From positions 256,001 through 320,000 of the forward strand of contig CAWDVW010000005.1 of NCBI GenBank assembly GCA_963805855.1: a DNA stretch of 64,000 nucleotides, in the 5' to 3' direction. This document shows, in pieces, positions 1 through 64,000 of this stretch. Every line of letters starts with the position of its first letter. The stretch's first letter is position 1. The translations under genes and the position numbers were made by a program. The notes under the pieces are model-generated. The model ran no database searches and was not told the DNA's origin. It saw only the letters and a program-made list of their open reading frames with translations. The stretch is from Candidatus Dadabacteria bacterium. Lineage in GTDB: Bacteria; Desulfobacterota_D; UBA1144; Nemesobacterales; CSP1-2.

Positions 1-1
1 C

Positions 2-148
2 GTAAAGGATATTTCTTCAACAATCCATGTCTATCCGACACTCGCTCTGGGTACAAGACAAACCGCAGATTTATACCTCCACCAGAAGTTCTTCTCAGCG
101 GGCTGGACTCAAAGGCTCTTAAGACTTGTCGTAAAAGTACTCAACTAG
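2..148 (+). CDS. 3' end of a pyridine nucleotide-disulfide oxidoreductase (mercuric reductase/dihydrolipoamide dehydrogenase family), truncated by the window edge
   Basis: Hand translation from base 2: VKDISSTIHVYPTLALGTRQTADLY...VLN*. IHxYPTL is the C-terminal dimerisation motif of this family. Confidence 0.7.
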   Translation, partial: VKDISSTIHVYPTLALGTRQTADLYLHQKFFSAGWTQRLLRLVVKVLN

Positions 149-384
149 GAAACTATTCCCCGAGGGCTAATAGTTGAACTTTCTAAGAACATAGATCCTC
201 ATTTGTATCAAGCCCGGAAGCGACTCATAAGTAGGATTCATCCCTGGCGAAAATAATGGGTACCAATCCAAAAAAACATGGATACCCGATCAATGAATTC
301 GGGCATCAGGAATTCTTGTCACGCGCAAATACAACTACGTTATAATAAATCCTTTTAAAAATTTCTCTCGTCTAAATAACTCAA

Positions 385-1212
385 ATGATCAATGCACTTC
401 GCCAACATTGGCCTGAATATTTGATGGAAGCGGCGGGACTCGGAATATTCATGATTTCAGCCTGCGTGTTTACAATCCTATTGGAGCATCCGGGGTCTCC
501 TGTGCGAATGGCTATAAACGATCCTTTTGTCAGGAGGTTCCTGATCGGAGTAGCCATGGGTCTTACCGCGATTGCCATTATCTATTCGCCATGGGGTAAG
601 CAATCAGGTGCACACATAAATCCATCGGTAACACTAACCTTCCTGCGTTTAGGTAAAGTGAAGTCATGGGATGCCGTGTTTTACATCATTGCGCAGTTTA
701 CTGGAGCACTCATTGGAGTTACCTTGGTCGTGGCTCTTGTCCGACACCTCATCACCCATCCTTCGGTCAATTTCGTTGATACCCTTCCAGGTTCCAGAGG
801 AACAATCGTTGCCTTCATTGCCGAATTGGCAATCTCATTTATTCTCATGATGGTCATTCTGATCGTTTCCAACACAAACAAAATAGCTCGGTACACCGGT
901 ATCTTCGCCGGAATACTGGTCGCTACCTATATCACCCTTGAGGCGCCTCTCTCCGGCATGAGCATGAACCCAGCCCGCACATTTGGATCTGCTATACCAG
1001 CCCATCATCTGATGTACCTGTGGGTCTATTTCACGGCTCCGGTCCTGGGAATGCTTTTGGCGTCGGAAGTTTACATCAGAGTGATGGGACTGAGCAGCAT
1101 TTCGTGCGCAAAGCTTCACCACCAAAATGATAAACGCTGCATCCACTGCGGCTATCCCGGCGCAATAAAATCCGCAGAATTCAATGCAACAATACATAAG
1201 GCGTATGTATGA
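385..1212 (+). CDS. MIP family channel (aquaporin-like) with Cys/His-rich C-terminal tail
   Basis: SGAHINPSVT and MSMNPART loop motifs, six hydrophobic helices, tail CAKLHH..RCIHCG. Confidence 0.92.
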   Translation: MINALRQHWPEYLMEAAGLGIFMISACVFTILLEHPGSPVRMAINDPFVRRFLIGVAMGLTAIAIIYSPWGKQSGAHINPSVTLTFLRLGKVKSWDAVFYIIAQFTGALIGVTLVVALVRHLITHPSVNFVDTLPGSRGTIVAFIAELAISFILMMVILIVSNTNKIARYTGIFAGILVATYITLEAPLSGMSMNPARTFGSAIPAHHLMYLWVYFTAPVLGMLLASEVYIRVMGLSSISCAKLHHQNDKRCIHCGYPGAIKSAEFNATIHKAYV

Positions 1213-1500
1213 ATGTTATTGAACAATCAGGTCTGCTGCGAGGTAATAACCCCGTCCGAACTGAACTCACTCGAAGAATGTCATGCCTTATGCATCTTCA
1301 TACTTCGACAAGCTCATCATGTGCGGGTAATTTTTAATGATGCTGAATTGGATAGTGCTTATTATGGAAAAGGCAAAAATTAATAAGCAAATCGGCAAAT
1401 TAAAATTTCAGAAGGGTATTGAGAGTTTCTAAAATCGTAACGAACTTCAGATCCAAAGTATCCTTATTTACGTAAATTTTAGGTTGGGAGGCTGAAAGTC

Positions 1501-2610
1501 ATGATAAAAGTATTTGTAATCGCGATCCTTGCAGTAATTCTATTGTTCGTATACGCAAAATTTAATAAAAGTGACCATAATCCATCTATCCGGGCAGAGG
1601 ATTTGCAAGACCAAAATCTGGAAAAAGCGACCTTTGCAGGTGGCTGCTTCTGGTGTATGGAACCACCCTTCGAAAAACTGGAAGGCGTTTCGGCAGTAAT
1701 ATCTGGTTATACCGGGGGACAAAAAAAGAATCCTACCTATGAAGAGGTTTCTTCTGGTGGAACCGGGCACTTAGAATCTGTCGAGGTCCTCTACGATCCG
1801 TCAAAGATAACATATTCTGAACTACTAGACGTGTTCTGGAAGCAGATAGATCCGACCGACCCCAACGGTCAATTCGTTGATAGAGGCTCTCAGTACCGAT
1901 CGGCGATCTTCTATCATAACGACGAGCAAAAACGTCTGGCTGAAAAATCAAAGGAAGCGCTGGACAAATCTGGAAAATACGACAAACCCATTGTCACAGA
2001 GATTGTTAAAGCCTCTGAATTTTACAGGGCGGAGGATTATCACCAGGATTTCTATAAAAAGAATCCCGTAAGATACAAAAGCTATAGACACTTTTCCGGG
2101 CGCGACAAGTACATCAAGAAGATATGGGGTGATGAAATGAAAACAAAAACTTCAGAGAACAAAAACCAAACCTACAACAAACCGAGCCAAGAAGAACTCA
2201 AGAAAAAATTGACCCCAATTCAGTATGAAGTTACTCAGAATAACGGTACCGAGAGGCCGTTCAGCAACGAGTACTGGGATAATCACAGAGAAGGAATTTA
2301 CGTAGACATTGTTTCAGGCGAACCACTTTTCAGTTCGCTGGACAAGTTTGAATCCGGCACCGGATGGCCCAGCTTTACCAAGCCACTCGAGAAAGAGAAT
2401 ATTGTCGAAGGGCAAGACAACAGTTTATTCATGTCCAGGACCGAGCTCCGAAGCAACAACGCAAATTCCCACCTCGGACATGTATTTAATGATGGACCGC
2501 AACCGACAGGACTCCGATATTGTATCAACTCCGCAGCACTCCGCTTTATCCCGAAAGAAGATTTAGCGAAAGAAGGGTACGGAGAATATCAGAAACTTTT
2601 TGAAAAGTAA
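1501..2610 (+). CDS. msrAB: Bifunctional peptide methionine sulfoxide reductase MsrA-MsrB with N-terminal signal/anchor
   Basis: MsrA motif FAGGCFWC. MsrB motifs GTGWPSF, HLGHVF and RYCINS. Confidence 0.96.
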
Positions 2611-2839
2611 GAATTCAAATTTATGCACGGCCGATTGCGCTCTGTGTGGAATCAGGCTGAATACCATCGGATAGGTTTTACATAACACAAAATCTCCAGA
2701 TTGTTAAATCCTTCTCGAAAATTTAAACGTCTAACATTACCATAGTACAATTGATTGATGATTAATCTAATTTAGTGTTTAATGAAAGATGTGTCGGTCT
2801 TGAAATTGAAATTACAAAAAACTTGGAGGAGCCCAAATT

Positions 2840-3343
2840 ATGAATATACGTAATTTAGTAATTGTCATTGTTTTGATAATGATATTTGTCCTCTGGTATT
2901 TGTTCCGTCCTGAAAGGATTTTCATAAGCAAGACCGTTGACGAGGAGTTTCCCGGAACGACGGCGGTAGAAACGACCCAATCCGAAAACGAACCCAGGCT
3001 CCTTTACAATGGGAGCTTTCACGGTGTCGCACATGAAACAAAAGGAGCTGCCTCGATCTACCAGTTGCCAGATGGCAAGCAGGTACTGCGCTTTACAGAA
3101 TTTGAAACCTCGAATGGTCCAGACGTGCAGGTCTATCTGGTCGCAGCCGAGGATGCCAACGACAATGACACGGTAAAGAACGCCGGATTTATTCATCTTG
3201 CTGCACTCAAAGGGAATGTCGGCGATCAGAACTATGATCTGCCATCTGATATCGATTACAATAAATACAAAGCAGTAACAATCTGGTGTCGTAGGTTTGG
3301 GGTAAACTTCGGCACCGCTCCGTTAAAGCCGAATGCAGGTTAA
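2840..3343 (+). CDS. DM13 domain (electron-transfer) membrane-anchored protein
   Basis: NGPDVQVYL, LKGNVGDQNY and VTIWCRRFGVNFGTA motifs; N-terminal TM helix; GGAGG RBS. Confidence 0.88.
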   Translation: MNIRNLVIVIVLIMIFVLWYLFRPERIFISKTVDEEFPGTTAVETTQSENEPRLLYNGSFHGVAHETKGAASIYQLPDGKQVLRFTEFETSNGPDVQVYLVAAEDANDNDTVKNAGFIHLAALKGNVGDQNYDLPSDIDYNKYKAVTIWCRRFGVNFGTAPLKPNAG

Positions 3344-3354
3344 GGAGCTGGGAA

Positions 3355-4926
3355 ATGAAAGCCGAAAATCAATATGACGTAATTATAATAGGATCCGGAG
3401 CAGGCGGCGGTACTCTGGCACATCATTTGGCTCCTTCGGGAAAGAGGGTATTGCTGCTGGAACGAGGCGACTATGTGCCCAGAGAAAAGGACAACTGGAA
3501 CCCTGTCGCCGTCAACGTGGAGGCAAAATACAATACCAAAGAGGTATGGCGAGATAAGGATGGTAAAGAACTGCACCCCCATACAAACTACTTTGTAGGC
3601 GGTAATACGAAGTTCTACGGCGCTGCGCTATTCCGCCTGCGCAAGGAAGATTTCGGTGAGATCGCCCACCACGGAGGTATTTCTCCGGCCTGGCCTCTTA
3701 GCTACGATGACCTTGAGCCCTATTATACTAAAGCCGAACAGATCTATCATGTACACGGCAAGCGCGGTGAAGATCCGACTGAACCCCATTCTGAAACACC
3801 ATACCCACATCCGCCCGTAAGCCATGAGCCGCGCATAAAGCAGCTTAGTGATGACTTTTCGAGTCATGGCCTCAATCCATTTCATACGCCCCTTGGGGTC
3901 ATGCTGGATGAACAGAACCCCCAGACCAGCCGCTGCATTCGCTGCAATACCTGTGATGGGTTTCCGTGCCTTGTGTATGCGAAGTCCGATGCCCATGTGT
4001 GCTGTGTGGAACCCGCCCTTCAGAATTCTAATGTAACATTGCTGAGAAATTCCTTTGTCACGAAGCTGGAGACCGGTCCCACGGGACGAGATATCTCCAG
4101 GGTTCATGTTAAACGGAACGGCTCAACAGAAAGTTACTCGGGGAATATCGTGGTGGTGTCATGCGGAGCGATAAACTCTGCAGCATTGCTGCTGCGCTCC
4201 GCAAACGACAAGCATCCGAACGGCCTGGCGAACGGCTCCGATGTCGTCGGAAGGCACTATATGGGTCACGTAAATTCGGTGCTGATGGCGATCTCAAAAT
4301 GTCCCAATCCAACCGTGTTCCAGAAGACCCTCTCGGTAAACGACTTCTATTTCGGCTCAAAGGAATGGGAATACCCAATGGGCCACATCTCTTTTGTCGG
4401 CAAGCTTGATGCAGAAACACTCAAGGCCGGGGCGCCTGCACTTACTCCGAAATGGACTCTTAAGTACATGGCCGGTCACTCGCTTGATTTCTGGCTCACA
4501 TCAGAAGACCTACCCGATCAAGAAAACCGGGTGACCTTGGATGGTGAAGGAAATATTGTGCTGAAATACAAACCGAACAACGAAGAGGGTCATAAGCGAC
4601 TGATCGCTAAACTTGAAAGTCTGATGAATCAGCAGTCGAAGTGCTCTGTTCATGGGCATGAATGTCATCAGGGTTTATTTGCGCGAAACCTGTTTATCGG
4701 TCAGCGTATTCCGCTCGCCGGTGTTGCCCATCAGAACGGTACTATTCGGTTTGGAAATGATCCAAAAACGTCAGCTCTCGATATTAACTGTAAGGCACAC
4801 GAAGTTGATAACCTATACGTAGTTGATGCCAGCTTTTTTCCCTCGTGCGGCGCGGTGAATCCCGGCCTGACAATCATGGCAAATGCTCTGAGAGTGGGCG
4901 ATCACATTCTTGAGCGACTGGGGTAA
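3355..4926 (+). CDS. GMC family FAD oxidoreductase
   Basis: GSGAGGG FAD motif, VGGNTKFYG, CIRCNTCDGFPC Cys cluster, C-terminal HQNGT and AVNPGLTIMANALR. Confidence 0.93.
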   Translation: MKAENQYDVIIIGSGAGGGTLAHHLAPSGKRVLLLERGDYVPREKDNWNPVAVNVEAKYNTKEVWRDKDGKELHPHTNYFVGGNTKFYGAALFRLRKEDFGEIAHHGGISPAWPLSYDDLEPYYTKAEQIYHVHGKRGEDPTEPHSETPYPHPPVSHEPRIKQLSDDFSSHGLNPFHTPLGVMLDEQNPQTSRCIRCNTCDGFPCLVYAKSDAHVCCVEPALQNSNVTLLRNSFVTKLETGPTGRDISRVHVKRNGSTESYSGNIVVVSCGAINSAALLLRSANDKHPNGLANGSDVVGRHYMGHVNSVLMAISKCPNPTVFQKTLSVNDFYFGSKEWEYPMGHISFVGKLDAETLKAGAPALTPKWTLKYMAGHSLDFWLTSEDLPDQENRVTLDGEGNIVLKYKPNNEEGHKRLIAKLESLMNQQSKCSVHGHECHQGLFARNLFIGQRIPLAGVAHQNGTIRFGNDPKTSALDINCKAHEVDNLYVVDASFFPSCGAVNPGLTIMANALRVGDHILERLG

Positions 4927-5098
4927 AGAGAAATGGCGCTTCACCCTGCGACCCTTCAACCCTTCGACTGGGCTCAGGGCTCAGCGTGAGCGGACAAAAG
5001 TCACTTAGATTATTGGCGGTTTACGGTTCATGCTTAGCTAGTCGAAGCACGGAAGCTTTTTTGGTGTCCTGCAAGATACAATGCATTTGCATATACGA

Positions 5099-6206
5099 AA
5101 TGACGAAGCTCACACTAATTGAAATGACAACTCCAGTTTCAGCTAGATCCAAGATTTCTTTTTTATCGTTTCGTTTCATTCCTCTCACCGTACTGCTCGT
5201 TCTTTCGTATTCAATCGCTCTTAGCCCTTGCTCTCCCGCCGCTTGGTCACAGCAGCCATCCAGCAAAACACGGGTAAAAGCCGTTGATACCATCGGTATG
5301 ACCGTCTCGGATATGGATCGTTCCATAGATTTCTATACCAGTGTTCTTACTTTCGAAAAGGTTTCGGATGTCGAGGTCTGGGGACCCGAGTACGAGCACC
5401 TTCAGGGGATCTTTGGCATACGTATGCGTGTCGCGCGTTTGAAGATTGGTGATCAGTTCATCGAGTTAACCGAATATCTAACTCCTAAGGGTAGGCCTGT
5501 ACCAATCGATTCTCGAAGCAATGATAAATGGTTTCAGCACATAGCAATCGTTGTAGATGACATGGATAAAGCATATGAGCATCTTCGTAAGTACAAGGTT
5601 CAGCACGCTTCTACTGCCCCTCAGACACTTCCAGACTGGAACAAGGCCGCCGCCGGAATAAAAGCCTTTTATTTTAAGGATCCCGACGGGCATAATCTAG
5701 AGATCATATACTTCCCTCCCGGAAAAGGTGATTCAAAATGGCAAGTTCCCACCGACAAATTATTTTTGGGGATAGATCATACGGCGATTGTCGTAGGCGA
5801 TACAGATCAAAGCCTGAAGTTTTACCGAGACTTAATGGGGATGGACGTCAAGGGCGGAAGTGAAAATTATGGAACAGAGCAGGAGCACCTGAATAACGTA
5901 TTCGGAGCACACTTGGAGATAACTGGTCTTCGGACTCCAATGGGGCCGGGAATTGAATGTCTGGAATACATCTCACCCGACGACGGCCGCCGAATTCCTG
6001 TTAATGAGCGCGCAAACGACATAATGCACTGGCAGACAACCCTCGTAGTAGATGACGTAGAGGATGCAGCAAAGCAAATCAGAGCGGGAGATTACAAATT
6101 TATCTCATCCGGGGTCGTGGAACTTCCGGATAATAAACTTGGTTTTAGAAGAGGATTCCTAGTTCGTGACCCGGACGGTCACGTTATGAGATTAGTGGAA
6201 AAATAA
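5099..6206 (+). CDS. VOC/glyoxalase-like protein with two VOC domains, probably exported (start uncertain; ORF open from 4986)
   Basis: Repeated HIAIVV/HTAIVV and [15 protein letters not shown] motifs; hydrophobic signal-like segment. The 4986 start lies inside a REP-like repeat. Confidence 0.82.
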
Positions 6207-6238
6207 TTGAGCGACACATAATTCGCAGGAGGTTAAGT

Positions 6239-7345
6239 ATGAAGGCAATAGCCGTTATACCAGGGAGACCAAATTCAATTCATTTGCGAGAGGTGCCGAA
6301 ACCAAAACTAACCGATATTCCAAATGGACGCGGAGTATTGGTCAAGCTACTCCGCGTCGGTGTAGATGGGACTGATAAAGAAATCAATGCCGCAGAATAT
6401 GGCGCTGCACCGCCGGGGGATGATTACCTCATAACCGGGCATGAATCCTTTGGAATCGTAGAAGAGGTCGGGCCGAATGTCAGCGAGTTACAACCGGGCG
6501 ATTATGTTGTAGCCACGGTGAGACGTCCGGGGAATTCTCCCTACGACAAGATCGGGATGTATGACATGACAACCGATGACGTGTACTTTGAGCGTGGCAT
6601 AAATCTTCGTCACGGGTATCTGACAGAATATTATGTTGATGATCCGGAATACATAGTAAAGGTACCACAGGGGCTCAGGGAGGTCGGGGTCGTTCTTGAA
6701 CCTACAAGCGTGATAGAAAAGGGCATAGTCCAGGCTTATGAGATCCAGCGCAGGCTTAGAATTTGGAACCCAAGGCGAGCCGCAGTGCTTGGAGCGGGAA
6801 CAATCGGGATACTCGCAACCATGGCCCTCCGTCTGAGGGGCTTAGAAGTCTGCACATTCGGAAGGACCAAGCCACCGTACTTAAATTCAGATCTATTGGG
6901 GGAAATAGGAGCCTGCTATCATAGCACGGATGACACTACTCTCACCGATTCTGCCAAAGAGCATGGTCCATATAATCTCATTTTTGAAGCGACAGGATTT
7001 TCGCCAATTGTCTTTGAAGCAATGAACGTACTGGGGAAAAACGGTGTCCTTGTGCTTTCAAGTGTGACCGGCGGAGGAAGAACAATAGAGGTTCCTGCGG
7101 ATATGATTAATCTGGGATTCGTACTCGGAAACAAGGTTGTGGTAGGCACGGTGAACGCAAACAGGGAGTATTTTGAGATAGGGGTCAAGGATCTTTCACA
7201 GGCAGACCTCGAATGGCCCGGCTGGCTCTCAAAGCTTCTGACCCATCCCGTCAAAGGGCTTGAAAATTACGAGGAATTGATAAATACACTCACAAACGCA
7301 AAGGGGGCAATTAAGGTTTTTTGCGAAGTGGCACCATTGACGTGA
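6239..7345 (+). CDS. Glucose 1-dehydrogenase (MDR/zinc-dependent ADH superfamily, archaeal-type)
   Basis: [25 protein letters not shown] and GTVNA motifs; AGGAGG RBS. Confidence 0.88.
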
Positions 7346-7448
7346 ATTGATACAAGATACATGATGCAAGATGCAAGATATGAGATACATCTTTTGTCAT
7401 GCATACTGAATCGCGCATCATGCATCAGTTGATTATTGGAGGAAAACC

Positions 7449-10145
7449 ATGACTAACGAAGAAAAAAGGCTTGAGGAAGACCTTAACAGAAAAGCCTATT
7501 GGAAGCGTTGGGGACCATATTTGAGTGAACGACAGTGGGGGACAGTAAGAGAGGATTATAGTCCCCATGGAGCAGCGTGGGACTATCTTACACACGACCA
7601 AGCACGATTTCGGACATACAGGTGGGGAGAAGACGGTATTGCCGGTATTTCAGACAACCACCAGCGGCTTTGCTTTGCAATTGCACTTTGGAATGGAAAT
7701 GACCCGATTATAAAGGAAAGACTTTTCGGCTTAACCGGAAGTGAAGGCAATCACGGCGAAGACGTAAAGGAATACTATTTTTATTTAGATAGCACTCCAA
7801 CCCATTCATATATGAAGTATCTCTACAAGTATCCGCAAGACGCCTTTCCATACTCCCAGCTCGTGGAAGAGAATAGGCGAAGGAGCCGGCGGGATTTTGA
7901 ATTTGAACTCATGGACACCGGTGTATTTCGCGACGACCGCTATTTCGATGTATTCGTGGAATACGCCAAGGATGAGCCAGATGACATACTCATTAAAATT
8001 GCCGTCGCCAACCGGGGACATGAAGAGGCCATTTTACACCTATTACCAACCATATGGTTTCGCAATACATGGACCTGGAATGGTGACGTTGATAAACCCT
8101 ATCTAAAGGAATTAAAGAAAAAGGGGGGCAAGGCCTTAGTGGAAGTTTCTCACCCCGGCCTTGGAAAAATGTGGCTGCACTGCGACAATCCGGATGAAAT
8201 TCTCTTCACAGAAAATGAAACCAACCATGAAAGACTATACGGGATTAATCACGGAAACCTCTACTGTAAAAGCGGTATTGATGAATACATTGTGCACAAC
8301 AAAAAAGAGGCAGTGAATCCAGACAAGATAGGGACAAAAGCGTCGCCCCATTATATGCTACGCATTGGGTCAGGAGAGAGACGTACCATACGGCTACGTC
8401 TTAGCAATAAAAAGGATTTGCCTGACCCACTCGGAGATCAGTTCGAATTAATTTTCAATGATCGTTTGAAGGAGGCGGACGAATTTTACAGCAGCCTTTC
8501 ACCCTTCCCGTTAAACGAAGAATTGAGGAGTGTCCAGCGACAGGCTTTCGCGGGCATGCTCTGGAGTAAGCAGTTCTACCACTACGTAGTAGAAGATTGG
8601 CTAAAAGGGGACCCCTCTACCCCAAGACCTCCTACGGAGCGCAACAGTGGCAGGAATCGCGATTGGATTCATCTCTATAACGACGACATCCTTTCGATGC
8701 CCGATAAATGGGAATACCCGTGGTTCGCTGCATGGGACCTGGCATTTCACACAATTCCTCTCGCAATGATCGATCCGGAATTTGCAAAACGTCAACTGAT
8801 ACTTCTTACGCGGGAATGGTATATGCATCCCAACGGTCAACTTCCTGCATATGAATGGGCTTTTGGCGATGTTAACCCGCCCGTTCATGCCTGGGCAGCG
8901 CTCCGTGTATATAAAATAGAGAAAAAGATGTACGGCCGCGACGACAGACTATTCTTAGAAAGGGTTTTTCAGAAGCTACTTCTCAATTTTACATGGTGGG
9001 TGAACAGAAAGGACTCAGAAGGCAAAAACGTATTTGAGGGAGGGTTTCTGGGATTAGATAACATCGGCGTTTTTGATAGGAGCGCAAAACTTCCAACAGG
9101 TGGAAAGATTGAGCAGGCAGACGGAACGAGCTGGATGGGAATGTATTGTTTGAATATGCTGGCTATAGCCCTAGAATTGGCCAAATATAATCCGAGCTAT
9201 GAAGACATCGCCAGCAAGTTTTTCGAGCATTTTCTATACATAGCAGACGCAATGAATTTGCTTGGGGAAGGCAGAGGGCTCTGGGACGAAGAAGATGGCT
9301 TCTACTACGACGTCCTGAATTTGCCAGATGGCCGCCACCTTCCTATGAAAGTCCGTTCAATGGTGGGGCTTATCCCACTGTTCGCCGTTCAGACAATGGA
9401 AGCCGATACCCTCAATATGCTTCGAGGTTTTAAAGGACGGCTTGAATGGTTTATAGATAATCGCGAGGAACTTAAGAAAAATGTCGCCTGCATGAGAACA
9501 CCCGGCGCTGGCGAAAGGAGACTTCTCTCGATTGTGAACCAGGAGAAGCTTAGGCGCATACTCCAGAAGATGCTTGATGAAAATGAATTCCTCGGGCCGT
9601 ATGGAATACGCGCCATTTCCAGGTTTCATGAGTCAAATCCATATGTGTTCCACGTTAATGGTCAAGAATACAGGGTCGATTATGAACCGGCCGAATCCTC
9701 GAGCGGTCTCTTCGGCGGCAATTCCAATTGGCGGGGACCTGTCTGGTTCCCGGTCAATTTTCTCCTAGTAGAGGCGCTGCAAAAGTTTCATTACTATCTC
9801 GGTGACGGATTCAAGGTTGAGTGTCCCACCGGTTCAGGTAAAGAAATGACTCTTTGGGAGGTTGCATCCGAATTATCTCACAGGCTTATGAGCATCTTCC
9901 TTAGAGACTCATCGGGTAGGAGACCGGTATACGGTGGAATTGAAAAGTTCCAGAATGATCCTCACTGGCGTGATTTTATACTTTTCCATGAATACTTTCA
10001 TGGAGATAACGGAGCCGGAATCGGTGCTAGTCATCAGACGGGCTGGACGGGAGTCGTGGCAAAGCTTATACAGCAATGTGGAGAATACTGCCTGCAAGAT
10101 AAGGCACCTGAACAGATAAAAATTCAGGAAGAGAAAATAACGTAG
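7449..10145 (+). CDS. MGH1-like glycoside hydrolase (GH63 family glucosidase)
   Basis: [45 protein letters not shown] and GASHQTGWT motifs. Confidence 0.9.
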
Positions 10146-10312
10146 AAGAAGATGACGTCGACGGGTCGAGAGATCTGATGACAGTTTAAAATATGATTAA
10201 ATCTGCAGGGAACGCATGCCTGTCCTGAAGCCTGGCCGAAGGATATGCGTTCCCTACTCAGATGAATTTTAAACAATAATTAGCACACAAGTACCCGGAG
10301 GTTCATTTAATA

Positions 10313-12313
10313 ATGTTTGTCAAATTCGGGCGCGAAGCTTGCGGTTACCCGGAATCAGCCGAAAACAGGGAATGGTTGTCTGCCAACGGGATTGGTGGTT
10401 ACGCCTCCGGTACCGTCGCAGGGGTTCTTACTCGACGCTATCACGGTTTGCTAGTAGCCGCTCTCAAACCCCCTCTCGGCAGAACCCTTCTGCTTTCCAA
10501 ACTCGACGAGAGCGTAACTTACGACGGATCGGAATACGAGCTATTCACAAACCGCTGGAGCGATGGGACCGTATCGCCCCGAGGCTTTCTCAATATAGAG
10601 AGCTTCGATCTCGACGGCACCATACCGGTTTGGAGATTTGCATGCGCCGATGCCTTAATGGAAAAACGTATATGGATGAAGCAGGGCGCAAACACCACCT
10701 ACATTCGCTACACATTATCCCGCGCAACCGCGCCAGTGACCCTGTCGATTAAGGCACTAGTTAATTATCGTGATTACCACGGCACGACGCACGCTGGTGG
10801 CTGGAACATGAACATTGAAAATGTCACCGAAGGAATCCGAATAGTGGCCTATTCCGAGGCTACGCCCTTTTATATTCTATCAGATAAGGCCGAAGCTCAA
10901 TCCACGCATGACTGGTATTATGGCTTCAATCTATCCCTAGAGCAATACCGCGGTCTCGACCACCTAGAGGATCATCTGCACGCCGCAACATTTAGAGCAA
11001 CCCTTCACCCGGGTGAGTCTATCACGTTCGTGGCAAGTACCGATGAGAATGCAGATTCAAATGGCGAACGTGCGCTGGTATCGCGAATGAGCTATGAAAA
11101 GGAACTCATAGAACAGCTACGCTCAACAATACCGGAAGACATAAATCATATTCCAGCCTGGATAGGTCAACTTGCACTTGCGTCGGATCAGTTTATTGCC
11201 GATAGGCCCTTGCAAGAAGAGCCTGACGGCAAAACCGTAATCGCGGGCTACCACTGGTTTGGCGACTGGGGTAGAGACACAATGATCAGTCTTCCCGGTC
11301 TAACTATTTGTAACGGCAGGCCGGACGTGTGTCGCTCCATTTTGCGAACATTCGCAAAATACGTCGACCGTGGAATGTTACCTAATAGGTTTCCGGATTC
11401 AGGTGAACAACCAGAATACAACACTGTAGACGCAACGCTTTGGTACTTTGAAGCAATTCGAGCATATCATGAAGCTACCGGGGATGATGATTTTATCGTC
11501 GAACTATTTCCAGTTCTAATAGAAATACTTGACTGGCACATTCGCGGAACCCGGTACAACATTCATGTCGACCCGCAGGATGGCTTGCTCTTTTCCGGTG
11601 AAAGGGGTGTCCAATTAACATGGATGGATGCCAAAATCGGCGACTGGGTTGTGACACCTCGGACAGGAAAGACGGTCGAGGTAAATGCACTATGGTACAA
11701 CGCATTGCGAACAATGGTTAAGGTAGCAAAACGGATTAAAAAACCATATAAAGATTATGAATCAGCCGCCAAGCTTACCTTCAAAGGATTCAGTCGGTTT
11801 TGGAATGAAAAAGATCGATTCTGTTATGATGTCATAGATGGACCTGGCGGAACCGATCCAACATTAAGACCAAACCAGATATTTGCCGTTTCACTACCTG
11901 AAAGCCCACTAACTACTCCACAGCAAAAGGCAGTGGTAGATATTTGCGCTCTTCGTCTACTCACGTCACATGGACTTAGGAGCCTTGATAATAGGAATCC
12001 TCAATATAAAGGACATTATGGAGGAGACCAGTTTCATAGGGATAGTGCATACCATCAGGGAACAGTATGGGGATGGTTGTTGGGACCTTTTGTTCTAGCA
12101 CACCTTAAAGTCTATAATGACCCAATTAGAGCTAGAGAATTTCTTGAACCAATGTGTAATCAATTAGTTACACATGGCCTTGGGACACTGAGCGAAATCT
12201 ACGACGGAGATGCACCCTTTTCTCCAAGGGGATGTATCGCCCAGGCTTGGACAGTCGCTGAGGTATTGAGGGCCTGGCTAGCCACAGGGAGCTCATCTCG
12301 AAAAAAGATGTAG
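10313..12313 (+). CDS. Amylo-alpha-1,6-glucosidase / glycogen debranching enzyme
   Basis: EWLSANGIGGYASGT, RRYHGLL, AGYHWFGDWGRDTMI, QLTWMDA, YHQGTVW and GCIAQAW motifs. Confidence 0.92.
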   Translation: MFVKFGREACGYPESAENREWLSANGIGGYASGTVAGVLTRRYHGLLVAALKPPLGRTLLLSKLDESVTYDGSEYELFTNRWSDGTVSPRGFLNIESFDLDGTIPVWRFACADALMEKRIWMKQGANTTYIRYTLSRATAPVTLSIKALVNYRDYHGTTHAGGWNMNIENVTEGIRIVAYSEATPFYILSDKAEAQSTHDWYYGFNLSLEQYRGLDHLEDHLHAATFRATLHPGESITFVASTDENADSNGERALVSRMSYEKELIEQLRSTIPEDINHIPAWIGQLALASDQFIADRPLQEEPDGKTVIAGYHWFGDWGRDTMISLPGLTICNGRPDVCRSILRTFAKYVDRGMLPNRFPDSGEQPEYNTVDATLWYFEAIRAYHEATGDDDFIVELFPVLIEILDWHIRGTRYNIHVDPQDGLLFSGERGVQLTWMDAKIGDWVVTPRTGKTVEVNALWYNALRTMVKVAKRIKKPYKDYESAAKLTFKGFSRFWNEKDRFCYDVIDGPGGTDPTLRPNQIFAVSLPESPLTTPQQKAVVDICALRLLTSHGLRSLDNRNPQYKGHYGGDQFHRDSAYHQGTVWGWLLGPFVLAHLKVYNDPIRAREFLEPMCNQLVTHGLGTLSEIYDGDAPFSPRGCIAQAWTVAEVLRAWLATGSSSRKKM

Positions 12314-12721
12314 GCACGAATAAATATTCATGATGCAGGATGCACGATGCAGGATACAAAAAAGCCACCATCCCCATCCCCATCCTCACCTTCCCCTTCA
12401 AAGGGGAAGGGATTTTGCAAACCTATACAAACCTCTTTGAAGAAGATATAAGTTTTCCTCCTCCGAAACGAACCGATCGGCCAGAGCTCAGTCGAAGGCC
12501 GTCCTGAATCCGCGAAAGACGCTTTCATGATTTATGAAGCGATTGACCCTTCGATTCAACTCAGGACAGGGTCAGGGTGAACAGATTAATTTGTATTTTC
12601 TTTACCCACGACGGAACCCGCAGACCCTATCTGCTTATCAGTATCCAAAATGAAGGGGTGATGCAAATTCGAGAAACGGACGCTACATTGGATTTAATTT
12701 AACCGTTCGGTTTTCTCTACG

Positions 12722-14812
12722 CTATGGATTCTTGAGTTGTTTCTTTATGCCGAGTTTTTGCATTCGAGACCGGAGTGTACTTGGATTCATCTTCAAGATC
12801 GAAGCCGCACCCCTTTTCCCGTCGATCACCCAGTCGGTCTTCTCAAGAATATCAATTATATGAGATCTTTCCACATCCTCCAGGGATTGATCAATTGTCA
12901 ATTCAGATAAAACGTTTAAACCCAACAGAGATTCATCAATCTGAATCTCGGATCCGTGAGAAAGTACAACAGCGCGCTCAATCACGTTTTGTAATTCTCT
13001 TATGTTTCCGGGCCAGGGATAAGAAGTTATCCTGCCCATAGTGTCCTTGGAAATCGGTTTAAAATTTTTATTCATCTTTTTAGCAAACTTAGTGAGAAAG
13101 AAATTGGTCAATAGTGGAATATCAGATCTTCGTTCTCTCAGTGGCGGCACATCGATGGGAAAAACATTTAGCCTGTAGAAAAGATCAGAGCGGAACGACC
13201 CTTTCTTAACGGCGTCGGTAAGATTTCGATTTGTAGCAGCAATTACACGTACATCCGCGCTGATAGTCTTACTACTACCAACGCGCTCAAATTCACCTTC
13301 CTGAAGTACACGCAGTAGCTTGACTTGAGTGTCAAGGGGCAGTTCGCTAACCTCATCCAAAAATATTGTGCCTCCGTCAGCAAGCTCAAACCGTCCAACT
13401 CTCTGTTGCAAAGCTCCTGTGAAAGCCCCTTTCTCATGTCCAAACAGTTCACTTTCAACTAGACCTGCAGATATTGCCCCGCAATTTACCTTTACAAGCG
13501 GCCGACCTTTACGATTGCTAAGGTTATGAATAGCTCTAGCGATAAGCTCTTTACCAGTTCCGGTCTCTCCGTATATCAACACGGTAGATTCAGATGTTGC
13601 GACTTTCTCCACACTCCGGAGCGTTTCTTTGAGTGATTCGCTCTGGCCGACGATCTCCTCGAAATTGTATTCAGTTTTGATTTCTTCCTGAAGATACACA
13701 TTTTCATCCTCAAGACGGTTTTTGAGTTGCTCAACTTCTAATAGAGCCTCCTGTAGAGCCTGCTCAGCATTCTTTCGCTCGGTTATGTCCTCTACCATCG
13801 CAAACGTATACATGAAATTCCCGTCGTCGTCGCGGATAGATGAACAGATTGTATTTGCCCAAATGAGCCGACCATCCTTTCTAACATAACGTTTCTCGAC
13901 TCGGAAATCGCCGATTTCCCCCTCCACGAGCTCAGTGAACAGTCTTTTACTCTCGTCAAGGTCTTCTGTGAAGGTTATTTCCTTAAAACTCATGCCCTTG
14001 AGCTCCTCCTCGCTGTATCCGAGCATATCCTGAAAAGAATTGTTGATAAGTCGGAATCTCCCGATGGCGTCGTTGATCGAAACTCCGATAGGGGCCGATT
14101 CAAAAAGAGCCCTAAAGCGCTCTTCACTTTTTCTTAGATTATGCGCGGCCTTCTCGCGCTCCATTTCAGCTCCGGCACGCGCTGCAAAAATCTGAAGAAC
14201 CGACAGTCCGTGCGGCTTGTCGGCCATCGGTCCCCGATCTAGGATAGCAATGTGTCCAAGTATGTTCTGGTATGAATCGCGAATAGGAATACCCAGAAAA
14301 CTCTCCGCTCCCCATTCCACCAGGCCAATATCCTTGGGGAATAGCGTCTGAAGAGAATTAGGATACAAGCATACATTTCCATTGATGACATTTTCACACG
14401 GGGTCCCAGCCAGTGTATACTCAAAGTTCTCTCCGAAGTCTTTCCCCATCCAAAATGCTAGGGTTCGAACCCTGGTAGAGGCTTCATCTGTACACTGTGT
14501 AATGAACGCATAGCTAACATTAAGTGCAGAAGCAAGATGATGCACGAGTGAGCGAAAAAAATCTGAACCGGTAACCGCAGCCGTTCCCTCCGCAAGATGC
14601 TGGAGCAATTCCAGAGACTTAATGTCTTGCTGCGGGAGCGTATCTGCGTCTTTCCGCCCGTCAGTCATTTTTTCTAATTCCTTCGAGCTTTCAGAAAACG
14701 AATTTACATCAGGATCGACCGATTGCTCACAATTTCGCCCCTGATGTTGCACTGCTCCTCGTCGATTATTCTTTTTAATCCTAATATTAGTAGGACCACG
14801 CTCGTAAGCCAT
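12722..14812 (-). CDS. Sigma54-dependent enhancer-binding protein, FhlA-like (GAF-PAS-AAA+-HTH); true start may be about 14668
   Basis: GETGTGKE Walker A, ESELFGHEKGAFTGA, FLDE, WPGNIRELQN, Fis-type HTH; GAF and PAS domains at the N-terminus. Confidence 0.95.
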   Translation of the reverse strand: MAYERGPTNIRIKKNNRRGAVQHQGRNCEQSVDPDVNSFSESSKELEKMTDGRKDADTLPQQDIKSLELLQHLAEGTAAVTGSDFFRSLVHHLASALNVSYAFITQCTDEASTRVRTLAFWMGKDFGENFEYTLAGTPCENVINGNVCLYPNSLQTLFPKDIGLVEWGAESFLGIPIRDSYQNILGHIAILDRGPMADKPHGLSVLQIFAARAGAEMEREKAAHNLRKSEERFRALFESAPIGVSINDAIGRFRLINNSFQDMLGYSEEELKGMSFKEITFTEDLDESKRLFTELVEGEIGDFRVEKRYVRKDGRLIWANTICSSIRDDDGNFMYTFAMVEDITERKNAEQALQEALLEVEQLKNRLEDENVYLQEEIKTEYNFEEIVGQSESLKETLRSVEKVATSESTVLIYGETGTGKELIARAIHNLSNRKGRPLVKVNCGAISAGLVESELFGHEKGAFTGALQQRVGRFELADGGTIFLDEVSELPLDTQVKLLRVLQEGEFERVGSSKTISADVRVIAATNRNLTDAVKKGSFRSDLFYRLNVFPIDVPPLRERRSDIPLLTNFFLTKFAKKMNKNFKPISKDTMGRITSYPWPGNIRELQNVIERAVVLSHGSEIQIDESLLGLNVLSELTIDQSLEDVERSHIIDILEKTDWVIDGKRGAASILKMNPSTLRSRMQKLGIKKQLKNP

Positions 14813-14926
14813 AAAGAACTTCTAAAATATTCCGACAATGCCTTCCTAAAGCGTATATTATAGTGCTCCTATCGCCCTCAATCAATAGGGTGCGCCAGTA
14901 TTAGCCGCTTTCAGCCCGGACCACGT

Positions 14927-14969
14927 GATATTTCGTACCGCTCTCGACATTTCGTGACAAATATTTCGT
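14927..14969 (+). promoter_or_regulatory. Putative upstream activator sequences for the FhlA-like activator
   Basis: Three ATTTCGT repeats (14930, 14949, 14963), about 90-130 bp upstream of the -24 box; they resemble FhlA UAS half-sites. Confidence 0.5.
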
Positions 14970-15055
14970 CTATCGAAAACCAATCAATCCGGACCCATAG
15001 ATAAAACACAACAAATTGAATAACTTACGAATATGTACCAAAGCCTTAACCTTTT

Positions 15056-15070
15056 TGGCACAGCGCTTGC
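15056..15070 (+). promoter_or_regulatory. Sigma54 (-24/-12) promoter
   Basis: TGGCAC-AGCGC-TTGC, consensus sequence and spacing, divergent from the activator gene. Confidence 0.88.
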
Positions 15071-15138
15071 GAACCATATTACACTGAACGCGGATAAGAT
15101 TGGATTAAAAAAGCAGATTTAGAAAGGGACTCAAACTA

Positions 15139-15441
15139 ATGTTTAAAATCACTAAGACCAAAGAGCATGACAACACAATAAACCTGAGAATGGATGGCAA
15201 GCTAGTTGAAGAATGGCTCTCAGAATTTGAAACGCTATATCTTAAAATCAGAAGTGAGGACTATAAGAGAATTATAATAGACCTCTCGGGTGTCAGTTTT
15301 ATTGCTGATAACGGGATTGATTTCATACAAAAAATAAAGGATGTGAGGATAGACATAATCAACTGTTCTCCTTTTATCGAATCGCTACTGGGCGACTTGG
15401 TAAACAGGGATAGGATCGAGAAACAGAAATTAAAGGGTTAA
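15139..15441 (+). CDS. STAS-like domain protein
   Basis: LRMDGKL and IIDLSGVSFIADNG pattern; 100 aa. Confidence 0.75.
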   Translation: MFKITKTKEHDNTINLRMDGKLVEEWLSEFETLYLKIRSEDYKRIIIDLSGVSFIADNGIDFIQKIKDVRIDIINCSPFIESLLGDLVNRDRIEKQKLKG

Positions 15442-15451
15442 GGAGATTGAA

Positions 15452-16111
15452 ATGGATACAATTAACATTGTCGATCAGCCAACATCTTTAGGAAAGAATT
15501 CCAGGCCGTTCTTGGATCAAAAGGCGTACTTTGAAAATGAAGAAACTGTACTCATAGAGCAGCTTAAGAACGGTGATCACGGAGCATTCGAGGCGATATT
15601 CGGTCTCTATGCAAACAAGGTTTACAACCAGGCTCTCAGGCGGTTAGGGAATAGTTCTGATGCCGAGGACGTGGTTCAGGAAGTGTTCCTGCTTGTATAT
15701 AGAAAGTCGAAGAGTTTCCAAGGTAAATCAAAGTTTTCTACTTGGCTCTACCGACTCACGATGAATGCGGCGATCACAAAGCTCCGCCAGAGCAAAGACG
15801 AGTGCGTTTCAATCGATGACTTCCTACCAAAGTTCAGCGACGATGGTCATCACTCAGCAAGACCTGTGGTCGATTGGTCTCAAGAGGTTGATAAGTTGGC
15901 GAGCAATCTGGAGTTATCCCGTGTAATAAGTCAGGCAATAGATCAGCTCCAGCCTTTAGATAAGGCAGTGCTAGTTTTGAGCGATTTAGAAGAAATATCT
16001 AACCGCGAGATTAGTGAAATACTCGGACTGAGCATTTTAGCGGTGAAAGCTCGACTCCATCGTGCGCGGCTATTTTTACGGGGAAAGCTAGCGGCCCATC
16101 TAGGATACTGA
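15452..16111 (+). CDS. ECF RNA polymerase sigma-70 factor
   Basis: Region 2 DAEDVVQEVFL and FSTWLYR; region 4 EISEILGLS..AVKARLHRAR. Confidence 0.95.
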   Translation: MDTINIVDQPTSLGKNSRPFLDQKAYFENEETVLIEQLKNGDHGAFEAIFGLYANKVYNQALRRLGNSSDAEDVVQEVFLLVYRKSKSFQGKSKFSTWLYRLTMNAAITKLRQSKDECVSIDDFLPKFSDDGHHSARPVVDWSQEVDKLASNLELSRVISQAIDQLQPLDKAVLVLSDLEEISNREISEILGLSILAVKARLHRARLFLRGKLAAHLGY

Positions 16112-16242
16112 AGTTCTCAAGCAATCTCAAAGTTTAGCTCGCGAATTTCCTGTCGATTCTGCGGCGTTATTCATTAACGTGAAAAAGTTAGCATCTTACT
16201 TCAAACCACGAGCGTCTAATAAAATGCTAATCAATAGTACGC

Positions 16243-16491
16243 ATGATTTGGTCTTTAATGAGAAGAAAAAAAGTAAATAGGACTGAACAAAGACAATTCA
16301 AGTTTGATTGTAAAAAGGTTACATCTTTGATACAAGATTATATAACAGGCGAACTGGAACCCGATATTGCATCGGAATTAGAGAAACACTTAAGCATTTG
16401 TCCTGACTGCGTCGCTTTTCTGAATACTTACAAAAAAACGATCGGCCTGGTCAATTCCTTTTACAACAAAAGATCTCAGAAACTGAAATAG
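16243..16491 (+). CDS. Soluble zinc-binding anti-sigma factor (zf-HC2/ZAS)
   Basis: C..V...I.DYI.GEL and HLSICPDC (HxxxCxxC), downstream of the ECF sigma. Confidence 0.85.
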   Translation: MIWSLMRRKKVNRTEQRQFKFDCKKVTSLIQDYITGELEPDIASELEKHLSICPDCVAFLNTYKKTIGLVNSFYNKRSQKLK

Positions 16492-16575
16492 AGATTAAAG
16501 AAGTCCCTGAGAGCGAAAATTAATGAAGAAGAAGCCTAAGAGGTTGTTTTACAGTATCCCCGACCCCCTTGTAGT

Positions 16576-17286
16576 TCATTTTTTTGTAACCCAACTCGCA
16601 TTGGGAAGCTGTATCGCCCAACCGGGCTTAGCCCCACTTCTTCGAACCGCGGCAAATTGCTCTGCCGCCTCCGGAGCGACACGCTGGACATTCTCAGGCG
16701 TAGCCTGGAGGCCATTTATCTCAACAATCGCCTCGGCCATCCCATCGATGATTTTCATCCTATCCTTATTTTCTGCATTAAATGCACTTCTTTCCTGACT
16801 GGTAAGATCACCCAACATCACGAGTAATCCCTTATTACCCTCGCCGACTTTACGTCCTGACAGCATTTTACTTATCTCATTAAGTCTAGCTCCCCTGCTC
16901 TGAAATGCCCTGACCACCCCGGGCATATTGCGAATCTTGTTTGTTATCTCTCTTGCGATGTCGTCCTGAGCCCAGGCGAATTTCGACAGATCTAATGAAA
17001 AATTACGCTCAAGCCTTATAAACCTCCGGTACGTCAGTAAGGGCTTCTCCGAATATTTCCTGAGGCTTTGTGGTTCCGGTACTGATTCTTTCTTCACAGG
17101 CGGTTGTCCACTTACGGGACCCTCTCCTTCCTGCGGTTTTAATAGTTCTTCCTCCAGATCGATGTATGCTTCTCGAACCTCCTCCGCCGGGAAATAAACA
17201 TTAACATTTATAGTAGCACAAGCTTGTATGAATATCGGAACTGATATAAAACAAATTAGTAGACCCATTATTTTGTATCTATCCAT
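16576..17286 (-). CDS. YdbL/DUF1318-family lipoprotein
   Basis: Lipobox-like IQAC-ATINVNVYFPAEE; VGEGNKGLL, AENKDR and GWAIQLPNASW motifs. Confidence 0.7.
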   Translation of the reverse strand: MDRYKIMGLLICFISVPIFIQACATINVNVYFPAEEVREAYIDLEEELLKPQEGEGPVSGQPPVKKESVPEPQSLRKYSEKPLLTYRRFIRLERNFSLDLSKFAWAQDDIAREITNKIRNMPGVVRAFQSRGARLNEISKMLSGRKVGEGNKGLLVMLGDLTSQERSAFNAENKDRMKIIDGMAEAIVEINGLQATPENVQRVAPEAAEQFAAVRRSGAKPGWAIQLPNASWVTKK

Positions 17287-17298
17287 AAGACTTTCTCC

Positions 17299-20200
17299 TT
17301 AATTCCTCTTATTTTCGAGATCAATCTGAAGGTGTCCCTCACCGGCTCTCTTGGAAATTTCTCTAATTACAGAAAGCAAATGTGCCAAAGATATTGTATT
17401 TCGTCGTGGATCAACTTGGATAGATAAATTCCTGTATCCAAGTACGCTGTTTGATATGTTAAACTCACTAAAGGTCAATACTCCGTCCTTAATATAACCT
17501 GAGATTTCTCCACTATCATATCTCCTGGAAGAACCAACGAAGAACCTGCTCTTTGCTCCCAGTTTCTCTAAAAAAGCCTTTCCCAATCTCCTCGACTCCT
17601 TTTTTGATTTTATAGACCAGAATTCAAAAAGTCCATCTATCGTCTCTAATTCTTCTCCATTGCCATTAAGCCAAACGAGTCCATTTATCCGTCCCGTAAT
17701 ATAATCTTTGATTGAATTTACCCTATTTGAAATATCTTCAAGGCTTATGTCCTTAAACAAGACTGAAAGATCGTATCGATCTTTTTTGACACCATAGTCA
17801 AAGGAACCGGCGACATAAATTCTTCCATCGAATAGATCTGAAGCACACTGATTCAGATTGAGTTTTAATCCCGTGATGTTAAACAAGCATTTTATGTCAT
17901 CAAGACTCAAAAATCCATATTTTATTCCATCTATCGTCAAGAAATCGTTTTTACCGTAATTATCAGTATCATTCAACAGAGATAAAAACCTTTTAAATAC
18001 CTCCTTATCCAACTCACGATGCTCCCGCAATAATGAAGCCAAGATATTTCGAGACTCGCTGTATTCGTCAAACGTAAGCACGCCGTTTATACCGCTAACA
18101 GAGGTCGGGACCCCCGCGATAACGCCGGAAAAGGAGGTGTTGGCAATAGACATTTTGCCGCTCCATGATAGATCCTTTTGCAGCACATGATCAAACACCA
18201 TATCCAACATTACGTCGCCCCTTAACTCACTCTCCTTAACCGATTCAGGCAGAAACGGGCTCAAAATACTCATTACTACCGGCAGTGGTATCCTGTTTGA
18301 ATTAATCTCTAACACCCTTTGTTCGTTCAATGAATTCTCCATTCGACCGGTAAATTCAATCTTTTGTCCATCTCCATTCTCTATAAAACCAGTTTTTAAT
18401 AGCAAAGTTTCACCAATCATTTGAAATTTCAAACTACTACCGATGTTGGAGGCCTTTCCATTATCCCTTATTCTCAAATTCTCAATTCTCAGTTCGCCCC
18501 GTCCTTGGGGTATTAAACCCTGATCAAGGGTTCCAGTAAAGTCGAGTACCATTCTTTCGAGAAAAAAAACATTGGACTCGTAAGGAATATTAGCGTCTTT
18601 TATTATGACGGATGAAGAAATGGATGAAAGAGGTTTAGTTGTATTTAATAACAAGCTACCCCCTAGCCTCCCCCCGAAAAGGCTACCCTCAAGATCATGT
18701 ACCCTAATACCATCTGATGAAGAATCTAATTTCACTGACATTTCCTTAATAGTTTGAGATTTGAGGTTAACTTCATCAGCAAAGATTTCTCCCCCCCAAC
18801 CGTTCTTTTTATTCGCACCATTGTAAAATATAAATTCTCCCCCCATTCCTATCGATTCAACCCCATATTTAGGCCCAGAAAAGCTCCCTTGGGAAAACCG
18901 AATTTTACCGGAAAATCTATCTCCCTTGCCGCCAAATATTATCGTGGTTTCATTTGCCTTGAGCTCTCCCAAACCTTCCAAACTCGCTTCTAGATTGATG
19001 AGTTTAAGCTCATCATGTTCAAATCCATAATCGGAGGTAACAGAAGGAAATTTGAAATCACCATATCTTCCATCTTTTAAACTAACCCTTCCCTTGAATC
19101 CAAATCCCCCATTTTCATCAGAGGCTAAATTAGCCTGGACACTGTCAAGGTACATGCTGTCATCCATGTTCCTAATTTTTGACCCATAAGCGGTTAGTTC
19201 TATAGATAAATTCTGATTGGTTTGGTACAGGACTGATATGTCATCAATGCTTCCCCTCTCAATCTTAAAGCCCTTATATGAAGCATCGTTAAAGGCCACA
19301 CCCCTACTCATGAGAGAGATCTTGTCCCGCCCTAACTGGGTTTCACTCTCACTTAATGACTTATCTAATGTATTGTTGAAACGCATATTGATCGGATCTC
19401 TGGTCTTTAAATTCGAAATCTCTAGCTTATCCCCTAAACCTGTCTCTAATTTTAGATCGTTAAGAGAAAATGAAAGTTCCGAACTATTCCATGTGCCATT
19501 GGTTTTAAAATCCAATTCCCCATTTAAACCTTCCAATAAACCGATTTTCGTCCAAACGTTCATTGAATTTAACTTTCCCTGGATAGATAGGCCGCTTGAT
19601 ACCCTGCGGGAAACAATTTTTTTAAAACCCAGGGCGCCTCCCAGTTGATTTACCCGTATATCTCTTTCCTTATCGTCAAAATCGACTCCGCTGAGAACAG
19701 CTTTACCGCTAAAGGTAACATCGTCCTTTTCCAAGGAACCAGTAAGTTTCAGATCTTGTGCCTCGACTTTCCCTGATGCAATAACATGTGAAAATCCACG
19801 AAATAATGTAATTACGTCCTCAAGCCGAGCGGTAGATGCAGAACCATTAATATTAAAAACTCCCCCTGTTGTTATCCTATCAACGCTCCCATCAAATCTG
19901 GCAAGAAGTAATTTCCCTACTTCAAAATCAAACGAGTTTATCAACAGTCTGTCAGCTATTTTGTCGTAGGTAACGTCATATAGGAGTTCGCTCGATAAAA
20001 GTGACCGGGTATTTGCGGATTCTTTACCATTTGCCAGTTGAATCCTCCCACTTGAACCTATTGTCTCAGCTATCCGGAAATTTAAGTCTGCATCTAGCGA
20101 AAGATTCTGCTGATCCTCCAGCACCTTGGATAATAAGCCCAGATTAAAATCAGATATATTGACATTTAATTTGCCATTTGTTTCATTCGAAGAAGCTTTT

Positions 20201-20823
20201 ATCAACCCATTGATACCGATTTCGTTATCCAAGAATATTACAGTGCCCTTTAAATCTATATTTCTCTGATCTCGTAATTCGTAATCTCTCAGTCTGGAAT
20301 CTAATTTACTTATATAAAGCTTTACCCCCTCTGAAACTTCAATTTCGGCCATATTTAACAATATTCTGTGTATAGCAATTGGAATAACCATCTCCTCTTC
20401 TTCACCTAACCTTTTTTGTCGGATTTCAGCGCTGAGCTTCTTAAGTTTGTCGAGCCCCACTTTGGGTAATGATAGATCTGCGTCATTAATCACTATTTCT
20501 TCGATTACCAGTTTACGCTCGATTAGTGATGATGTTACATCTGGTTTAATTATTAATTCACCAATCCTGATTGGATAAGCATTAAGATCCCTTGAGTCAA
20601 AAATCTCTATTTCCTCGAATTCGAGACCGGCTAAAAAACCAAATGCAATGTCACTGATTCTGACTTCATACCCCTTCTCTTTGGAAATATCTATGACCAA
20701 ACGTTGAACCTTTTTGGCTAGGTAGATCTTTGAAAATAAAAAGACGGAGATGAGCAAAAGTGAAAAGACAATCGCAATTGAAGCTAGTACATATTTTAAG
20801 ATACCTTTCCGGAGAGCCGGCAT
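17299..20823 (-). CDS. Large AsmA-like/YdbH-type intermembrane lipid bridge protein
   Basis: 1174 aa, N-terminal TM, beta-rich repeats (LFGGRLGG, LFDGRI), adjacent to a YdbL-like gene. Confidence 0.65.
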   Translation of the reverse strand: MPALRKGILKYVLASIAIVFSLLLISVFLFSKIYLAKKVQRLVIDISKEKGYEVRISDIAFGFLAGLEFEEIEIFDSRDLNAYPIRIGELIIKPDVTSSLIERKLVIEEIVINDADLSLPKVGLDKLKKLSAEIRQKRLGEEEEMVIPIAIHRILLNMAEIEVSEGVKLYISKLDSRLRDYELRDQRNIDLKGTVIFLDNEIGINGLIKASSNETNGKLNVNISDFNLGLLSKVLEDQQNLSLDADLNFRIAETIGSSGRIQLANGKESANTRSLLSSELLYDVTYDKIADRLLINSFDFEVGKLLLARFDGSVDRITTGGVFNINGSASTARLEDVITLFRGFSHVIASGKVEAQDLKLTGSLEKDDVTFSGKAVLSGVDFDDKERDIRVNQLGGALGFKKIVSRRVSSGLSIQGKLNSMNVWTKIGLLEGLNGELDFKTNGTWNSSELSFSLNDLKLETGLGDKLEISNLKTRDPINMRFNNTLDKSLSESETQLGRDKISLMSRGVAFNDASYKGFKIERGSIDDISVLYQTNQNLSIELTAYGSKIRNMDDSMYLDSVQANLASDENGGFGFKGRVSLKDGRYGDFKFPSVTSDYGFEHDELKLINLEASLEGLGELKANETTIIFGGKGDRFSGKIRFSQGSFSGPKYGVESIGMGGEFIFYNGANKKNGWGGEIFADEVNLKSQTIKEMSVKLDSSSDGIRVHDLEGSLFGGRLGGSLLLNTTKPLSSISSSVIIKDANIPYESNVFFLERMVLDFTGTLDQGLIPQGRGELRIENLRIRDNGKASNIGSSLKFQMIGETLLLKTGFIENGDGQKIEFTGRMENSLNEQRVLEINSNRIPLPVVMSILSPFLPESVKESELRGDVMLDMVFDHVLQKDLSWSGKMSIANTSFSGVIAGVPTSVSGINGVLTFDEYSESRNILASLLREHRELDKEVFKRFLSLLNDTDNYGKNDFLTIDGIKYGFLSLDDIKCLFNITGLKLNLNQCASDLFDGRIYVAGSFDYGVKKDRYDLSVLFKDISLEDISNRVNSIKDYITGRINGLVWLNGNGEELETIDGLFEFWSIKSKKESRRLGKAFLEKLGAKSRFFVGSSRRYDSGEISGYIKDGVLTFSEFNISNSVLGYRNLSIQVDPRRNTISLAHLLSVIREISKRAGEGHLQIDLENKRN

Positions 20824-20952
20824 ACTTCGGATATTATATTAGTAATAGCTTGAATTAAAAGGAGGCTTAAAAAAATCAGAAAACGAAACTAAGAGGCGTT
20901 CGGTTCATAACTGGTTGAGAACAAATGATATTAATTAAGCTTAATAATTCAC

Positions 20953-21777
20953 CTATCTCCAAGATACATATCCTTTGTCTTTAATATGGTCGTAATAGGC
21001 TAAAACCTTTTCAACATATGCCTCAGTTTCAGGATACGGCGGAATGTCGTATCCATATCTTATTACTGCGTCCTTCCCGGCATTGTAAGCAGAAAGCGCA
21101 AGCTCCAAGTCTCCCTCGAAATATTCGATTAAGTCTCTCAGATGCCTGACTCCTCCATCGATGTTGTCTTCCGGATCAAAAGGGTCATCTACCCCGTATA
21201 TACTTGCAGTCTCAGGAATGAGCTGCATCATGCCCATCGCCTTTTTTGGCGAAACAGCTTGCGGATTGAAATTCGACTCTACCTTTATGACTGCTTTAAC
21301 TAGGTAAGGATCCACGCCATATCTTTTACTTGCACTCAATATTGCATTTTCAAACTCAGACTGAAAATTATCATAGTTAATACCTTCTCTAAGTTTTATA
21401 ACATGTCCATGCATTTCATCGATTATATCAAACCTTGCAAGTGGCGACGGAATCTTGATAGTTCTCTCGGATGGAATGTTATCGCATTCAAGCGTTTCAT
21501 ATCTCAAATTACCCTTGAGAATTACCATACAGCTTGATACCCCCGTGATAGTTGCATACTCGCCATTAGCCAGAGGAATCGCGTCACCCTGAGAATAAGT
21601 CTTGAGCTTGCCAGTAAAATGGTTTTTAATTATCGCCCTTGAAGTCGAGCCTCCGTTACCAATAGTGCCAAGAAGAATTAATTGATCTTGTTCAGAACAC
21701 TGTGAATAGATCGGATAGAGAAGGAAGGCACATAAGACTATGACAGAAGCTACACGAGAACTTCTCATTTGCGACAT
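20953..21777 (-). CDS. Lytic transglycosylase (SLT domain)
   Basis: AVIKVESNFNP, AMGMMQLIPETA, ALSAYNAG and YPETEAYV motifs. Confidence 0.92.
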   Translation of the reverse strand: MSQMRSSRVASVIVLCAFLLYPIYSQCSEQDQLILLGTIGNGGSTSRAIIKNHFTGKLKTYSQGDAIPLANGEYATITGVSSCMVILKGNLRYETLECDNIPSERTIKIPSPLARFDIIDEMHGHVIKLREGINYDNFQSEFENAILSASKRYGVDPYLVKAVIKVESNFNPQAVSPKKAMGMMQLIPETASIYGVDDPFDPEDNIDGGVRHLRDLIEYFEGDLELALSAYNAGKDAVIRYGYDIPPYPETEAYVEKVLAYYDHIKDKGYVSWR

Positions 21778-21848
21778 ATACTATCAAAGATAAACAACAA
21801 ATACAATACAAAACTTCTATGAACGAAAATTAGACGCCATTAGCCCAG

Positions 21849-22445
21849 CTATTGAGTTTCGAACCAGATCGCCACCCATCCGCTTTCACGATAGTCGTTA
21901 TTTACCCTGAAGCCTGCTTTTGTATAAGCAGTTACGAGTGCTTCCTCCTTCACCTCATAGATTCCAGACACAAGGAGAATGCCATCCTCCGTTAACATGG
22001 ACTTGAACCAATCTACCAAAGCTAAAAGATCATCCGTAACAATATTGGCTATAATTAATTCGAATCTCCCTCGAACATCCTCTTTGGATCCATACTGTAC
22101 GCGACCTATAGAATTTAGTTTGTTCTTCTCAAAATTCACCTCCGCCTCTTTTACGGCCGCCGGATCGATATCCACAGCCAAAACACCTTCGGCTCCGAGC
22201 GATGCAGCGCAGATCCCCAGTACTCCGCTTCCACAACCAAAATCCAAGACTGTTTTTACGATCCGTTTTTTGAATATCTCTTCAAGGCCCGTTATGCAGA
22301 GCCTGGTTGTTGGATGTTCGGCACCAAAGGAGCTTCCTGGAGAGATCTCTATAACTTTCTTTTCACCATCCGGGGTTTTCAACCCAATCCTCGATTCGGT
22401 CAATCGGAATTCAACATAGGGCTTATATGATCTCATCGATTGCAT
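21849..22445 (-). CDS. prmA: PrmA-like SAM-dependent methyltransferase (ribosomal protein L11 MTase family)
   Basis: ISPGSSFGAEHPTTRLC, VLDFGCGSGVL, IIANI and SGI motifs; short N-terminus. Confidence 0.7.
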   Translation of the reverse strand: MQSMRSYKPYVEFRLTESRIGLKTPDGEKKVIEISPGSSFGAEHPTTRLCITGLEEIFKKRIVKTVLDFGCGSGVLGICAASLGAEGVLAVDIDPAAVKEAEVNFEKNKLNSIGRVQYGSKEDVRGRFELIIANIVTDDLLALVDWFKSMLTEDGILLVSGIYEVKEEALVTAYTKAGFRVNNDYRESGWVAIWFETQ

Positions 22446-22849
22446 CTAAACATCTTTTTCTCGGAAGGTCAAGCCACTTATCAACGCGGTGGAAGATCTG
22501 GTCCTCCATAAATTGTAATCCAGGGCCTCTGACCGGTTCCATCCACATTTGTAGGGAACGCATATCCTTCGCCCAGACTCAGGACAGGCATGCGTTCCTA
22601 CTAGCATGTTGACGGTGCCTCTTTCGTTTAATTCTCACCTCCGAATGCCTCTCTCGTGAGTCGAATGCGGGTCCTGTTGTAACTGTCTCGTAAATCGAGG
22701 ACAAAATTCTAAAAATAATAAATTTCCTAGAAATTTGCTCATGCGTCATCCTCGAATGTTCCCCGCCAGCGACATGCGGGGACGAGGTTAATCGGGGATC
22801 CATAGTATAATTTTTTTTCTTTGTCTTGATACAAAGAAACAAAAATCAA

Positions 22850-23006
22850 GGGCTTACAAAAAACGCTTGCGTATCGAGCGAATGCGAGATATCTATTGCT
22901 ATAATTAATTAGTTCTCTCAGTCACTATGCTCCTTCGAGATTACAGTAATGATTGTCACTTTTCTTAACGCTTCCGGAATTGATTTTGGCAATTTTTTGA
23001 ATGCCC
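22850..23006 (-). repeat. MITE-like repeat family A, copy 1 (157-bp core; similarity to copy 3 extends over about 22708-23048)
   Basis: Reverse complement of 38726-38882 and 62947-63103; imperfect GGGC..CAAAAAA terminal inverted repeats. Confidence 0.85.
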
Positions 23007-23228
23007 ACTTAAGATCTAAGAAACTGTCCCCGAATTATGTAACATCTACAATTTGCGAGCACTTTGACTGGCCTGTACTGAGTGAAATCGAAGTACTCAG
23101 TGCTGGCTTTAGCGAAGCAATCTACTCCATTCCCCACTTTATTGGATCGCGCCATATCATCAACCGAGTTGAAATTGACCAAAATACTAGTATCATTTGG
23201 TCAATTCTGCATCAAAACAGGAAGGATT

Positions 23229-24485
23229 ATGTACGAACTATTCAAGTCCCCGGCTTATGATAACGCACTAAAACAATTTGACAGGGCATGCGATAAACTG
23301 GATTTGGAGGATCCAATCATACAAAGATTCCGACTACCACAACGAACATTGGTAGTGAGCTGTCCAGTCAGAATGGATGATGGAGGCATAAAGGTCTTTA
23401 GCGGGTATCGAGTTCAACACAACCTCACACTAGGACCGTGCAAGGGCGGTGTCCGCTATCATCCTGACGTAGATATGGGGGAGGTAGCTGCTCTTGCAAT
23501 GAGTATGACTTGGAAATGCGGCATAGCTGAACTTCCTTTCGGAGGGGCCAAAGGAGGTGTAGCCGTTGATCCAACTAAGCTTTCATCTGCGGAGCTTGAA
23601 CGGCTTACAAGAAGGTACACTGCCGAGATACTCCCTATAATTGGCCCAAACAAAGACATACCCGCGCCGGATATGGGGACTAATCCTCAAATAATGGCAT
23701 GGATGATGGACACGTATAGCATGACTGAGGGATATACCTCCCCCGCAGTAGTCACCGGAAAACCGGTAATTATCGGAGGTACACACGGCCGGGAAGAAGC
23801 CACGGGCTTTGGCGTTGCTTACATGACAGAGGATGCGTTAAAGCATTTTGATAAAAAACGCTCCGGCATGCGAGCCGCGGTACAGGGATTCGGCAATGTA
23901 GGATCTCACACTGCCTTGAAGTTATCAAGATTAGGTTATAAGATCGTCGCGGCGAGCGATTTATTTGGGGGAGTTTACAACCCCTCGGGCCTTCCGGTTG
24001 AAAAAATTCTTAAGATTGTTGCGAGTGGAGGAAGGGTACAGGATTTACCGGATTCCGATAAAATTACAAACGAAGAGCTACTAACCGCGGATTGCGACAT
24101 CCTGATTCCTGCCGCGATAGGTAGAGTAATCACCGAAGATAACGCCTCGAGGTTAAGATGCGAGATTCTCATAGAGGCAGCCAACGGGCCTACAACAGCC
24201 GAAGCCGACGATATTCTGGAGGAAAGAGGAATTACCGTTGTACCCGATGTCATTGCCAATGCCGGCGGGTTAATTGTGTCATATTTTGAGTGGGTACAGG
24301 GACTGCAAGAATACTACTGGTCTAGTGAACTCGTTTATTCAGAGCTTAAGAAGCGAATGCGTAGAATATTTGACAAAATATCGACCTATTCGGAAGAGAA
24401 AAAGGTTTCTCCTAGAATGGCGGCTCTTATGATTGGCATAGAACAGATAGCCACTGCGAGGAAATTCAGGGGATTATACCCGTAG
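23229..24485 (+). CDS. gdhA: Glu/Leu/Phe/Val dehydrogenase (glutamate dehydrogenase)
   Basis: GPCKGGVRYHP, FGGAKGG, DIPAPDMGT, TGKP, QGFGNVG and EAANGPT motifs; ATG at 23229 after an AAGGA RBS. Confidence 0.93.
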   Translation: MYELFKSPAYDNALKQFDRACDKLDLEDPIIQRFRLPQRTLVVSCPVRMDDGGIKVFSGYRVQHNLTLGPCKGGVRYHPDVDMGEVAALAMSMTWKCGIAELPFGGAKGGVAVDPTKLSSAELERLTRRYTAEILPIIGPNKDIPAPDMGTNPQIMAWMMDTYSMTEGYTSPAVVTGKPVIIGGTHGREEATGFGVAYMTEDALKHFDKKRSGMRAAVQGFGNVGSHTALKLSRLGYKIVAASDLFGGVYNPSGLPVEKILKIVASGGRVQDLPDSDKITNEELLTADCDILIPAAIGRVITEDNASRLRCEILIEAANGPTTAEADDILEERGITVVPDVIANAGGLIVSYFEWVQGLQEYYWSSELVYSELKKRMRRIFDKISTYSEEKKVSPRMAALMIGIEQIATARKFRGLYP

Positions 24486-24535
24486 ACCCCGCTTTGTTTG
24501 TAAACGCTGGAAAGTATCTGTAATATAAACCGTCT

Positions 24536-25336
24536 ATGAGCAAAATCATACCGAGAGCGCTCACGATCGCGGGATCGGATTCAGGCGGGGGAGCCGGAAT
24601 TCAGGCAGATCTTAAAACATTTACTGCACTTAAAGTTTACGGGTTGTCGGTTATCACTTCTATCACGGCTCAAAATACACAGTCTGTCATTGGTATAATT
24701 GACACATCTCCCGATTTTGTAGAACTCCAGATTGACGCTGTTATGGGCGATATAGGAGTTGACGCTGTGAAAACCGGCATGCTATCAAATGAACGTATAG
24801 TCTTGGCAGTTGCAAAAAAAATTAAACAATATGGAATTGAAAAACTGGTTGTAGATCCGGTTATGAGGGCAAAAAGCGGAGATTCACTGTTAAAAAAAGA
24901 GGCAGAGGTCGCGTTAAAAGATGAGTTACTCCCTCTTGCATATATAGTTACGCCTAATATACCCGAGGCCGAACTGCTCTCTGGTATAAGAATTAAATCG
25001 CTAGAAGACATGAAACAGGCAGCGAAAAAAATAAAGGCTCTGGGTCCGAAAAATGTGCTCGTAAAAGGGGGACACCTTGATTCGATTGAGGAAGCAATCG
25101 ACGTTTTATTCGACGGTAATGACTTTCATAAGTATCGAGCACCAAGGATCAACACAAAAAACACCCATGGCACAGGCTGCACCTATTCGGCGGCAATCTG
25201 CGCCGGACTTGCAATGGGTTTTCACGTATTAGATGCTGTTGAAGACGCGAAGGAGTACGTTACACAGGCGATAAGAAATTCCTTCAACTTGGGTAAGGGC
25301 CACGGCCCGTTAAATCATTTTTGGAAATCTCAATAA
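24536..25336 (+). CDS. thiD: Hydroxymethylpyrimidine/phosphomethylpyrimidine kinase
   Basis: TIAGSDSGGGAGIQADLKT, THGTGCT and GHGPLNH motifs. Confidence 0.96.
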   Translation: MSKIIPRALTIAGSDSGGGAGIQADLKTFTALKVYGLSVITSITAQNTQSVIGIIDTSPDFVELQIDAVMGDIGVDAVKTGMLSNERIVLAVAKKIKQYGIEKLVVDPVMRAKSGDSLLKKEAEVALKDELLPLAYIVTPNIPEAELLSGIRIKSLEDMKQAAKKIKALGPKNVLVKGGHLDSIEEAIDVLFDGNDFHKYRAPRINTKNTHGTGCTYSAAICAGLAMGFHVLDAVEDAKEYVTQAIRNSFNLGKGHGPLNHFWKSQ

Positions 25337-25518
25337 CCAGGATGCAGGATGCACGGATACAGGATACATGATGCATGATGCACAATGAAGGAGGTTTAAA
25401 GAGCGTTTCTATTGTGTTCTTTATCCTGTATCTTGAATCGTGCATCATGTATCCCCGTGATTTTTATACCTGGTCACCCATGGTTAATTAAACATCACGA
25501 AGGAGGTAATAATTTGCT

Positions 25519-26379
25519 ATGTCGGAAATTATTGACGGCAAAAAAGTATCCCAGCATATTAGAGAAGAAGTGGCTAGAGAAGTAGAAATACTTAAAAACG
25601 AAACTGGAACAACTCCAGGACTTGCGGCAGTACTGGTTGGCGATAATCCGGCATCCGAAATTTACGTGAGAAACAAGAGAAAGGCCTGTGAGCAGGTAGG
25701 CATATATTCCGAAGAGTATAAATTATCAAAAGAAACAACCCAGAACGAGTTGTTATCTCTGATTGACAAATTAAACAATGATAAAAAGATTCATGGAATA
25801 CTTGTCCAGCTCCCACTACCGGAGCAAATAGAGAGTACAAAGATTCTCAGATCGGTTTCTCCCTCAAAAGATGTCGATGGTTTTCATCCGGAAAATGTGG
25901 GACTGCTCGTTGAAGGAAATCCAAGATTCATATCCTGTACACCAAACGGAATAATGAAGATGCTTGACTTTTACAATATTGAAATCAAGGGAAAAGAGGC
26001 AGTGGTGGTAGGAAGAAGTAACATTGTTGGAAAACCTACAGCGATACTTTTGCTGCATCGGCATGCTACAGTAACAATCTGTCATTCTAGAACGACTCGA
26101 CTCGATGAAGTCGTACGCAGAGCTGACATTCTTGTTGCAGCAATAGGACGGCCTAATTTCATCACCGAAGACATGGTTAAGGAGGGAGCCGTCGTCATCG
26201 ATGTTGGTATAAATCGTAACAAAGATGGAAAACTTATCGGTGATGTTGATTTTGAAAAGGTGAAGGGAAAAGCATCATATATAACCCCGGTCCCGGGCGG
26301 AGTTGGTCCTATGACAATCGCCATGCTGCTGTGGAACACACTTGAATCCGCAAAAATGCGCGTGGGAGAAGCAAGATGA
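25519..26379 (+). CDS. folD: Methylenetetrahydrofolate dehydrogenase/cyclohydrolase
   Basis: [27 protein letters not shown] and [11 protein letters not shown] motifs. Confidence 0.97.
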
Positions 26380-26684
26380 CGAAGTCAACGGGTCAAGGCA
26401 TGAAGGGGTAAGTCCCCACCTTTTCTTCCTAACTTCTTTGTCTTGATACTGAAACGAGTTCAGCATGACTGACGATGAAATTCGTCCTCTTAACACAATT
26501 TTTTGAATGCCCTTTTAAGACCTAAAGGACTGTCCACAAAATATCTAACATACACAGCAATGACGGCCGTATCGTTGACCCGGATTATACTTGTACTCAA
26601 AAGCTTTGATTGGGTACTCTCGCCTAAGGCGAAGCCGAAAAACCCGCCGCTGGTTTTTACTGAGCTGATGTAGAAAATTAATCC

Positions 26685-26882
26685 TGTGGATAACTTTTAT
26701 AGGTATCTAAGTGAAGTTGCCCACAATATCTCGATTGAACAATCACAACATCATCCTAACGTGCTGTGTTCATTGAACGTTAAACCTATATTTTGCATAA
26801 AATAGCATGTTGAGAAGTTCTTGAAAAGTTTGTTTAAACACTGTGCACAGACTGTGGATTATTGTGGAATTATTGTGGAAAA
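26685..26882. promoter_or_regulatory. Cluster of DnaA boxes (candidate replication origin)
   Basis: Perfect TGTGGATAA at 26685; TTGCCCACA at 26717; TGTGGATTA at 26853; TGTGGAAAA at 26874. Lies in a convergent intergenic region with an AT-rich stretch. Confidence 0.5.
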
Positions 26883-27362
26883 GTCGCCGACCTTGTTAAC
26901 TCTCTTCGTTTCCTCCAAGTCGTGCAAAAGTTTGGAAACGGAAACCTTTAAGATCGGGTGAATAAAATCTGGGGCGATCTCCTGTAGCGGCTCCAGAACG
27001 AACCTCCTGAGATGCACCCTTGGATGGGGTATGATCAAATCTTCACCCTGAATTACCACATCATCATAAAAAATAAGATCGAGGTCGATAGTCCTCGGAC
27101 CACCTGCATCCACCCGCTTCCGCCCGAGCTTATTCTCGATATCAAGGAGGTTGGACAAAAGTTCGTAAGGGCCCAGTCCTGTCTCGATCTCTACCACGCA
27201 ATTGATAAAATCAGGTTGATCAATTACCCCAACTGGCTCGGTCTCATAAACTGAAGAAAGTGATTTAATGACCGCGAACTTTGTAATCGCCGTAATAGCC
27301 TTATTACAATAGTCAATTCTATCACCCTGATTTGATCCTATAGCGATATAGGCATTAGCCAT
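26859..27362 (-). CDS. folK: 2-amino-4-hydroxy-6-hydroxymethyldihydropteridine diphosphokinase
   Basis: IAIGSNQG, SSVYETEP, GPRTIDLDL and IPHPR motifs. Confidence 0.96.
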   Translation of the reverse strand: MANAYIAIGSNQGDRIDYCNKAITAITKFAVIKSLSSVYETEPVGVIDQPDFINCVVEIETGLGPYELLSNLLDIENKLGRKRVDAGGPRTIDLDLIFYDDVVIQGEDLIIPHPRVHLRRFVLEPLQEIAPDFIHPILKVSVSKLLHDLEETKRVNKVGDFSTIIPQ

Positions 27363-27436
27363 TTTTTGTCAATAAAATTATAACATTTTGACTATACGAC
27401 TGCTTCTATATATTTTATACAATAAAGGAGGGGAAA

Positions 27437-27712
27437 ATGGGTCTATTGAGCGAAAGCGAAATTCGGGAAGGTTTACGTACCTCAGAGGGTTGGCAGTTAA
27501 AAGGAAACGAAATAACTAAAACATATACTCATAAAGATTTCATCGATTCCATATCATTTGTAAGCAGGGTCGCAATACTTGCCGAGAAGGCAAACCACCA
27601 TCCAGATATTCTAATCCAATATAACAAGGTAACGCTTACGTTATCCACTCATAGCGAGGGCGGTCTCACAGAAAACGACTTTAACCTGGCAAGGAAAATT
27701 GATCGGGTTTAG
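27437..27712 (+). CDS. phhB: Pterin-4-alpha-carbinolamine dehydratase
   Basis: AEKANHHPDI and LSTHSEGGLTENDF motifs; AGGAGG RBS. Confidence 0.93.
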   Translation: MGLLSESEIREGLRTSEGWQLKGNEITKTYTHKDFIDSISFVSRVAILAEKANHHPDILIQYNKVTLTLSTHSEGGLTENDFNLARKIDRV

Positions 27713-27739
27713 CCCAAGTGATAGCGATTGTCCACCGCC

Positions 27740-28170
27740 TCGTGTCATTCCCAAATGCCGTTATTGGGAATCCATGTTCTTGTCCGTGGACCCCCGATTA
27801 AAGTCCTCGGGGATGACACAAGAGAAGTCCCCGTACGCGGGTTAGAAAACCCCGCCTATCTTTATTGATGAGGACACTTATTATGGATAGTCGGGACATT
27901 CCTGTCCCGATAGGTTTCCAAGTCATCGATCCTATGGACAGCCTTACCCTGAGTCGATCAAAGGGACTCGCGATCTGCACGAATTGGACTAAGTAGTCCA
28001 AGAAAGTTAGGAAGGGAGGAGATTCCGTCGGGATAAACCTCCTCGCAAGCCCAGACCGGGAGCAAGCCTGGATTCCCGCTTACAGTCCGCGGGAATGACA
28101 CGAATGGATGGATTCTCGTTAATGGGTTTGGTAATGTCACGCCTTGTCGAATGGACTCGTGACCTAACCA
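27740..28170. repeat. Cluster of REP-like palindromic repeats
   Basis: Several imperfect hairpins; 27881-27940 is an inverted copy of about 52358-52418; a GGACTCGYGA motif recurs near 27963, 28153, 44887 and 45351. Confidence 0.65.
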
Positions 28171-28177
28171 GGAATAA

Positions 28178-28447
28178 TCAATTCTTTTTGTCAATAACCT
28201 TGTACTCGTCTTGTCTTAATATAATCGTTCGACCGTCATCTTCTACCCGCTTTTGCTTAGGCTTGTACGGTTTCAAAAACAAACGGGCAAGCAAAGCTCC
28301 TGATGCAATTAATAGAATAAATGTACCTATTAATATCCCAAAAAAGATAGCAAGCATGAGTAATAGCAAACCCATTATCAAAAAACCCGGTATGGAGTAA
28401 AAGGGAAGTCTCTTATTGTAAGAAAAAATTCGGTTATTAAAATTCAC
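28178..28447 (-). CDS. Small membrane protein, unknown function
   Basis: Two hydrophobic segments followed by a charged tail (RVEDDGRTIIL..DEYKV); GGGAG RBS before GTG. Confidence 0.6.
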   Translation of the reverse strand: MNFNNRIFSYNKRLPFYSIPGFLIMGLLLLMLAIFFGILIGTFILLIASGALLARLFLKPYKPKQKRVEDDGRTIILRQDEYKVIDKKN

Positions 28448-28627
28448 TTATTTTCTCCCGGACATATTCTTTTACCTATTATAGTGAAGATAACTAATGA
28501 ATAATGATTCTTCAAGTTGAATTGCCGACACTCACTACTTTGTGCGAGAAATTCCTCGACAAAGTACCTATCATTTGATGAATAATTCATTCTCCTCAGT
28601 TCTTTTCGGAATGAAAAAAAATTAAAC

Positions 28628-28842
28628 GGCCTCCCAAAAATTACCGCCTGTGCCGAACCATGTCCTGACGATAGGTCACGATCTATTCAGTATTAAGATA
28701 ATCAGGAACGAAGACGTTAAAATCCCCTCTAACTCCCCTTTATAAAAGGGGAGGATGGACTGGCAGCATCTATTCTTAGAAGCTTTGCCAGAAGTAATTT
28801 CCTCCTTTCGTAAAGGAGGATTAAGGAGGATTTTGGACAGCC
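28628..28842 (+). repeat. MITE-like repeat family B, expanded copy with internal palindromes
   Basis: Ends GGCCTCCCAAAAATT and TTTTGGACAGCC match the copies at 45002 and 57139; internal TTAAGATAATCAGGAACGAAGACG is shared. Confidence 0.6.
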
Positions 28843-29035
28843 TTGTCCTGACTAGTGAGCACTTCGACGTAGCTCAGCACAAGCCTGTCGAACTATCGAA
28901 GGGGTGTTTCTTTGTACCTGTGCTGAACCATGCCCTGATGAGAGGTCAGGATCTATTCAGTAGCAAGACAAAGAAGTTAAACCGCGTCCAGCAATTAGAT
29001 TTTTCAAACCTTTAGGCTAAATGGGGATCTACCGA

Positions 29036-30004
29036 CTAGATCGGCACCTTTACCCTTTCAAGAACTTCATTAAGCAAGTCCTCTTGCCTTCTCTTTTCGG
29101 GCAGATGCTCGTATTTTAAAACAACCCGGTGCGAAAGAACAGGTATCACCATTTCCTTTATATCATCAGGTATGCAGAAGCTTCGGCCATCAAGAAGCGC
29201 TCTCGACTGCGCAGCTAATTTAAGCGCAATCGCTCCCCTGGGACTAACGCCAAGCTCGAAATATTTCTGGTTTCTCGTTTCTTTGACTATAGACAATATA
29301 TAATCCAGAAGCGATTCATCGATACTTACCTGCTGTGTCATACTTTGAAGCTGCAGTAACTCCTCCTTCGTCAAAACAGGCTTAATCCCGTTCAGGAAAC
29401 CGAGAGAATTAAATTTGACAAGAATCTCCATTTCACTTTCATAGTCGGGATATCCAATTCTTACCCTCATAAGGAATCTATCGAGCTGGTTTTCCGGAAG
29501 AGGAAAAGTACCTTTATACTCAAATGGATTCTGCGTGGCAACTACCATAAAGGGATCAGGAAGCCTGTGACTATACCCATCGATTGTGACGACAGATTCA
29601 TTCATCGCCTCCAGCAATGCGCTTTGCGTTTTTGGTGTGGCCCTGTTTATCTCGTCCACGAAAACGACATTCGCGAAAATTGGCCCATGCTTAAAGTTAA
29701 ACTCCCCGGTATTTTGATCAAATATCGAAACACCGAGTATATCGGTAGGCAGTAGATCGCTGGTAAACTGTAACCTTTTAAAAGATAGGTCAACCGAATT
29801 TGCGAGGGCCTGGGCTAAAGTTGTCTTTCCTACACCCGGGACATCCTCTATCAATAAATGTCCACGTGAAATAAGTGCTACTATAGCAGTTTTTATTACT
29901 TCGGGTTTTCCCTTTATAACCTGCTGGATATTCTTTTCGAGTCTTCGAATCTTTTCCGAAAGCCCCGAAAGTTCAGAATCAGTCACCAAGCTATGACCTG
30001 CCAT
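29036..30004 (-). CDS. MoxR family AAA+ ATPase
   Basis: [37 protein letters not shown] and QLDRF motifs; start probably the ATG at 30004. Confidence 0.94.
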
Positions 30005-32846
30005 GACATTTCTTGTATTTCTTACCGCTTCCACACGGACACGGATCGTTTCTTCCCACCTTTTTCTCGCGCTTTACAGGTTTCCTTTTTTCTTCCCCCT
30101 CTCCCCTTCCCAACACCATCTGCTTTTGCTGCTCAAGCCTCCTTCTCCGCTCGAGACGCTCCATATCGACGTCGCTTATAGGCTGCACCCTAAAAAGCTT
30201 TTCGCAAACGTCTGCGTTACAGCGGTAAAGCATACCCGAAAACATCTCAAATCCTTCTTTCTTATATTCATAGAGTGGATCTTTTTGCGCATACCCCCTA
30301 AGCCCAATACCTTCTCTCAGATGATCCATGCTTAAAAGATGATCCTTCCATAAGTAATCAATCGTCTGGAGCATAATATATTTTTCGATTTGCCTGAGCG
30401 TTTCCGAACCAATCTGATTCTCCTTCTCATCATAATAACTATGCACTCTTTCCCTGGCATATTCCATAATGTCGGATCGCTTGGCTCCATTCTGAGCGTA
30501 TTGGGAAAAATCTAAATGTACATTGAAGATCCTGTAAATGGATTCATCGAGTTCATTAAAATCCACTCCATCGGATTTCAGGTTCTCAGGCAAATTAGAA
30601 ATAAGGATGCTGTCTTGGAGTTCATCCGCCATATTAAACAGATTATCTTTTAGATTCTCTCCGCCCAGTACTTCTCTTCTCTTTGTATAAATTACATCTC
30701 GCTGCGTGTTTAAAACATCGTCGTACTCAAGCAAATGCTTCCTGATGTCAAAGTTTCTGGACTCAACCCTTTTCTGTGCGTTTTCGATAGACTTGGATAT
30801 CATTTTGTGCTCGATAGGTTCGCCCTCATTCCATCCCAGCTTATCCATGATCCGCGAGATCCGGTCAGAAGCAAAAATCCTCATTAGATCGTCTTCGAGC
30901 GAAACATAGAAACGAGAAGAACCCGGATCCCCCTGTCTACCGGATCTACCCCTCAGCTGATTGTCGATTCTTCTGGCTTCATGCCTCTCGGTACCAATTA
31001 TGTGAAGACCACCGAGCTCAATCACCTTTCTCTTTTCTTCCTCGCAACTCGATTTGGCTTCAAGCATTGCTTCCTCAAACTGATGCGGCTCCGCCTCGTT
31101 AGCTTCGACCTTGAATCTCCTTTTTATAATTTCCCTTGCAAGAAACTCTGGATTTCCGCCAAGTATGATATCCGTACCACGGCCTGCCATATTTGTCGCA
31201 ATGGTTACACCCCCAACTCTTCCAGCCTGCGCCACAATCTCTGCCTCTCTCTCATGATGCTTAGCATTGAGCACCTGGTGCTTGATTCGAAGTTTGTCCA
31301 GCAACTTGCTCACCCTCTCGGATTTTTCGATTGAAGTGGTCCCAACGAGCACAGGCCTTCCCATTTCATTTAGTTCTTTAATCTCTTCCGCCACGGCGCC
31401 AAACTTCTCTCCCTCACTCTTATAGACAGAGTCATTATTGTCAATCCTTATCATCGGCTTATGCGTGGGGACTATTACAACATCCAGGTTATAAATATTT
31501 TTAAACTCAAATGCCTCTGTATCCGCTGTACCGGTCATTCCCGATAACTTTCCATACATCCTGAAGTAGTTCTGAATGGTAATTGTAGCAAGCGTTTGGT
31601 TTTCGCTTTCAATCTCTACCCCCTCCTTAGCCTCTATAGCCTGATGAAGACCGTCACTCCATCTTCTACCAGGCATTAGCCTTCCCGTAAATTCATCAAC
31701 TATGATGACCTTGCCATCTTTCACCATATAGTCGACATCATATTGAAAAAGGTTATGTGCCCGAAGAGCCTGTATCACATGATGGAGTAACTCAATATTT
31801 GAGGGATCATATATGTTGTTAATCTCAAGCATCTTCTCTACCCTGGTAGCGCCTTCTTCGGTGGGTGTCACCTGCCTTGTCTTTTCGTCTACGGTAAAGT
31901 CGACCTCCTTCTTCAGCTTCTTGACCACATTATCTATCTCATAGTAGAGCTGTGTTGAATCTTCAGATGGTCCGGATATAATGAGCGGTGTTCTCGCTTC
32001 ATCGATAAGGATACTGTCAACCTCGTCAACTATTCCGAAATTATGCTCCCTCTGGACATAGTCTTCCAGAGAGAATTTCATATTATCCCTCAGATAATCA
32101 AAACCAAACTCGTTGTTCGTTCCATAGGTAGCATCAGCGAGATAGGCCTCTTTTCTTGTACACTCTACAAGCCGTGTTTGGTATGCGGCAAGCGCTTCCA
32201 GGTTTCTTTCCTTTGGAATTTCCATTTCTGCATATTCATCAGGCCACACGCTGAGGTTGTTTTGGATTGCGTGTTCTGCTCGATTGGGGTCTTCCCATTC
32301 TACAAGATATGAGACCTCATGATTTATTACCCCTACCTTAAGCCCAAGCATTTTGTAGATCGGCCCCATCCACAGCGCATCCCTTCTTGCGAGGTAATCA
32401 TTCACGGTTACAAGATGAGCGCCCAGTCCAGTTAAACCATTAAGATATATAGGAAGCGCAGCTACCAATGTCTTTCCCTCACCAGTCTTCATCTCAGCAA
32501 TTTTTCCCTGATGCAAAACTATTCCACCAATCAACTGAACATCGAAATGACGGAGCCCCAATGACCTTCTAGACGCCTCTCTCACAAGTGCAAATGCCTC
32601 TGGTAGAACCTCCCAGATAACATTTTCCAACTTAAGATAGTTCTCTTCTTCGTCAGATTCCTGATAACCATTTAACTCCTTCTTTATCGTTTCCCCGAGA
32701 CTGTCAGTCCTGCTTCCCAATTCTATTGTAGGAATTTTAATAAGTTCATGTTCCAATTCATTTATGCGAGAGACGATAGGGCTAAGCCTTTTTAGCTCTC
32801 TCTGGTTCTGAGTCCCTACAATCTTCTTCATAATATACGAAATCAT
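29991..32846 (-). CDS. secA: Preprotein translocase ATPase SecA (ORF open from 32876)
   Basis: [49 protein letters not shown] and SEC-C motif [17 protein letters not shown]. Confidence 0.98.
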
Positions 32847-32970
32847 ACTGCTTCTAGCCTCCCGACCAAGCATCAATGGATGATAAAAATTATAAGTTGA
32901 AAACCCCTCTATAACAAGTTACAGGTAGTAGATAGGTCCAATATAGGTCGTAAAATTATCGATGCAAGCC

Positions 32971-35900
32971 TCACTGAAGTTCGACAGAAACTACCTTCGA
33001 AGTCCCTGGCTCACTTCCTGTTATTCCAATGAGTGAATCAACAGCTTGCATGGTCCTCTTATTATGGGTGATAATGATTACTTGCGATTTGTTTGCAATT
33101 TCCTTTAATAAAGCTATAAATTGAGACGTATTAACATCATCTAACGGAGCATCTATCTCATCAAAAAGAAGAAATGGTGAGGGCTTTACAAAACATGCGC
33201 TAACAACCAGAGCAATGGCAGACAGTGCTTTCTCACCGCCCGAAAGCAGGTTTATTGACTGAAATCTCTTCCCGTTTGGTCTTACCATTACTTCGACACC
33301 GGTATTGAGGATATCCTCCGGGTCTGTAAGAACTAACTTAGCTTCACCGCCTCTAAACAGTCTTCTAAAAATCTCCCGAAACTTGGTATTTACAACCTCA
33401 AAAGTCTCTGTGAACCTTTTCGAGGATTCCCTGTCTATTCTGTTCATAGCCTTTCTAAGGGATGATATCGCCGAGGTTAAATCTTCTACTTGATCATTCA
33501 GGAACTTATGCCTTTCCTCAAGGTTTGTAAACTCCTCCGGAGCGAGCAGATTAACTGGACCGAATCTATCGATTTTTTCTTTAAGTTTTAATAGCCTGCC
33601 CTCTTCGGCATTTGGATCGTAATCCTCAACGCCTTCTTCACCTTCTATATCGACGTCAATACCGCTTTTCTTTATTTCAACCTCTGTATGCTCGATCTCA
33701 ATCTGTAAGCCATTTATCTGAAGCTGCAGAGAATGTGATCTTTCCTGTAAGGAAGCGAGGTCTCCTCTTAACCTTTCTATTTCGGCTCCTTTGTCTCGTA
33801 GCTTACTCAATAACTGTTCCTTCTCATTTTTTCGTATTGATAACTCCTCTTCTTGGATATTGATAATACCCAACAGATTCTCGGTATAATCTTTTGCTTC
33901 TTCCCCAGATTTAATAAGATTTACCTTCTCCACCTTTTTCCTTTCGACTTCTTTGGACTCGGTCTCTAGCCTATTTTTAGTTTCTCTAATCCTGTTCGTA
34001 AGATCATCTAAGTCCTCAAGGATTCCCTTTTCCTTTTCCAAAAGAGTCGCGACTTCGATCCTGAGATCAGCTAATTCCCCCTCGAGGCCCTCCTCTTCGA
34101 CCTCGTAACCCCTCAATACCAGTTCGATTTCACTATACCTCGTCTCCTGTCGTGTTTTCTCCCCTTCAATCTGTGTTACGCCTTTTTTCACTTCATCGAT
34201 TTTCTTCTCAAGTTCTTCTATTTCTAAATCAATAACATTTAACTCGTTTCCAATGACATCGTGTTTTTTACCAATTTTCACGAGATTATCTCGGATATTA
34301 GACAGATCTTTATTGATCTCCGCCTCCTTTATTTCAACCTCGACTAACTCCTTCTCCGACTTCTGCAAAGCACTTTTGATGTCCTCTATTTCAGTCTGAC
34401 TTGCATCAATTTCAACTGAAATTCTTGAAATATCCTTTTCGAGTATTAACGCGTCGGCAGACAACTCCTCAATTTCTCTCTTTCTCTCAAAAACCCCCTC
34501 GGTTGCGAAGCCCCCTGATATCGCCCCGGTTGTGTCCAGGAAATCTCCTTCAAGTGTCACGAACGAAGTCCCTTCACCCATCTCATCTCGTAGCTCCAAT
34601 CCCTCCTTAAGAGACTTTACGATAAACACACCTTTGAGCATGTTTTCAAATATTTCACTGTCAAGACCCTCGACCATGACCTTATCTAAAAGTGGGAACA
34701 CAGAACTCCCATTACTATTAAATTCGCCATTGTTAAAATTTGAAGTAACCGGAATAAAGGTACCCCTTCCGACAGACAACTCCCTAAGTGACTCCACAGC
34801 AGATATTGCGGCTTCCCTCTCCTTTACGAATACCCATTTTAGCTTCTCACCCAATGCTGCCTCAATTGCCCTCTCATAACCCTTCTCTACAGAAATGAAA
34901 TCAGCAGTCAGGCCTAAAATCCCGTTTCCTTTTCTCTCGACCAGAAATCTTCCTATCCCCTCGGGTAACCACTCATAGTTAAATTGGATCTGCCTCAGCG
35001 CACTCAACCTTGAATTGACCTCATTTAGGCGCTCACCCAGTTGCGAGATGTCCTTTTTTTTCATTTCTTGATCGGCAGTCTTGGCAATTAGAGCGTTTTG
35101 TATGCCTTGGTTACTTTGTTTTATTTGTTTCTTCCTCTCATCCAAATCAAGCATTGTATGTTCCAGATCAGAAATGTACTTGAAAGTTGTTTCTCTTTCG
35201 CCCTCTACATCAGTCAACTCTCTTTTCATCCTATCTCTTCTTGATCTCAACTCATTCAACTCTTTGTCATAGCCAAAGGCGGCCCCTTTCATAGAACTAT
35301 GCTTATCTATTATTTCGAACAGAACCGCCTTGGTGTTATCAAGGTCTATCTTTTGTTTCGTGATTTTATCTTTTAAACCGGAGAGAAGATCTTCTTTATT
35401 TATAATCTCATTCTTTATATGGGAAATATCTCTTTTAAACCTCTCAAGGTTATCTTTCTTATTTTCGGTCTGACCCTCTAATTTCACCTCTTGCTCTTTT
35501 AGGAGGTTAATCTCTCTTTCCAATTTACCAACATATTCGTCGATGCTAGAGATCTCACTTTTCACTCTTTCCTGGAAGGATTGCTTTGTCTGTAGATCCG
35601 ATCTTAAGCCATATGTCTCTTTCTCGAATATAACGATGTTCTCCTCCAATCCCTTTACGCTACCCTCAATTTCTCTCACTTCGTTATCTCTGTCCTTTAC
35701 TTGCGCATTTACGCTGGATATACCGTTGTCAATCTCTGACTTCTCAGCTTGAAAACCCTTTTTCTTTATGTCTAACAGCCTGATTCTCGCAAGGTTTATT
35801 CTTAACTCGGTCCTCCTTGCTTCTTCTGACAGACGCCTAAACTCTTCGGCATCTTTGGCCTGGCGGCTCAGGATCTGCATCTGGCGACTTACCTCCTTTA

Positions 35901-36474
35901 TCAGATCCTTAACTCTGGCAAGATTCTCATTCGTCGATTTGATCCTGCTTTCGGTCTCACGCCGCCTTACCTTGTATTTGAGGATTCCGGCTACCTCTTC
36001 AATCAGCAACCTCTTATCTTCAGGCTTCGCAGAGATCATCTGCTCAATCTTACCCTGACCTATTATCGAGAACGCTCGCGCTCCGGCCCCGGTATCCAGA
36101 AACATTTCAGTAATGTCCTTCAGCCGACAAGGCGTTCCATTGATGTAGTATTCGGATTCCCCGGATCGAAAGAGCCTACGTTTGATCACAATTTCACCGA
36201 ATCCGTCATCAGGTAGATCGTTGAGTACTAGAGAAACCTCCGCCAGCCCCAGGGGCTTGAGCGTTTCACCGCCATTAGAAATTACATCATCCATGGCCTC
36301 GGCTCTGAGCCTTCTTGGATTCTGCTCTCCCAGGATCCAAAGGATTGCATCGAATACATTTGATTTCCCGCATCCATTAGGTCCTACGACCGCATTTATT
36401 CTGTCATGACATGGGACAATTGTTTTTTCATAGAAGGATTTAAAGCCCAAGATTTCGATTGACTTGATTTTCAT
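32971..36474 (-). CDS. smc: Chromosome segregation protein SMC
   Basis: GPNGCGKSN Walker A, long coiled coils, hinge GRGTFIP, LLSGGEK and DEIDAPLD. Confidence 0.97.
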   Translation of the reverse strand: MKIKSIEILGFKSFYEKTIVPCHDRINAVVGPNGCGKSNVFDAILWILGEQNPRRLRAEAMDDVISNGGETLKPLGLAEVSLVLNDLPDDGFGEIVIKRRLFRSGESEYYINGTPCRLKDITEMFLDTGAGARAFSIIGQGKIEQMISAKPEDKRLLIEEVAGILKYKVRRRETESRIKSTNENLARVKDLIKEVSRQMQILSRQAKDAEEFRRLSEEARRTELRINLARIRLLDIKKKGFQAEKSEIDNGISSVNAQVKDRDNEVREIEGSVKGLEENIVIFEKETYGLRSDLQTKQSFQERVKSEISSIDEYVGKLEREINLLKEQEVKLEGQTENKKDNLERFKRDISHIKNEIINKEDLLSGLKDKITKQKIDLDNTKAVLFEIIDKHSSMKGAAFGYDKELNELRSRRDRMKRELTDVEGERETTFKYISDLEHTMLDLDERKKQIKQSNQGIQNALIAKTADQEMKKKDISQLGERLNEVNSRLSALRQIQFNYEWLPEGIGRFLVERKGNGILGLTADFISVEKGYERAIEAALGEKLKWVFVKEREAAISAVESLRELSVGRGTFIPVTSNFNNGEFNSNGSSVFPLLDKVMVEGLDSEIFENMLKGVFIVKSLKEGLELRDEMGEGTSFVTLEGDFLDTTGAISGGFATEGVFERKREIEELSADALILEKDISRISVEIDASQTEIEDIKSALQKSEKELVEVEIKEAEINKDLSNIRDNLVKIGKKHDVIGNELNVIDLEIEELEKKIDEVKKGVTQIEGEKTRQETRYSEIELVLRGYEVEEEGLEGELADLRIEVATLLEKEKGILEDLDDLTNRIRETKNRLETESKEVERKKVEKVNLIKSGEEAKDYTENLLGIINIQEEELSIRKNEKEQLLSKLRDKGAEIERLRGDLASLQERSHSLQLQINGLQIEIEHTEVEIKKSGIDVDIEGEEGVEDYDPNAEEGRLLKLKEKIDRFGPVNLLAPEEFTNLEERHKFLNDQVEDLTSAISSLRKAMNRIDRESSKRFTETFEVVNTKFREIFRRLFRGGEAKLVLTDPEDILNTGVEVMVRPNGKRFQSINLLSGGEKALSAIALVVSACFVKPSPFLLFDEIDAPLDDVNTSQFIALLKEIANKSQVIIITHNKRTMQAVDSLIGITGSEPGTSKVVSVELQ

Positions 36475-36522
36475 CTATAAATAAGCTTAATCCGACCTAA
36501 TCCAGAATTTTTATTCATATTA

Positions 36523-36569
36523 ACACAACTTGCTGTAGTTTGCTAGGGGTTTTATACAATATATTGTGT
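36523..36569. promoter_or_regulatory. Putative tandem NrdR boxes upstream of smc
   Basis: ATACAATATATTGTGT at 36554-36569 is near consensus; degenerate ACACAACTTGCTGTAG at 36523-36538; starts are 31 bp apart. Confidence 0.5.
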
Positions 36570-36770
36570 ATGATCAAATAATCGCTTCCGAAAGCAGCAG
36601 TAGCCTCCATTTACCGAAGGGACAAAGAGAAGGGAATAGGAGATAAATCGATACGCTACTTTAGGAACCGGACTCTAAGTTGCTGATCTTGTTTTGTTTT
36701 ATGAATCCCGAGAAACTCCAGGTGGCTTTTCGATGCTGACTTGACTGCTACAGAGGTAAGAACTGCCTTA

Positions 36771-38378
36771 CTATCCGGCCTGCCCCCTTGGGCGGATGAT
36801 ACTTTCGTTAGGGATAATCTTTGCCTCCTCTCTCAGCTTTTGGAGCCACTCCGACAAGATGTCATTCCTGCGCCGGGCAATTTCATTGTCTCCGAGTTCT
36901 GTTTTTTTTTCTTCAAATCCCTGCGTATCTGGCTCCTGAATTTCCTTCAATGATGCAACATAAAACCTATCGCCCGAGATATAAACCCTCGGGGCCATAG
37001 GATTACTTTTCTCGAGGGAGAAAGCATCTTTCTTCAACTCTCCGGAGTTGATTTTAGGAACATTATCAAGACGGCTGAAAAATCCGGTCTCTTCAACCTC
37101 AAGGCCCTTAGATCTTGCAAATTCCTTTATCCCGTCTTTAGTCTTATTTATATTGTCGAGAAACTCCTGAGCCTTTAACCTAGACGATTCTTTCGCTTTG
37201 GTTGTTTTTATTTTTTCTGCAATTTCCTTTTCCGCCTCATCCAATTTTTTTTGGTATGGTTGCGATACCTCCGCTACCTCTATGATCCATATTGTATCTC
37301 CCACTATCGAATACCCCTTCTCACCTTTATTTATAGAAAAGGCCTTGCTTGCCACCTGAAGAGGTATACCCTCAATTGCTTCACCAGCGGCAAACACCTT
37401 GCTCTCGCTAATATCAACTATACCATTCTGGTGCGCCAACTCAGCGAACGAGCTTTTCTCGAATCTGTCATTAAGTTCCTTTAAAAAATCATCTTTAAGA
37501 AACGTCGCACGTTGTTTTCTAATTTTATCCCGAACCTTTTCTTTAACTTCGGATAAGGGTAAGACATTGTTGTCCTCAGATCTAAATTCATCCGGATAGG
37601 AATTGTAGTAAGCTTCGATCTCCTGATCACTTACCGTCACATTTCTCTCCAGTTTATCGGGGGTAATTTTAAAGTAACGTATCCTTCTCAATTCTGGCGT
37701 TTTGAATTCATCCGTATGCATTTCATAGTAACTCGAGATCTCTTCTTTGCTAAGTGTCGCGGAATCCAAGTACTCCTCGGGAGAAAACTCAACAAAGTAT
37801 AGATTTACCTTCTCATTTTGCTTCTTGTATACGCTCAACAGTTCCTCATCCGTGATATTAGCTGTTTGATTGATAAGATTTATGAGTTTCCGAACCAGAA
37901 TTTCTTCCCTGTATTTCAGTTCGAAACTACTCACAGTATCATTTGTCGACTGTTCTATAAGGGTTTTATATGCTTCGGTCCCGATGAATTGCCCATCGAT
38001 CTGAAAAGCCGGGTTGGATCTAATAGCCTCGCTCAATTCCTCATCCGTTACCCTAAATCCCATATCTCTTGCCTTTTGTGATAGAAGCTTTAAGTCTATT
38101 AATTGATTAAGAGCCGACAGATTGATATAGTTTTGGATTGCCTCCGGGATCTCCCCCTGTTGTTTAAACTGTTTATAGAGATTTTCTCTAACCTTTAAGA
38201 ATTCCATTAACGAGATTTTCTCGCCATTCACCTCCGCCGCTGTACCCTGGGGAACTCCTCTCAATAGCCCAAATTTCTGGAAACTGAAGCCGAATCCAAC
38301 TACAAAGGTAATCGCGAGTAGGATCAGAAGACCTTTCGTAAACCAGGTATTGTGTTTTCTAATTAAATCTAGGCTCAT
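36771..38378 (-). CDS. PpiD/SurA N-terminal domain periplasmic chaperone
   Basis: N-terminal TM, AEVNGEKIS, GFRVTDEEL, PAFQIDGQF and YYEMH..EFKTPE motifs. Confidence 0.85.
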   Translation of the reverse strand: MSLDLIRKHNTWFTKGLLILLAITFVVGFGFSFQKFGLLRGVPQGTAAEVNGEKISLMEFLKVRENLYKQFKQQGEIPEAIQNYINLSALNQLIDLKLLSQKARDMGFRVTDEELSEAIRSNPAFQIDGQFIGTEAYKTLIEQSTNDTVSSFELKYREEILVRKLINLINQTANITDEELLSVYKKQNEKVNLYFVEFSPEEYLDSATLSKEEISSYYEMHTDEFKTPELRRIRYFKITPDKLERNVTVSDQEIEAYYNSYPDEFRSEDNNVLPLSEVKEKVRDKIRKQRATFLKDDFLKELNDRFEKSSFAELAHQNGIVDISESKVFAAGEAIEGIPLQVASKAFSINKGEKGYSIVGDTIWIIEVAEVSQPYQKKLDEAEKEIAEKIKTTKAKESSRLKAQEFLDNINKTKDGIKEFARSKGLEVEETGFFSRLDNVPKINSGELKKDAFSLEKSNPMAPRVYISGDRFYVASLKEIQEPDTQGFEEKKTELGDNEIARRRNDILSEWLQKLREEAKIIPNESIIRPRGQAG

Positions 38379-38725
38379 TCGTCAACCACCACAATCGTAA
38401 GGCTATATTAAAATCTATATGACTTTATAAAAGTATCAAATGAACAAGCCTCCAGCAAGCTGCAAGTTATCAGTACATCAGCACTCTGTCAACCATGTCA
38501 TCGCTACGAAACCTGAGCAAGGTTGAAGGATACGAGGCAACCTAAAACGAAAAAAATGAGATTGCTTCACGATAAAACTCCTCGGAAAGAGACAAAGGGA
38601 CCAAAGCCTGGATTTCCACCTAGGGAATGTGGGAACGGCAGGCTATGAGATAGCTTCAACTTGCCTCGCAAATTTCTTAATTATAGACGTCACATAATTC
38701 TTGGATAGTGTTTTAGACCTTAAAT

Positions 38726-38882
38726 GGGCATTCAAAAAATTGCCAAAATCAATTCCGGAAGCGTAAAAAAAAGTGACAATCATTACTGTCATCTCGAAGG
38801 AACAAAGTGACTGAGAGAACTAATTAATTATAGCAATAGATATCTCGCATTCGCTCGATACGCAAGCGTTTTTTGTCAGCCC
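38726..38882 (+). repeat. MITE-like repeat family A, copy 2 (157 bp)
   Basis: Near-identical to 62947-63103; followed by the TTCTTTGT-ATCAAG-ACAAAGAA hairpin. Confidence 0.85.
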
Positions 38883-39058
38883 TTGATTTTTGTTTCTTTG
38901 TATCAAGACAAAGAAAAAATAGAAGGAGGTGGCGTATTGCCGCTACAATGGCACGCTATTAGCTTTAGATAATTGCAGAGTCTGTTGAATAATTACGTCA
39001 GAAACACGTATTGACATCGAGGGATGCCGAATATAGATACATCCAAGCCCCTGTTTTT

Positions 39059-39385
39059 TCATTTGCAAATATCAAAATAATAAACCCCATCCCTAACATC
39101 TACAACTTCCACTCGAGCCCCTATCTCGAGATTTTCTGAATTTGAGTTAACTAATAAACGACCCGTTAACTTAAAATCTTCCTGAAACTCAACAACGGCA
39201 ACTGTATAAGGCGCCTCATCCTCGAGACTTGAGAGTGGAACATAAACTGTGGAGTAAGTATATAGAGTTCCTTTACCAGGAATCTCTATCGACTCCAATT
39301 TATCCGAGTTACATGAAACGCAAAAATATGCCGGAGGGGATTGATACTTGCCACAGGAAGAACATTTATGGACCGAAACATCCAT
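39059..39385 (-). CDS. DUF35-type zinc-ribbon/OB-fold protein (thiolase partner)
   Basis: CSSCG..PP..FCVSC zinc ribbon, GTLYTYSTV and APYTVAVVE motifs; directly downstream of the thiolase. Confidence 0.88.
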   Translation of the reverse strand: MDVSVHKCSSCGKYQSPPAYFCVSCNSDKLESIEIPGKGTLYTYSTVYVPLSSLEDEAPYTVAVVEFQEDFKLTGRLLVNSNSENLEIGARVEVVDVRDGVYYFDICK

Positions 39386-39390
39386 CGTAT

Positions 39391-40557
39391 TCAATTCCTT
39401 GCCAGTATATGGACTACACATGTGGCGCCGGAACCACCTAGGTTATGGGTTAGTCCAAAATCCGCATTTTCCACCTGTCTGTCATCGGCATCCCCTCGAA
39501 GCTGAAGCGCTATCTCTGCAATCTGGTCGACACCAGTTGCACCCACGGGATGTCCTTTGGCTTTGAGCCCTCCGCTGGGATTTACCACAAATTTACCCCC
39601 GTATGATGTCATTCCGTCAGATGTTGCGGGACCCCCTTGCCCCTTAGGAACAAATCCCAGATCCTCAATTGCTAATATCTCAGCGATCGTAAAACAATCA
39701 TGGACTTCTGCTACATCAATATCCCGGGGTTTTAGACCTGCCATAGCAAATGCCATCTCCGCCGCCACCACAGTAGCGTTAAATTTAGTCAAATCATCCT
39801 TTTGATATAATGCAAAATGATCCATCGCCTGACCGTATCCTATTATATCGACGGGCTTATCCGACAAACTTCTTGCTATGCCTCCTTCGCTTAGAACAAC
39901 GGCCGATGCGCCATCTGTTATTAGAGAACAGTCATAAAGTCGAAGCGGGTCCGCTACTATTCTGTCATCCTCCAAAACCTGATCAATAGTAATAGATTTA
40001 TGCATGTGCGCTGTAGGATTATTTAGACCGTTTTTGTGATTCTTTACAGCCACAGCAGCTAGATGTTTCCTAGTAGTCCCGTATTGATGCATGTGTCTCC
40101 TGGCCATCATTGCAAATGCGCAGGGAAAGGTGTAACCGACCTTTACTTCATTTTCCCAGTCCCCTGCCTTAGCTAGAAATTCTGTAACCTTGGGCGTAGT
40201 GACCGTATTCATCTTTTCAACACCGATAACTAAAACTATCCGAGCAGTGCCTGAGTTTATTGCTAGAATCCCCTCCCTCACTGCGGAACCCCCTGAAGCA
40301 CAGGCATTTTCAATATGAGTACAGGCAACGTGCGCCCCCAAACCCAGTGCTGAACCCACGTAGGGTGCAAGATGATTCTGATTGATAAAATCGCTTGCAC
40401 CGTAGTTTCCCAGGTATAGGGCTTCTATTTCTTCAGGGCCAATGCCGGCATCATCCATCGCCTTTTTCCCCGCTTCCACAGATAAGTCCAATAACGTTTT
40501 CTCCTTTAACACCCCAAACTTAGTTTTTCCTATTCCTACTACAGATATATCCTTCAT
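39391..40557 (-). CDS. Thiolase family protein (archaeal/SCP2-thiolase type acetyl-CoA C-acyltransferase)
   Basis: ENACASGG, AEVHDCF, NPSGGLKAKGHPVGATG and HNLGG motifs. Confidence 0.92.
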   Translation of the reverse strand: MKDISVVGIGKTKFGVLKEKTLLDLSVEAGKKAMDDAGIGPEEIEALYLGNYGASDFINQNHLAPYVGSALGLGAHVACTHIENACASGGSAVREGILAINSGTARIVLVIGVEKMNTVTTPKVTEFLAKAGDWENEVKVGYTFPCAFAMMARRHMHQYGTTRKHLAAVAVKNHKNGLNNPTAHMHKSITIDQVLEDDRIVADPLRLYDCSLITDGASAVVLSEGGIARSLSDKPVDIIGYGQAMDHFALYQKDDLTKFNATVVAAEMAFAMAGLKPRDIDVAEVHDCFTIAEILAIEDLGFVPKGQGGPATSDGMTSYGGKFVVNPSGGLKAKGHPVGATGVDQIAEIALQLRGDADDRQVENADFGLTHNLGGSGATCVVHILARN

Positions 40558-41074
40558 AGTTTCTTACCTGAATCCCGGTATATTCTAGACGAACGCTGAT
40601 TACATATATCCTCTAGAAATACAATATTTTACCTTATGATTTCCATAATATTTGATGAACTAGCATTACATTCATCTCTTGTTGCTCTCTCTACCAAAAA
40701 GCAAAAATGTTAGTAACTATGTCTCTCAACTAGAGGCGACCTCAAGTGACCAGCATCTTGAGATGATGAGTCAATAGAATCTCTTTGTCAAATTACTATA
40801 AGCCATTTACGGGAGAATCAGCCTCTAAGCGAAAAACCCCTTCAATAATCTTTAAAACCGTGGGCTCCCCGAGGACTGGATGCTAGCTTCAATTCAATCA
40901 AATCCACCTAACTGCTCTTACCCGTCCTCCGATAATGATAGGTGCAGTAAATCTTGACACTCACAGATCTCTAACTTATTCTAACGCTTATGTCCTGATT
41001 TAATTCACGCTCTTTGTTTTCAATAATGTCCTTATCCGGAAAAAGATAGTAATCTATATTTATAAGGTTAATCA

Positions 41075-42001
41075 ATGATAACAGCCCTTGGAGGAGGGGT
41101 TGGGGCAGCAAAGTTCTTGAGGGGCCTCTCCAAAGTTATAAAAGAAGAATTACTCACGGTAATAGTCAATACTGGCGACGACATTTCTATCTCCGGCCTC
41201 AGAATCTCCCCTGATATAGATATAGTAATCTACTGGCTGTCAAACATCGTAGACAGGAAAAAGGGATGGGGTATCGTGGACGATACCTTCAGCTGTCTGG
41301 AAGCCATGACAAAATTTGGTTTAGAGGGCTGGTTCAGCCTCGGCGACAGGGACATTGCAACACATATTTTTCGAACATACTTGAGGGGAATGGGATTTAA
41401 ACCCTCTGAGATTACCGGCAGAATCGCAAAGGCCTTAGATGTCGGCGACATAAAGATACTCCCCATGACCGATGAAGATGTAGAAACGTGGATTCTCACT
41501 GACGAAGGCGAAATGCACTTTCAGGAATATCTAGTAAAAAAACAGATGAATCCAACCGTGAAATCGGTATTTATTAGGGGTATTGAAAAAGCAAAGCCCG
41601 CCCCCGGAGTAATAGACGCGATAGAAGAGTCAAGGTTAATAATACTATGCCCAAGCAATCCGATAATTAGCATCGGTCCCATACTCAAGATAATTAAGAT
41701 AAGAGAAGCACTCCAAAGGACAAAAGCCAGAATAATGGCAATCAGCCCACTCGTAGGTGGAAAACCATTAAAGGGCCCGGCCGACCGGCTGATGAAGGGC
41801 ATCGGCCTTGAGGTTTCATCAACACAGGTAGCCAAACTCTATAAAGATTTCATTGATGGGATGGTAATCGACGAAAGAGATGCTCTTGAAGCAAATGCAA
41901 TAAGACAATTGGGCATCGAGCCATTTGTACTCGATACAATCATGAATGAAGACGAAAAAGCTGAGCAGGTGGCAAAACAGGTATTGAAGCTATCGGCATA
42001 G
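41075..42001 (+). CDS. cofD: 2-phospho-L-lactate transferase (F420 biosynthesis)
   Basis: LGGGVGAAKF, NTGDD, SPDID, WFSLGDRDIATH, HFQEY, PSNPIISIGPIL and KGPA motifs. Confidence 0.95.
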   Translation: MITALGGGVGAAKFLRGLSKVIKEELLTVIVNTGDDISISGLRISPDIDIVIYWLSNIVDRKKGWGIVDDTFSCLEAMTKFGLEGWFSLGDRDIATHIFRTYLRGMGFKPSEITGRIAKALDVGDIKILPMTDEDVETWILTDEGEMHFQEYLVKKQMNPTVKSVFIRGIEKAKPAPGVIDAIEESRLIILCPSNPIISIGPILKIIKIREALQRTKARIMAISPLVGGKPLKGPADRLMKGIGLEVSSTQVAKLYKDFIDGMVIDERDALEANAIRQLGIEPFVLDTIMNEDEKAEQVAKQVLKLSA

Positions 42002-42149
42002 TAAAATCACCGAAGTGTGAAATCGTTAATTTTTATCAGTCGAGAAAGACTTGACAAGAACCAAATAATCATGTGACTATAATAAAATCATGATGGGTAC
42101 TTGAGTTCATTTATAACTAGCCCAGCGAAGATTTAGAGGGAAAAGCTAA

Positions 42150-43430
42150 AATGATTTCATTCGTTGAAGAAACAGACAATCTATTTTCCTCAGAACAGGT
42201 TTATTCCTCCTTCAAATCACACGGCGTTGAAGTAAACATGGGAAAACCACCGTCGACAAGATTGGAGAAAATATTTCAGGATGCCTACTCATTCGGACAA
42301 TCAGCAGGGAAGACGCACTATCTCTCGTCACTCTTAAAACGGAAGAAATACCCTACTTATTGATAGCTGCCTCTAAAATCAGAGACAGGGGCAAGGGCAG
42401 GACACTCAGCTTCTCAAGGAATATCTTTTTACCACTTACAAGACTCTGCAGGGATCACTGTGGATATTGTACCTTTAAAATTGAACCAGAAGAAGGTGAA
42501 CTCTTTGTACCTCCCGACGAAGTAAAGGATATGGCAAGAAAAGGTGCACAGCTTGGATGCACCGAACTCCTTTTCGTAACGGGTGATAAACCTGAACTTG
42601 TATACCCTTCTTATCGTGAAGCCCTTCGGGACATAGGCTATGAGACGACTGCAGAGTATCTGATAGCGATGTGTGAGGCGGGACTAAGGGAGAACATTTT
42701 CCCTCATTCTAACCTTGGATTGGCAACCAGGGAAGAGCTTCTAGCCCTCAAAGAATCGAACCCGAGCATGGGGCTAATGCTGGAAAACATTAGTCCAAGA
42801 CTCCTGAAGAAAGGCCAGGCACACTACCGCTCGGCCGACAAGGTACCTAAACTCAGGATGAGAACAATGGAACTGGCCGGAGAGTTAAGAATCGCCTGGA
42901 CTAGTGGGATATTGGTGGGCATCGGTGAAACATGGGAAGAAAGGATTGATTCGCTTTATGCATTAAAGAATCTTTCGGACGAATATGGTCATATTCAAGA
43001 AATAATAATACAGAATTTTAGTCCAAAGCACGGAATTATTATGCAAAATTATACACCCCCAAGCTTCATGGAAATGCTTAAGACTGTCGCAATATCAAGG
43101 CTCATTCTTGGAGAGAATATGAATATACAAGTCCCGCCAAATTTAAATCCCAAGACTTATCCGCTATTCATTTTTGCGGGTATAAACGACCTGGGCGGTG
43201 TATCTCCACTTACAATCGACTATGTAAACCCTGAGGCTCCGTGGCCGCATATAAAGACTATGGAGAATCTATGCGATGAGGTCGGATTCAAATTAGAAGA
43301 AAGGCTGCCAGTTTACCCTGAATTTATAAACGAAGAGTTCATAAGCAAACTGGTTCTGGAACGCATTTACAATTTTGTCGACCAGAGTGGATTTGTAAGA
43401 ACGCAGGAGGTTCAGAATGGAAGATATTAA
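42150..43430 (+). CDS. cofG: FO synthase subunit CofG, interrupted by one frameshift near 42300 (mutation or sequencing error)
   Basis: Radical SAM motif PLTRLCRDHCGYC; QVPPNL and DLGGVSPLTIDYVNPEAPWP. The main frame reads upstream as ISREDALSLVTLKTEEIPYLL and joins the short upstream ORF. Confidence 0.88.
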
Positions 43431-44625
43431 AGACGCAATAAAGAGAATCGACGAAAACAGAGGTCTAGGCGTTGAGGCACTACTGACGAAGGTAAATGGG
43501 AGGACCGCATCAATAATAGATAAGGCCTTCAGTGGAGAGGAGATCTCGGTGGACGAAGGAGAACACCTTTTCAATATTAGGGACCTGGATGAAATATCGG
43601 CATTGGCGATATCAGCCGACGAGATAAGAAAAGAGGACGTTGGGGATATCGTAACATATGTGATCAATCGAAACATTAACTTTACAAACATTTGCAATAC
43701 CTATTGCGGATTTTGTAACTTCATGGCCCCCGAGGGAGATGAAAGGGCATACTTTCTAACGATGGAGGAAATCGCGCAAAAAACGATAGAAGCATGGGAA
43801 AACGGCGCAACGGAGGTATGCATGCAGGGAGGCATGCATCCGGATATCGACGGGAATTTTTACGTCGAACTGATAAAATCCGTAAAAAATGCGGTCCCCA
43901 AGATGCATACGCATGCGTTTTCACCCTTTGAGATCTATTATGGAGCCAAGACACTGAACGTAAGCGAAGAAGACTTTATCGAGATGCTAAAGGAAGCAGG
44001 TCATGATACCTTCCCGGGTACTGCCGCAGAGGTCTTGGACGAGGAAGTGCGGACAGTTATAGCTCCCAGGAAGATACCTACACAAACCTGGATCGACGTC
44101 GTGAAGAAGGCACATAAGGCTGGTATGAGGACCACATCCACTATAATGTACGGACACGTCGATAAATCATATCACTGGGCAAGGCATTTAGGCGTCCTCA
44201 GAGATATACAAAAAGAAACAGGTGGCTTCACCGAGTTCGTACCCCTTCGGTTCATTCCTTGGAACACAAGATTATTTCAACACTCAAAGGGCAAAGTCAA
44301 CCCCGGCCCTACAGATCTCGATCAATTAAAGATGTATGGAGTATCTAGGCTTATGCTTCGGGGCTGGATAAACAATATACAGGTTTCCTGGGTTAAGCAG
44401 GGCCCCGAATTCGCACAGTTTTCATTGACTGCGGGCGCAAATGATTTCGGTGGCACGCTGATGGAAGAGCATATCTCGCGGGCTGCCGGGGCAAACCACG
44501 GTCAGTATTTTCCACCGGAGGAATTTCAAAGGCTAACGAAGGAAATCGGAAGGATACCTGCACAGAGAAATACTACATATGGTATTTTGAAGCTTTTTGA
44601 TAGAGATGGAGAAGACCTAAGTTAA
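43417..44625 (+). CDS. cofH: FO synthase subunit CofH
   Basis: NRNINFTNICNTYCGFC, GATEVCMQGG, PGTAAEVLD, NIQVSWVK and GANDFGGTLMEE motifs; adjacent to cofG. Confidence 0.93.
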   Translation: MEDIKDAIKRIDENRGLGVEALLTKVNGRTASIIDKAFSGEEISVDEGEHLFNIRDLDEISALAISADEIRKEDVGDIVTYVINRNINFTNICNTYCGFCNFMAPEGDERAYFLTMEEIAQKTIEAWENGATEVCMQGGMHPDIDGNFYVELIKSVKNAVPKMHTHAFSPFEIYYGAKTLNVSEEDFIEMLKEAGHDTFPGTAAEVLDEEVRTVIAPRKIPTQTWIDVVKKAHKAGMRTTSTIMYGHVDKSYHWARHLGVLRDIQKETGGFTEFVPLRFIPWNTRLFQHSKGKVNPGPTDLDQLKMYGVSRLMLRGWINNIQVSWVKQGPEFAQFSLTAGANDFGGTLMEEHISRAAGANHGQYFPPEEFQRLTKEIGRIPAQRNTTYGILKLFDRDGEDLS

Positions 44626-45001
44626 GACAGGTAATTTCAAACCGTAGATTTTAGGCAAACACGGATATATTAGAGCCATCTTAAACCGACGTCTTATACT
44701 GCGAGAGTTTAAGGCAGTGAGTAAAAAGACGGTCTCCTTAGTCAGTTAGAATAAAAGAAGAAAAATTGCTTTTTGGAATTGACTTGAGTATGGGTAGCCC
44801 ACCAGGCCGTGTCCTGAGCAAAGCCGAACGGTTGCCGATGGCGTGATCAAATGTCACAAGCAAGCCTGTCCTGAGCAATGCCGAAGGGACTCGTGACCTA
44901 CCCGAAGGGGAAAAATTACATCAAAACAGAATAAAATATGAGATTGCTTCACTTAGCTTCGCAAGTTTTGCAATGACGCAACCGAAGCCTGTTCTGTCAA
45001 T

Positions 45002-45122
45002 GGCCTTCCAAAAATTGCGTTAAGAAAATCAGAAACGAAGACGTATAGAAAAATTTGCGGGTTGCGGTTGAATTAAATGTTTTAGTCGAAGTTTACGATT
45101 TTTAGTGAATTTTTGGACAGCC
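45002..45122 (+). repeat. MITE-like repeat family B, copy (121 bp)
   Basis: GGCCTTCCAAAAATT...AATTTTTGGACAGCC terminal inverted repeats; closely matches 57139-57259. Confidence 0.8.
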
Positions 45123-45449
45123 TTGATTTTTGCTTCTTTGTATCAAGACAAAGAAGTTAGAAAGATGTATAAGATAAATGAAGAAAATACCTCCAAAGGA
45201 GTCTAGCCACAAATTATCTGGCTTTCCCGACAATGACGGCGGGTTTGGATGTCATTGCAAGGAGTGCTGAGAGAGGTCAAAGGATAACCTATTGCCACCA
45301 GCAAGCCTTCCCTGACCGTTCGACAGAGCTCGCGGCAGGCTTAATCGAAGGGACTCGTGAGCTACCCGAACGGGTAAGAAGCGTTATCTATAAACACTGT
45401 CCAATGAATATACCTCCCCCCGTTTCTAGTTATAATAATCGGAATAGTT

Positions 45450-48344
45450 ATGACCAGTCAGTCTCTTTTCAGAGAAATCGAGGCAACCCTCAAAGCAAAC
45501 CAGAAGGGGGAAGTCCACTTTGATACGTTCACCCGGGTACTCTACAGTACAGATGCGAGCAATTATCAGATTGAGCCAATCGGTGTGGTTATACCGAAAT
45601 CCATAGATGATGTAATAAGAACAACCGAAATCGCATTTAGATATGAAATCCCCATCCTACCACGGGGAGGAGGTACCAGCCTGGCTGGGCAGGCGGTCGC
45701 CGATGCATTGGTGATAGACTTCTCCAAGTACCTGAACAAAATTGTCAAAGTAGATGAAGAAACAAGTACCGTACGAGCAGAGCCAGGAATATATTTAGAA
45801 CAGCTAAACAACCACTTAAAGCGGCACAATTTAATGTTTGGTCCAGATCCCTCCACAGCAAGGATAGCAACCATGGGAGGAGTAGTTGGCAATAACGCAA
45901 CCGGCGCGCACTCGATTCTTTATGGAATGGCGGGCGACAATTTAGTTGGGGCGGAAGTCGTACTCTCCGATGCTACAGTTATCAACCTCGGCCCGTTAGA
46001 TGAACCCGGTTTAAGTGCCAAGGCGAGCCAACAAAATAGGGAAGGACGTCTCTATAAATCTCTTAAAGCCCTGCGTGAGCAGTACCGTGATGCTATTCGC
46101 AATGATTTCCCAAAACATTGGCGAAGGGCTTCAGGGTACGCTCTTCCATATCTCTTAAATAACAATTTTAATCCGGCACAGCTCCTCGCCAGCTCCGAAG
46201 GCACGTTAGCGGTGGCGACGGAGTTCACACTGAAACTAGTACCTCTACCATTACACAAAGGCCTTGTCCTGCTACAGTTTGGCGACCTGGTCGAAGCTAT
46301 GGAAACAGTGCCCTTGATACTCGTACAAAACCCATCTGCGATAGAATTGATTGATAGAATGTTAATCGGTTTGACCAAAGGTCACAGAGGTTACGCTTCG
46401 CTTCTCTCGTTTTTAAAGGGTGACCCGGCTGCTGTTCTCGCCGTTGAGTTTTATGGAGATACCGTTACCGAAGTTAAAAAGAAGGCCAGTAATCTAATCA
46501 ATCACCTAAGACTTCACAAAATTAATACTTCAATAACTAAAGCACTTACACAAGAGGCGCAGGCTAATTTTTGGTCGATCCGTAAGGCGGGATTGGGACT
46601 CCTCATGAGTAAGCGTGGAGACTATAAACCGATTCCATGTATCGAGGACGTATCAGTTCCGGTCGAACACCTGGCAGGTTATGTACGAGACATCCAGGAA
46701 ATCATAAATCGACTGGGTACTGACGCAGGTTTTTACGGCCATGCAAGTGCTGGGTGCCTCCACGTGAGACCTCTTGTCAATCTAAAGACGGTAGATGGCA
46801 TTAGCATGATGAAGGAATTAACAGACGAAGCTCTGAAGTTAGCCCTTCGGCATGGCGGGGTCATGAGCGGCGAGCATGGGGATGGGATTCAACGAAGTTA
46901 CTTGAATGAGAAGCTATTCGGAAAAGAGATATACAGGGCGATGAGCGAGCTTAAAACAGCCTTTGATCCCGAGGGAAGACTCAATCCTGGTAAGGTTGTC
47001 GATGCACTTTCACCAGTTGATAATCTACGATACGACCAAAGCTACCCGACACATCAGTTAAAGACACATTTGGACTGGTCTAGCGACGGAGGTTTTTCCC
47101 GGGCAGTCGAGATGTGCAATGGGCAGGGGGTTTGTAGAAAACTGGGGGAAGGCATCATGTGCCCGTCATACATGGCCACCAAGGATGAAATGGATACGAC
47201 CAGGGCACGTGCAAATGCGCTTCGAGCCGCTTTGTCTGGAAGAATCCCTCTCGAACAGATGAAAAGTGACCAGATGCACAGGGTCTTCGACCTGTGTCTG
47301 GGATGTAAAGCCTGTAAGAGAGAATGTCCTTCAAGCGTGGATGTAGCAAAAATGAAAATGGAATTCCTCGCCAATTACCACGAGGCTCATGGAAAAACCT
47401 TTCGCGATCTTTTTTTTGGATACGTTCATGAGATCAGTCGATACTCAGCTCCGTTCTCACTGATCGCCAACCCACTTATTAAAAACCGTTTCACGCGCTT
47501 GATTTTAAACAGTCTGGGAATCCATCCGGACCGAGAACTGCCGGGATTCAGTCGTGATAATTTTGTCCATTGGTTTTATAATAGAGGGAGAAAAACAACC
47601 GCTTCCAACAAGGTCGTATATTTTCACGACACGTGGGTGTCTTTTTATTACCCGGAGATTGGAAAAGCATCCGTAAAATTACTCGACGCTATGGGGCTGG
47701 ACGTAATCCTGGTACCCAAAAGGGTTTGTTGCGGTCGACCCATGCTTAGTAAGGGTTTAATTAACCCAGCTCGCTTGCGTGCCAAGGTTAACGCCGAGCT
47801 ACTCTCGCCATATATCAGGCAGGGGATACCCGTCATCGGAACCGAACCTAGCTGCATATTGACCTTTCGCGATGAATACCCCGATTTATTGCCTGGCAAT
47901 GATGACGCAATAATCCTTGCTCAGAACTCCTATCTCCTCGATGAGTATCTGTCCGAAATCGAAAGAACTAAATTTCTTAATACATCTTGGAAACCGCTCG
48001 GTCCGTCGGTGTTTTTTCATGGACATTGTCATCAAAGGGCCCTTGTGGGGATTGAAGGATCCATCGAGCTTCTTAAATTAGCCGGCTGTTCAGTCACAGA
48101 GAGCGGTGCCGGGTGTTGTGGTTTAGCGGGCAGTTTCGGATACGAAAAGGAACACCATAAAATTTCAGAAGCGATAGGCGAAGACAGGCTTTTCCCTGCG
48201 GTACGCGACTCAACCATGGACACCGTCATAGCTGTAAGCGGTGTGTCATGCAAACAGCAGATCGGACATTTTACCGGGAAACAACCAAGACACTTTGCAG
48301 AGGTTCTTGCGGATCAAATTGATCGACATAATGATCGTACTTGA
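45450..48344 (+). CDS. FAD-binding/(Fe-S) oxidoreductase (D-lactate/glycolate dehydrogenase GlcD-GlcF-type fusion)
   Basis: YSTDAS, RGGGTSLAGQ, SGEHGDG, CNGQGVC, CLGCKACKRECP and CCG motifs. Confidence 0.9.
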   Translation: MTSQSLFREIEATLKANQKGEVHFDTFTRVLYSTDASNYQIEPIGVVIPKSIDDVIRTTEIAFRYEIPILPRGGGTSLAGQAVADALVIDFSKYLNKIVKVDEETSTVRAEPGIYLEQLNNHLKRHNLMFGPDPSTARIATMGGVVGNNATGAHSILYGMAGDNLVGAEVVLSDATVINLGPLDEPGLSAKASQQNREGRLYKSLKALREQYRDAIRNDFPKHWRRASGYALPYLLNNNFNPAQLLASSEGTLAVATEFTLKLVPLPLHKGLVLLQFGDLVEAMETVPLILVQNPSAIELIDRMLIGLTKGHRGYASLLSFLKGDPAAVLAVEFYGDTVTEVKKKASNLINHLRLHKINTSITKALTQEAQANFWSIRKAGLGLLMSKRGDYKPIPCIEDVSVPVEHLAGYVRDIQEIINRLGTDAGFYGHASAGCLHVRPLVNLKTVDGISMMKELTDEALKLALRHGGVMSGEHGDGIQRSYLNEKLFGKEIYRAMSELKTAFDPEGRLNPGKVVDALSPVDNLRYDQSYPTHQLKTHLDWSSDGGFSRAVEMCNGQGVCRKLGEGIMCPSYMATKDEMDTTRARANALRAALSGRIPLEQMKSDQMHRVFDLCLGCKACKRECPSSVDVAKMKMEFLANYHEAHGKTFRDLFFGYVHEISRYSAPFSLIANPLIKNRFTRLILNSLGIHPDRELPGFSRDNFVHWFYNRGRKTTASNKVVYFHDTWVSFYYPEIGKASVKLLDAMGLDVILVPKRVCCGRPMLSKGLINPARLRAKVNAELLSPYIRQGIPVIGTEPSCILTFRDEYPDLLPGNDDAIILAQNSYLLDEYLSEIERTKFLNTSWKPLGPSVFFHGHCHQRALVGIEGSIELLKLAGCSVTESGAGCCGLAGSFGYEKEHHKISEAIGEDRLFPAVRDSTMDTVIAVSGVSCKQQIGHFTGKQPRHFAEVLADQIDRHNDRT

Positions 48345-48387
48345 TTGATGCAATATTCTATATGATTCGTCGCTATTAGGACTGTTC

Positions 48388-51066
48388 CTACCTCTTCCCA
48401 AGATCGTGCCTGAATTGATTTTCAAGTTTTTCAACGGCATCTTTCCATCTCGCACAAACTTCCTGGTACAGCTCCCTAGAATGGTCAATTCCTACTGGCG
48501 GTTCTATCGGGTCGCCTACGACAATATTTATTTTTGCAAATTTAAACCCTGGATGAAGAGGGGAAAGTGTGTTGGCGGCGCCCTCTATAAGGATTGGGAT
48601 TATAGGTACTTTAGCCTCAACGCTTAGGATGCCTACACCCATTCTGGCCGGCATAATGTTTCCCGTTGGGGTACGACGTCCCTCAGGGAAAAGTAAAAGG
48701 GCCATTCCGCGTTTTAGTCCATCGTAAGTAAGTTCGAGAGAATCCCCAAATGTATCAGTACTTCCGATCGGTATTACACGCAATGGACGAGCTATCCAGG
48801 AAAGGGGTGCCTTCTTGAATAGCTCGCTAAAACCGGTAAGCAAGAGCCTGTCAAGAATCCAGCCTGGGAGCACGGCGACGATGACAATTGGGTCAATATA
48901 GCTTTGGTGGTTTGGACATAAAAGGACCGCGCCCTCTCTGGGAATTTTATCCATCCCCTCAATTCTCATCCTCAACACAACCCTGACAAAGATGAAAACC
49001 ACCATCTGGATAATTCTCATAACAATTCTCTTAAAAATGCCACGCTCGAGATTGAACACCTCTTCAAGGGCTTTATACGGGGGTTGAAAAAGCGTTTTTA
49101 AAAGAACGTTTGGTTCCTCTATTTTAGAACCGGGCGCCTCCCTGATTAGTCTTAGAACGTCTCCAATGTTCCTTATGCCGGGAAGATCTTCCTCTTTTAA
49201 CTCTAATCCAAACTCGTTTTCCAAAACCACCGTGATTTGAACCAGTGTAAGCGAGTCGAGTCCAAGGTCTATAGAAAGCTCCTGGCTTGGAAAGAAGGGG
49301 CCACTTACATGTGCGATTTCTTGAAGCCTTTTTAAGAATCTAATTGATGACGGCGCCTCCATAAGCTCTTTTTCTTCAGGAGTAAGCGATATTTCCTCCC
49401 TTGGAATGGCCTTTTGTCGGTCTGTTAGGTATCTCTCAAGCTCGCTCCTCCTGATCTTTCCGAGCATCGTTCTGGGGAGTTGATCGTTATATAGCTCAAG
49501 CTCAGTTATACGCATGTATGTGGGCAGACTGGCCCCCCTCATGGTAATTTCAGAGCTTATGCGATCACGTTTATTGAACACCCCCCTGGATATAAGCTCC
49601 CCTTCATCGGGAACAACAACCATTCGTAAGCCCTTAACAAATCCGCTATCATCGTATGAAGGGAGAACACATAGCTCCTTCGCGAATGGAATTTTTTCAT
49701 AAAGCTTCTCAACTTCTTCCGGGTAAATGTTCTTACCGGAAGACAGAACTATTACCTCTTTTACCCTGCCCGTTACCAGAATATCTCCATCAGAGTCTAT
49801 TATTCCAAGATCGCCGGTATGAAACCATCCATTACCCAAAACCTCCTTTGTCGCTTTTGCATTCTTATAATAGCCCTTCATGACATTGGAACCCTTTATG
49901 CATATTTCTCCTACGCCTTCTGGATCAGGGGAGTCTATACGGATCTCAACTCCTCGAATGGGTATGCCTGCGGTCCCGGATTTTGGCGCTTTCAGAGGGT
50001 TAAGCGTGCTAACCGCCGATGTTTCAGTGAGTCCATATCCCTCAACTAGAAGAAATCCAAGGTTTAAAAAATGTTCGGACACCTTTGGATCAAGCTTTGC
50101 TCCGCCACTTGCGAAAAAACGAAATCTTTCACCAAAAGGACCATGAATGCTCTTGAAAATTAATTTCCCTATACGTATCCCGGTGGTTTTTCTAACCCAA
50201 GCACTGAGTGTATACAAAATCCAGAAGATAATCCTTGCAAAGATAGACAATGATTTAACTCTATTAAAGATCTCCCTATCAACCAACGTAAATAATTTCG
50301 GCACACCGGGAAAAACCGTCACACCCGTTTCCTTCATCACATCAAATAAATCCAAGCTTTTAAGGGAATGAGAAAAAGTAACCGTCGCCCCTGCGAAAAG
50401 CGGTGAAAGTAACCCGACAATGCATGGATAAGCGTGATTAAGGGGTAATATACTTAATACGTTGTCACTCGATGAAACCTCGGTGAAGGATACGAGGGCT
50501 TGAATATTACTCATAATATTTTCACAGGTTAGCATCACTCCCTTTGGCTCACCGGTAGTTCCAGAGGTAAACACAATTGTCTGCGTGTCACCTGGGTCAT
50601 AATTATATACATCACTTCTATCATTCGATTTCGACAGCGCAGTCAGCTTCTCAATAGAAAATAGCTTTACTTCGTTCTTTTCGTCCGGGAAAAGCGCTTC
50701 GAGCTCGGCGAGGCGGGAACTATCCGCAATTATAGCTTTAGAGTCCGAATACCTAATAATATTAAGTAAATCTCTTGCACTCAATTGAGCATCCAGAGGT
50801 ACAATGACCCCTCCGGAAATATGTATTGCAAAATAGGAGATTGCCCATCCTGGCGTATTTTCACCGTAAAGACAAATATGGTCCCCGGGCTTGAGACCTG
50901 AAGAATTTAATTCTTTTGCCACAGTTCGAAACTTTTCCCATAGCTCACGATAAGTGATACGCTCATAGCCAGTCGGAAGTTTTCTCTGAAGGGCAATTTT
51001 TTGAGGCCGTATCTCCGACCAATGCATAAGTCTTTCAACTATAGTTTCCATTTTCCCATCCTTCAA
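48388..51066 (-). CDS. Long-chain acyl-CoA synthetase / acyl carrier / PlsC acyltransferase fusion (start probably about 51052)
   Basis: FTSGTTGEPKG and GYGLTETS AMP-binding motifs, DLGLDSL phosphopantetheine site, NHQSYID and FPEGRRT acyltransferase motifs. Confidence 0.92.
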   Translation of the reverse strand: MKDGKMETIVERLMHWSEIRPQKIALQRKLPTGYERITYRELWEKFRTVAKELNSSGLKPGDHICLYGENTPGWAISYFAIHISGGVIVPLDAQLSARDLLNIIRYSDSKAIIADSSRLAELEALFPDEKNEVKLFSIEKLTALSKSNDRSDVYNYDPGDTQTIVFTSGTTGEPKGVMLTCENIMSNIQALVSFTEVSSSDNVLSILPLNHAYPCIVGLLSPLFAGATVTFSHSLKSLDLFDVMKETGVTVFPGVPKLFTLVDREIFNRVKSLSIFARIIFWILYTLSAWVRKTTGIRIGKLIFKSIHGPFGERFRFFASGGAKLDPKVSEHFLNLGFLLVEGYGLTETSAVSTLNPLKAPKSGTAGIPIRGVEIRIDSPDPEGVGEICIKGSNVMKGYYKNAKATKEVLGNGWFHTGDLGIIDSDGDILVTGRVKEVIVLSSGKNIYPEEVEKLYEKIPFAKELCVLPSYDDSGFVKGLRMVVVPDEGELISRGVFNKRDRISSEITMRGASLPTYMRITELELYNDQLPRTMLGKIRRSELERYLTDRQKAIPREEISLTPEEKELMEAPSSIRFLKRLQEIAHVSGPFFPSQELSIDLGLDSLTLVQITVVLENEFGLELKEEDLPGIRNIGDVLRLIREAPGSKIEEPNVLLKTLFQPPYKALEEVFNLERGIFKRIVMRIIQMVVFIFVRVVLRMRIEGMDKIPREGAVLLCPNHQSYIDPIVIVAVLPGWILDRLLLTGFSELFKKAPLSWIARPLRVIPIGSTDTFGDSLELTYDGLKRGMALLLFPEGRRTPTGNIMPARMGVGILSVEAKVPIIPILIEGAANTLSPLHPGFKFAKINIVVGDPIEPPVGIDHSRELYQEVCARWKDAVEKLENQFRHDLGKR

Positions 51067-51333
51067 AAACGAAGAAGAACTTAAGATCTAAATTTGTTTC
51101 AGTTGTTCGATAATCGTTCTCCGTTTCAGGAAACAAAGTACTGGCAAATCAGAAAAAAGGCTAACAAAATCTTGAAGAACCCCTTTATAGCGTCGTCGTG
51201 TATCGATTCATCCTCAATTAGCCCGAACGCAAGCCATTCAAATCTGAAATTTATAAGATCTCAAAATTAAAAATCCCTCTCTGGCATAAAATTTCAAATA
51301 AAGTAAAATTCAAAATTCAAACTCAATTATAAA

Positions 51334-52113
51334 ATGAAATCAGACGATAATAGCATCTCAATAATTCCAGTTAAGTGCCTACCCGAAATAAAACCAGGAG
51401 ACAACCTGGTTGATAACATCTACACCGCAATAACAAGAGAAAACATTCAATTACGTAATGGCGACATCTTAGCGATAGCTCAGAAGATTATTTCTAAGGC
51501 CGAGAACAGATTGGTAGAGCTTAATAATATAACGCCGACACCCTTCGCAATCAGTGTAGGAAAAGAACTCGATAAGGACCCGAAAATAATCGAAATTATA
51601 TTGGGAGAAACAAATAGAATTGTTAAAATGGAAAAGGGTAAGTTAAAAAAAGGAAGATTAATTGTGGAAACGAGACACGGCATAGTTTGCGCCAATGCCG
51701 GCGTAGATGCCTCCAACGTGTCTGGTGGTGATCAAGTTACGCTCCTGCCAAAGGATCCGGATGCCTCTGCGAAAAGCATAGTTGAAACATTTAAAAATAG
51801 ATTTGGAATAGATATAGCTGTTATCATCACAGATACGGTAGGAAGACCATGGCGGATGGGGCTTACCGAAATAGCGATTGGTTGCTGGGGTATAAAGCCT
51901 CTGAAAGATTATAGGGGACAAAAGGACACGAAGGGATACGAGCTTAATGCGACAATTGTCGCAATAGCCGATGAAATTGCAGGAGCAGCAGGGCTAGTCA
52001 TGAAAAAAACCGGAGCCACACCAGTCGTAATAGTAAGAGGGTTAAAGTACGAACGTGGTGGCCTCGGCGCAAAAGAACTTATAAGAAAACCAGAAGAAGA
52101 TCTGTTCCGTTAG
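51334..52113 (+). CDS. cofE: Coenzyme F420-0:L-glutamate ligase
   Basis: LPEIKPGDNL, QKIISKAE, CANAGVDASN, DTVGRPWRMG, ADEIA and EDLFR motifs. Confidence 0.95.
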   Translation: MKSDDNSISIIPVKCLPEIKPGDNLVDNIYTAITRENIQLRNGDILAIAQKIISKAENRLVELNNITPTPFAISVGKELDKDPKIIEIILGETNRIVKMEKGKLKKGRLIVETRHGIVCANAGVDASNVSGGDQVTLLPKDPDASAKSIVETFKNRFGIDIAVIITDTVGRPWRMGLTEIAIGCWGIKPLKDYRGQKDTKGYELNATIVAIADEIAGAAGLVMKKTGATPVVIVRGLKYERGGLGAKELIRKPEEDLFR

Positions 52114-52565
52114 GAAATCATGTGTCTGTAAATAACAATGCCAGGTTAATTAACAGCCTGACCCCTCCTGTTAACCTCTTAAATCGAACCTATTTTCACG
52201 TCGAATCTTATAAAAAAAACTTAAATCAAGCTACCCCGCACCGGTCATCCTGAATATATTTCAGGATCTAAAGGAAGCAAAAGATGCGGACACAAGTTCA
52301 GCATGACTGACTATGAGATTGATCCTCTTAACGCAATTTTTGGAAGGTTGTTCACGTCGTCCACAAGATCGATGACATGAAAACCCATCGGGACAAGAAT
52401 GCCCCGACTATCCATGATAAATACCGACAGCAATCACGATAGGAGCACCTTCTAGCCGCGATTTGATCGGAACTTGAAAGTCTGGCCTATCGAATCCATT
52501 AAACATATTCACAGTTAATTAAAGGGAGATTTTAACCCCGAAACTCAATGCCGCCATCGAGCGCT

Positions 52566-52871
52566 TCATGCTGTAGGTTGATAAACTTGAACTTCTCTCT
52601 TTAGACGCTCAGCCAACTTGTCCTCCGCAATATCAAGATCATAATCCATTTGTAGACCAAGCCAGAACTCGGCAGACATGTCAAAAAATTTGCCTAATCG
52701 TAAAGCCGTGTCTGCCGTAATTCTACGCTTGCCCTGAACTATCTCATTTATCCGCCGGGCCGGTACTCTAATGTCGAGAGCCAACCTATTCTGGCTGATT
52801 CCCATAGGCTTTAAGAACTCTTCAAGTAAGATTTCACCTGGATGTATACCTGCAATTTTTTTAGAACCCAT
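52566..52871 (-). CDS. higA: HigA family antitoxin (HTH, VapI-type)
   Basis: IHPGEILLEEFLKP, RRINEIV.GKR.ITADTALRL and FWLGLQ motifs; AAGGAGG RBS. Confidence 0.95.
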   Translation of the reverse strand: MGSKKIAGIHPGEILLEEFLKPMGISQNRLALDIRVPARRINEIVQGKRRITADTALRLGKFFDMSAEFWLGLQMDYDLDIAEDKLAERLKREVQVYQPTA

Positions 52872-52906
52872 ATTTTAAACCTCCTTAATGTGCCTAGTTC
52901 AACTTC

Positions 52907-53188
52907 CTAATGGTAGTCAACAATTTCGACCTTATAGGCATCGCCTTCATGCCATTCAAAGCAAATTCTCCATTGATCGCTGATCCGGATGCTGTATTGA
53001 CCCTTTCTATCACCATGTAGTGCTTCTAGTCGATTTCCTGGGGGAATAACTAGATCTCTTAACGTCTTTGCCCTGCTTAACATACGAAGTTTTCTGAACG
53101 CAAGTCGTTGAATATTGCGTGGGAATCGTCTCGAATAACTGCGATTGAATATCTTTTCCGTTTCCTTGCATTTGAATGACCTTATCAC
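52907..53188 (-). CDS. higB: HigB family toxin (RelE/ParE superfamily)
   Basis: MIRSF, PPGNRLEAL.GDRKGQYSIRI.DQWRICF and VEIVDYH motifs; toxin precedes antitoxin. Confidence 0.95.
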   Translation of the reverse strand: MIRSFKCKETEKIFNRSYSRRFPRNIQRLAFRKLRMLSRAKTLRDLVIPPGNRLEALHGDRKGQYSIRISDQWRICFEWHEGDAYKVEIVDYH

Positions 53189-53194
53189 TGATAT

Positions 53195-53223
53195 ATTATA
53201 TAACGCGAAGCGTTAAATGGCAA
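53195..53223 (-). promoter_or_regulatory. Sigma70 promoter of higBA with operator palindrome; probably leaderless
   Basis: TTGCCA (53223-53218), 17-nt spacer, TATAAT (53200-53195). Inverted repeat TAACGC-N3-GCGTTA at 53201-53215. The GTG start follows the -10 box after a 6-nt gap. Confidence 0.8.
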
Positions 53224-53342
53224 AAACGGCATGCAGATCTTTAAAAAGTGATGTTTAGCCACACAACCTTTTCGGTTCTGCTAAGGATTACATTACCGAA
53301 GCATATAGGATAAATAGTAGATGATAAATATTAGATACGTAA

Positions 53343-54887
53343 TCAGACATTTAAGGCCGGAAGCAGTAGGATTCGAGGCAAGCGAGGCACTAGACCACGA
53401 TTCAGAGGCACAGGCACTTCGCGGACCTCGACGATCATGAAACCCTGTCTTAGCGCTCGGGCTTTGTAAATATGGGAAAGAAATGTCGGAAAACCCGCTC
53501 TAAACTCATAACTGCCCCGCGGCAATGCTGCCAAACGTAGCCCCAGGGTTTTAATGGCGAGAAACCTCTGCGGACCATAAAACTCTATGAATCGCCCCAC
53601 CTGGCAGAAAACAAGACAATCGGAATTAGCTTTACGTATCAATTGCCAGTACTGAGAATTAAACGTGCGAGCTCGCAAGATACCACGATCATTCCATCGC
53701 TTCTCAATTAACCAACCGGACCGCTGGAAAAGAGCCGAAAGCCACCCGTGCCGCTTCCACGTCTCTTCCCATTGCCTGAGTCCTAAACCATGTTGCAGGT
53801 GACCGGCATAGGAGGCCAATACCGAATTCAATCTCTTTACACTGCCGTTTTTGTCGTGCCGACTGAGATCGATGCATTTAGCTTTTCCGTGCCAGGCTGG
53901 CTCGACTACCGAGCGCTCAAACGCACCCAAACGCTTCTTTAGATTTCCCAATGTACGCCGACGTGGCAGGCGTCGATTCCACCAGGTCTTCCACCCGACA
54001 AAATCGATGCCATTCCCAACCGAAAATGGAGTAGATATGTCGCTCCGAATCTCAAGCTTTAACCCCTCATGTAGGAAAATCGCAATAGATTTGGCCCAAT
54101 CAGCTAATAACTCCCTGTCTTGTGCCAGCAAAATCATGTCGTCCACGTAACGCAGGTAATATTTGCTCTTAAGAGTCCGCTTCATAAACTGATCGAGTTC
54201 ATTCAGAAATACATTTCCCCAGAATTGACTAGTGAGATTACCGATAGGAAGCCCTCGCTCGTTCTGTCTTCCGAAAAGGCTCTTGTGAGGTGGTACTGGG
54301 TAGCCAGGAGTCCCGGGCGCGCCCACGTCTTTTCTAAGTGACTTAAAGCGGTAGTTAGTCGTTGGGTCATGAAATAGAAGAATACCAGTAAGCCAGAGCA
54401 ACTCAGGATTGGTGATGTTGCGGGAAATTATTTGGAACAGCGTTTCTTTGTGGATTGATGGGAAAAAATTAGCCACATCAAGCTTCAAGGCCCATGCCGG
54501 CCGCTTTCCATTGGCCGTTATTTTTCTGAGAAAGAGCATCAGCCTGTCGCTCGCGGCCAGGCTTCCCTTCCCTTTTCGGCACGCATACGAGTCATGGATG
54601 AAACGAAACTCGAATATTCGCTCCTGGTGAGAAACAAGGAGGTGATGCACCACGCGGTCTCGAAAATCGGCGGCAAATACCTCACGCGGCTTCGGACCGT
54701 CGGTGATGAAGCAGATAGAACGCCCCGGCTTGTAAGTGTGATCCCGTAGCTCTTTACTTAAAGCGAGAAGGTTTGCCTCGGCGTTTATCTCGAAGGTGAG
54801 GGCATTGGCTGTATTGCGCTTGTTGCGGCGGCACTGGCGGTAGCACCGCCACAAAGCGCTGAAGGAATAGACGTCAGGTCCTATCAC
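53343..54887 (-). CDS. DGR reverse transcriptase with C-terminal MutS domain-I-like fusion
   Basis: PKPREVFAADFRDRVVHH, DSYACRKGKG, LKLDVANFFPSI, GLPIGNLTSQ (DGR SQ motif), LRYVDD and GIDFVG. From about aa 410: QYWQL...LVFCQVGRFIEFY...LGL...AGFP...QGFMI. Confidence 0.95.
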   Translation of the reverse strand: MIGPDVYSFSALWRCYRQCRRNKRNTANALTFEINAEANLLALSKELRDHTYKPGRSICFITDGPKPREVFAADFRDRVVHHLLVSHQERIFEFRFIHDSYACRKGKGSLAASDRLMLFLRKITANGKRPAWALKLDVANFFPSIHKETLFQIISRNITNPELLWLTGILLFHDPTTNYRFKSLRKDVGAPGTPGYPVPPHKSLFGRQNERGLPIGNLTSQFWGNVFLNELDQFMKRTLKSKYYLRYVDDMILLAQDRELLADWAKSIAIFLHEGLKLEIRSDISTPFSVGNGIDFVGWKTWWNRRLPRRRTLGNLKKRLGAFERSVVEPAWHGKAKCIDLSRHDKNGSVKRLNSVLASYAGHLQHGLGLRQWEETWKRHGWLSALFQRSGWLIEKRWNDRGILRARTFNSQYWQLIRKANSDCLVFCQVGRFIEFYGPQRFLAIKTLGLRLAALPRGSYEFRAGFPTFLSHIYKARALRQGFMIVEVREVPVPLNRGLVPRLPRILLLPALNV

Positions 54888-55020
54888 GAGCCACCACGAA
54901 CTGGAAGTACGAAGTTGTTGTTGGTCTTATTGTTGTTGTTCACGTTGCCATTGTTGAAATTGACGTTCCATGCGTTGTTCGGGTTGTTGGCGTTTGTAGT
55001 AGACGACCAGTAGTTGGATG
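54883..55020 (-). repeat. DGR template repeat (TR), 138 nt
   Basis: AAC/AAT-rich (18 AAY codons); aligns end to end with the VR at 55870-56010. Confidence 0.96.
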
Positions 55021-55182
55021 CGGCACATACCCTCTCCGCTTGTTCCTGCACACTTTCAGTAAAACTATGCACAGACCCGGGTAACTGACTCCGGTCCATA
55101 GGGAGAAAGATACCCTTGTGCCTAGGCTCCGCCACGGAGCTTTGGCGTTCGCCTGACCTCAGGCGGGAGAGGGACCTCGTGA

Positions 55183-55581
55183 TCACGGCGCGCTCGACCC
55201 GGCTAGCCCTGTTGGCATTGCCTGCCGATCCTGGCCATGGCCCTGACGTTTCAACCAACCTTCATTCTGCTTCGCTATCTCAGTCACTAAACTAATTGCG
55301 TGCTCGAAAGAATTGAAGTTCGGAAATGCCTTCACATCGTGGCACAGCCGAAGCAAGACCTTAAGCTCTTCCAGCACTTCTCTCAATTCTAAAAGGGTCT
55401 GTTCCTTGTCGCGGCGGGAATTTGCCCTCACGACGAGCTTTAAGACCTCCCTTGCACCGTTTCTAAGATCTGCCCCTATCGAATACTTGTGGTAGCGAGA
55501 GAAATTGCGAATTACCTGCTCAAAGTAGAGACATAGATCATATGCACTCTTGTAAATTGGTAAATGCTCTGTTTGAGCCAT
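55183..55581 (-). CDS. avd: Avd accessory variability determinant (four-helix bundle protein)
   Basis: HLPIYKSAYDL, FSRYHKYSIGADLR, LKVLLRLC and IAKQNEGW motifs; position upstream of TR; GGAGAGG RBS. Confidence 0.92.
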   Translation of the reverse strand: MAQTEHLPIYKSAYDLCLYFEQVIRNFSRYHKYSIGADLRNGAREVLKLVVRANSRRDKEQTLLELREVLEELKVLLRLCHDVKAFPNFNSFEHAISLVTEIAKQNEGWLKRQGHGQDRQAMPTGLAGSSAP

Positions 55582-55800
55582 TAGATCCTCTCCGGAGATT
55601 ATCCTTCAATCGATCATAAATTGAGTCGCACTGATAAATTCGTGCCTACAATGCTCCGACCCTTCCCCGATTTTATCGGGGATTGAGTAAAAATGTAGGG
55701 ACTGATGCCCGCTTCAGTCCGAAAGCTCGTTCGGGGAACGAGCCCTACATTTTCTCATGCTTCGACAAGCCTGAGCAAAGCCGAAGGGCTCAGCATGAAC

Positions 55801-55819
55801 GGGTGGGAAACTCCCACCC
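55801..55819. other. GC-rich hairpin/cruciform downstream of VR (candidate DGR homing element)
   Basis: GGGTGGGA-AAC-TCCCACCC, a perfect 8-bp stem about 50 nt past the target stop codon. Confidence 0.7.
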
Positions 55820-55869
55820 ACAACCCCACCAAGATCAAATTATCAAATTGTCAAATGATCAAATAACCA

Positions 55870-56010
55870 ATCACGAGCCACCACGAACTGGAAGTACGAA
55901 GACGCTGAGGGTGGCCTTAATGCTGAAGCTCACGACGCCAATGACGAAATCGACGACCCACGCGAAGACCGGGCCGTTGGCGACCGTAGTAGACGACCAG
56001 TAGAAGGATG
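55870..56010 (-). repeat. DGR variable repeat (VR), 141 nt, at the 3' end of the target gene
   Basis: 30 substitutions versus TR, all at TR adenines, plus one GCC codon insertion; the 3'-terminal segment of about 30 nt is identical to TR. Confidence 0.96.
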
Positions 56011-56584
56011 GCTGAAAGTTCATGAATGGGTGGCCAGTCGGCAACGCTGGATTAAAGTTTCCAAGATCAAGCAGGCTCGTCAAGTTCATTCCGGTTCGGC
56101 AAATACCAATCCCCTTCAGCGGAACCATCCATAAGGCCACATTCTCCGCTATTTAGAGTATTCGCATCTGTTAACGCTTGCGCCCACGTGCGAGGCCCGA
56201 AACAGTTCGCGTTCTTTAGCCAAATAAGCCCTGTCAGATTATCTGTGATCGTCCCATCCATGTTATCCATAAACCGCGGGTCCGGTGGCACTGGACTCCC
56301 GCCTGAATATCACCATCGTGCTCCAGTGTTGGCGCAATCTATAACATTTCCACCAGAGTCCAGAAGTAGTCTGACCAGTCTGCGGCACTGGAGCAGGCGG
56401 CTGCGCCTCACACGCTGCAAGATCAGCATCGCACGCTACCGAGGTTATCTTGGCAGATTGCAAGATTGATGCGCTACGAGAGAACAGCCTGGTGGCTGCG
56501 CATGTGCTATACCTCGCCCACGACACCGCTCCCACTAAACCCAAGACAAAATGATATAAATAACATAAGAAATACCTTTTTCAT
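55871..56584 (-). pseudogene. DGR target: exported DUF1566/Lcl-C-terminal (C-type lectin fold) protein, broken by multiple frameshifts
   Basis: AGGAGG RBS, signal-like MKKVFLMLF, then PVPQTGQTT / DGDIQAGV / PRFMDNMDGTITDNLTGLIW / DWYLPNRNEL / SLLD..PALP.GHPF / YWSSTT..AW.VDF..VLPVRGG spread over different frames. Confidence 0.85.
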
Positions 56585-57138
56585 GGCATTTTACCTCCTC
56601 TGGTTATCATTCATATATTTGAGTCAACTTGTGCTTTAATATAAAATTCCTGTATCGATTAATATCCTCTGCCCCGGTTACGTTAGTATGCAATCCGACT
56701 TGAGCCATGTATAGATTTCACATTTTTACGGAATAAAGTAATGGGATTAGAAAATAAGATAGCTGCGGATAAGTGCTTCAGATTGATACAGCTTGCGGTT
56801 GATAAGGACTCATAAAAAAACAGTTCCCTCAGGCCCCAAGTGGGAATTTGTCGCTGCACCAACTCCACGACTATCCTCCACCGAAAGTTGTATTCAACGT
56901 TACCAGATTCAGCGCTGAAAGATGCAAATAGAAAACAATTTAAGAAAGATAGGGATTGCTCGGGACATGTCCCGCTAAACAAACATCAGTCAGGGGCAAA
57001 TCTAGAATCCACAATAACTGCTTTTAGGAATGTCTGAGATTTTTTCGGATTTCTTCAAGATTGAAATAAGATCCTGAGTCGCAATAACTCCCTGCTTTGG
57101 CAATGAGACGCGAGATTGATGCGTCATCTACCGTAATC

Positions 57139-57259
57139 GGCGTTCCAAAAATTGCGTTAAGAAAATAATGAACGGAGACGTTAAGAAAAATTTGCGGGTT
57201 GTGGCCGGATTAAATTTTTTAGTCGGAGTTCATGATTTTTAGCGAATTTTTGGGGAGCC
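57139..57259 (+). repeat. MITE-like repeat family B, copy (121 bp)
   Basis: Same length and ends as 45002-45122; same downstream CTTTGTATCAAGACAAAG hairpin. Confidence 0.8.
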
Positions 57260-57461
57260 TTGATTTTTGCTTCTTTGTATCAAGACAAAGAAGTTAAAAA
57301 GAGAGGTAAGATAATTGAACAAAATACTATTAAGGACTCTTTCCGCGGATTATCTTGCTTTTTCAGCAACAACATGTATAGAGAAACCCTGAAAGGAATG
57401 ATCAAGTTAACGGAAATGATCCCCGCTATGCCGGATTTACCGAAATGATATAATCTTTTAG

Positions 57462-59234
57462 ATGAACCCGATCAAGAATAAAGCGACTGCCGCTTTACTA
57501 TTGTTTCTAATTTCCTTTTTCTTATACTCGCCCTCACTCAGAAACGATTTTGTATGGGATGACATTGAGGTTATTCAAAAGAGCTATCATAGTTTTAAGG
57601 CATCACGTATTAAAGCCATATTATTCCCTGAGGCAAAACAGGACAAAACCCAGCGCTACTATAGACCCATAATATTTGTATCAACGGTCACAGACCATGA
57701 GTTTTGGGGAATAAATCCTTTCGGTTTTCACCTTAGTAATCTCCTGCTCAATTCTATCTCCACAATGCTTCTTTATTTTTTACTGCTTCTCATTTTTGGG
57801 AGATTTTCAGTCGAAGGAAAAGAATCCATATCCTTTTTCACCGCCCTACTCTTCGCGGTCTATCCGATGCATGTAGAATCGGTGTCCTGGATAGCGGGAA
57901 GGACTGATATTCTCTGCGGTATTTTTTTCATACTTGCATTAATCCTTCATATCGAATCCTTTCATACCATTTGGCTTCTGATACTGACGGCACTCAGCTT
58001 TTCCCTTTCTCTACTTTCGAAAGAAGTTGCTTTATCGTTTCCTGTCGTGGTGATTTCGTTCGATCTCTTAACCCGACGGATAAGAAATCGATTCAACATA
58101 TTACGATACACAGTTTACATCTCGCTTGCCCTACTTTACTTATACTTGCGGGGAAGAGCATTCATTAATCCTATAGAATTTACGAATGAAAATATCCGTC
58201 AGATAACCGAAGGTAAATATTATTTTTTCAACATAATTAAAACTTTTAAGGTCCTTTCAAGCTCTCTCTTCTTCTATTTTAGCAAACTTGTTTTCCCATT
58301 CGATTTCAATGCTTTTATTATTTCGGTGCCACATGAATTCTACTACTTCATATTCTCAATAACGACGATTTTACTTTTATTCATCGTCGCCGTGATATCC
58401 ATAAAACAGGGGAAGGGTTTAATTGCCTTCTGTATAATCTGGATATTTGCGACGCTTGCGCCATCGGCCATCGTTTCAGTCACAAGTTTAGCCTCCGCAC
58501 CCCTGGCAGAGAGATACCTGTATATTCCATCAGCCGGTTACTGCATGATTATCGGTTATCTACTATTTGAAGTAGCGAAAAGAATTGGCAAAGAGAATAT
58601 CGCTTTTGCCCTGATCGTAATATTAATTTCAATCTATCTATTTTTTACTCTTCAAAGACAGGAGGTGTGGAAAGACAATTTGTCACTCTGGAAAGACACC
58701 GCATCCAAATCATACTATCATGCACTACCCCATTCGAATTATGGATATGCACTGGAAAAAGCCGGTAGGACTGATGACGCTATAAAGCAATATGAAATCG
58801 CCCTTGATCCAAGTGTCAGAGACTCAAATAGAGGTAGAGCAATCACTGCAACGAATCTGGGAGTCTTATATCTCGATAAAGAAGATTATGCAAATGCCGA
58901 GAGGTGGTTTAGGAAAGCTCTAAAGTATGATCCTACTTACGGAAGACCATATTATCACATGGGTCTTTTACACTATATAAAGGGTGAATTAACAAACTCA
59001 GAGTCAGAATATAGAATAGCGGCAAGATACCTAGAAAAGACCTTTGAGATATATCGGTATTATCCGAAGGCAGATCTACTATTTGCGAAAGTTTACTTCA
59101 ACCTCGGTTACAATGACAAAGCAAAACGGCACGCTAAAAAGGCATTACAAGGCGGTCTGAGCGAAGCTTTATCCAAAGAGGCCATGGAAATCCTAAATAT
59201 AGATGATGATAAGAGTAATCAAAAACCAAATTAA
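57462..59234 (+). CDS. TMTC-like membrane glycosyltransferase (GT-C) with C-terminal TPR repeats
   Basis: FVWDD, YYRP, ESVSWIAGRTD, LLSKE, AERYLYIPS, VWKDNLSLW motifs and TPRs. Confidence 0.85.
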   Translation: MNPIKNKATAALLLFLISFFLYSPSLRNDFVWDDIEVIQKSYHSFKASRIKAILFPEAKQDKTQRYYRPIIFVSTVTDHEFWGINPFGFHLSNLLLNSISTMLLYFLLLLIFGRFSVEGKESISFFTALLFAVYPMHVESVSWIAGRTDILCGIFFILALILHIESFHTIWLLILTALSFSLSLLSKEVALSFPVVVISFDLLTRRIRNRFNILRYTVYISLALLYLYLRGRAFINPIEFTNENIRQITEGKYYFFNIIKTFKVLSSSLFFYFSKLVFPFDFNAFIISVPHEFYYFIFSITTILLLFIVAVISIKQGKGLIAFCIIWIFATLAPSAIVSVTSLASAPLAERYLYIPSAGYCMIIGYLLFEVAKRIGKENIAFALIVILISIYLFFTLQRQEVWKDNLSLWKDTASKSYYHALPHSNYGYALEKAGRTDDAIKQYEIALDPSVRDSNRGRAITATNLGVLYLDKEDYANAERWFRKALKYDPTYGRPYYHMGLLHYIKGELTNSESEYRIAARYLEKTFEIYRYYPKADLLFAKVYFNLGYNDKAKRHAKKALQGGLSEALSKEAMEILNIDDDKSNQKPN

Positions 59235-60050
59235 AACACAAACGAGTAGCCATTTGTCATTGAAAAAGGACTCTGTGGGATCACCCATTTTCAAGGTTTT
59301 TACTAAATACACGTAACGGATGACTCCAAAGCATACGAACGGAATTGTGATCAAAAAGTCCCAACTCCCCCTGCTAAACGAGTAGAGAGAATAGGAAACG
59401 ATCGCAGCTATTCCGAGGAATACCAAAAGCCGATCAAGATGCACCACCTTGTATCTGCCTAGAACCCCCCTTAACTTATTTTCTTCTTGTTGCGACCCAA
59501 GCTCAAAACGCCTCTTTCCAAATGCGAGGAGCAGAGAGAGTATTACGGTCATGATTATGAGCCACGATGAGACATTAACCGAAGAAGCAGCTCCTCCGGC
59601 TTCAACCCTCAGCAAGAAACCGATAGCAATGCTAACGACGTCAACGAACGCGATGTACTGAAGAAATAGCGAGTAAGCCATGTTAAGGAGAAGATAGAGT
59701 ATGAGAAAAAAGATAAACGGCTTACCGAAACTTAGTGAGAGCACGATCGATATGACAAATGTCAAACAGGCCAAAATTATCGCAGATCTCTTACCTAGGG
59801 TATCCGAAGCAATCGGACGAAATTTCTTAGTAGGGTGGGCAATGTCCTCCTGTTTATCGAAAATATCGTTTATTATGTAGACGGTTGAAGAAACGAGAGA
59901 AAAGGCCATGAATGCTTGCACCATCATAAAAAAAAAGTCAAGACGTGAAAATAACACGTCACCAAAAAAGGGAGGAGCAAGAACCAATAGATTCTTTACC
60001 CATTGATGCGTCCTAAGAGCAAGGAGATAGGTTTTAATCGAACCTTTCAT
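59193..60050 (-). CDS. UbiA family prenyltransferase (decaprenyl-phosphate phosphoribosyltransferase-like)
   Basis: RTHQWVKNLLV, YIINDIFD..EDIAHPTKKFRPIAS, FGKRR.EL and GDPT motifs. Confidence 0.88.
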   Translation of the reverse strand: MKGSIKTYLLALRTHQWVKNLLVLAPPFFGDVLFSRLDFFFMMVQAFMAFSLVSSTVYIINDIFDKQEDIAHPTKKFRPIASDTLGKRSAIILACLTFVISIVLSLSFGKPFIFFLILYLLLNMAYSLFLQYIAFVDVVSIAIGFLLRVEAGGAASSVNVSSWLIIMTVILSLLLAFGKRRFELGSQQEENKLRGVLGRYKVVHLDRLLVFLGIAAIVSYSLYSFSRGSWDFLITIPFVCFGVIRYVYLVKTLKMGDPTESFFNDKWLLVCVLIWFLITLIIIYI

Positions 60051-60116
60051 AGTGGTATCATTCTACTAATTATTTATCCAACGGCAACGATGCCGAACAC
60101 TCTTTGCCGATAACAT

Positions 60117-60800
60117 ATGAATTATTTACTCCAACATAAATTCTTCAAGATAGCCCATCGCGGTGCGAGTGCGTATGAACCCGAAAACACTCTTCGATCA
60201 TTTAAACTGGCGTTTGATATGAAAGCCGATATGATAGAACTCGATGTTAGATTGTCTAAAGACGGACATCTTGTGGTTATTCACGATAGAACTGTTGATA
60301 GGACTACAAACGGACGTGGTTATGTTAAAGATATGACACTCGAGGAACTAAAGAAGCTCGATGCCGGAAAAGGTGAAAAAATACCAACCTTAGAAGAAGT
60401 AATCGAAGTTGGCGTAGAAAAAACGAAATTCGCGATTGAAATAAAGGAGCAAGGAACAGAGGAAAAGGCAATAGGCCTGATAAAAGAATATAAATTGTTA
60501 GATGACGTATTCATCATATCTAAGAACCGGGAGTTCCTCAAAAACGTGAAAACTCTAGAAGGAGCCATAAGAACCTGCCTAATTACGGTTTTTTCCTGTA
60601 CTTCAATAAATTCCGGCAGGGAATCTCTTGCCGATGCCATCGCACCATTTCACTTCTTCATCAGTAAAGGCCTAGTGAAAAAAGTACAGAGAAGCGGTCT
60701 GTTTTTATTTACATGGGTCGTAGACAGCGAAAAAAGGGCTCTATGGATGAAAGATATAGGAATAAATGGAATAGTTACGAATAGACCGGATATCATTTAG
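60117..60800 (+). CDS. Glycerophosphodiester phosphodiesterase
   Basis: AHRGAS..EPENTL, IELDV, HDRTVDRTTNG, IEIK and GIVTNRPD motifs. Confidence 0.93.
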   Translation: MNYLLQHKFFKIAHRGASAYEPENTLRSFKLAFDMKADMIELDVRLSKDGHLVVIHDRTVDRTTNGRGYVKDMTLEELKKLDAGKGEKIPTLEEVIEVGVEKTKFAIEIKEQGTEEKAIGLIKEYKLLDDVFIISKNREFLKNVKTLEGAIRTCLITVFSCTSINSGRESLADAIAPFHFFISKGLVKKVQRSGLFLFTWVVDSEKRALWMKDIGINGIVTNRPDII

Positions 60801-60861
60801 TCTTCCCTTGCCGCCTTGACTTGCATTCCTTTGTTTCTTATTTTTATTCAAAGGATACGAT

Positions 60862-61557
60862 ATGGGGATTCTTAGAGAAATCAAATCGGACTTTAATGCG
60901 GTATTTGAAAGGGATCCAGCTGCAAGAACTAACCTGGAAGTTATATTCACATACTCCGGATTTCAAGCAATATTTTTTCATCGCTTGGCACATTGGCTCT
61001 GGCAAAAAAGAATGAAACTGATTGGCAGATGCTTATCGCATCTTTCTAGATTTACCACGGGTATTGAGATCCATCCCGGCGCTAAAATCGGAAATAGCTT
61101 CTTTATCGACCATGGGATGGGCGTTGTGATAGGAGAGACGTCTGAGATCGGAAACAACGTGACCATATATCATGGAGTTACTCTTGGCGGCACCAGCTTC
61201 ACTAGGGGAAAACGTCATCCAACAATCGAAAATAATGTTACCATCGGCGCAGGAGCAAAAATTTTAGGCCCACTCAAGATTGGGGATAACAGTAAAATCG
61301 GGGCAAACTCCGTCGTAATCAAAGACGTACCGCCCAATACTACGGTCGTCGGAATCCCTGGGAAAATAGTTACAAAGGAAGAATTTCCCGTTTATTCAGG
61401 CCTTGAGCACAATAAATTGCCAGACCCGGAAGCACTCATGTTGCAGTCGCTGGTAGAACAAGTAAACAAACTTGAAAAAAGAATTAAAACTTTAGAAACC
61501 GAACTTAAAGAAACCAAAGAAGAAAACAGAGTCTTAAAGGTTGTCAAAACAAAGTGA
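60862..61557 (+). CDS. cysE: Serine O-acetyltransferase
   Basis: [36 protein letters not shown] and LPDP motifs. Confidence 0.96.
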
Positions 61558-62741
61558 AGATGAGCCTGACTTACCTTGACTATAATGCAACAACGCCGAT
61601 GGATCCCCGTGCCTTGGAATCGATGATTCCTTACATGAGAGAACATTATGGCAATCCTTCCAGCATCCACTCATATGGAAGCAGGGCAAAGGCAGCGCTT
61701 GATGAGTCCAGGGAACGGGTTTCAGATCTTATTTCTGCAAAGCCTAAGGAGATTGTCTTTACATCGGGTGGAAGCGAGAGTAACAATGCTGCAATAATTG
61801 GAGCGGCGCATGCCCTAAAAGAAAAGGGGAGCCACTTAATCACTACCAAGATTGAACATGCATCAATTCTTGAAACCTATAGGTTCCTGGCCAATCACGG
61901 TTTCAAAGTGACCCTTCTTGGTGTAAACGAACATGGCCTCATTGATCTGGATGAGCTTCGAGAATCGATAACAGACGAAACTATTCTTGTCTCAGTAATG
62001 TTCGCCAACAACGAAACCGGTGTGGTAATGCCAATAGATGAAATTGCAGCGCTGGTGAAGGAAAAGGGGGTTGTCTTTCACACCGATGCGATACAGGCGT
62101 TTGGGAAGATGGATATTAACTTGAATGATATTTCTGTCGATATGCTTTCGATATCATCCCATAAAATGTACGGACCCAAAGGTGTTGGCGCATTATGCAT
62201 AAGAAACGGGCTAAGAACAGATCCATTTATTCACGGCGGAGGACAGGAGAGAGGAAGGCGCTCTGGTACTGAGAATGTACCCGCTATTGTTGGGTTCGGA
62301 AAGGCATGTGAGATTGTTAAAGAAGAACTGAAGGGTCAGGAGTCAGAAGTCAGAATTAAGGCGATGAGAGATAGACTTCATAAAGGAATTACGGATGAGA
62401 TTGATCGTCTAAAGCTGAATGGTCATCCCGAGATAAGGCTTCCCAACACCCTAAACCTAAGCTTTGAAGATGTGGAGGGTGAGTCGCTGGTAATGAGCCT
62501 TGACTTGGAAGGAATAGCCGTATCGACAGGGTCTGCATGCTCTGAGGGAAATGTTGACCCATCTCATGTTCTCCTTGCTATGGGTTTATCCAACCAACAG
62601 GCGTCTTCGTCGATTAGATTCAGCTTTGGAAGGTTTAATGAGGAGAAAGACGTCGACAGGGTTCTTGAGATTCTGCCCGGAATTGTGGACAGGATAAGAC
62701 AAGTTAAAAAGAGTGAGGCGGTTAAAAAGATAAGTGCTTAG
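61554..62741 (+). CDS. iscS: Cysteine desulfurase (IscS/NifS)
   Basis: [40 protein letters not shown] and STGSAC motifs. Confidence 0.93.
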
Positions 62742-62946
62742 AAGTAAATCAGAGCTCAGGGTCTGAAACGAATGAAGAACCACATAACCAAAAGACCCGC
62801 CAAGCGAAATATTACCATTATTTCACCGCGAGGTGTACTGCATCGCTGCCAATAGGCAATAAAATGCGCCCAAAAGATTCACCCCACAGCTTTGGCCAGC
62901 CCTGTGGATGTTACATAATTCGGGGACAGCATCTTAGATTTTAAAT

Positions 62947-63103
62947 GGGCATTCAAAAAATTTCCAAAATCAATTCCGGAAGCGTTAAAAAAAGTGACAA
63001 TCATTACTGTCATCTCGAAGGAACAAAGTGACTGAGAGAACTAATTAATTATAGCAATAGATATCTCGCATTCGCTCGATACGCAAGCGTTTTTTGACAG
63101 CCC
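62947..63103 (+). repeat. MITE-like repeat family A, copy 3 (157-bp core; similarity to copy 1 extends over about 62903-63262)
   Basis: Near-identical to 38726-38882 and to the reverse complement of 22850-23006. Confidence 0.85.
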
Positions 63104-63294
63104 TTGTCCTGAGCGATGTCGAAGGATTGTTTCTTTGAATCAAGACAAAGAAAATAAAAAATTGAACAATGGATCGCCCATTTAGCTCGTCCCCGCATGT
63201 CGCCGGCGGGTAAGATTCGAGAATGACGGAAGAGCAAATTTCCGGGGAATTTATTACTTTTACAAGCCCGACAACGTGCACTAACTTCCTAATC

Positions 63295-64000
63295 CTAAGG
63301 AAAAACCGGCGGTAAATCGAGCCCTAGGGATTCCTCAAATTCCATCATGATGTTCATATTTTGAACGGCCTGACCGGATGCGCCTTTAACCAGGTTATCT
63401 ATAACAGAGACAATGATAGCCGTCTTGTTCTCCGGATTTGATTTAGCCCCAATATCACAGAAGTTGGATCCCCTCACCTCGCCAGTCGCTGGATAATTGT
63501 TTTCGTCTCTGACCCTTATAAATCTTTCACCATCATAGAAATTACCATAAAGGTCTAAAAGCTCCTTTGTAGTTATCTCGTCCTTGAGCCTTACATAGAT
63601 AGTCGATAGTATTCCCCTATCCATTGGAATTAAGTGAGGTGTAAATGTAACTTCAATATCAAGTCCTGAATATCTCGATAAGACTTCGTCTATTTCTGGT
63701 TTGTGACGATGATCTCCGATCTTATATGCTCGGACACCCTCATTTACCTCGCAAAAGTGATATGCCAAATCGGGAGACCTGCCAGCACCAGAAACCCCCG
63801 ATTTGGAATCTATGATTATGGAGTCATCTTCTATTAATCTGTTTTTGAGTACGGGTGCTAGACCCAGGATTGCGGACTCAGGATAACATCCCGGGTTGGC
63901 GACAAGTTTTGCCCTGGCAATTTCAGCCTTATTCAACTCAGAGATTCCATAGACAGCTTCGGGTAGAAGCTCAGGACAAGGATGATCGCCATACCATTTT
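63295..64000 (-). CDS. argC: N-acetyl-gamma-glutamyl-phosphate reductase, 5' end outside the window
   Basis: KWYGDH...AVYG, ANPGCY, SGVSGAGR, FTPHL, GSNFCD and DNLVKGASGQA motifs. Confidence 0.96.
   Translation of the reverse strand, partial: KWYGDHPCPELLPEAVYGISELNKAEIARAKLVANPGCYPESAILGLAPVLKNRLIEDDSIIIDSKSGVSGAGRSPDLAYHFCEVNEGVRAYKIGDHRHKPEIDEVLSRYSGLDIEVTFTPHLIPMDRGILSTIYVRLKDEITTKELLDLYGNFYDGERFIRVRDENNYPATGEVRGSNFCDIGAKSNPENKTAIIVSVIDNLVKGASGQAVQNMNIMMEFEESLGLDLPPVFP

Follow-up and report, generated by a model that had tools for sequence, protein, structure and literature searches.

The closest described systems are the diversity-generating retroelements (DGRs) of Legionella pneumophila and of Bordetella phage BPP-1. 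As presented in the part of the survey by Wu et al. (2018; PMC5758913) drawn on here, the Legionella element (LdtA) belongs to category 'd' / CLec2, lies on a chromosomal island, has its variable repeat (VR) at the C terminus of a DUF1566-type C-type-lectin-like surface protein, and comprises avd and, downstream of the VR, a GC-rich inverted repeat, while its MutS-like part is a separate small gene, MSL. The same part of that survey, which covers 372 DGRs, mentions a weak C-terminal MutS_I motif in three related reverse transcriptases (RTs). The BPP-1 element is phage-borne and has the order mtd-avd-TR-brt (TR, template repeat), adenine-specific mutagenesis, an invariant IMH-like 3' end, a hairpin after the VR and an RT of 328 aa.

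We analysed a stretch of 64,000 nucleotides from a Candidatus Dadabacteria genome, hereafter the window, to which all coordinates refer. It contains a minus-strand cassette in the order target, avd, TR, RT. With the Legionella element this cassette shares its location on a chromosomal island, the position of the VR in the target, the type of target, avd and the GC-rich inverted repeat; it differs from it in that the MutS-like part is fused to the RT C terminus, and in that the target lacks a lipobox and its frame is broken in the assembly (comparison limited to the same part of PMC5758913). The gene order, the adenine-specific mutagenesis, the IMH-like end and the hairpin are those of BPP-1, but the element is not phage-borne, its RT of 514 aa carries an added C-terminal domain, and its TR and RT start overlap with no spacer. 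In BPP-1, IMH and IMH* differ according to the same source (PMC5758913); in the present element they are identical. The literature searched yielded no paper combining DGRs and Dadabacteria, and the locus provides a well-documented cellular DGR for a lineage that has received little study; its nearest relative is also labelled Candidatus Dadabacteria. The features are as follows.

51334-52113: cofE, flanking the element
52444-57365, no strand: accessory island of 4.9 kb (HigBA and DGR), missing from two genomes of the same genus
52566-52871, minus: HigA-like HTH antitoxin (HTH_3, PF01381, E=7.4e-8; phrog_1381 'plasmid antitoxin with HTH domain', E=1.5e-24)
52907-53188, minus: HigB-like RelE-family toxin of a type II pair (HigB-like_toxin, PF05015, E=3.8e-19; phrog_3066, E=3.2e-34)
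53343-54887, minus: DGR reverse transcriptase, 514 aa, GTG start (RVT_1, E=1.3e-11; phrog_1423, E=2.8e-100)
53424-53663, minus: predicted MutS domain-I-like RT C terminus, residues 409-488 (Pfam MutS_I, PF01624, 23.8 bits, cut-off 20.6)
54883-55020, minus: TR, 138 nt, of which 48 are adenines; its 18 Asn codons are 15 AAC and 3 AAT
55183-55581, minus: avd accessory gene, intact, 132 aa (Pfam bAvd, PF22296, E=4.5e-16; phrog_3206 'Avd protein of DGR', E=5.4e-28)
55690-55753, no strand: palindromic dispersed repeat inserted into the VR-avd spacer, 22-nt arms, 77% complementary
55800-55820, minus: GC-rich hairpin (centroid structure) with a 9-bp stem and a 3-nt loop, about 50 nt downstream of the VR
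55835-55864, minus: four tandem 8-nt repeats ATTTGAyn, immediately 3' of the target stop codon, after the VR and not the TR
55870-56010, minus: VR of 141 nt, located C-terminally in the target gene
55871-56584, minus: target gene (ATG at 56584, stop at 55871) with a signal-like N terminus and an Lcl_C/DUF1566 domain
56292-56368, minus: 77-nt block with three frame switches, where contigs of runs X1-X3 have 46 different letters instead
57462-59234: multi-pass membrane and TPR protein, flanking the element

Repeats and identity of the element

In a gapped alignment the TR and the VR differ, within their coordinates, by 30 substitutions (15 A to T, 14 A to G and one A to C), all 30 at TR adenines and none at any other TR base; a further A to T change lies just beyond the stop codon (TR 54882, VR 55869). 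The 101-nt variable part holds 44 of the TR adenines, and random placement of 30 mismatches would put all of them on A with p=3.7e-18 (hypergeometric). The 3' ends of the two copies are identical over 31 nt and IMH-like. The initial annotation had described these 30 substitutions among 44 adenines and an invariant 3' end and had translated both repeats, and we recovered each of these observations, the translations exactly as written. The coordinates that it gave for an end-to-end alignment also hold, on the minus strand, but the alignment is not gapless: the VR measures 141 nt against 138 nt for the TR because it has an additional GCC at 55913-55915, the one TR/VR indel, which had gone unmentioned. 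Many non-adenine mismatches in a formal alignment had been named as the result that would overturn the DGR call; there are none, and the call stands. A search of the genome with the TR, also proposed there as a way of finding further VRs, returned the TR and a single VR, the six other matches being chance matches of 14-17 nt with E>3.

The best solved chain for the RT is 8ub7_A ('Reverse transcriptase', E=5.1e-33), which we take to be the Bordetella enzyme, and the motifs IGNLTSQ and YVDD are visible in its sequence; IGxxxSQ is a mark of DGR RTs. Related loci share the target-avd-TR-RT order and A-biased TR/VR pairs, with mismatches at A in 20 of 20 cases (L016), 20 of 21 (L017), 15 of 17 (L048) and 29 of 34 (L015). 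The element is thus a genuine DGR of the ordinary kind. That it should instead be a duplicated gene end beside an RT of retron or group II intron type that has no relation to it is extremely improbable: nothing favours such an arrangement except the 3-bp length difference, which departs from the textbook pattern, and the part of PMC5758913 used here describes DGRs whose indels are multiples of 3 bp. The confinement of every mismatch to adenine, the presence of Avd, the nearest solved chain of the RT and its IGNLTSQ motif, and the variation of the VR between samples at TR-adenine positions (see below) all argue against it. An ordinary duplication or chance repeat is ruled out by the A-specific TR/VR pattern.

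By analogy with the DGR family, the avd-TR-RT region would be transcribed, and the RT together with Avd would copy the TR RNA to cDNA, misincorporating opposite adenines. This cDNA would then replace the VR at the 3' end of the Lcl_C/DUF1566 gene, and up to 18 Asn codons would be rewritten, presumably on the face with which an exported C-type-lectin-like protein binds its ligand.

Because the 31-nt 3' end is the same in the TR and the VR, the VR is presumably distinguished by elements that it alone possesses. Two such elements follow it, the four ATTTGA repeats and the GC-rich hairpin (in a 121-nt stretch whose z-score is -2.4), which is absent after the TR, and we infer that they tell the VR apart from the TR. 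GC hairpins are found at the equivalent place in four related loci (L015, L016, L017 and L048). When the ATTTGA repeats were set against RT type, an RT match lay within the flanks in just one of 79 target loci. The conserved post-VR repeats provide a lead on VR/TR discrimination when IMH and IMH* are identical. The palindromic repeat of the VR-avd spacer has five other partial copies in the genome, and contigs from other runs share only positions 55689-55720 of that region. No Rfam family matched within 52000-58000 at E<=1.

The reverse transcriptase and its C-terminal domain

The GTG start of the RT overlaps the final 5 nt of the TR. Its C-terminal extension reaches 26.9 bits for MutS_I in the genome scan and has sequence matches to MSH6 and Taq MutS (E=0.003-0.006), with VGRFIEFY placed over VGKFYELY. 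In a predicted model (core pLDDT 71-87, whole-model mean 64), the Foldseek matches in the PDB are, among those listed, exclusively MutS, MSH3 or MSH6 chains, 40 of them with E<=0.001. The RT C terminus is therefore predicted to have a MutS domain-I-like fold, and binding of mismatched DNA is a putative property of this domain. Phe-x-Glu is the mismatch-contact motif of MutS domain I; it is present here (RFIEF over KFYEL of MSH6), and among the relatives Glu is invariant (8 of 8) and Phe is kept in all but L017, which has Tyr (7 of 8). The extension occurs in 8 of 53 related loci, in MAGs labelled Dadabacteria, Myxococcota, Binatia, Gammaproteobacteria and Enterobacteriaceae, and the host's own MutS is encoded in the same genome. 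The three RTs mentioned in the part of Wu et al. (2018; PMC5758913) drawn on above likewise have a C-terminal extension matching MutS_I; here the match is given by Pfam above its cut-off, by PDB sequence matches and by the predicted fold.

The fusion is a lead on how DGR cDNA gets fixed into the target. One speculative and rather unlikely proposal is that the RT-fused MutS domain, with its Phe-x-Glu kept, and the VR-only ATTTGA array and hairpin define a DGR subtype, in which the RT would recognise the A-to-N mismatches between cDNA and target, then shield them from the host MutS or steer repair to fix the mutated strand, and in which the repeats would mark the recipient site in place of a difference between IMH and IMH*.

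The target gene and its interrupted frame

Judged from its sequence, the target is a C-type-lectin-like protein of the Lcl_C/DUF1566 family, with a hydrophobic, signal-like N-terminal segment, and the VR finishes at the stop codon of the Lcl_C domain. In the assembly, a three-frame reading reveals five frame switches between the ATG and the VR, and the Lcl_C profile is divided over two frames (1-54 and 52-117); the target is the only case of a family split over two frames among the Pfam-matched reading frames. Intact single-frame homologues of the target exist among the relatives, and each frame piece is homologous to them. The 94%-complete genome contains no second VR or Lcl_C gene. The initial annotation had called the DGR complete, which does not hold for this assembly, as its single Lcl_C gene is broken.

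The locus was compared with Logan contigs of other runs, which drop rare variants, and with one protein, P0099. Independent contigs from marsh metagenomes match the RT, the TR and avd almost exactly: over 53000-56291 each piece has 0-2 letters that differ from the window, and gaps occur only at the VR and at 56081. The contigs lack one window base at each of positions 56535, 56512, 56468, 56441 and 56081, and carry 46 letters where the window has 56292-56368. With these differences applied, the frame is open from the ATG to the stop codon and predicts 223 aa, which is the length of the intact protein P0099, whose sequence equals the restored frame piece by piece. Among the mappable VR differences between runs that are listed, 17 of 18 lie at TR-adenine positions, and the VR of P0099 differs from that of the window at 9 of the 18 TR Asn positions, its only other differences being two 3-bp indels. 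As these VRs differ from that of the window at TR-adenine positions, the comparison of sequences indicates that the element diversified recently in the natural population. The claim that the DGR diversifies its target protein thus agrees with the population, in which a 223-aa allele is intact and the VR varies at TR Asn codons, and not with the assembly, in which the frame is broken. The locus provides population-level evidence for recent DGR diversification, and it illustrates how a disrupted target can go unnoticed when a DGR is called "complete" from a single assembly.

Upstream, the window diverges from the contigs. The N-terminal part differs by 20 substitutions in 619 nt (about 3%), and all 24 gap letters over 56369-56987 are extra bases in the window, as is that at 56081. 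The 77-nt block encodes a 'long' variant like that of locus L067, and P0099 has the short variant. Sequence like that of the source over 56292-56990 was found in none of the 24 runs listed (highest share of sampled words, 0.39), which include no RNA run, and a metagenome scan with a 74-aa fragment returned no target locus of the same species (best identity 86%).

We consider that the five switches probably misrepresent the gene and are a local artefact, of consensus or mosaic type, at a site that varies between strains. Natural gene decay is expected to show a deletion bias, the opposite of what is seen here, as the five coding differences and the 24 upstream gap letters are all extra bases in the window. 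Strains with the intact allele have flanks 100% identical to those of the window, so that five independent inactivations would have had to occur within a short time; two of the switches fall at the edges of the 77-nt block, the frameshifted 93-aa frame has no protein match in a collection of 5.8 billion clusters, and the RT and Avd are undamaged. These points weigh against real frameshifts, a reading that we find doubtful but possible, and by which the sole target of the DGR would be a pseudogene. The cassette would then be decaying, or retrohoming by the intact RT and Avd, which does not need target translation, would keep rewriting the VR of a dead gene, and the lack of any non-A TR/VR mismatch despite the damaged upstream part would fit homing after gene death. 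Real frameshifts are also favoured by the crowding of the five switches in about 520 nt with the surrounding 63 kb clean, and by the genome having no other VR or Lcl_C gene. Moreover, the window allele appears to be a distinct variant and not merely a noisy copy, since it carries about 3% substitutions and a real L067-like 'long' variant; such an allele could truly be dead, which counts against an artefact, as does the extra base at 56081 in a stretch otherwise identical among runs. In the nearest relative (L014), of a different genus and from a separate assembly, avd is itself frameshifted, so that decay of this DGR lineage is plausible.

Translation of the target across the switches by programmed frameshifting or other recoding is hardly credible and was rejected. 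Apart from the homology that the frame pieces keep to intact relatives, nothing supports it; translation would have to change frame five times, in different directions and at sites that are not slippery, and near-identical strains have intact single-frame alleles.

Gene neighbourhood

The initial annotation had placed the cassette between cofE and a TMTC-like gene, and had taken the DGR to be cellular with no phage or integrase genes nearby. The flanks are indeed cofE and a membrane and TPR protein, but a HigB/HigA pair (52566-53188), which had been overlooked, lies between cofE and the RT. The cellular, non-phage nature of the element was supported, as scans with Pfam (45 reading frames, six of them shorter than 120 aa) and PHROGs (10 proteins around the cassette) found no phage structural or integrase family; the window contains no tRNA. 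HigBA is absent beside related cassettes in the 8 loci tested, and we therefore take its association with the DGR to be local. In the two genomes of the same genus that are missing the island (G005 and G006), the equivalent of window position 52443 is joined to that of 57366 or 57372 with 61 or 69 nt between, and the flanks are 88-91% identical.

TR/VR pair and recent diversification

The element is a real diversity-generating retroelement (DGR) whose architecture and target class are both already known, and it is therefore of an established type and not a new one. Its components and surroundings are as follows.

Features of the cassette and its island
52444–57365: island of 4.9 kb with HigA, HigB and the DGR, lacking from two same-genus genomes
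53343–54887, minus: RT, 514 aa, RVT_1, phrog_1423 (E=2.8e-100), solved chain 8ub7_A (E=5.1e-33)
54883–55020, minus: TR
55183–55581, minus: avd, bAvd (E=4.5e-16), phrog_3206 'Avd protein of DGR'
55690–55753: palindromic repeat of about 65 nt in the VR–avd spacer, after the GC hairpin, 5 other partial copies in the genome
55800–55820, minus: 9-bp GC hairpin, next after the ATTTGA repeats
55835–55864, minus: ATTTGA repeats (8 nt, four in tandem), immediately past the stop codon of the target
55870–56010, minus: VR
55871–56584, minus: target gene

A gapped local alignment of TR with VR contains 30 substitutions (15 A>T, 14 A>G and 1 A>C), all 30 at TR adenines, as the initial annotation had observed; that annotation omitted the lone indel, an extra GCC in VR at 55913–55915, which accounts for a VR of 141 nt against a TR of 138 nt. 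Adenines number 48 in TR, 44 of them inside the 101-nt variable part, and all 30 mismatches would fall on adenines with p = 3.7e-18 if randomly placed (hypergeometric). The 3'-terminal 31 nt are the same in TR and VR. TR has 18 Asn codons (15 AAC, 3 AAT), of which 17 are altered in the window's VR. A search of the genome (3.11 Mb, 9 contigs, 93.8% complete) found neither a VR beyond this single one nor a second Lcl_C gene.

Part of the stretch is contained in 24 marsh or salt-marsh metagenome runs (best share 0.39), and Logan contigs from four of these (X1–X4, independent marsh runs) were compared over 53000–57000. Among the between-run differences listed, at least 19 lie inside VR; 18 could be mapped to TR, 17 of them to TR-adenine positions. 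A 686-nt contig of X2 spans avd, the spacer and VR, and thus carries a variant VR of the same locus. The VR of P0099, an intact target protein, has the length of TR; of the 18 TR Asn positions, 9 are the same in it and in the window's VR and 9 differ. To judge from these contigs and one protein, the element has diversified recently at the population level. Two in-frame 3-bp length differences occur in VR, at 55913 and 56009; an earlier survey describes DGR indels whose length is a multiple of 3 bp (PMC5758913). Compared with the X1 and X2 contigs and P0099, the window's VR contains one additional Pro codon, in frame, at 56009–56011. This codon lies at the exact 5' edge of TR/VR homology and may stem from cDNA integration being resolved imprecisely at the 5' end.

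Target gene in the window and in other samples

The target has an Lcl_C/DUF1566 domain, with VR forming its C-terminus. In a three-frame reading, homology to intact relatives across 55871–56584 passes five frame switches, and the Lcl_C profile is split on two frames (positions 1–54 and 52–117, Pfam).

Pieces of the target frame, in order
MKKVFLMLFISFCLGF; GAVSWA; IAHAQPPGCSLVAH
NLAICQDN; ACDADLAACEAQPPAPVPQTGQTTS; DSGGNVIDCANTG
HDGDIQAGV; VPPDPRFMDN...NRNEL; TSLLDLG...VR

Nothing in the protein collection matched the window's frameshifted 93-aa frame. The damage is local, since in the rest of the 64-kb window no family is split over two frames among the Pfam-matched frames 120 aa or longer. 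In the other runs, the pieces covering RT, TR, avd and the spacer differ from the window by 0–2 letters, with no gaps. In the target, the X1 and X2 contigs have one base fewer at each of 56535, 56512, 56468 and 56441, one base is likewise missing at 56081 in X1, X2 and X4 and at 56079 in another X4 contig, and in X1–X3 46 letters replace a 77-nt block (56292–56368). The frame followed through these differences is a single open frame from ATG to stop, with a predicted product of 223 aa. A protein search with a 74-aa fragment found P0099, also 223 aa and encoded on a 2366-nt JGI contig; it is 99% identical over that fragment and agrees with every target piece of the window in turn. The initial annotation, which described a complete DGR diversifying an exported ligand-binding protein, was right that the DGR is real; its completeness and the diversified protein hold for the population, where other samples have intact alleles, but the window assembly, in which the target frame is broken, does not bear them out.

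The frame switches are probably an artefact, consensus or mosaic, at a place that varies between strains. Relative to the other runs, it is always the window that has the additional base, both at the 24 gap letters over 56369–56987 (24 of 24) and at the one at 56081, whereas natural decay in bacteria is deletion-biased; this argues against a real pseudogene, a dead allele, which we consider possible but less likely. A dead allele would fit the extra base at 56081, within an otherwise identical stretch, and the 77-nt block, a genuine 'long' variant like that of the related target locus L067, which makes the window's target a distinct allele. However, identity drops abruptly at 56291/56292, from 100% to about 3% substitutions plus indels, the borders of the same block coincide with two frame switches, and the flanks of the target are identical to strains with an intact allele. 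The nearest relative, L014, also has a frameshifted avd, which speaks for decay. L014 is a MAG labelled Candidatus Dadabacteria with an RT 76% identical, and its contig stops short of VR; in this closest related cassette avd is split on two frames near residue 80 (L014:1–391).

RT C-terminal domain and repeats after VR

The RT starts with GTG, shares its first 5 nt with the end of TR, and contains the motifs IGNLTSQ and YVDD; IGxxxSQ is the signature of DGR RTs. It aligns with 8ub7_A in two blocks (query 9–158 and 212–324), separated by an insertion of ~35 residues (window 54252–54413, RT residues about 159–211). Residues 409–488 match MutS_I with a score over the Pfam cut-off, and this domain matches MSH6 and Taq MutS with E=0.003–0.006, RFIEF aligning with KFYEL. 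A predicted model of the domain, built on an 8-sequence alignment (pLDDT mean 64, core 71–87), gave at least 40 Foldseek PDB matches with E<=0.001, and the matches listed were MutS, MSH3 or MSH6 chains only. The extension is carried by 8 of 53 related loci, and a canonical host MutS of 872 aa is also encoded in the genome. The RT–MutS_I feature is already known, though little studied, because the survey of 372 DGRs reports a weak MutS_I motif in three related RTs, and in 16 DGRs a MutS-like accessory gene that stands apart from the RT (Wu et al., 2018, PMC5758913).

Four RT–MutS_I relatives with a TR/VR pair were found (L015, L016, L017 and L048), and in all four the target stop is directly followed by 3–4 TTTGR words with an 8–9-nt period, then by a GC hairpin and avd. 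At least three TTTGR words in the first 60 nt were present in 15 of 69 metagenome loci (related Lcl_C targets with at least 60 nt downstream), for a chance expectation of about 0.12 words. Tandem TTTGA/TTTGG repeats (3–4, 8–9 nt) with a GC-rich hairpin form a layout kept across Lcl_C-target DGRs of several phyla (besides the window, L015, L016, L017, L048, L067, L068, L072, L073, L084, L088, L089, L128 and L133). The available text of the survey mentions only GC-rich inverted repeats after VR, and takes identity of IMH and IMH* to mean that recognition lies farther downstream (PMC5758913). The ATTTGA/TTTGR repeats may be such a recognition element downstream of identical IMH/IMH*. No Rfam family was found at the cassette. 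A 30-nt piece of the 55690–55753 palindrome is common to unrelated contigs in other runs.

The island and its flanks

The cassette lies in a 4.9-kb island, as in two same-genus genomes position 52443 abuts 57366 or 57372, with 61 or 69 nt between. RT is present in one of 14 other family genomes and in neither of two of the genus. In the lone family relative that has it, RT is 76% identical while cofE is just 60% identical, which hints that the RT may have spread laterally. The absence of phage and integrase genes claimed initially was borne out, no integrase or phage structural gene being found around the cassette. The island also holds a HigB/HigA toxin–antitoxin pair (52566–53188), directly downstream of RT; no such pair lies beside related cassettes in 8 of 8 tested. 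The island is bracketed by an inverted repeat with 31-nt arms (84% complementary), at 52326–52356 (just outside, left) and 57132–57162 (just inside, right). Its neighbours are the F420 genes cofD/G/H/E and the gene for a TPR protein with multiple membrane passes. The F420 biosynthesis genes cofD, cofG, cofH and cofE lie close together (41075–44625 and 51334–52113), with a large FAD-oxidase/CCG protein and an AMP-binding–ACP–acyltransferase fusion encoded between them.
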